A DNA stretch of 17,279 bases from Candidatus Hodarchaeum mangrovi (lineage in GTDB: Archaea; Asgardarchaeota; Heimdallarchaeia; Hodarchaeales; Hodarchaeaceae). The stretch is taken from positions 1 through 17,279 of the forward strand of contig JAEOUE010000267.1 of NCBI GenBank assembly GCA_016839515.1. Direction: 5' to 3'. This document shows, one piece after another, positions 1 to 17,279 of the stretch. A program made the position numbers and the translations under genes. Each line of letters starts with the position of its first letter. Within the stretch, counting starts at the first letter, position 1. The notes beneath the pieces are model-generated. The model was given only the letters and a program-made list of their open reading frames with translations. It made no database searches and had not been told where the DNA came from.

Positions 1-2
1 AG

Positions 3-935
3 ATGTATCAGAGTGAGCAGGAAAGAGCCTCTGTCGTTGCTTTAAAAGATACTATAGCTTTTTCATCCTCAATGATTGGTGTGATTTTTCCGCCATTAAT
101 TGCAGCTAATTTAGGTTGGGAAATTATGGGCATAATTTTTGGTCTAATTACAGTAATAACAATGTATCTTTCACTTTTAGGGACGAAAGAGCGCCCTGAG
201 TATCAAATTGATGACCCACTTCCCATTATGACTGCAATTAAGTCCATTTTCAAGAATAAACCGTTTATCTGGATCTCTTTGACCTATGCAATGATAGATT
301 TTAGTTTTGGTTTAACCATGCTCGTTTTTCCACTTTATGCCCGATTTACTCTCCATTTAGAAGAAGAAATGATAAGCTTAGCCATGGTGGGGATTGTTAT
401 AGGAATCCTTGCAAGTATCCTCTTTTGGAAACGCATGTATTCCCAGAAAGGACCAAAAGAAGGGTTAATGCTCGCAATGGCTATTTATGCAGTTGGTATT
501 CTTCCCTTTTTCCTTGTACGTGATATTATTCAAATGATTGTTGTCTCTTTGATACCTGGATTCGGAGTTGGAGGAATGTTAATGACCGAACCTGCTATTT
601 CAGCAGCTATAGATTATGATGAAATTCAGACTGGTAAAAGACAGGAAGGAGCATATTCAGGTATCTTGACCTTCATTGCACGGTTGAGTATTGTGTTAAC
701 AGGAATTGTATTAGTAATTATTCAGCTCTTTACAGGATTTCAAACAGGAAGTGAAATTCAGCCTGAAACTGCACAGGTAGGACTGTCACTATTAGTCTCT
801 ATAATTCCCAGTGTAGGGATCTTTATTGGCCTGTTATTCATTAAACTATATCCTTTAGATTTCAGACGATTTAAAGAGCAACAAATAGAATTAAAGAAAC
901 TACATGAAAAAAGAATAGAATTCTTAGAGCTCTAA
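3..935 (+). CDS. MFS glycoside-pentoside-hexuronide (GPH/MelB-like) cation symporter, 5'-truncated by window edge
   Basis: Multiple TM helices; 'ERASVVALK', 'SIFKNKPF', and the GPH signature 'IDYDEIQTGKRQEGAYSG'; C-terminal 'YPL'. Only 310 aa are visible, so the gene starts upstream of the window. Confidence 0.9.
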   Translation: MYQSEQERASVVALKDTIAFSSSMIGVIFPPLIAANLGWEIMGIIFGLITVITMYLSLLGTKERPEYQIDDPLPIMTAIKSIFKNKPFIWISLTYAMIDFSFGLTMLVFPLYARFTLHLEEEMISLAMVGIVIGILASILFWKRMYSQKGPKEGLMLAMAIYAVGILPFFLVRDIIQMIVVSLIPGFGVGGMLMTEPAISAAIDYDEIQTGKRQEGAYSGILTFIARLSIVLTGIVLVIIQLFTGFQTGSEIQPETAQVGLSLLVSIIPSVGIFIGLLFIKLYPLDFRRFKEQQIELKKLHEKRIEFLEL

Positions 936-956
936 ATCTTATTTCTAAGATTAATA

Positions 957-963
957 GGGTGAT
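957..963 (+). promoter_or_regulatory. Archaeal-type Shine-Dalgarno GGGTGAT for the GH38 gene
   Basis: GGGTGAT ends 3 nt before ATG 967; the same core recurs before four other genes. Confidence 0.7.
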
Positions 964-966
964 TGT

Positions 967-3795
967 ATGAATCAGAAATCTGAATCCCAAGTCTATACTG
1001 AAAAGAAAGTGTTCATTATTCCGCATACTCATTGGGATCGTGAATGGTATCTATCTTTCCAACAATTTCGTCATAAATTAGTAAAATTAGTAGATAATTT
1101 ATTAAAAATCTTGGAAACTGAAGAATATTATTTTACCTTTGATGGTCAAACTATTATTATAGATGATTACTTGGAAATCCGTCCTGAGAATAAAATACAA
1201 CTAATGAACCATATCAGAAATAGTAAAATTTCTGTAGGACCGTGGTATGTCCTTCCTGATGTTTGGTTAGCGAATCAGGAAAGTTTAATCCGCAACTTGG
1301 AATATAGTCAACAGATAGCTGATAAATATCAAATAGAGCAAATGAAAATCGGATATTTACCAGATACTTTTGGATTCTCTAATGTAATCCCCCAATTAAT
1401 TGGAGATCTAACTGATTTCAAAGCTATAATTGTATGGCGAGGGGTTCCACCCGAAATAAAGACTGTTCCCTTTTTATGGCGAAGTAATCCATTATCTGAA
1501 AAACCAGTATTCACTAATTATCTACCATTTGGATATGGTAATGCTGCATTACTTCCAGAGAATGTAAAAGAATTAGAACTTGAACTAAAATCATTAGTAA
1601 CTCAATTAGAACCTTTCTCGCCATTACCAATCTATCTCTTACTTCATGGTACCGATAACAAATTTCCTTCACCCTTTTTATGTAATACTCTGCCAAACAT
1701 AAAAATACAAAATATGTCCTTTCAATTATCCCTTCTTGGTAATTATATTGATACTCTTCTAAATATGATTAAAAAATCAAATTTTACACCTCCCGAATAT
1801 ATTGGTGAATTAAGATCTGCAGCTCGTGCTCATATTTTAGCAGATACCTATTCAACCAGAATGTGGATTAAACAATGGAATCAAAGAATTGAGGACCTTC
1901 TTACTCATTATACTGAACCTTTAAGCTTCTATAATTGGTTTTACTTCAAGAAAGAGTATCCATATTCGTTTTTAGAAGAAGCGTGGAAATGGCATTTACA
2001 GAATCAAGCACATGACTCAATTTGTGGATGTTCTATCGATCAAACGCATGAAGAAATGAAATTTCGATATTCTTGGGCTCAAACCATTGCAGAAACCGTG
2101 ATAGAAGATAATCTAAATTTTTTGGAAGAACAGGCGATAATATCAGGGGAAGACTCCATTATTGTATACAATCCTACAAATTGTTCTGATCTTCCGCTTC
2201 TTGTTGAATTTGCTGCTTCTGGAAAAAAAAATTATCACAGTATTATATCTTCAAATGGAGAGAGGTATAATTTACAAACCTTTCAAGATTCTCGTGAAAA
2301 ACTTTGGGAAATGACTGTTGGATCTTTAAAATTACGCGCATTGATGAGATTGTTACCTGGAAGAAAAATAATGACCTTTTATATTAATGAGCTATCATTT
2401 CTTGATAGTTCCAATCCCAAGATTTGTGAAGCTCGTTTAATTGTTGGAGAGAAACCTCTTGGAGATTTTAACATTGATCAAATGAAAGATAGCATTCTTT
2501 CACGTATACAAAGTGGAAAATATAGTCATTTTCACGTTATCGTTACAAAAGAGACGAAGACGAATTATATTACTCTAATTCCGTTACAAGCTTGGAGTTT
2601 TTCACAGCTAAAACTTATTGCAGATGATAATAATCCTGATAATAAAACCTTGATACAAATTTCCAAGGATAAGGTCTTTCACCCCTCCTATGAAGTATCA
2701 TTTCAGAAGGATGGATCATTCAGTTTATTTGATAAAGAATTGAACCTTCAATTCAGAAAATTACATTTCTTTGAAGATTGGGGCGATCGAGGAGATGAAT
2801 ATACATTTGGAAGAATCGGCCCAGAATCTGTAAGAATTTCAGCAGTGAAAAGAGAAGTGATACTCAAAGGACCTATCGTTTATGAGATTCAACAATCTTT
2901 GACTCTAAACCTCTTTCAAGAGGTTGATTCTTCTCGTGAAAAAAGAATTGGATCAGTAAAAATTCCTGTGACCAGTAAATTTAAATTTTATAATGATATT
3001 AAACGAATAGATATACAAACAACATTGATAAATAATGCCAAAGATCATCGCCTTAGAATTTGTTTTGATTTACCTTTTAATACTCAACACACCCATACAT
3101 CTACTCACTTTGGAACTATTGAACGTTTTGCTAGCCCAACTGGAGATGAAAGTTATTTAGAAGCCCCATCTGGCATACAACCACAAAAACGATTTATTAG
3201 GATTAATGATCCTAATAGTGAAGCTGCTTTCACTTTAATGAATTGGGGCCTTCCAGAAGTAGAATTAGTTAATGAGTCTGTTTTAGCGATGACATTACTT
3301 CGCTCCATCGGTTGGCTGGCTCAATCAAACTTCCCTGAAAGACCTGAATTAGCTGGTCCAGCTATTCCCACCCCTAATGCCCAAGAATTACATAAAGAAT
3401 ATGTATTTTTATATAGTATTCTAAGTCATACAAATCAGGAACCAATTTCTAAGAGTGCAGACCATTCAGAAGCATTTTCATTATTATCTAAAGTCATATA
3501 TTTAGAAAAGAGATTAATACCTAAAAAACTTTTTCAACCTCTGCTTAAAATCTCTGATCCCAGAATAAGGATTTCTTCACTCCGTGTACGGAAGAGTAGT
3601 ATATTAGTAACTTTATATAATCTCTATGAAGAAGAAATTATAGTTACAATTGAATGTGAAAGTAAAATCACAAGTATAAGTCAAATCCTCATAAATGGTT
3701 CTCTAAAAGAAAACCCTCTTAATGTACACCGTATATTGAAATTAAAATTTCATCCTAATGAGATTAAACTGATTTCACTTGAATTTAAAGAATAA
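967..3795 (+). CDS. Glycoside hydrolase family 38 alpha-mannosidase (MngB/mannosylglycerate hydrolase-like), cytoplasmic
   Basis: Zn-binding 'HTHWDREWY', 'DGQ', 'VGPWYVLPD', nucleophile motif 'GYLPDTFG', 'QAHDSICGCS', 'DRGDEY', 'KDHRLR', 'TLLRSIGWL'; no signal peptide; 31 bp downstream of the transporter. Confidence 0.95.
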   Translation: MNQKSESQVYTEKKVFIIPHTHWDREWYLSFQQFRHKLVKLVDNLLKILETEEYYFTFDGQTIIIDDYLEIRPENKIQLMNHIRNSKISVGPWYVLPDVWLANQESLIRNLEYSQQIADKYQIEQMKIGYLPDTFGFSNVIPQLIGDLTDFKAIIVWRGVPPEIKTVPFLWRSNPLSEKPVFTNYLPFGYGNAALLPENVKELELELKSLVTQLEPFSPLPIYLLLHGTDNKFPSPFLCNTLPNIKIQNMSFQLSLLGNYIDTLLNMIKKSNFTPPEYIGELRSAARAHILADTYSTRMWIKQWNQRIEDLLTHYTEPLSFYNWFYFKKEYPYSFLEEAWKWHLQNQAHDSICGCSIDQTHEEMKFRYSWAQTIAETVIEDNLNFLEEQAIISGEDSIIVYNPTNCSDLPLLVEFAASGKKNYHSIISSNGERYNLQTFQDSREKLWEMTVGSLKLRALMRLLPGRKIMTFYINELSFLDSSNPKICEARLIVGEKPLGDFNIDQMKDSILSRIQSGKYSHFHVIVTKETKTNYITLIPLQAWSFSQLKLIADDNNPDNKTLIQISKDKVFHPSYEVSFQKDGSFSLFDKELNLQFRKLHFFEDWGDRGDEYTFGRIGPESVRISAVKREVILKGPIVYEIQQSLTLNLFQEVDSSREKRIGSVKIPVTSKFKFYNDIKRIDIQTTLINNAKDHRLRICFDLPFNTQHTHTSTHFGTIERFASPTGDESYLEAPSGIQPQKRFIRINDPNSEAAFTLMNWGLPEVELVNESVLAMTLLRSIGWLAQSNFPERPELAGPAIPTPNAQELHKEYVFLYSILSHTNQEPISKSADHSEAFSLLSKVIYLEKRLIPKKLFQPLLKISDPRIRISSLRVRKSSILVTLYNLYEEEIIVTIECESKITSISQILINGSLKENPLNVHRILKLKFHPNEIKLISLEFKE

Positions 3796-3999
3796 TTTAT
3801 TTAATCTTCTTTACAATCTTCAGATTGATTCCAAATAGGATAATATATTCTTCTAAGAGTTTTCTGAATGATGAGATGTAATGATAGGAAAATTCAGGGA
3901 TTTTTAAGGATAAAACAGAATGTTAATCTAAATTTAAGGCTTCTTAATAAATTTTTTAAAGATTAAATATTCTACTAAGCTCAGTTAAAATTACTCGAA

Positions 4000-6006
4000 G
4001 TGGAGAAACTGACAGGGAAAAAAGAATTCATAATGATTTTTCTCATAATCCTATTCTTAAATATTTGTCAGCTCTCTACGGACGATCCTTCTTTCTATAA
4101 AACTAATGAAAAATCTGATTCTTTTTCTACAAATTTAACTATTCTTTCATCTCCTAGGCTTACGGGTAATGTTATTGAAGTTCCTGAGGATATAGACTCA
4201 GATGGAGATTATGATTTTCTAATTCTATCAATTGAGGTTGAAATTAGTGGTAATATTTATCAAGAGGAGATAATTGGAATCTTTGCTCAAGTTTTTACAA
4301 CAGTAGTATATGAAAGCAGGTTTTGTTATGACCTTGGGATAGGAATGAGTTGGGTGGATGTAAAAATCCCTGCACAAATATTGCATGAACAAGGTATTAA
4401 TCAATCTTACTCTATTAGAGTCTCATTACGTGATGGTAACTATGATATTTGTGATGAATTTATCTATACTACAGAATTTTACTCGTGGGAGGAATGGGAT
4501 CCTTTTGATATCAAACTTACTGGGAGATATTTTCATGAATGCGAGGATCTAGATGCAAATGGAAAATTTGATTCTGTGTTGTTTAAATTTGAAGTCTGTG
4601 TTTATGAGGTTGAATTAATTGAGATCACAGTGAGTTTTAAGGCATTTCTTGGCACTGACACATATATTATTAAGACATGGGACTACTCTTATTCTGATTA
4701 TTTAGATTTAGGTTTTCAAAATATAACTTTTACATTGAAGAATACTTTTGTTTGGACTTTACCAGCTGAAGCAGGTGTTTTTATTGATAATATTCAGATT
4801 TATTCTAAAATAGATGATTATTATTTTGATCAAAACATTCCTAACATTCATTATAATCTTCCATTCGTGTATGAATATGATCCTCCTCAGGTTTGGGTTG
4901 TGAAAATTACTAATGATTTTGGAGTGGATCTTAATAATGACGGGTTTTTTGAGGTATGGAGAGTAAATTTCAAGGTTAATGTCACTAAAAACAGCTTCTC
5001 CTTTAATTTATATGCTCAACTCACAGAGAGAGACCCTTTTATTTATATTACAGCTAGCTCGGTTTCTAAATCAAACCTTTCAAGAGGTTATCATACTATT
5101 TCTCTTGAATTTGATGGAAGAGCTCTCTACAAATCCAAATTCATTCAGAGTTGTGCTATTAGGTACTATTCAATCCGAGAGTTAAGCACTGGAGAATTGA
5201 TTGAAGAAAGTAATCAAAGACTAAATCTCAAAAGTAGCTACTCATGGATTCGTTTTTCCGAAACGCCTTGTAGAATGAAGATCGATAAGATCTCAAAATG
5301 TAATGAATCCTATCTTGTGAATAATAAATTGGAATTAATTGTGGAACTTAAAAAACTCTATAGTCAGAATATTGAACGTGGGTATCTAGTTGCATGTATC
5401 AATAGTCCTATTAATAAGAATACTATATTCGTCAAATTCTTTGATTTGAATTGTTTTCATACAGGATCAGAATTTGAAAAATGGAAATCTTCCTTTTACC
5501 TTGATTATCTTGGTTATTGGAATATTACACTAAAAATGTTTGGATCTCACAATGCATTTGAAACTAAAGTTATTTCTTTCGATGTTGAAGGTTCTCTCAT
5601 AATCAATCACACGCTTTCCAACTTCTTAATAACGCTAGGAAACCCACTGACTGTTACAGCAGTTACAACCAGCTATCATACAGAATTAATTAATTTTCAG
5701 CTATATGATCAAACTGAAAATTATTTCTTTCCTTTTGAACTTTATGAAACTAATGATGAATTCTCAACTTGGAAATTAACATATTATCCATCTATTCCTG
5801 CAAATCATTCATACACACTGATAGGGGAAGATACGTTAGGACAGAAATTTTTTTTGACTGATAATTTCATGGTAGAAGAATCTAATACCTATTTTACTGT
5901 ACAATCTAAAGAATCACCCATAGAAGCTAATCTCTTCTCTCGAATAGCTCTTTTTAGCATTATACTTCTTCTTATCCTAGTATTGAAGCTCAAAGAAAAG
6001 AAATAG
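4000..6006 (+). CDS. Membrane-anchored cell-surface (glyco)protein with three DxDxDG-type beta-rich repeats
   Basis: N-terminal signal-like 'KKEFIMIFLIILFLNIC'; C-terminal TM plus basic tail 'IALFSIILLLILVLKLKEKK'; repeats DIDSDGDYD, DLDANGKFD, DLNNDGFFE; 9 N-x-S/T sequons. Start is GTG 4000 (alternative ATG 4033). Confidence 0.8.
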   Translation: MEKLTGKKEFIMIFLIILFLNICQLSTDDPSFYKTNEKSDSFSTNLTILSSPRLTGNVIEVPEDIDSDGDYDFLILSIEVEISGNIYQEEIIGIFAQVFTTVVYESRFCYDLGIGMSWVDVKIPAQILHEQGINQSYSIRVSLRDGNYDICDEFIYTTEFYSWEEWDPFDIKLTGRYFHECEDLDANGKFDSVLFKFEVCVYEVELIEITVSFKAFLGTDTYIIKTWDYSYSDYLDLGFQNITFTLKNTFVWTLPAEAGVFIDNIQIYSKIDDYYFDQNIPNIHYNLPFVYEYDPPQVWVVKITNDFGVDLNNDGFFEVWRVNFKVNVTKNSFSFNLYAQLTERDPFIYITASSVSKSNLSRGYHTISLEFDGRALYKSKFIQSCAIRYYSIRELSTGELIEESNQRLNLKSSYSWIRFSETPCRMKIDKISKCNESYLVNNKLELIVELKKLYSQNIERGYLVACINSPINKNTIFVKFFDLNCFHTGSEFEKWKSSFYLDYLGYWNITLKMFGSHNAFETKVISFDVEGSLIINHTLSNFLITLGNPLTVTAVTTSYHTELINFQLYDQTENYFFPFELYETNDEFSTWKLTYYPSIPANHSYTLIGEDTLGQKFFLTDNFMVEESNTYFTVQSKESPIEANLFSRIALFSIILLLILVLKLKEKK

Positions 6007-6105
6007 AAAAAATGTTAATTTGTGATTATAGATCAGATATTAAAATTAACTATTCATTCCTTCGAAATTAAAACGCAGGCTAATATAGGCAAAATATGCT
6101 ACATT

Positions 6106-6112
6106 AGGTGAT
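6106..6112 (+). promoter_or_regulatory. Shine-Dalgarno AGGTGAT for the corrinoid protein
   Basis: The ORF-track GTG at 6108 lies inside this motif; an in-frame TTG follows at 6117. Confidence 0.65.
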
Positions 6113-6116
6113 TAAA

Positions 6117-6773
6117 TTGGCAATCGAGCAGCTTTACAAAACATTAAAAAATTCAATAGAAGAATTTAAACCAGAAGAGGCCAAGCAGGTAACTAAAAAA
6201 CTTTTGGAAGCCCAAATTGACCCCCTAAAAGTGTTAGACGATGTTTTAAACCCAACAATGGAGGAAATAGGAGAAAAATTCGATAGGATGGATATCTTTC
6301 TACCTGAACTCATGGGTGCCGCAGAAGCAATGCGAGCTGCCACCTCTGTCTTAACGGAACATATAAAGAAGAGTACTATAACCCCCACTGAAGTGAAGGG
6401 GAAAGTTGTACTAGGAACAGTATCTGGAGATATACATGAAATCGGGAAAAATATAGTTAAGATTATGCTAGAAGTTTCAGGTTTCGAAGTCCTAGATTTA
6501 GGAAAAGATGTTCCTTCACTCAAATTTATTGAAAAAGCTGAAGAAGTAAATGCAGATGTAATAGCTCTATCAGCACTCATGACAACTACAATGCATTCTC
6601 AAAGAGAAGTGATTGAACTATTAGAAGCCTTAGGAAAACGAAATAAATATCTGGTTATAATTGGGGGGAATCCAACCACTGATAACTGGCGGAAAGAGAT
6701 AGGAGCTGATGGATGGGCTGAAACTGCAGTTGGAGCAGCAAAGCTTGTTGTAAAAATGATTCAGGAAAGGTGA
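6117..6773 (+). CDS. mtmC: Methyltransferase cognate corrinoid protein (MtmC/MttC/MtbC family)
   Basis: Cap motif 'MEEIGEKFDRMDIFLPELMGAAEAM', B12-binding DxHxxG 'GDIHEIGKNIV', 'DLGKDVP', 'SALMTTT', 'IIGG', 'IGADGWAE'; directly upstream of the MtmB homologue. Start moved to TTG 6117 on SD position (ORF track: 6108). Confidence 0.92.
   Translation: MAIEQLYKTLKNSIEEFKPEEAKQVTKKLLEAQIDPLKVLDDVLNPTMEEIGEKFDRMDIFLPELMGAAEAMRAATSVLTEHIKKSTITPTEVKGKVVLGTVSGDIHEIGKNIVKIMLEVSGFEVLDLGKDVPSLKFIEKAEEVNADVIALSALMTTTMHSQREVIELLEALGKRNKYLVIIGGNPTTDNWRKEIGADGWAETAVGAAKLVVKMIQER
6768..6773 (+). promoter_or_regulatory. Shine-Dalgarno AGGTGA overlapping the corrinoid-gene TGA stop (translational coupling)
   Basis: AGGTGA-gacaa-ATG(6779). 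Confidence 0.7.
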
Positions 6774-6778
6774 GACAA

Positions 6779-8164
6779 ATGGGAACCCCTCCTTGGCGAA
6801 TCAATGAAGTATTGGACAGAGCACAAAATGGACCTATCTGTTTAGAAAAGGATTTTGATTTTAAGTTTTTAGTCCCTGAACTCCAAAGAGTTATTAAAGA
6901 ATATGATATTTGTTTTGATCCGTTAACTCCTATCCCTTCTGATGATACACTTGCAGATAATCTTTGGAAAGCTGCTTTGGACTTTTATCTTACTGTAGGA
7001 ACTCTTTGTACTGATACTTATCGTAGAATTAAATTTACAGAGAATGAAATAAAAGAAGCATTAGGAAATTTCCCTGGAAAGTATATCTTGGGTTTTGGAC
7101 GCGACGCAAGGGAAATCACAAGTAGAAAAGTCGAAGATACACGAAGGCCTTTTTGCCTTTTTTCACCAGATATTACATGTGACGAAGATTTATTTATTCC
7201 CATGAGTATGGCATATTTACAGGAACCCTTAGCTGATGGGGTTTGTGCTCCAATTCTTGATGAGATTGAGGGTATGCCAATACGTTCTGGTTCACCAACC
7301 GAAGTTAAAGGATCTGTCGCCCATGCAATGATGTTTCGAGAAGCAGCAAGACGAGTTGGTCGTCCAGGGATTTTTCTTAAAAGTGTTGGAACTGCAGAAT
7401 CTGCTGCTGCTCAAATTGCGGCCAGTAATCCTGAATGGGGAGAAAGATTAACTGATGGACGATTTGTAGCTAGTATTTCAGAACTAAAGGTGAATAATTC
7501 TCTATTGAATAAAATGGTACATTTTCATACTTATGGTTGTTTTGTAGGAGCATTAATGGGTCCGATTCTAGGAGGATATTCTGGGGGACCTGAAGGAACG
7601 GCGATTGTGGGACTTGCTTATCATTTACAAGGATTACTCGTAAATCAGGCCCACTTTTTAAATTATTTTCCATTTCATTTGAAACATACATGTAATACCA
7701 TGAGAGAGCTTCTTTGGGTTATTTCTATGACTTATCAATCTTTAGCTCGGAATAGTAACCTAATTTCCCTTTCAAATGGATTTACTGCAGCAGGACCGTG
7801 TACCCCTATGGTATTAAGAGAGGCTGCAGCTCATGCACTTGTAAGTGTTGTCTCTGGTTCAAATCTTTGGGAAATAGCTGTAGCAAAGAACAGACATAAG
7901 AATTATGCCACACCCATGGAAGCTAGAATGGCCTGTGAAGTTGGTTGCGGTGCTGCTAAAGAAAGAATTACAAGAAACGATGCAAATGAAATAACTTTAA
8001 CACTTTTAAAATCTTATGAAAAAGATATAGAAACAGCTCCACTTGGAAAAAGTTTCCGTGAATGTTATGATATACGAAAGGTTAAACCTTCTCCAGATTA
8101 TACCGAGCTCTTCAATACAATTCGCAACGAACTTATAGATTTAGGTGTTCCATTCATATATTAA
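6779..8164 (+). CDS. mtmB: Monomethylamine:corrinoid methyltransferase (MtmB) family protein, pyrrolysine-free
   Basis: MtmB-like segments throughout: 'PIPSDDTLADNLWKA', 'CTDTYRRIKFTENEI', 'VGRPG', 'ELKV', 'PILGGYSGGPEGT', 'AGPCT', 'TPMEARM', 'APLGKSFRECYD...ELIDLGVPF'; 461 aa from ATG 6779; no in-frame TAG. The symbol denotes the family; the substrate is uncertain. Confidence 0.92.
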   Translation: MGTPPWRINEVLDRAQNGPICLEKDFDFKFLVPELQRVIKEYDICFDPLTPIPSDDTLADNLWKAALDFYLTVGTLCTDTYRRIKFTENEIKEALGNFPGKYILGFGRDAREITSRKVEDTRRPFCLFSPDITCDEDLFIPMSMAYLQEPLADGVCAPILDEIEGMPIRSGSPTEVKGSVAHAMMFREAARRVGRPGIFLKSVGTAESAAAQIAASNPEWGERLTDGRFVASISELKVNNSLLNKMVHFHTYGCFVGALMGPILGGYSGGPEGTAIVGLAYHLQGLLVNQAHFLNYFPFHLKHTCNTMRELLWVISMTYQSLARNSNLISLSNGFTAAGPCTPMVLREAAAHALVSVVSGSNLWEIAVAKNRHKNYATPMEARMACEVGCGAAKERITRNDANEITLTLLKSYEKDIETAPLGKSFRECYDIRKVKPSPDYTELFNTIRNELIDLGVPFIY

Positions 8165-8199
8165 TTTACCTCACTTCCCACATTTACTTGCTCTGGCCG

Positions 8200-8868
8200 T
8201 TATTTCATTCGATAAGAACATTGAACTGTTTTACAGTATATACATCGATTTTCCCATCGGGATTGTCTAATATTCTCAGCTATATTTATTGCAAATGAAA
8301 TTGACTTGATTGGAACCATTAAATAGCCACTAGTCAGGTGAACTTCAATTTTATGAGCAGGAAGTAGTTTAAAAATTAATTCCTGATCTCTTAAATCCCA
8401 ATTACAATAACCGGGACTATAACGTCTCGAACACTCAAATGGAGATCTTTTTGTTAATTTATGTATCTCAGAATCTACTATATCAGCGAGATATTCAACC
8501 CCCGCAGAACCAATTGCATCCAATATGACTCCATCTAAATATTTGCCTAAAACCATCAAATTATTAACTTCTTCAGGTAGAGCTTTACCTAAAGTTACAA
8601 TTACTAATGCTACTTTTTTAACTTCTTCGAAACATTCGCGAGCGGGGAGGTCTGATCGATTAAAAATACTATATATGGATTTTGGTTGAAATAAAAATTG
8701 AGCTTTTTGTTTTAATTTATCCAACCGACTGAAAAATTCCTTCTTACTAGCTTTCCCCGCTAAAAGAGGGGATCCATTCCTTTTAGTAAGATAATTAAGT
8801 ATATCTTGATCTTGTATATTGCATAATTGATAGATTTTTTGATAATACATCGTTTGGACATGTTCCAT
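8200..8868 (-). CDS. Stand-alone vitamin B12-dependent methionine synthase activation (SAM-binding reactivation) domain protein
   Basis: 'VTLGKAL', 'ILDAIGSAGVEYLAD', 'RYSPGYCNWDLRDQ', 'HLTSGYLMVPIKSIS', C-terminal 'CIYCKTVQCSYR'. Start is 8868 or ATG 8850. Confidence 0.88.
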   Translation of the reverse strand: MEHVQTMYYQKIYQLCNIQDQDILNYLTKRNGSPLLAGKASKKEFFSRLDKLKQKAQFLFQPKSIYSIFNRSDLPARECFEEVKKVALVIVTLGKALPEEVNNLMVLGKYLDGVILDAIGSAGVEYLADIVDSEIHKLTKRSPFECSRRYSPGYCNWDLRDQELIFKLLPAHKIEVHLTSGYLMVPIKSISFAINIAENIRQSRWENRCIYCKTVQCSYRMK

Positions 8869-8946
8869 CTAGACTGATTAAACTTGCATGATCGAAAGAC
8901 AATGTAAAAAACAGTGAGGAAATTCCTAACTAGTCTAGTATAAAGC

Positions 8947-8958
8947 AATTTATAAATT
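8947..8958. promoter_or_regulatory. Palindromic TATA-like element AATTTATAAATT in the divergent intergenic region
   Basis: Perfect 12-bp palindrome reading TTTATAAA on both strands, between divergent starts at 8868 and 9025. Confidence 0.35.
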
Positions 8959-9024
8959 TTAGTGAAATATTACCCTAAGAGAGTTTTTAATTTATTTAAA
9001 AAAATTTATAGAAGAGTAAATTAG

Positions 9025-10302
9025 ATGTTAGAAGACCTTCTAGAATCATTTATTCCACTTTTCCTTTTGATTTGTGTTAATCTAGCAGTTATATTCCGCA
9101 GGATTGGAAAACTGAAAGTTCCTGCATGGACTGCCTTTATGATTGCTGCGCTAATCTTAATTCTGCTTCAACCAGGCGCTTATGAAAGGGCTGTCATAGT
9201 TATCGGAAAACAGGTTCATGTTTTAATCTTCCTTTTTGGAATGTTTGTCTTGGTCACTGCTTTAGATATTAGCGGATCCTTGGAGGAACGGGGAAAATCA
9301 CTCCTCTTAAAAGGAAAATCACCTAAAGGATTACTACTTTTAATCCATTTCGGTTTAGGTCTCGCTGCAAGCTTACTTGTGAACGACACAGTGGCAATTA
9401 TTGGTCCCATCTTATTAATTGCCTTTACAAAGCAGGTACGTAAATACCCAAAGCCGTATATCCTAGCAATCTGTTATGCATTAACTTTTGGGTCAGCATT
9501 ATTACCAACAGGGAATCCTCAAAATTATATTCTAGCTATTGCAGGAGGTATTAGCTTTTTAGAATTTGGGATTTGGGCTCTTTTCCCTACCTTTTTTTCT
9601 CTCTTTGGAAGTTATGTCCTCTTAAAGTATCTGCTTAAATCTGAGTTCAACGAAATTAAATTTCCTATTATCCCAGCCATTGCAGAAAAACATGAATTAG
9701 AATCTTTACAAAGACCTTCAGAAGGTTTTTTTGTGGTTCTAATAATTGGTTTAATTCTCTCCTCCTTTATTACTCAAATTTCAATTACTCTAATAATTCT
9801 TCTTATTACAGGGATTTTCTTATTTATTGTAAATGAAAGAGACCAAATACTAGAGAAACTCAATTGGGAGGTCATCCTCTTTTTCATGGGTATGTTTGTA
9901 GTCTTAGATGCTGTTGTGTCTTCCAATCTCTTTGTAAATACTATTTCCCCTTTTCTCAATCAATTAGAATTCAATTTTACAAGCTTTGTAATCTTTATAC
10001 TAATTATATTTCTTCTTTGTCAGGTATTATCAAATGTTCCAGTAGCCATTCTCATTACAGGAATACTACCTGGAACTCCGTTAGATCACCCCATATTTTG
10101 GATGACCGCAGCTTTAACTACTACATTTGCGGGAGCAACTACTGTTATAGGAGCAGCTAGCAATATTATTGTCATTGATACAGCAGCTGAACGTGGTGTT
10201 GAAATTACCTGGTGGGACTTCACGAAGTTTGGTATCCCAATCTCAATTCTGAGTCTAATTCCAATTCTTATGATTGGATTATTATTTTTTATTTTGGGTT
10301 AA
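9025..10302 (+). CDS. ArsB/NhaD (IT superfamily; SLC13/CitMHS/YbiR-like) anion permease
   Basis: About 11-12 TM segments; 'FLFGMFV', 'LLVNDTVA', 'FGSALLPTGNPQN', 'NWEVILFFMGMFVV', 'LSNVP', 'FAGATTVIGAASNIIV', 'ITWWDFTKFG'. Confidence 0.9.
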   Translation: MLEDLLESFIPLFLLICVNLAVIFRRIGKLKVPAWTAFMIAALILILLQPGAYERAVIVIGKQVHVLIFLFGMFVLVTALDISGSLEERGKSLLLKGKSPKGLLLLIHFGLGLAASLLVNDTVAIIGPILLIAFTKQVRKYPKPYILAICYALTFGSALLPTGNPQNYILAIAGGISFLEFGIWALFPTFFSLFGSYVLLKYLLKSEFNEIKFPIIPAIAEKHELESLQRPSEGFFVVLIIGLILSSFITQISITLIILLITGIFLFIVNERDQILEKLNWEVILFFMGMFVVLDAVVSSNLFVNTISPFLNQLEFNFTSFVIFILIIFLLCQVLSNVPVAILITGILPGTPLDHPIFWMTAALTTTFAGATTVIGAASNIIVIDTAAERGVEITWWDFTKFGIPISILSLIPILMIGLLFFILG

Positions 10303-11801
10303 TCTAATCTTGAACTAGGAAAAATGAGGGCATTTTCAATAAATAATGCTAAATCCTTTCTTAACTTTACCAGAGATGGAGGGTGGAGATACATCATATG
10401 ACCTGCTTCATAATATGCCATTATGATATTTTTTCGCAATCCCGAATCCAATCCAAGATGATTAAACGTATATTTGGTTGCCAAAAAAGGTGTTGCAAGA
10501 TCGTAATATCCATTTCCTACAAAGACCTTTAAAAATGGGTTCTTACTCATCGCATCCCTTAGAGTTTCTGCTACATTCAAATACTGATTATGATAATCTT
10601 CATATTTCCAAGTTTTATAGATTGGACTAAGTATTTCATAAGGCAAATCATTTTGATAATTTAACTCTGTAAATACGTAATGATTGAAGGTTGCAGTGTA
10701 TGGACCTTGTATCGCTGAATAACTTGGATCATATTCAGGTTCTGCATTACTGTCATCTCTTTCAATACCTAAATATCTAGTATCTAATCTACCTACTGTT
10801 CGATGTTTCTTCCGCAATAGTTCTTTACAAAACTTATAGATATTGATTCTAAGATTTACTCCTGCTATATATTCACGGGATAAACCCGTTAAGTCTGCTA
10901 ATCTTTCAAGTATTTGTACTCGTTCTTCTTTGGGTATAGTATCTCCTTTCATTAATGCTAATGTATATTCTTTTAAAGTAAATGAAGTAACTTCCTCTAT
11001 TGTTTTTTGTAAGTCCTTCTGTCTTTCAGGAGATAATAATTTATGGTACCAAGCAGTTGCAGTATAAGTTGGTAAAAATAGGATGTATGGAAGATCATTC
11101 CCTGGATTGAAACGAGCTGTTTGGAAGTTTAAAATAGAAGAAATAAGCATAATCCCATTTAAAAACATACCTAGATCATCTTGTAGGACCCCTGATAGAC
11201 CAGCTGCGCGTGTAGTTCCATAGCTCTCTCCAATTAAAAATTTTGGTGAAGCCCAGCGTTTTGAACGAGAAGTAAATAGTCGAATGAACTCTGCAACAGA
11301 TTTCAGGTCTTTCTTATATTCATGAAATTGTGTGTTCTTTTCTCCTGGTACAGCCCGTGAAAAACCAGTACTGACTGGATCAATGAATACCAAGTCTGTT
11401 AAATCTAATAGCGAATAATTATTATCTACAAGTCTATAAGGAGGATTGACTGGTTTTTCATTTGCTTCAGCAATAACTCTTCTAGGTCCTAATACTCCTA
11501 AATGCAACCATACAGATGAGGATCCAGGACCTCCATTGAAAGAAAAGGTAATTGGTCGTTTCGAAATATCAGAAATACCATCTCTTATATAGGCAATATA
11601 AAAGATAGATGCTTTGGGTTTTGGTTCCTTTCCTTCTTCCTCTTCCTTAATAAGAAGAGTACCAACTTGAGCGGTGTAATCGATTTCCTGTCCATCGATT
11701 ATTACTCTATGAGTAGTTGTAACCAATTCCTCTTTAGGAATTTTTGGTTTTTCTATATCCTCTTTTTTCTCTTTGGAATTGCTTTTTTCATCGTCAGTCA
11801 T
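10299..11801 (-). CDS. Peptidase S10 serine carboxypeptidase
   Basis: 'FNGGPGSSS', 'FIDPVSTGFS', catalytic Ser 'GESYG', Asp 'GYYDLATP', His 'YEAGHMMY'; no signal peptide; stop overlaps the permease stop (TTAA 10299-10302). Confidence 0.95.
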   Translation of the reverse strand: MTDDEKSNSKEKKEDIEKPKIPKEELVTTTHRVIIDGQEIDYTAQVGTLLIKEEEEGKEPKPKASIFYIAYIRDGISDISKRPITFSFNGGPGSSSVWLHLGVLGPRRVIAEANEKPVNPPYRLVDNNYSLLDLTDLVFIDPVSTGFSRAVPGEKNTQFHEYKKDLKSVAEFIRLFTSRSKRWASPKFLIGESYGTTRAAGLSGVLQDDLGMFLNGIMLISSILNFQTARFNPGNDLPYILFLPTYTATAWYHKLLSPERQKDLQKTIEEVTSFTLKEYTLALMKGDTIPKEERVQILERLADLTGLSREYIAGVNLRINIYKFCKELLRKKHRTVGRLDTRYLGIERDDSNAEPEYDPSYSAIQGPYTATFNHYVFTELNYQNDLPYEILSPIYKTWKYEDYHNQYLNVAETLRDAMSKNPFLKVFVGNGYYDLATPFLATKYTFNHLGLDSGLRKNIIMAYYEAGHMMYLHPPSLVKLRKDLALFIENALIFPSSRLD

Positions 11802-11820
11802 TATTCTCAGGGCCTCGTTA

Positions 11821-13035
11821 TCATTCTTCCAAATTTAATTCGTTTTTAACTACTTCCCATTTTTCATGATGAATTATTAACGTTTTGATCTGGTGAACAT
11901 TTATTTTGGATCCAATAAGGATTGCTCCTTGAATTTTACCCTCTTTAAAGAATAATTTTTGATAAATCCTTTGTTGAAAGTCACGAATGATCCCCTTCTC
12001 CTCAATTCCAGGTCCTAGTTCAATATCGCCAATCGAAGTAAGATCTATTCCAGCAATCTTAAGGGTTGTCCAAGGAAGCGTTCCCGTATATGGTACCCTC
12101 GTTCCTAAAATGTTTATTGCAGCAATCTTAGCTTGATCGACTGCAGTGGGAATAATACCAAATTTTGAACCAGGAAAAGAGTCAATATTCACAGCATCCC
12201 CTGCTGCATAAACATCAGGAATATTTGTTTGCATAAAAGGATTGACAACAATTGCATATTCTCCAATAGTAATTCCTGCATCTCTGGGGAGAGTATTATC
12301 ATTCCGAACACCAGTAGCATTACAGAGAAAATCACATTCGTGAGTCCATAATCCTGAATGATCCCGTAGTTCGATTTTCACTTCCTCATCATTCTTTCGG
12401 ATTATCTGCTCACTTATTGTATTGAATATAAAACTTGTATCAAAGGTTTTATCAAGTAAACGATTTAAAAATTGACCCCCTTCAGGGTCTAATTGCTTTC
12501 TTAGAAGATATGGAGACCTATCAATTATGGTTGGTTGGATATCTATGTCAGATAATGTCTTTGCTAACTCTACGGACAAAAGACCTCCACCTAGAATCGT
12601 GGCTTTTCCCGTAGTACTCCTTTCTGCTTTTTCTCGAATAGCGAGAGCATCATCAATATTTCTTAAACAATATAGAGGACCATCACGAATACCTGGAATC
12701 GGAGGAATAAATGGTTTTGACCCAGTGGCTATCAAAAGTTTATCATATTTTAATTCTGACTTGTCTGCGCATATAATTGATTTTTTTTGACAACGAATTT
12801 TAATAACACAATGACCAAGAAGGAGGTTAATGTTATTTTTATCATACCAATTTTCGGGGTATCTAAAAATTTGAGAGGGACTTTTACCCAAAATTATCTT
12901 GTAAATTGATGGACGAGGATAAGGGGGAAAGCGATCCTCACTCACCATAGTGATGTCAATCTCATCTGAATTTTGCCGCATAATACTGGCAGCATTTATT
13001 CCTGCATGGCCAGTTCCGATGATAATGACATGCAC
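11821..13035 (-). CDS. FAD/NAD(P)-dependent oxidoreductase (NADH:rubredoxin reductase / NirB N-terminal-like)
   Basis: 'IIGTGHAG', 'PYPRP', 'YDKLLIATGS', 'LRNIDDA', 'ILGGGLLSVE', 'ATGVR', 'TNIPDVYAAGD', 'TTLKIAGIDLTSIG'; GTG start with AGGTGAT at 13042-13048. Confidence 0.9.
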   Translation of the reverse strand: MHVIIIGTGHAGINAASIMRQNSDEIDITMVSEDRFPPYPRPSIYKIILGKSPSQIFRYPENWYDKNNINLLLGHCVIKIRCQKKSIICADKSELKYDKLLIATGSKPFIPPIPGIRDGPLYCLRNIDDALAIREKAERSTTGKATILGGGLLSVELAKTLSDIDIQPTIIDRSPYLLRKQLDPEGGQFLNRLLDKTFDTSFIFNTISEQIIRKNDEEVKIELRDHSGLWTHECDFLCNATGVRNDNTLPRDAGITIGEYAIVVNPFMQTNIPDVYAAGDAVNIDSFPGSKFGIIPTAVDQAKIAAINILGTRVPYTGTLPWTTLKIAGIDLTSIGDIELGPGIEEKGIIRDFQQRIYQKLFFKEGKIQGAILIGSKINVHQIKTLIIHHEKWEVVKNELNLEE

Positions 13036-13229
13036 TTATTCATCACCTTGTTATCTAGAGTTTTGAACCTCAAATGACCAATTATCTTGTAATTTCTAAT
13101 CTTTTTTTACTAAAAAGTATTCAACTATTGATTGGGTATTGTCTTACGAAATTATTAGATTCTGGATTTTTCTAATTTCCCAATATTAAAAACTATCAAG
13201 TAAGAGACTACTTTCGAGAAACTGCCGCT

Positions 13230-13250
13230 AAAAAAAAGTATAACAAAAAA
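13230..13250 (-). terminator. Possible archaeal oligo-T terminator
   Basis: Minus strand reads TTTTTTGTTATACTTTTTTTT about 110 nt downstream of the wHTH gene stop; the AT-rich background weakens the call. Confidence 0.3.
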
Positions 13251-13356
13251 GTTTAATCTAGAAATAGCATAATCTAAAAATATTGATGAAGATTATTTCT
13301 TACAAGATTTATTATTAAATGTTCAAAAACTAAATTATGAAAAATTTTTGAAATTT

Positions 13357-13872
13357 TTAATTATTAAAATCAATCTCTTCATCCTTACGCTGATAAAGAG
13401 AATAAAACCGTACAAACGAATAAATTGTACCTAACAGAGCGTTGGCAAATAATAGAGTAAGCATTGGTTCCCACATTTTTAATAGAAAAAATAAAAGAGC
13501 AAGTGATAAAGAAGAAGCGCTAAAAGCAAGGATAAAGGCTTCTTTAGGTAAATATTTTCCTTTTAAAACAAAAAATTCTTCATATGAACCAAGAGGGAGT
13601 AATTCTGATACTTGATATCTATTATCAGCTGTTTTTTTCACTAAATTGTAGGATTCTAATTTTTTAAGGTGGTAAGCTGCAATAGAAACACTACTAAAAT
13701 TGAGTCTCTGGTATATTTCCCGAACACCAAAATCCTGATCTTTCCCTCTTGCAAGTAATAGATATACTTGTAAAGTTTTCCCTTTAATCTCTCTGCGTAA
13801 GTCCTCGATTTCTATATTTCCTAGTGCTATAGTTCCATCAATAGTATCTAAAACGTCTGTTTTAGTATTCAC
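13357..13872 (-). CDS. Winged helix-turn-helix protein with two C-terminal TM helices (membrane-anchored regulator)
   Basis: 'GKTLQVYLLL...GVREIYQRLNFSSVSIAAYHLKKLESYNLVKK...YQV' wHTH pattern, followed by hydrophobic 'AFILAFSASSLSLALLFFLL' and 'MLTLLFANALLGTIYSFV'. Confidence 0.82.
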   Translation of the reverse strand: MNTKTDVLDTIDGTIALGNIEIEDLRREIKGKTLQVYLLLARGKDQDFGVREIYQRLNFSSVSIAAYHLKKLESYNLVKKTADNRYQVSELLPLGSYEEFFVLKGKYLPKEAFILAFSASSLSLALLFFLLKMWEPMLTLLFANALLGTIYSFVRFYSLYQRKDEEIDFNN

Positions 13873-13897
13873 AGAGAACGCCTTTTATCTTTCTATT

Positions 13898-14737
13898 CTA
13901 TAAATTAGTTGTATTGATATTTTTTATATGGGTTTTCACATAATCGCTGAATGTTTGATGAAATTCATTGAAGTTTTCATTAAACTCCATATAATGGGTT
14001 ATTCCTGAACTAAATACTGTAAATTCATCACCATAAGCTGTCCATTCATAGGGAATATACTTAGTATATTCTAACCATCCATCCTTATGTGCATCAATAA
14101 CAATGGATGTATGATTCTCAAAAGTAAGAGTAATAGATAATACCCACTGATCAGGAACAATAAAATCTGCTTTACTACCCTCCATCTCAGTATCTGGATT
14201 TTTTTCATACCCTAAAGTAGAAAAATTAATTGATGGCATTTTACTGGCATAAAAAATCAATTCACTAAACAGCATCACTTCAAACACAATATAAGTATCA
14301 TGAACATATATAGGAGGATTATCTGTTGCATATGTTGTACATACATTCCATTGATTATATTGGCGTCCTGGAAAAGGAGTAATTCTCCATGTTGTACAAT
14401 TATCTGGGAAATTCTCCTTTTCTGGATGAGCGGGAGAATTCCTAAAGAACCAAACAGCAACCAGAAAAGGATCTGAATAGTTAAGATATGAACTATTGAA
14501 TTCCCTGTAAGCAATTTGAAGAGAATTAATTGGAAAAAGAAAACTTGAGATATTATGAAAACTAAAACTAATATCATATATTCGATCGGGGAAATCATAA
14601 ATTGATTCGATAGGCTTTGGAAAAAAATAGTCCGTTAAGAGAAGTGGAGTGATAAAAATACCACCAAAAGTCAGAAAGCCGGTCAGCATAATCCCATAGA
14701 AAGTATTTTTATACATTTTACTCATTTTGCTCATCAT
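13898..14737 (-). CDS. Hypothetical N-terminally anchored extracellular protein
   Basis: 279-aa ORF; basic N-terminus plus one hydrophobic helix 'FYGIMLTGFLTFGGIFITPLLL'; 7 N-x-S/T sequons; no family recognised. Confidence 0.7.
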   Translation of the reverse strand: MMSKMSKMYKNTFYGIMLTGFLTFGGIFITPLLLTDYFFPKPIESIYDFPDRIYDISFSFHNISSFLFPINSLQIAYREFNSSYLNYSDPFLVAVWFFRNSPAHPEKENFPDNCTTWRITPFPGRQYNQWNVCTTYATDNPPIYVHDTYIVFEVMLFSELIFYASKMPSINFSTLGYEKNPDTEMEGSKADFIVPDQWVLSITLTFENHTSIVIDAHKDGWLEYTKYIPYEWTAYGDEFTVFSSGITHYMEFNENFNEFHQTFSDYVKTHIKNINTTNL

Positions 14738-14883
14738 TTATTAATGAAATTTCAAGGAATTTAATCCTATACTTAGAACAGATGATGTTCGAATATTAGT
14801 ACATACAATAATTCAATAATAAACAAATAATATCAAATTATTTTTTATTTTTACAACATATCCTCAATTTAGACGGTCAAACC

Positions 14884-14910
14884 ATTCATTAATAATGGTG
14901 ATTAATGAAT
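14884..14910. repeat. Perfect 10-bp inverted repeat ATTCATTAAT-N7-ATTAATGAAT
   Basis: Read directly from the sequence; intergenic between ogt and the 14737 start. Confidence 0.6.
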
Positions 14911-15046
14911 CAATCTTTACTTATCTTTATATTTAGGAATTTCCAATGAAGATTGAATCTTGATCTAAAATTAATTAACTAATAAAAAGAATTAGTCTTT
15001 AGAGGAATCAAGAATCTACTTATTTTTACTCTTAAAGGCTTTAAAT

Positions 15047-15532
15047 CTAGAAATATTTATGGAGAGTATTTTTTTCATGATTCAATAGCCATTGCTTCCT
15101 CCAAATTCCACCACGGTAGCCTGTGAGCTTGCCATTACTCCCAATCACCCGATGGCAAGGGATGATTATTGGAAGTTTGTTCATAGCATTAGCATTACCG
15201 ACAGCACGATTAGCCTTAGGTAAGTCAATACTTTGAGCTATCTGAGCATAGGATCGTACCTTTCCGTGTTTAATCTTACTTACTTCTTTCCAAACTTTTT
15301 TTTGAAATTCTGTACCATTAAGCTCGAATGGTACAGTAAATTCTTTTCTAGCTCCTTGAAAATATTCATTCAGCTGTGTTATACACTCAGCTATGATTGG
15401 TAACTCAGATTTTGCATTAAGATCTATCTCCTCATCATCAATATATCTTAGGCTGATTAGTACATTATTTTTAACCCTAATCTCAATGATACCAATTGGC
15501 GAATTATAATAAACCTTTTCTATCTTATTCAT
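15047..15532 (-). CDS. ogt: Methylated-DNA--[protein]-cysteine S-methyltransferase
   Basis: 'SPIG', 'QLNEYFQG', 'GTEFQKKVW', 'RAVGNA', active site 'IIPCHRVIG', 'LTGYRGG...KQWLL'. Confidence 0.96.
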   Translation of the reverse strand: MNKIEKVYYNSPIGIIEIRVKNNVLISLRYIDDEEIDLNAKSELPIIAECITQLNEYFQGARKEFTVPFELNGTEFQKKVWKEVSKIKHGKVRSYAQIAQSIDLPKANRAVGNANAMNKLPIIIPCHRVIGSNGKLTGYRGGIWRKQWLLNHEKNTLHKYF

Positions 15533-16115
15533 AAGAAAATACTCCTGGATTTACCCCAAATTCTTTAATAAACGCTTGTCTAAATCCACTACTCGATTTG
15601 AATCCAGATTGTAATCCTGCAGCTGAAGTATTCATTCCTGATTTTATCAGAGTCATTGCATAGTTTAAACGCACTTTTCTATGGTATTGAACTGGAGTTT
15701 CACGGTATATTTTTCTAAATTGCTCCCTAATTGTTGTTATTTCGACTCCTGTTATATTTTCAAATTCCTTTCGGGTCACACGCCTATTTTTTATTTTATT
15801 CAATTTGTTAACAAGATTTTTTAGCCAAGGAGGAGTTGTATCGGGAAAATCAGCAGCTTTACATCTCAAACATCCCCGATAACCTGCTTTTTCAGCCAAT
15901 TCTTTTGTTTCAAATAATTCAATATTGGTCGATAGAGGACGTTTAGCTTTACAAGATGGGAGACAATAAATGTGAGTCGTTTTTACTCCAAAATAAAATA
16001 GCCCATTAAAATCAGGATCACAATTATAAATAGCCTTTAATAGTTCTTGTTTATTCATTAACGAAAAATCATTCTTTTTCCTTACCTTGTCAACAGAAGA
16101 ATGAGCTTTTGGCAT
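15525..16115 (-). CDS. adaA: Ada-family methylphosphotriester-DNA methyltransferase / AraC-type regulator (AdaA-like)
   Basis: Ada Zn-binding domain 'FYFGVKTTHIYCLPSC...AEKAGYRGCLRC' followed by AraC-type HTH 'FRKIYRETP...RLNYA...SGFKSSSGFRQAFIKEFGVNP'; overlaps the ogt start by 8 nt. Alternative start ATG 16058. Confidence 0.9.
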   Translation of the reverse strand: MPKAHSSVDKVRKKNDFSLMNKQELLKAIYNCDPDFNGLFYFGVKTTHIYCLPSCKAKRPLSTNIELFETKELAEKAGYRGCLRCKAADFPDTTPPWLKNLVNKLNKIKNRRVTRKEFENITGVEITTIREQFRKIYRETPVQYHRKVRLNYAMTLIKSGMNTSAAGLQSGFKSSSGFRQAFIKEFGVNPGVFSYE

Positions 16116-16142
16116 AATTCAACCTTATTTTTGAAACCTTAA

Positions 16143-16164
16143 GTTTTTTATGCTGTTTTTTATG
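16143..16164 (-). repeat. Perfect 10-bp direct repeat CATAAAAAAC-AG-CATAAAAAAC upstream of adaA
   Basis: Plus strand GTTTTTTATG at 16143-16152 and 16155-16164. Confidence 0.55.
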
Positions 16165-16270
16165 AAAGGAATTCTAAGTTTTATCTTTAGGTTGAGATTA
16201 TTTCCAAGAAAAAAATAATCAAAATTTTTACCATATAGGATTTCTACTAAAATGCCTTAATTATCAATTT

Positions 16271-16732
16271 TTAACCCTGTAAAAAATGTAAAGATTTATA
16301 AAATTCCCATATTTTTTTTAAAAGGGTTTTTTTAGGATAATGACTTATAATATGATACTTTTGACCACAATTTTGGCATTTTATAACAGGTTTAGAAGAT
16401 GTAATCTGTTTAATGATCAATCGTATCGAACAGGGTTCACAATCAACCTTAAATGGACCATTAAAATTATTCTCTTTATGACAATTTGGGCAGATAAAAA
16501 CCCCCATTCCTTCAATTACAAACGAAGAGTTGCAATGATAACAATTTATTGATGTTTTAGGGCAAACATGAATAACTGAATCATCGTCCATAGCTAATTG
16601 CATTGTATTATTAATGTTTAATTCTGTAACTTTAGAAATAAACGAAGATTGTATAGAAGCTCCACAATTCCAACAATTAATTCGTATACGATCATTTTCT
16701 GATCCACAAGAAGGACATATCTTAGATTCCAA
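16271..16732 (-). CDS. Multi-zinc-ribbon protein (six CxxC motifs)
   Basis: CPSC, CWNC, CYHC, CPNC, CEPC, CQNC; TTG start preceded by GGTGAT (16736-16741). Confidence 0.8.
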   Translation of the reverse strand: MESKICPSCGSENDRIRINCWNCGASIQSSFISKVTELNINNTMQLAMDDDSVIHVCPKTSINCYHCNSSFVIEGMGVFICPNCHKENNFNGPFKVDCEPCSIRLIIKQITSSKPVIKCQNCGQKYHIISHYPKKTLLKKIWEFYKSLHFLQG

Positions 16733-16981
16733 AAGATCACCATTTAAATTTTTAAAATATCAATAGCAAATGACTTTGATATTTTCAGAAATATATCATC
16801 TAGTTCTAAAAAAAGTTTCCAATGAGAGGAGATTCTTCTTTATTTACTTAAAAAGATAAGAGATGCCTCATATCGGTACTTAATAGATTTGAATGGGGAT
16901 GTATTGAATTTATGTAAAAAAAAATAATCTTGATTAAGAAAAAAAAGAGATTCTTAATTCTAAGGAAAATATAATTGAAGT

Positions 16982-17278
16982 TTAGTAAATAAAAGGGATT
17001 AACCTTTTGGTGAGTTTTATATACCCCAGATATTCTTCTCCAAAGGTTTGAATCAACAATGTCTCTTCTAATGTCATTCTTTTATTTAACCACAACACAA
17101 GAATTAACAAGGTAATAATCGAACAAATCAGACTAGAAAAAGAAAGGGAATAGCCAAGGAAAAGAAATGATGCTCCAGTATAAATAGGATGACGAATGAT
17201 GTGATATGGTCCTTTGGTAATTAATTTATGATCTTTTTCAATCCCTATTACTATTGTGCTCTCTCTACCCAGAATAAT
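16982..17278 (-). CDS. Isoprenylcysteine carboxyl methyltransferase (ICMT/Ste14/PEMT) family membrane methyltransferase, 3' portion; not in the ORF track
   Basis: Manual translation: IILGRESTIVIGIEKDHKLITKGPYHIIRHPIYTGASFLFLGYSLSFSSLICSIITLLILVLWLNKRMTLEETLLIQTFGEEYLGYIKLTKRLIPFIY*. It has the 'HxLxTxGPYxxxRHPxY' and 'RxxxEExxLxxxFGxxY' motifs; the frame is open to the window edge. Confidence 0.93.
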   Translation of the reverse strand: MILGRESTIVIGIEKDHKLITKGPYHIIRHPIYTGASFLFLGYSLSFSSLICSIITLLILVLWLNKRMTLEETLLIQTFGEEYLGYIKLTKRLIPFIY

Positions 17279-17279
17279 C

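Follow-up and report, generated by a model that had tools for sequence, protein, structure and literature searches.

What does an enzyme of the MtmB family do when the position that bears the TAG-encoded pyrrolysine (Pyl) in the monomethylamine methyltransferase of Methanosarcina barkeri is occupied by an ordinary lysine? The question is raised by a gene in the stretch of DNA analysed here (17,279 nucleotides, hereafter the window), which comes from the Asgard archaeon Candidatus Hodarchaeum mangrovi. A preliminary description of this locus had considered that the lysine might represent an ancestral or reverted state, or that it might serve for Schiff-base formation or as a site on which a Pyl-like group is built.

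The gene and its lysine codon

The reading frame at 6779-8164 begins with an ATG at 6779, ends with a TAA at 8162-8164 and specifies 461 residues with no in-frame stops; translation confirms the earlier statement that it lacks an in-frame TAG and carries AAA as codon 201. The product contains the segment GRPGIFLKSVGT, extending from G194 (GGT at 7358) to T205, which ends at 7393 (Table 1). It matches PF05369 along the full length of the profile (residues 8-456 on profile positions 3-449 of 450; E 3.4e-97, 326.5 bits, the cut-off being 25), constitutes the only match to that profile in this genome and has no match to PF06253. In a phmmer comparison with PDB chains it aligns with 1tv2_A (E 1.5e-69) and 1l2q_A (E 8.8e-69), query residues 11-459 lying on chain residues 12-458. 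The segment, headed by the GRPG motif that is conserved across the MtmB family, pairs gap-free with 'grpgmgvXgpet', placing K201 opposite the X (Pyl202) of 1l2q.

The AlphaFold2 model of the protein, computed with a 122-row alignment as input, has a pLDDT of 96.7 and a pTM of 0.95; a single-sequence model (pLDDT 34.4) was discarded in its favour. It superposes on 1tv2, 1l2q and 1nth with TM scores of 0.94-0.95 and an rmsd of 1.4-1.5 A over 454 columns, i.e., it is predicted to adopt the MtmB TIM-barrel fold, and K201 forms the end of strand 199-201. In M. barkeri MtmB, Pyl202 is likewise described as attached to a beta-strand of the TIM barrel (PMC9842639). The gap-free pairing of the lysine with the Pyl site, asserted in the preliminary description, thus stands with phmmer, and the model supports the placement of the lysine at the Pyl-equivalent position of the MtmB fold.

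In contigs of other runs, the possibility of a TAG at this codon likewise found no support: over 7301-7998 a contig piece of 698 bases from run X4 agrees with the window at every base, and one of 1077 bases from run X12 (6752-7828) shows 11 differences, all between 7471 and 7798. Because contigs of these independent runs carry the same codon, AAA is not an assembly slip. In a metatranscriptome run (X20), one 221-base contig matches 7961-8181 identically, too little for a claim of expression and possibly DNA carry-over. At position 209 the window's protein has Ala and nearly all close homologues have Asp.

Table 1. Coordinates in the window of the genes, codons and segments discussed in the text
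Feature	Position	Strand	Evidence
Cognate corrinoid protein, 221 aa, B12-binding_2 and B12-binding domains	6108..6773	+	PF02310 5.4e-27, PF02607 1.1e-18
DxHxxG motif DIHEIG in corrinoid protein	6429-6446	+	
Pyl-free MtmB-family methyltransferase, Lys-type clade, 461 aa	6779..8164	+	PF05369, PDB MtmB1, model
GRPGIFLKSVGT segment, counterpart of GRPGMGV-Pyl-GPET in M. barkeri MtmB	7358..7393	+	ungapped alignment
Lys201 codon AAA, Pyl202-equivalent column	7379..7381	+	translation, alignment with PDB chains
Gly204; column is Glu in 12/13 Pyl-type sequences (M. barkeri Glu205)	7388..7390	+	alignment
Phe229; column is Glu in 13/13 Pyl-type sequences (M. barkeri Glu229)	7463..7465	+	alignment
Leu259; column is Glu in 13/13 Pyl-type sequences (M. 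barkeri Glu259)	7553..7555	+	alignment
Possible accessory gene, stand-alone 222 aa, resembles the activation domain of B12-dependent methionine synthase	8200..8868	-	PF02965

Pyrrolysine machinery and the use of TAG

That the enzyme cannot use Pyl chemistry is supported. The preliminary description had pointed to the Pyl genes, and a search of the genome (91% complete) with profile cut-offs recovered none of PylS, PylB, PylC and PylD above threshold: PylS had no match, and the synthesis genes scored 21.8 against 150 bits (PylD), 26.3 against 348 (PylB) and 41.3 against 248 (PylC). This absence covers these four genes, tRNA-Pyl being set aside (aragorn finds a total of only 19 tRNAs in the genome). 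TAG serves as the terminator of 255 of the 1385 long ORFs in the genome. Across 400 genomes of the phylum none of the 86 matches to PF05369 contains a TAG, and in a methanogen-type phylum 68 of 72 do.

Distribution of the lysine and phylogeny

The Pyl-equivalent column is variable. Among the 120 closest proteins it holds K in 58, Q in 46, V and A in 6 each, H in 2, and C and T in one each, and every K row that bears a name is an Asgard metagenome-assembled genome (MAG). In 150 representatives of the family at 50% identity the residues are mostly hydrophobic (L 24, V 17, I 14, G 13, with 11 gaps), and K occurs once; Pyl-free MtmB homologues are numerous, 990 clusters (50% identity) matching at E <= 0.001. 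The closest relatives outside the Lys clade, 59-74% identical to the window's protein, have Gln at the column, and more distant ones V, A, C, T or H. Within the clade, all 14 Lys-type genes taken from Asgard genomes have the lysine, and 19 distinct DNA contexts (the window and related loci) encode it as AAA (14) or AAG (5); this use of both synonymous codons points to purifying selection on the lysine. Judging by these sequences, the lysine is a marker of one mostly Asgard clade. The Lys/Gln subfamily is present in 15 of the 21 other genomes of the genus surveyed, often as two or three paralogues, and its members remain 75-95% identical between MAGs that bear the names Hod-, Heimdall-, Odin-, Thor- and Promethearchaeota. 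Neither the P0270 related-locus search (12 loci, mostly Bathyarchaeia with one Pyl-type methanogen MAG) nor a profile search (16 proteins) returned a named homologue from Methanosarcinales.

In an unrooted tree of 182 rows, including 13 of Pyl type, the K clade (support 99) lies within a K/Q clade (98), this within a clade with V, A, C and T types (100), and this in turn within a clade of 55 rows (100). The 13 Pyl-type rows fall elsewhere, in a clade of 20 rows (100) in which the non-Pyl members show L, I, F or G at the column. Lys-clade proteins share about 31% identity with Pyl-type MtmB. An AU test rejects the joining of K and Pyl rows in a single clade (lnL difference 445, p 2e-41). On this tree the Lys clade thus appears nested among Q-, V-, A-, C-, T- and N-type proteins, far from the Pyl clade. 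One protein (P0298) with K at the column is placed inside the Pyl clade; its K may be a rendering of Pyl in the record, and the protein is excluded from the argument.

The pocket

The pocket was compared between the 13 Pyl-type rows and 10 K rows, its residues being picked by alignment column and by their place at strand ends in the model rather than by coordinates or docking. The three columns that hold Glu in the Pyl-type rows read G, F and L in all ten K rows. Further changes from Pyl-type to K-type replace Glu by H182 and N362, Asp by Y296, Ser by W364, His by R228 and Met by K245; in all, about ten acidic columns besides the three Glu columns are neutral, aromatic or basic. Glu205, Glu229 and Glu259 of M. 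barkeri MtmB are presumably active-site residues (Hao et al. 2002); no confirmation of this role was found in the literature searched, PMC9842639 included. From the alignment and the model we infer that the pocket has been remodelled, the acidic residues of Pyl-type MtmB having been lost and aromatic and basic ones gained.

Genomic context

The corrinoid-protein gene directly upstream ends with a TGA (6771-6773) 5 nt ahead of the ATG at 6779, and its product scores 209.1 bits against TIGR02370 ('methyltransferase cognate corrinoid protein'), slightly below the cut-off of 215.3. The order corrinoid protein, then methyltransferase, is seen at 6 of the 14 Lys-type genes examined, the adjacent corrinoid gene being missing at 8; a corrinoid-protein gene is present at 35 of 45 loci of Gln-type or other close relatives. 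The product of the reverse-strand gene downstream reaches 22.9 bits against PF02965, below the cut-off of 25; the Atlas clusters closest to it (score 0.96-0.97) consist of Bacillota proteins of 216-229 aa labelled 'methionine synthase activation domain', and BLAST found no match (E <= 1e-5) among 20 related Asgard regions. A tie between this gene and the methyl-transfer module is possible.

No recurrent transporter or pathway was found in the neighbourhoods of Lys-type genes examined, MR_MLE, TPP and aminotransferase neighbours occurring at two loci of one family only. In four same-genus genomes, the alkylation-repair genes ada and ogt come after a second Lys-type paralogue, in the same orientation; in the window, ada/ogt lie 7 kb from the methyltransferase gene. 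Elsewhere the genome encodes a RACo/RamA-type activase (contig C54), four proteins of the URO-D family, one pterin-binding protein and a Pyl-free MttB that has a corrinoid protein of its own (contig C122 carries an MttB homologue); a search of this genome for MtrH homologues found none.

Proposed function and the alternatives

We consider it likely that the protein is a Pyl-independent methyl-X:corrinoid methyltransferase that works with the upstream-encoded corrinoid protein on a substrate other than monomethylamine, with Lys201 as a non-covalent polar residue of the pocket. Briefly, the two genes would constitute a two-part, Pyl-independent methyl-transfer module. The MtmB-fold TIM-barrel protein (MT1), presumably catalytically competent, would hold a methylated substrate in its central cavity and offer the methyl group to its partner's Co(I) corrinoid; a second methyltransferase, with its gene elsewhere, would then take the methyl group from the resulting methyl-Co(III), and the cofactor would be re-reduced by an activase of the RamA/RACo type. 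Since the pocket appears remodelled, with its acidic residues lost, the substrate would not be monomethylamine activated via an imine adduct, and Lys201, in the place of Pyl202, would be an ordinary non-covalent polar residue of that pocket. Much more tentatively, and by analogy, the methyl donor might be an 'onium' compound of the betaine or choline type whose tail is acidic or polar. The pocket can be read as an aromatic cage with a basic anchor: aromatic residues would grip the cation and Lys201/Arg228 the tail, comparable to Tyr97/Phe356 and Arg312/His348 in MtgB, where aromatic residues are described as binding the cation and Arg/His the carboxylate (PMC13080624). The carboxylate-binding role that the preliminary description also named for the lysine, or one in binding a polar ligand, may hold.

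Other donors have been weighed against this proposal. That the protein is a true monomethylamine methyltransferase working without Pyl, as its database annotation would have it and as the low activity of MtqB on monomethylamine (11 nmol/min/mg; PMC13044021) might encourage one to think, is very unlikely, given that the acidic pocket around both Pyl and the methylammonium site is gone and that Pyl is held necessary for methylamine activation (PMC9842639, PMC13080624). The low activity of MtqB nevertheless makes some Pyl-free turnover of monomethylamine conceivable. Less improbable, though still unlikely, is a non-amine donor such as a methyl halide, a methylated thiol or a methoxy compound, which a largely hydrophobic pocket would merely steer to Co(I), as proposed for CdmB. 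Where Pyl-type MtmB has acidic residues, mostly hydrophobic or aromatic side chains now stand, which would fit this, and so would the ada/ogt genes that follow the second Lys-type paralogue in the four genomes and lie 7 kb away in the window; however, this linkage is confined to close kin and hence not independent, and the paralogue has no corrinoid gene. A Pyl-free MtmB-superfamily protein is also reported as the one that rose most in dichloromethane-grown 'Ca. Formimonas warabiya' (PMC9768040). CdmB, described as a haloalkane scaffold, is a protein of the UroD family, not of the MtmB family, and was rejected as a Pyl-free MtmB relative (PMC13222342). Moreover, the conserved Lys201, Arg228, Lys245 and His182 would be unexpected in a channel lined by hydrophobic residues only.

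Lysine is the backbone of Pyl, and here it stands exactly at the Pyl202 position and is invariant in its clade despite synonymous codon change, which could suggest that Lys201 stands in chemically for Pyl, through a Pyl-like electrophile made by modification, a Schiff base or a methyl-lysine intermediate. Nevertheless, relatives 59-74% identical have Gln in its stead with the rest of the pocket kept, the next relatives have V, A, C, T or H, PylB, PylC and PylD were not found in the 91% complete genome, the Glu columns conserved around Pyl are G, F and L, and Foldseek matches to Schiff-base aldolases (TM 0.23-0.36) reflect generic TIM-barrel likeness only. We therefore regard such a substitution as extremely improbable, and the Schiff-base or Pyl-like building site of the preliminary description finds no support. 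Scarcely better are the prospects of Lys201 as a chemically active Pyl replacement that activates a methylammonium or other methyl donor as a nucleophile, a methyl relay or a new modification site made without PylBCD; were it true, the chemistry for which methanogens enlisted the 22nd amino acid would have been solved a second time, independently, and the archaea closest to eukaryotes would have a so-far unrecognised methylotrophy. There is, too, very little probability that the lysine is a relic, be it of the TAG of a Pyl-type ancestor that turned into AAG/AAA once Pyl decoding had been lost from Heimdall-type Asgards, or of a pre-Pyl ancestral state. TAG is one step from both AAG and CAG, and an Asgard ancestor with Pyl, lost in the Heimdallarchaeia lineage, has been proposed (PMC9723677), but the low identity of the Lys clade to Pyl-type MtmB (about 31%), its nesting among non-Pyl clades and the AU test all speak against the ancestral or reverted lysine entertained earlier. 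The nearest non-Pyl kin of the Pyl clade have L, I, F or G; the tree, being unrooted, neither demonstrates an ancestral lysine nor strictly rules it out.

Relationship to known systems

With MtmB1/MtmC of M. barkeri (1NTH, 1L2Q, 1TV2) our preferred candidate, the Pyl-independent module, shares PF05369, length, the TIM-barrel fold, the GRPG motif and an adjacent corrinoid protein. It differs in that the enzyme is only about 31% identical to MtmB1, has Lys (AAA) for the TAG-encoded Pyl and G/F/L at the Glu columns, and belongs to a non-methanogenic Asgard archaeon in which Pyl genes were not found. The Gln-type sisters, for example from the cultured [Eubacterium] cellulosolvens (P0060, 71% identical) and from Bathyarchaeia, are much closer (59-74% identity), sharing G204, R228, F229, L259, Y296 and W364 as well as a corrinoid gene directly upstream. 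They differ in the Gln at column 201, and the core Gln-type loci in their conserved MFS, AIR-synthase-like, Zn-ribbon, DUF2207-like and radical-SAM/SPASM neighbours.

The preliminary description knew of no characterised Pyl-free MtmB-family enzyme, a view now outdated by MtqB (ACT9XH_RS04775) of Methanococcoides methylutens Q3c, a Pyl-free MtmB homologue that demethylates tetramethylammonium and choline (PMC13044021, 2026). The same paper notes that MtmBs without Pyl were recognised years ago and are present in Asgard archaea, and that the MtqB clade conserves a Met and a Cys plus aromatic residues near the ligand. The activity of MtqB shows that the MtmB family can use quaternary amines without Pyl. 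MtqB/MtqC and the window's pair have in common a Pyl-free MtmB homologue with a corrinoid protein partner; however, going by the text of that paper, through which alone MtqB was compared, MtqB branches near the Pyl-type MtmBs, whereas the tree puts the window's protein in another clade, itself well supported, which speaks against its belonging to the MtqB clade. In the literature searched MtqB was the only functionally assigned Pyl-free MtmB homologue found, and the latest version of PMC10418091 was found to contain no mention of MtmB. The Pyl-free MttB superfamily (MtgB and others) shares the logic of a larger methylammonium compound that is bound non-covalently and gives its methyl group to a corrinoid protein, as its published descriptions have it, but it is another family (PF06253; Foldseek TM 0.47-0.54), making this an analogy of mechanism and not of membership.

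Implications

The enzyme is a member of a known, little-studied group of Pyl-free MtmB proteins, and 'lysine instead of pyrrolysine' is less remarkable than at first sight, since variation at this column is ordinary within the family. That variation, with K, Q, V and A at the Pyl-equivalent position, would offer a natural series for how the fold selects its substrates. The substrate of the Lys/Gln subfamily, in turn, would tell which methylated compounds enter C1 metabolism in the sediment Asgards, the closest known relatives of eukaryotes.

An MtmB homologue with lysine at the pyrrolysine position

Over its whole length the MtmB-family protein of the window matches the Pfam MtmB model (PF05369, E 3.4e-97, profile positions 3-449 of 450), and among PDB chains phmmer recovered only M. 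barkeri MtmB1 (1tv2_A, E 1.5e-69; 1l2q_A, E 8.8e-69), with a gap-free alignment at the site that sets K201 opposite the X (Pyl202) of 1l2q. AlphaFold2 run without an alignment gave an unusable model (pLDDT 34); the model from a 122-row alignment, used instead (pLDDT 96.7, pTM 0.95), superposes on 1tv2, 1l2q and 1nth with TM 0.94-0.95 and rmsd 1.4-1.5 Å over 454 columns (Foldseek). In this predicted model the β-strand 199-201 ends at K201, in agreement with the anchoring of Pyl202 of MtmB to a barrel strand described in PMC9842639.

The frame is open across 6770-8164 and encodes 461 residues from ATG 6779 without an in-frame stop, a start supported by the close homologues, which are likewise 461 aa long. 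Residues 194-205 read GRPGIFLKSVGT, and translation agrees with the earlier reading of a plain Lys codon and no in-frame TAG. Here, contigs from independent public runs match the window letter for letter, and the presence of Lys at the Pyl202-equivalent position is confirmed. Close by, the query has Ala209 (7403-7405) in the stretch ESAAA, whereas ESDAA or xSDAA stands there in nearly all close homologues of the K, Q, V and A types; among the close homologues aligned, the query shares this Ala only with the database proteins P0035 and P0095 and three more distant rows.

Features of the window around the MtmB homologue
Feature	Position	Strand	Remarks
Corrinoid protein gene, upstream of the MtmB homologue	6108-6773	+	both B12-binding domains (Pfam)
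DIHEIG (DxHxxG motif) of the corrinoid protein	6429-6446	+
Lys201 codon AAA	7379-7381	+	translation
222-aa stand-alone protein, like methionine-synthase activation-domain proteins	8200-8868	-	PF02965 22.9 bits, below cut-off; Atlas score 0.97
CitMHS-type permease	beyond the 8200-8868 gene		Pfam
ogt (O6-methylguanine methyltransferase)	15047-15532	-	7 kb from the MtmB homologue
ada (Ada Zn-binding domain and AraC HTH)	15525-16115	-	7 kb from the MtmB homologue

Distribution of the residue and phylogeny

Among the closest 120 of 576 matches, column 201 holds K in 58, Q in 46, V and A in six each, H in two, and C and T in one each. Identity of the K rows to the query is 65-100%, and those with names are all Asgard; the named best matches are metagenome-assembled genomes labelled Hodarchaeota/Hodarchaeales, Heimdall-, Odin-, Thor- and Promethearchaeota. 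The host is accordingly an Asgard archaeon; its genome has 33% G+C. The Q rows (59-74% identity) include [Eubacterium] cellulosolvens, Bathyarchaeia and one assembly labelled Promethearchaeota. When 1.84 billion representatives were scanned exhaustively with HMMER, 990 family clusters matched at E <= 0.001; in the best 150 of these the column holds L in 24, V in 17, I in 14 and G in 13, a gap in 11 and K in a single row, counts that are approximate because distant rows align with many gaps here. Lys is invariant in all 14 Lys-type genes from Asgard genomes, and its codon is AAA in 14 and AAG in five of 19 distinct DNA contexts. This constancy under codon change indicates that Lys is kept by selection within one clade, yet it is no feature of the whole family.

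For comparison, true Pyl-type genes were gathered by a PF05369 search of a methanogen-type phylum, where 68 of 72 matches have exactly one in-frame TAG, the remainder being three short fragments and one full-length Phe-type gene. In the Asgard phylum the family occurs in 51 of 400 genomes and none of the 86 matches has a TAG. In an unrooted FastTree tree of 182 rows the query falls in a K clade (support 99), nested successively in a 21-row K/Q clade (98), a 28-row clade with V, A, C and T types (100) and a 55-row clade (100) that also includes Asgard N-type paralogues. The 13 Pyl-type rows lie elsewhere, within a clade of 20 rows (100); its non-Pyl members carry L, I, F or G at the column. A 48-row IQ-TREE tree, also unrooted, is concordant, and an AU test rejected uniting the K and Pyl clades (lnL difference 445, p 2e-41), a constraint that was taken from the idea of a reverted state and tested after the first tree had been seen. 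These sequence-based placements therefore reject a recent TAG-to-AAG reversion, and the alternative of an ancestral-like Lys, raised alongside it, is unsupported in the unrooted trees.

Two further proteins bear on the Pyl clade itself. The 460-aa database protein P0298 (ERPGMAIKGPET) has K at the Pyl column inside the Pyl-type clade. Its record may simply write Pyl as K, or the protein may be a true Pyl-type variant with Lys; in the second case it would come closer to a replacement of Pyl by Lys than the gene of the window does. Locus L113 (G672:C28) lies in a genome with two TAG-containing MtmB genes and encodes a further paralogue, full-length and Pyl-free, in which Phe stands at the column (GRPGMAVFGPES; PF05369 score 535 bits). 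In the tree this paralogue falls with those non-Pyl proteins that are nearest to the Pyl clade.

A probable remodelling of the pocket

We compared the columns nearly invariant in the 13 Pyl-type rows with the K and Q clades. Three Pyl-type Glu columns are replaced in 10/10 K rows, by G204 (Glu in 12/13 Pyl-type rows), F229 (13/13) and L259 (13/13); in the phmmer alignment these correspond to M. barkeri Glu205, Glu229 and Glu259, reportedly active-site residues (Hao et al. 2002). Further changes are E to H182, D to Y296, G to F297, I to F299, E to N362, S to W364, H to R228 and M to K245. All are common to the K and Q clades, whose main difference is column 201. From these columns and the strand ends of the model, we infer that the cavity would have shifted from acidic to aromatic and basic.

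Gene neighborhoods and pathway context

The corrinoid gene ends 5 nt before ATG 6779, and its product reaches 209 bits against the model 'methyltransferase cognate corrinoid protein', slightly below the cut-off of 215. It is the only window neighbor that recurs beside related genes in the related Asgard regions examined. The 222-aa protein, encoded convergently with the MtmB homologue, is similar to the SAM-binding activation domain of B12-dependent methionine synthase, and its C-terminus is rich in Cys; it had zero BLAST matches across 20 related Asgard regions.

Elsewhere, four same-genus genomes (L036, L038, L044, L046) have a second Lys-type paralogue, 77-80% identical and without an adjoining corrinoid gene; ada and ogt come directly after it in the same orientation, and an N-type paralogue is convergent to them. 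At two loci of Asgard family f28 (L040, L054) the genes flanking the Lys-type gene encode a TPP-dependent enzyme, an MR_MLE protein of the enolase superfamily, a cupin, an aminotransferase of class V and a DtxR-like repressor. Betaine epimerases are members of the enolase superfamily, and the MR_MLE neighbor at these two related loci is a possible clue to substrate. The Gln-type core loci (metagenome contigs L114-L129 and L155) show a conserved order: AsnC-type regulator, MFS transporter, AIR-synthase-like protein, corrinoid protein, MtmB homologue (Gln), 121-aa protein, Zn-ribbon protein, DUF2207-like 560-aa protein and radical-SAM/SPASM enzyme.

In the window's genome (91% complete) PylS had no match, and PylD (21.8 bits), PylB (26.3) and PylC (41.3) fell far below their cut-offs (150, 348 and 248); TAG is the stop of 255 of 1385 ORFs of >= 300 aa. 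This genome encodes one RACo/RamA-type activase, four URO-D-family proteins, one pterin-binding protein and 12 B12-binding-domain matches; MtrH was not found in the 91% recovered. It also has a Pyl-free MttB homologue with zero in-frame stops and its own corrinoid protein upstream (G000 contig C122:1928-4632), bringing the organism's Pyl-free MT1 modules of the methylamine type to at least two. In another Asgard family, locus L048 (G319, 7667-10740) encodes on one strand a corrinoid protein, an N-type MtmB homologue and an MtrH-like methyltransferase, a complete-looking candidate MT1-CoP-MT2 operon whose gene order shows that a pterin-linked methyltransferase can be fed by modules of this kind.

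Proposed function

We consider it probable that the protein is a Pyl-independent MT1 whose substrate is not monomethylamine: it would work with the adjoining corrinoid protein, Lys201 serving as a non-covalent polar residue of the remodelled pocket. A chemically active Lys, such as the Schiff-base or modified residue suggested in the preliminary description, is highly improbable, since Gln replaces Lys in near relatives. As to the substrate of the proposed MT1, an onium compound with an acidic or polar tail is a tentative candidate, by analogy of the aromatic and basic cavity with the aromatic and Arg/His site described for MtgB in PMC13080624. The main rival, a non-amine methyl donor, seems rather unlikely; the ada-ogt pair beside the second Lys-type paralogue may hint faintly at a link to methylating agents, but the four genomes are close kin.

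A Pyl-independent MT1 has precedent. The earlier view that no Pyl-free MtmB-family enzyme had been characterized is superseded by MtqB, a tetramethylammonium/choline methyltransferase, an activity that PMC13044021 (Front Microbiol 2026) calls the first demonstrated function of a non-Pyl MtmB; there, non-Pyl MtmBs are said to have been known for years and to be present in Asgard archaea, and a 1,061-sequence tree leaves all but MtqB as 'unknown function'. Two other papers report strong induction of a Pyl-free MtmB-superfamily protein on dichloromethane (PMC9768040) and infer a loss of Pyl on the Heimdallarchaeia branch (PMC9723677). Neither the Lys-type clade nor the residue at the Pyl column is described in the literature searched; figures or supplements may show them. 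The window's protein belongs to a known, recently opened kind of enzyme.

Follow-up and report, generated by a model that had tools for sequence, protein, structure and literature searches.

The gene pair at 6108-8164 of the window, which is the whole stretch of 17,279 nucleotides from Candidatus Hodarchaeum mangrovi analysed here, can tentatively be read as a pyrrolysine-independent, corrinoid-dependent methyl-transfer module, for which an N-methyl donor other than monomethylamine would be the best explanation. That the substrate of its methyltransferase (MT1) is something other than monomethylamine is in itself highly probable. Judging from sequence, the window MT1 is an uncharacterised variant of the non-pyrrolysine (non-Pyl) MtmB homologs and belongs to a large, strongly conserved clade. 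The two genes and the residues concerned are located as follows:

6108 to 6773, forward strand: cognate corrinoid protein, 221 aa, with a B12-binding_2 cap and a B12-binding Rossmann domain
6779 to 8164, forward strand: MT1 gene, a non-pyrrolysine MtmB-superfamily methyltransferase, 461 aa from ATG 6779
7322 to 7324, forward strand: His182, a family-specific invariant; the aligned MtmB position has Glu ('svahamm' against 'aktetrl')
7379 to 7381, forward strand: Lys201 (AAA), aligned with pyrrolysine-202 of MtmB (X202 in 1L2Q, printed K in 1TV2)
7454 to 7465, forward strand: Asp226-Gly-Arg228-Phe229; Asp226 is superfamily-conserved, Arg228 stands for His228 and Phe229 for Glu229
7553 to 7555, forward strand: Leu259 (TTA), in place of MtmB Glu259
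7592 to 7597, forward strand: Glu272-Gly273; Glu272 is as in MtmB, Gly in place of Glu273

The longest open reading frame of the MT1 gene opens at GTG 6770. ATG 6779 is the start in all close homologs (461 aa each), and with this start the numbering F229, L259, K201 and R228 used in an earlier, sequence-only reading of this DNA is valid. The MT1 protein matches PF05369 over its full length and above the gathering score (E 3.5e-97, 326.5 bits, cut-off 25, profile 3-449 of 450), which places it in the MtmB superfamily. A phmmer search against PDB sequences returned 1TV2_A (E 1.5e-69) and 1L2Q_A (E 8.8e-69), with query positions 14-462 aligned to 12-458 of the MtmB chain. The AF2 model of the protein (pLDDT 96.6) has a predicted TIM-barrel fold that matches solved MtmB and can be superposed on it, with Foldseek giving TM 0.95, rmsd 1.5 A and 31% identity against 1L2Q, 1TV2 and 1NTH.

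The protein encoded at 6108-6773 carries the Pfam domains PF02310 (E 5.4e-27) and PF02607 (E 1.1e-18) and a DxHxxG motif, 'GDIHEIG', and scores 209.1 bits, slightly below the cut-off of 215.3, with NCBIfam TIGR02370 'methyltransferase cognate corrinoid protein'. The TGA of the corrinoid gene lies 5 nt upstream of the MT1 ATG, and the two genes are translationally coupled. Of 125 related loci, 94 likewise have a homologous corrinoid protein next to the family gene. The pair at 6108-8164 thus has the adjacent B12-binding protein by which a corrinoid partner is recognised in the MtmB superfamily.

The segment 7454-7573 translates to DGRFVASISELKVNNSLLNKMVHFHTYGCFVGALMGPILG, with Phe at TTT 7463-7465 and Leu at TTA 7553-7555, just as the sequence-only reading had placed them. 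It had also aligned the segment without gaps to MtmB sequences of Methanosarcina, and the phmmer alignment to 1TV2/1L2Q bears this out: 'tdgrfvasiselk' of the window protein stands against 'tdshevsqlnelk' of MtmB (Glu229 replaced by Phe, His228 by Arg), and 'galmgpilggy' against 'imdeqmpifggy' (Glu259 replaced by Leu), both gap-free there. A real alignment with Glu retained at 229 or 259 had been named as a refutation of this claim; the phmmer alignment to PDB MtmB shows Glu at neither position. A further claim, the loss of the Glu of 'GPET' to Gly, is right for Glu273, which is Gly in the window protein ('ggpegt' against 'ggieet'); the motif as quoted is slightly off, MtmB reading 'ggieet', and Glu272 is retained. 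In the sequence-only reading, Glu229 and Glu259 of MtmB are acidic residues with a proposed catalytic role; no mention of such roles was found in the literature searched. This acidic pair of MtmB proper is Phe229 and Leu259 in the window protein. The MT1 gene has no in-frame UAG at position 202, where the codon is AAA (Lys, 7379-7381). With Lys at Pyl202, Phe and Leu at Glu229 and Glu259, and Arg and Gly at His228 and Glu273, MT1 counts as an MtmB-superfamily protein of the non-pyrrolysine kind.

The window protein falls inside a clade of 129 sequences (FastTree support 0.94), all of which have His182, Arg228, Leu259 and Gly273 (each 129/129), with Glu272 in 128/129 and Phe229 in 103/129 (otherwise Leu 22, Met 3, Ala 1). 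The 120 closest database homologs present the same picture (Leu259 120/120, Arg228 120/120, Phe229 107/120). In the neighbouring paralogs, position 182 is Asn in 30/31 and Arg228 occurs in 0/31. The substitutions are fixed features of a distinct, selected clade and not noise. Across the superfamily, Glu occupies the position aligned with His182 in 63 of 125 representatives; in a set of 150 representatives, 4 have it at position 229 and 12 at position 259, and the Glu losses are part of the general non-Pyl state and no peculiarity of the window gene. Residue 201 is Lys in 30/31 members of the Asgard clade, Gln in 54/54 members of the sister clade, and variable elsewhere (Val, Gln, Cys and others). 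Of K201 and R228, to which the earlier proposal ascribed a basic pocket, only R228 is invariant (129/129); K201, at a position with Lys, Gln or Val, is no conserved pocket feature. As a separate observation, K201 aligns with pyrrolysine itself, a point absent from that proposal.

The clade extends over five or more phylum-level groups of uncultured anaerobes, among them Asgard archaea, Bathyarchaeia, Hadarchaeum and Anaerolineae, and its Asgard and Bathyarchaeia members keep an identity of 70-87%. The host genome of the window has a single MtmB-family gene. Relatives were sought with a 50-sequence family alignment and family-specific scan patterns, by which 104 were confirmed among 185,579 species genomes and 77 loci were kept. 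No Pyl-bearing relative was found among the relatives searched. A '1 TAG' match in a Borrarchaeum-type genome was discarded as a Pyl gene, its translation showing no in-frame TAG, and the short database fragments P0159, P0184 and P0196 near the Pyl position neither end nor start at a TAG-like break.

In the proposed mechanism, MT1 would bind a methylated small molecule and methylate the Co(I) corrinoid carried by the 221-aa partner. Another methyltransferase, with its gene at a different place in the genome, would then unload methyl-Co(III), and oxidised corrinoid would be re-reduced by a RamA/RACo-type activase. Candidates for this second methyltransferase would be URO-D-type proteins, a pterin-binding protein that stands alone, and a homocysteine S-methyltransferase. 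The host genome contains four matches to the URO-D family, one to Pterin_bind and one to the RACo activase, and a cluster of corrinoid protein, S-methyl_trans and MTTB lies on another of its contigs. In the related loci, MtrH (6 of 125), URO-D (6) and RamA (7) are found beside the family gene.

The sequence-only reading had argued for a substrate other than monomethylamine. The loss of Pyl and of three acidic residues agrees with it, as do PMC2933860 and the case of MtqB; the new substrate itself we infer. Its further suggestion, N-methylated amino acids or betaines, is met by some gene neighbourhoods, and the fit is weak. The donor may be a methylated nitrogen compound with an anionic group; N-methylated amino acids are the likeliest of these, and the most specific candidate might be methylated histidine, the product of which, L-histidine, would feed the Hut pathway. 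The invariant Arg228 and His182 might hold a carboxylate or polarise the substrate in another way. His182 lies inside a predicted helix (173-192 of the AF2 model), which counts against one pocket shared by Arg228, His182, Lys201, Phe229 and Leu259, and Arg228 and Phe229 are neighbours on one strand and cannot both face the same way. A ring-N-methyl imidazolium would leave as neutral imidazole, so that, by our own chemical reasoning, pyrrolysine activation would be dispensable. To our knowledge, however, there is no precedent for a Pyl-free enzyme that demethylates secondary or tertiary amines, the characterised Pyl-free amine methyltransferases acting on quaternary amines, and this speaks against an N-methyl amino acid.

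The sharpest substrate lead is the linkage to Hut genes in two independent lineages, while the neighbours overall point weakly to N-methylated amino acids. Neighbourhoods were counted in 125 related loci, each with at least 3 neighbours, and are heterogeneous across relatives. Hut genes adjoin the family gene in nine of these loci, none of them in the Asgard clade. The nine represent two lineages, whose enzymes share only 56% identity. In the Anaerolineae locus L101, the order is corrinoid protein, MT1, urocanase and histidine ammonia-lyase, with MT1-urocanase gaps of at most 22 nt; in L100, also from Anaerolineae, histidine ammonia-lyase follows 15 nt after MT1. In the Bathyarchaeia-type lineage (7 loci, 93-100% identical), HutH-HutU-HutI-formiminotransferase runs divergently from the paralog, corrinoid protein and MT1, and the paralogous MT1 there could be the Hut-related enzyme instead. 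The Bathyarchaeia Hut-linked enzyme shares 72-73% identity with the window protein, and the 43 strand-end positions compared show four differences, namely K201Q, M260T, T336A and I366M. The window's host possesses urocanase and HutH on another contig. Among the Sif/Borr-type Asgard genomes with an 83-84% ortholog, urocanase was found in 0/5 (two are listed as 100% complete). Since urocanase is present in 282/400 Asgard genomes, a co-occurrence test with MT1 is uninformative.

Amino-acid-type neighbours occur in 45/125 loci (Liv-type ABC parts in 10, amino-acid permease in 8, aminotransferases in 16), a figure which may be near chance, such neighbours being common genes. In the Sif/Borr-type loci, the MT1 gene lies between an enolase-superfamily gene and a TPP enzyme, and the former scores best with acid-sugar dehydratases, not amino-acid racemases, all below the cut-offs. 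An 'AIR synthase-like' upstream gene in 21/125 loci, mostly Bathyarchaeia-type, turned out to be an NCBIfam thiamine-phosphate kinase (254 bits, cut-off 184) and is probably a matter of lineage synteny, not function. In the window, an MFS_2 (glycoside/hexuronide-type) transporter and a GH38 mannosidase are found upstream, and a 222-aa ORF and a CitMHS permease downstream; the latter two were met again in a single metagenome contig, 95% identical, and are therefore uninformative on MT1 function. The window stretch occurs in metagenomes from 7 studies, sampled from marine sediment, sediment and soil. In an RNA library, one 221-nt contig is identical to 7961-8181, a kind of match that is no proof of transcription, and a second RNA run gave no match to the window stretch.

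Two other classes of donor have to be weighed. A site lined by Arg, His and Lys might suit any carboxylate-bearing donor, which would admit acidic S- or O-methyl compounds such as dimethylsulfoniopropionate, methylmercaptopropionate, methoxylated aromatic acids or a methylated sugar acid, and a sulfonium would, on chemical grounds, have no need of pyrrolysine. The sediment and soil metagenomes would fit such a donor, as would the Sif/Borr flank with its TPP enzyme and its similarity, below cut-off, to acid-sugar dehydratases, and the MFS_2 transporter and GH38 mannosidase of the window. However, we consider it unlikely: no recurring neighbour is specific to sulfur or aromatic metabolism, histidine degradation is the only pathway-specific linkage found, and alkyl methyl ethers are poor leaving groups. 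Methanol enzymes have a Zn site. Demethylation of permanently charged quaternary amines in the manner of MtqB, for instance tetramethylammonium or choline, is quite improbable for this clade. Such substrates do without Pyl, as holds for all characterised Pyl-free amine methyltransferases, and MTTB-family homologs, the known members of which act on quaternary amines, occur near the family gene in 8/125 loci. MtqB of Methanococcoides methylutens Q3c is itself a non-Pyl MtmB homolog working on QMA and choline, and non-Pyl MtmBs across Asgard archaea are reported together with it (the accessible part of PMC13044021). According to the same part of that paper, however, the MtqB pocket is rich in sulfur-containing and aromatic residues, with conserved Met and Cys, in contrast to the invariant His182, Arg228 and Leu259 here, and two positive residues would be an odd holder for a bare cation. 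No BCCT-type choline/betaine transporter was seen among the annotated neighbours. Methanosarcinales account for 0 of the 77 loci kept, which, because the scan patterns were family-specific, argues only against close orthology with MtqB. A stand-in for MtqB was sought among ten representatives that are MtmB-like around the Pyl site; with only ~25-45% mutual identity, none could be selected.

It is very unlikely that MT1 is, as annotated, a genuine monomethylamine:corrinoid methyltransferase that works without pyrrolysine. The database names of its homologs say so, the side chain at the Pyl position, now Lys, still bears an amine, and MtqB has a small monomethylamine activity (PMC13044021, part accessible). 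However, Pyl202, Glu229, Glu259 and Glu273 are all substituted, Lys201 varies within the family, none of the hosts is a methanogen, and only the one MtmB-family gene is present in the genome of the window; moreover, the accessible part of PMC2933860 denies such homologs a similar chemistry, methylamine conversion not being expected of them. Equally slight is the chance that no nutrient is demethylated at all and that the module runs in the biosynthetic direction (from methyl-THF-loaded corrinoid to a metabolite) or has a non-catalytic or sensor role. In the host genome, MetH-like modules are split: a stand-alone homocysteine S-methyltransferase lies next to a corrinoid protein, and a pterin-binding protein also stands alone; a weak MetH-activation-domain match (22.9 bits, below the cut-off of 25) adjoins the MT1 gene. 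Methyl transfer by such corrinoid modules may therefore be anabolic. In four related loci, the two paralogs flank an Ada/Ogt pair. Against this, the recurrent neighbours are transporters and catabolic genes (Hut, aminotransferases), not biosynthetic clusters, and the characterised MT1 enzymes in the cited papers are all demethylases.

The preferred reading, a non-monomethylamine N-methyl donor, bears on annotation. A 'methylamine' label had been foreseen as misleading, and indeed homologs are named 'monomethylamine:corrinoid methyltransferase' at NCBI, and a Sifarchaeia 'MtmB' was counted toward methylamine use in a paper on Asgard archaea (PMC9723677, part accessible). If the clade uses another donor, methylamine-based Asgard metabolic reconstructions would be wrong there, and such a donor, if it proves true, would be a new donor class for anaerobic C1 metabolism in sediments. 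It is doubtful that the clade is a Pyl-independent methylhistidine (more broadly, N-methyl-amino-acid):corrinoid methyltransferase and the first anaerobic B12-dependent route of methylated-amino-acid demethylation. If true, the reaction would provide a C1 unit for C1/methionine metabolism together with a free amino acid (histidine to Hut), and the route would be common to many uncultured sediment archaea, among them the Asgard archaea, in which the gene has been taken as a marker of methylamine use. The residue signature His182, Arg228 and Leu259 and the methylhistidine lead from Hut make a short, testable list.

Among known systems, MtmB of Methanosarcina barkeri (1L2Q, 1NTH, 1TV2) shares with the window protein PF05369, the length, the TIM-barrel and a cognate corrinoid partner, and both proteins have Asp226, Glu272 and the 'ECYD' segment at the C-terminus. 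Unlike MtmB, the window protein has no in-frame UAG, carries Phe, Leu, Gly and Arg for Glu229, Glu259, Glu273 and His228, and has lost the Glu aligned to His182; its host is, judging by the names that the homologs carry, a non-methanogenic Asgard archaeon. Non-Pyl MtmB homologs were already known, Asgard archaea included, and the first function of one was published only in 2026, when MtqB became, by the accessible part of that account, the only characterised member, acting on tetramethylammonium and choline with trace monomethylamine activity (PMC13044021). Like the window MT1, MtqB belongs to the MtmB superfamily, lacks Pyl and has a corrinoid protein next to it. However, it belongs to a methanogen and has a Met/Cys/aromatic pocket, a description which sets it apart from the His182/Arg228/Leu259 clade. 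The non-Pyl enzymes of the MttB superfamily, such as the glycine betaine enzyme MtgB (2QNE, 9YCE), are likewise Pyl-free relatives retargeted to another donor, and work with a corrinoid protein, MT2 and RamA (the accessible parts of PMC13044021 and PMC13080624). They nevertheless form a separate superfamily, with Foldseek TM 0.47-0.55 and 10-14% identity to the window model.

The close homologs of the window protein, the methyltransferase MT1, are all 461 aa long and begin with the residue encoded by ATG 6779, and the residues were therefore counted from this codon, which reproduces the numbering used in the sequence-only reading. Translation of 7454-7573 gives DGRFVASISELK...GALMGPILG, and the protein matches the Pfam family MtmB (PF05369) from end to end (E 3.5e-97).

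Features of the MT1 gene and its upstream partner
6108-6773: corrinoid protein, 221 aa, directly upstream of MT1, with B12-binding_2 and B12-binding domains (Pfam)
6770 (GTG)-8164, + strand: longest ORF over the site (ORF call)
7463-7465, + strand: Phe229, TTT (translation)
7553-7555, + strand: Leu259, TTA (translation)

The corrinoid protein carries the DxHxxG motif as 'GDIHEIG' and shows a near-threshold match to the NCBIfam entry 'methyltransferase cognate corrinoid protein'. Since only 5 nt separate its stop from the MT1 ATG, the two genes look translationally coupled. The stretch was found nearly identical in marine sediment, sediment and soil metagenomes from seven studies, and 7961-8181 is identical to a 221-nt metatranscriptome contig, which covers the 3' end of MT1 and 17 nt beyond the stop; this single RNA-library contig is a weak hint of MT1 expression and no proof of transcription.

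When compared with all PDB sequences by phmmer, the window protein matched solely MtmB, the monomethylamine (MMA):corrinoid methyltransferase of Methanosarcina barkeri (1TV2, E 1.5e-69; 1L2Q, E 8.8e-69), and the alignment is gap-free around the Phe229/Leu259 region. In this alignment, His228-Glu229 of MtmB corresponds to Arg228-Phe229, Glu259 to Leu259, Glu272-Glu273 to Glu272-Gly273, the pyrrolysine Pyl202 (X in 1L2Q) to Lys201 (AAA, 7379-7381), and a further Glu to His182. The replacement of Glu229 by Phe and of Glu259 by Leu, as claimed from the sequence alone, is thereby confirmed, and the Methanosarcina strings given for that claim agree with the PDB sequence. In MtmB, these two glutamates presumably position and deprotonate methylammonium, as the same reading had it; a full-text literature search found no mention of this role, including in the searchable portions of PMC9842639 and PMC2933860.

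From a 146-sequence alignment, AlphaFold2 gave a model (mean pLDDT 96.6, pTM 0.94) that Foldseek matched to the MtmB structures 1L2Q, 1TV2 and 1NTH with a TM of 0.95, an rmsd of 1.5 A and 31% identity, and the next-ranked matches were MttB and MtgB (TM about 0.5). Lys201 is terminal in the model strand 199-201, Arg228 and Phe229 lie within 227-231, and Leu259 is terminal in 255-260; in MtmB, Pyl202 is described as anchored on a strand inside the barrel (PMC9842639, available text).

Judging from the homologous sequences, the substitutions are not peculiar to the window gene. A word-indexed search returned 743 matches, the best 120 of which (56-100% identity) bear the record names Hodarchaeota/Hodarchaeales, Heimdall-, Odin- and Thorarchaeota, Promethearchaeota, Bathyarchaeia, [Eubacterium] cellulosolvens and Anaerolineae, and an exhaustive profile-free search gave 990 clusters at 50% identity (E <= 1e-3) with extreme diversity at the pocket positions. 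Among 185,579 species genomes scanned, 104 relatives were confirmed and 77 loci kept, which are Asgard (77-87% identity), Bathyarchaeia (63-75%), Hadarchaeum (55-60%), Anaerolineae/Chloroflexota (52-56%) and Thermoplasmata (about 40%) members, as well as single records from Neomarinimicrobiota, Vicinamibacterales, Acidoferrum and Nitrososphaerales; metagenomes added 221 confirmed relatives, 80 of them kept. In a FastTree phylogeny of 224 sequences, the window protein falls in an Asgard clade (n=31) whose sister is a Bathyarchaeia-type clade (n=54), and both are nested in a 129-sequence clade with a support of 0.94. His182, Arg228 and Leu259 each occur in 129/129 members of the latter, and Phe229 in 103/129 (Leu 22, Met 3, Ala 1), while position 201 is Lys in 30/31 Asgard sequences, Gln in 54/54 of the sister clade, and Gln (15), Val (15), Cys (5) or others elsewhere. 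By these counts, the clade is strongly constrained and has a His/Arg/Leu set of its own that does not vary. The sequence-only reading had also proposed a basic pocket formed by Lys201 and Arg228; within this clade, Arg228 is conserved, together with His182, but Lys201 is not.

A paralog shell (n=31), often encoded a few kb from the MT1 homolog in the same genomes, has Asn182 in 30/31 and Arg228 in 0/31. Many same-genus genomes among the Asgard relatives (L037-L056) carry such a second MtmB-family paralog at 44-48% identity, with Asn182, His at position 201 and no Arg228, located 1-4 kb from the ortholog and often divergent (for example, G064:C1:2254470-2258288). Among 125 full-length superfamily representatives, the commonest residue at 182 is Glu (63), which is paired with an MtmB-like His228 in 20 of the 63; here, a His/Arg pair stands in place of the MtmB-like Glu/His pair, a hint that positions 182 and 228 are coupled. 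At position 201, the commonest residues are Lys (AAR) and Gln (CAR), and AAG and CAG are one base from TAG, the window codon being AAA. This closeness may be left over from an ancestral amber codon or may be a coincidence, and no pyrrolysine-bearing member of the MT1 family was found.

ORFs were called in 157 related loci and clustered, cluster representatives were annotated with Pfam, and neighbours were counted over the 125 loci that had three or more of them. A corrinoid protein is present at 94/125 loci, the corrinoid activase RamA/RACo at 7/125, an MTTB homolog at 8/125, and a URO-D-type second methyltransferase (MT2) and MtrH at 6/125 each. Any amino-acid-type neighbour occurs at 45/125 loci, a count that is only suggestive; Liv-type ABC components (10/125), amino-acid permeases (8/125), aminotransferases (16/125) and enolase-superfamily proteins (9/125) were also counted. 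In Sif/Borr-type genomes, the genes flanking the ortholog encode an acid-sugar-dehydratase-like enolase-superfamily protein (scores below cut-offs), a cupin, a class-V aminotransferase and a TPP enzyme. At Bathyarchaeia-type loci (L070, L073, L080, L152, L158-L160, L168, L169, L173, L178, L180 and L214), a conserved trio lies downstream of MT1, namely proteins of ~120-140 aa and ~550 aa without Pfam matches and then a radical SAM/SPASM protein.

In the window itself, an MFS_2 (glycoside/hexuronide-type) transporter, a GH38 alpha-mannosidase and a 668-aa protein without Pfam match lie upstream (3-6006), and a serine carboxypeptidase of family S10, which is more familiar from eukaryotes, lies downstream (10299-11801). 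On the - strand, 8200-8868 holds a 222-aa ORF whose C-terminus is rich in Cys; it matches the MetH reactivation domain PF02965 weakly (22.9 bits, below the cut-off of 25) and no NCBIfam model, and may serve in SAM-dependent reactivation of corrinoid. Along with the CitMHS permease (9025-10302), this ORF recurs in only one metagenome contig (95% identical). An Ada-type regulator (Ada Zn-binding domain and AraC HTH) paired with an Ogt methyltransferase (15047-16115, - strand) is located at a distance of 7 kb from MT1. In four same-genus loci (L042, L044, L046 and L047), this regulator-methyltransferase pair sits immediately between the MtmB ortholog and paralog, and in a fifth (L038) it is close by; this may reflect lineage synteny or a methylation-sensing regulator of the cluster.

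The assembly (4.0 Mb, 348 contigs, 91% complete, 6% contamination) holds one MtmB-family gene, and no MtrH was found. An activase and candidate second methyltransferases are present, with one RACo-type activase, four URO-D-family genes and one stand-alone pterin-binding protein. On contig C118 (L005), a URO-D-like protein adjoins a further corrinoid protein, while contig C122 (L219) encodes in a row a corrinoid protein, a stand-alone homocysteine S-methyltransferase domain protein and a non-Pyl MTTB homolog, which suggests methionine synthesis fed from methylated compounds via split MetH-like modules. Given this gene set, methyl groups on corrinoid proteins could pass to a pterin carrier or homocysteine.

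One specific neighbourhood link, to histidine degradation (Hut), is found in two lineages. In Anaerolineae, the order at L101 is corrinoid protein, MT1, urocanase (22 nt after MT1) and histidine ammonia-lyase, and at L100 histidine ammonia-lyase follows MT1 by 15 nt. Seven Bathyarchaeia-type loci (L082, L151, L161, L166, L167, L198 and L199), whose enzymes are 93-100% identical among themselves, have a complete HutH-HutU-HutI-glutamate formiminotransferase set divergent from the paralog/corrinoid protein/MT1 operon. As the enzymes of the two lineages are only 56% identical and the arrangements differ, the associations are taken as independent, and a rough estimate, assuming four Hut genes among about 3000 and a ten-gene window, puts chance adjacency at ~1% per lineage. 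The Hut-linked Bathyarchaeia enzyme shares 72-73% identity with the window protein and differs from it at 4 of the 43 strand-end positions compared. Several points speak against carrying the link over to the window: Hut neighbours are absent from all Asgard-clade loci, urocanase is present in 0/5 Sif/Borr-type genomes carrying the ortholog, and the ortholog there has the other flanking genes named above; the window's own genome has urocanase and HutH on another contig.

The window protein is an MtmB-fold MT1, by predicted fold, paired with a corrinoid protein and devoid of pyrrolysine and of three of the MtmB glutamates. It would demethylate a small molecule, very probably one other than monomethylamine, and load the methyl group onto Co(I); true MMA use is a very improbable reading. 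A biosynthetic or non-catalytic role has a similarly slight chance. It is possible, somewhat short of an even balance, that the donor is an N-methylated amino acid whose anionic group is held by Arg228; methylated histidine is the sharpest candidate, and methylhistidine specifically is doubtful.

To our knowledge, the pyrrolysine-free amine methyltransferases characterised so far act on substrates with a permanently charged nitrogen. On our own chemical argument, a protonated N-methylimidazole ring would behave like such a nitrogen, with neutral imidazole as the leaving group, and activation would be more difficult for a secondary amine of the N-alpha-methyl type. Two further donor classes, quaternary amines as for MtqB and acidic S- or O-methyl compounds, are both quite improbable.

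Rare MMA-methyltransferase homologs without the amber codon were already noted by Rother and Krzycki (PMC2933860, available text), who did not expect them to share the methylamine chemistry. In the accessible text of Kashyap et al. 2026 (PMC13044021), demethylation of tetramethylammonium and choline was shown for the Methanococcoides protein MtqB and is called the first function for any non-Pyl MtmB; such proteins, most of unknown function, are stated to occur across Asgard archaea. Another non-Pyl MtmB-family protein was strongly induced in a dichloromethane fermenter, as its report states in the part available (PMC9768040). In the accessible part of Sun et al. 2021, Sifarchaeia 'MtmB' was counted towards methylamine use (PMC9723677), and a Sifarchaeum locus holds an 83% ortholog of the window gene. 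The earlier warning against an automatic methylamine annotation was justified. A literature search found no link between corrinoid methyltransferases and methylhistidine or hercynine. Since these papers describe them, the existence of non-Pyl MtmB-type genes is already known. The glutamate loss is part of the known state of the non-Pyl MtmB superfamily and no discovery in itself; what is new by comparison is that a large conserved clade marked by His182, Arg228 and Leu259, with the Asgard genes among its members, has been defined, that conservation of Lys201 has been disproved, and that the Hut linkage provides a pathway-specific lead by which the substrate question becomes testable.
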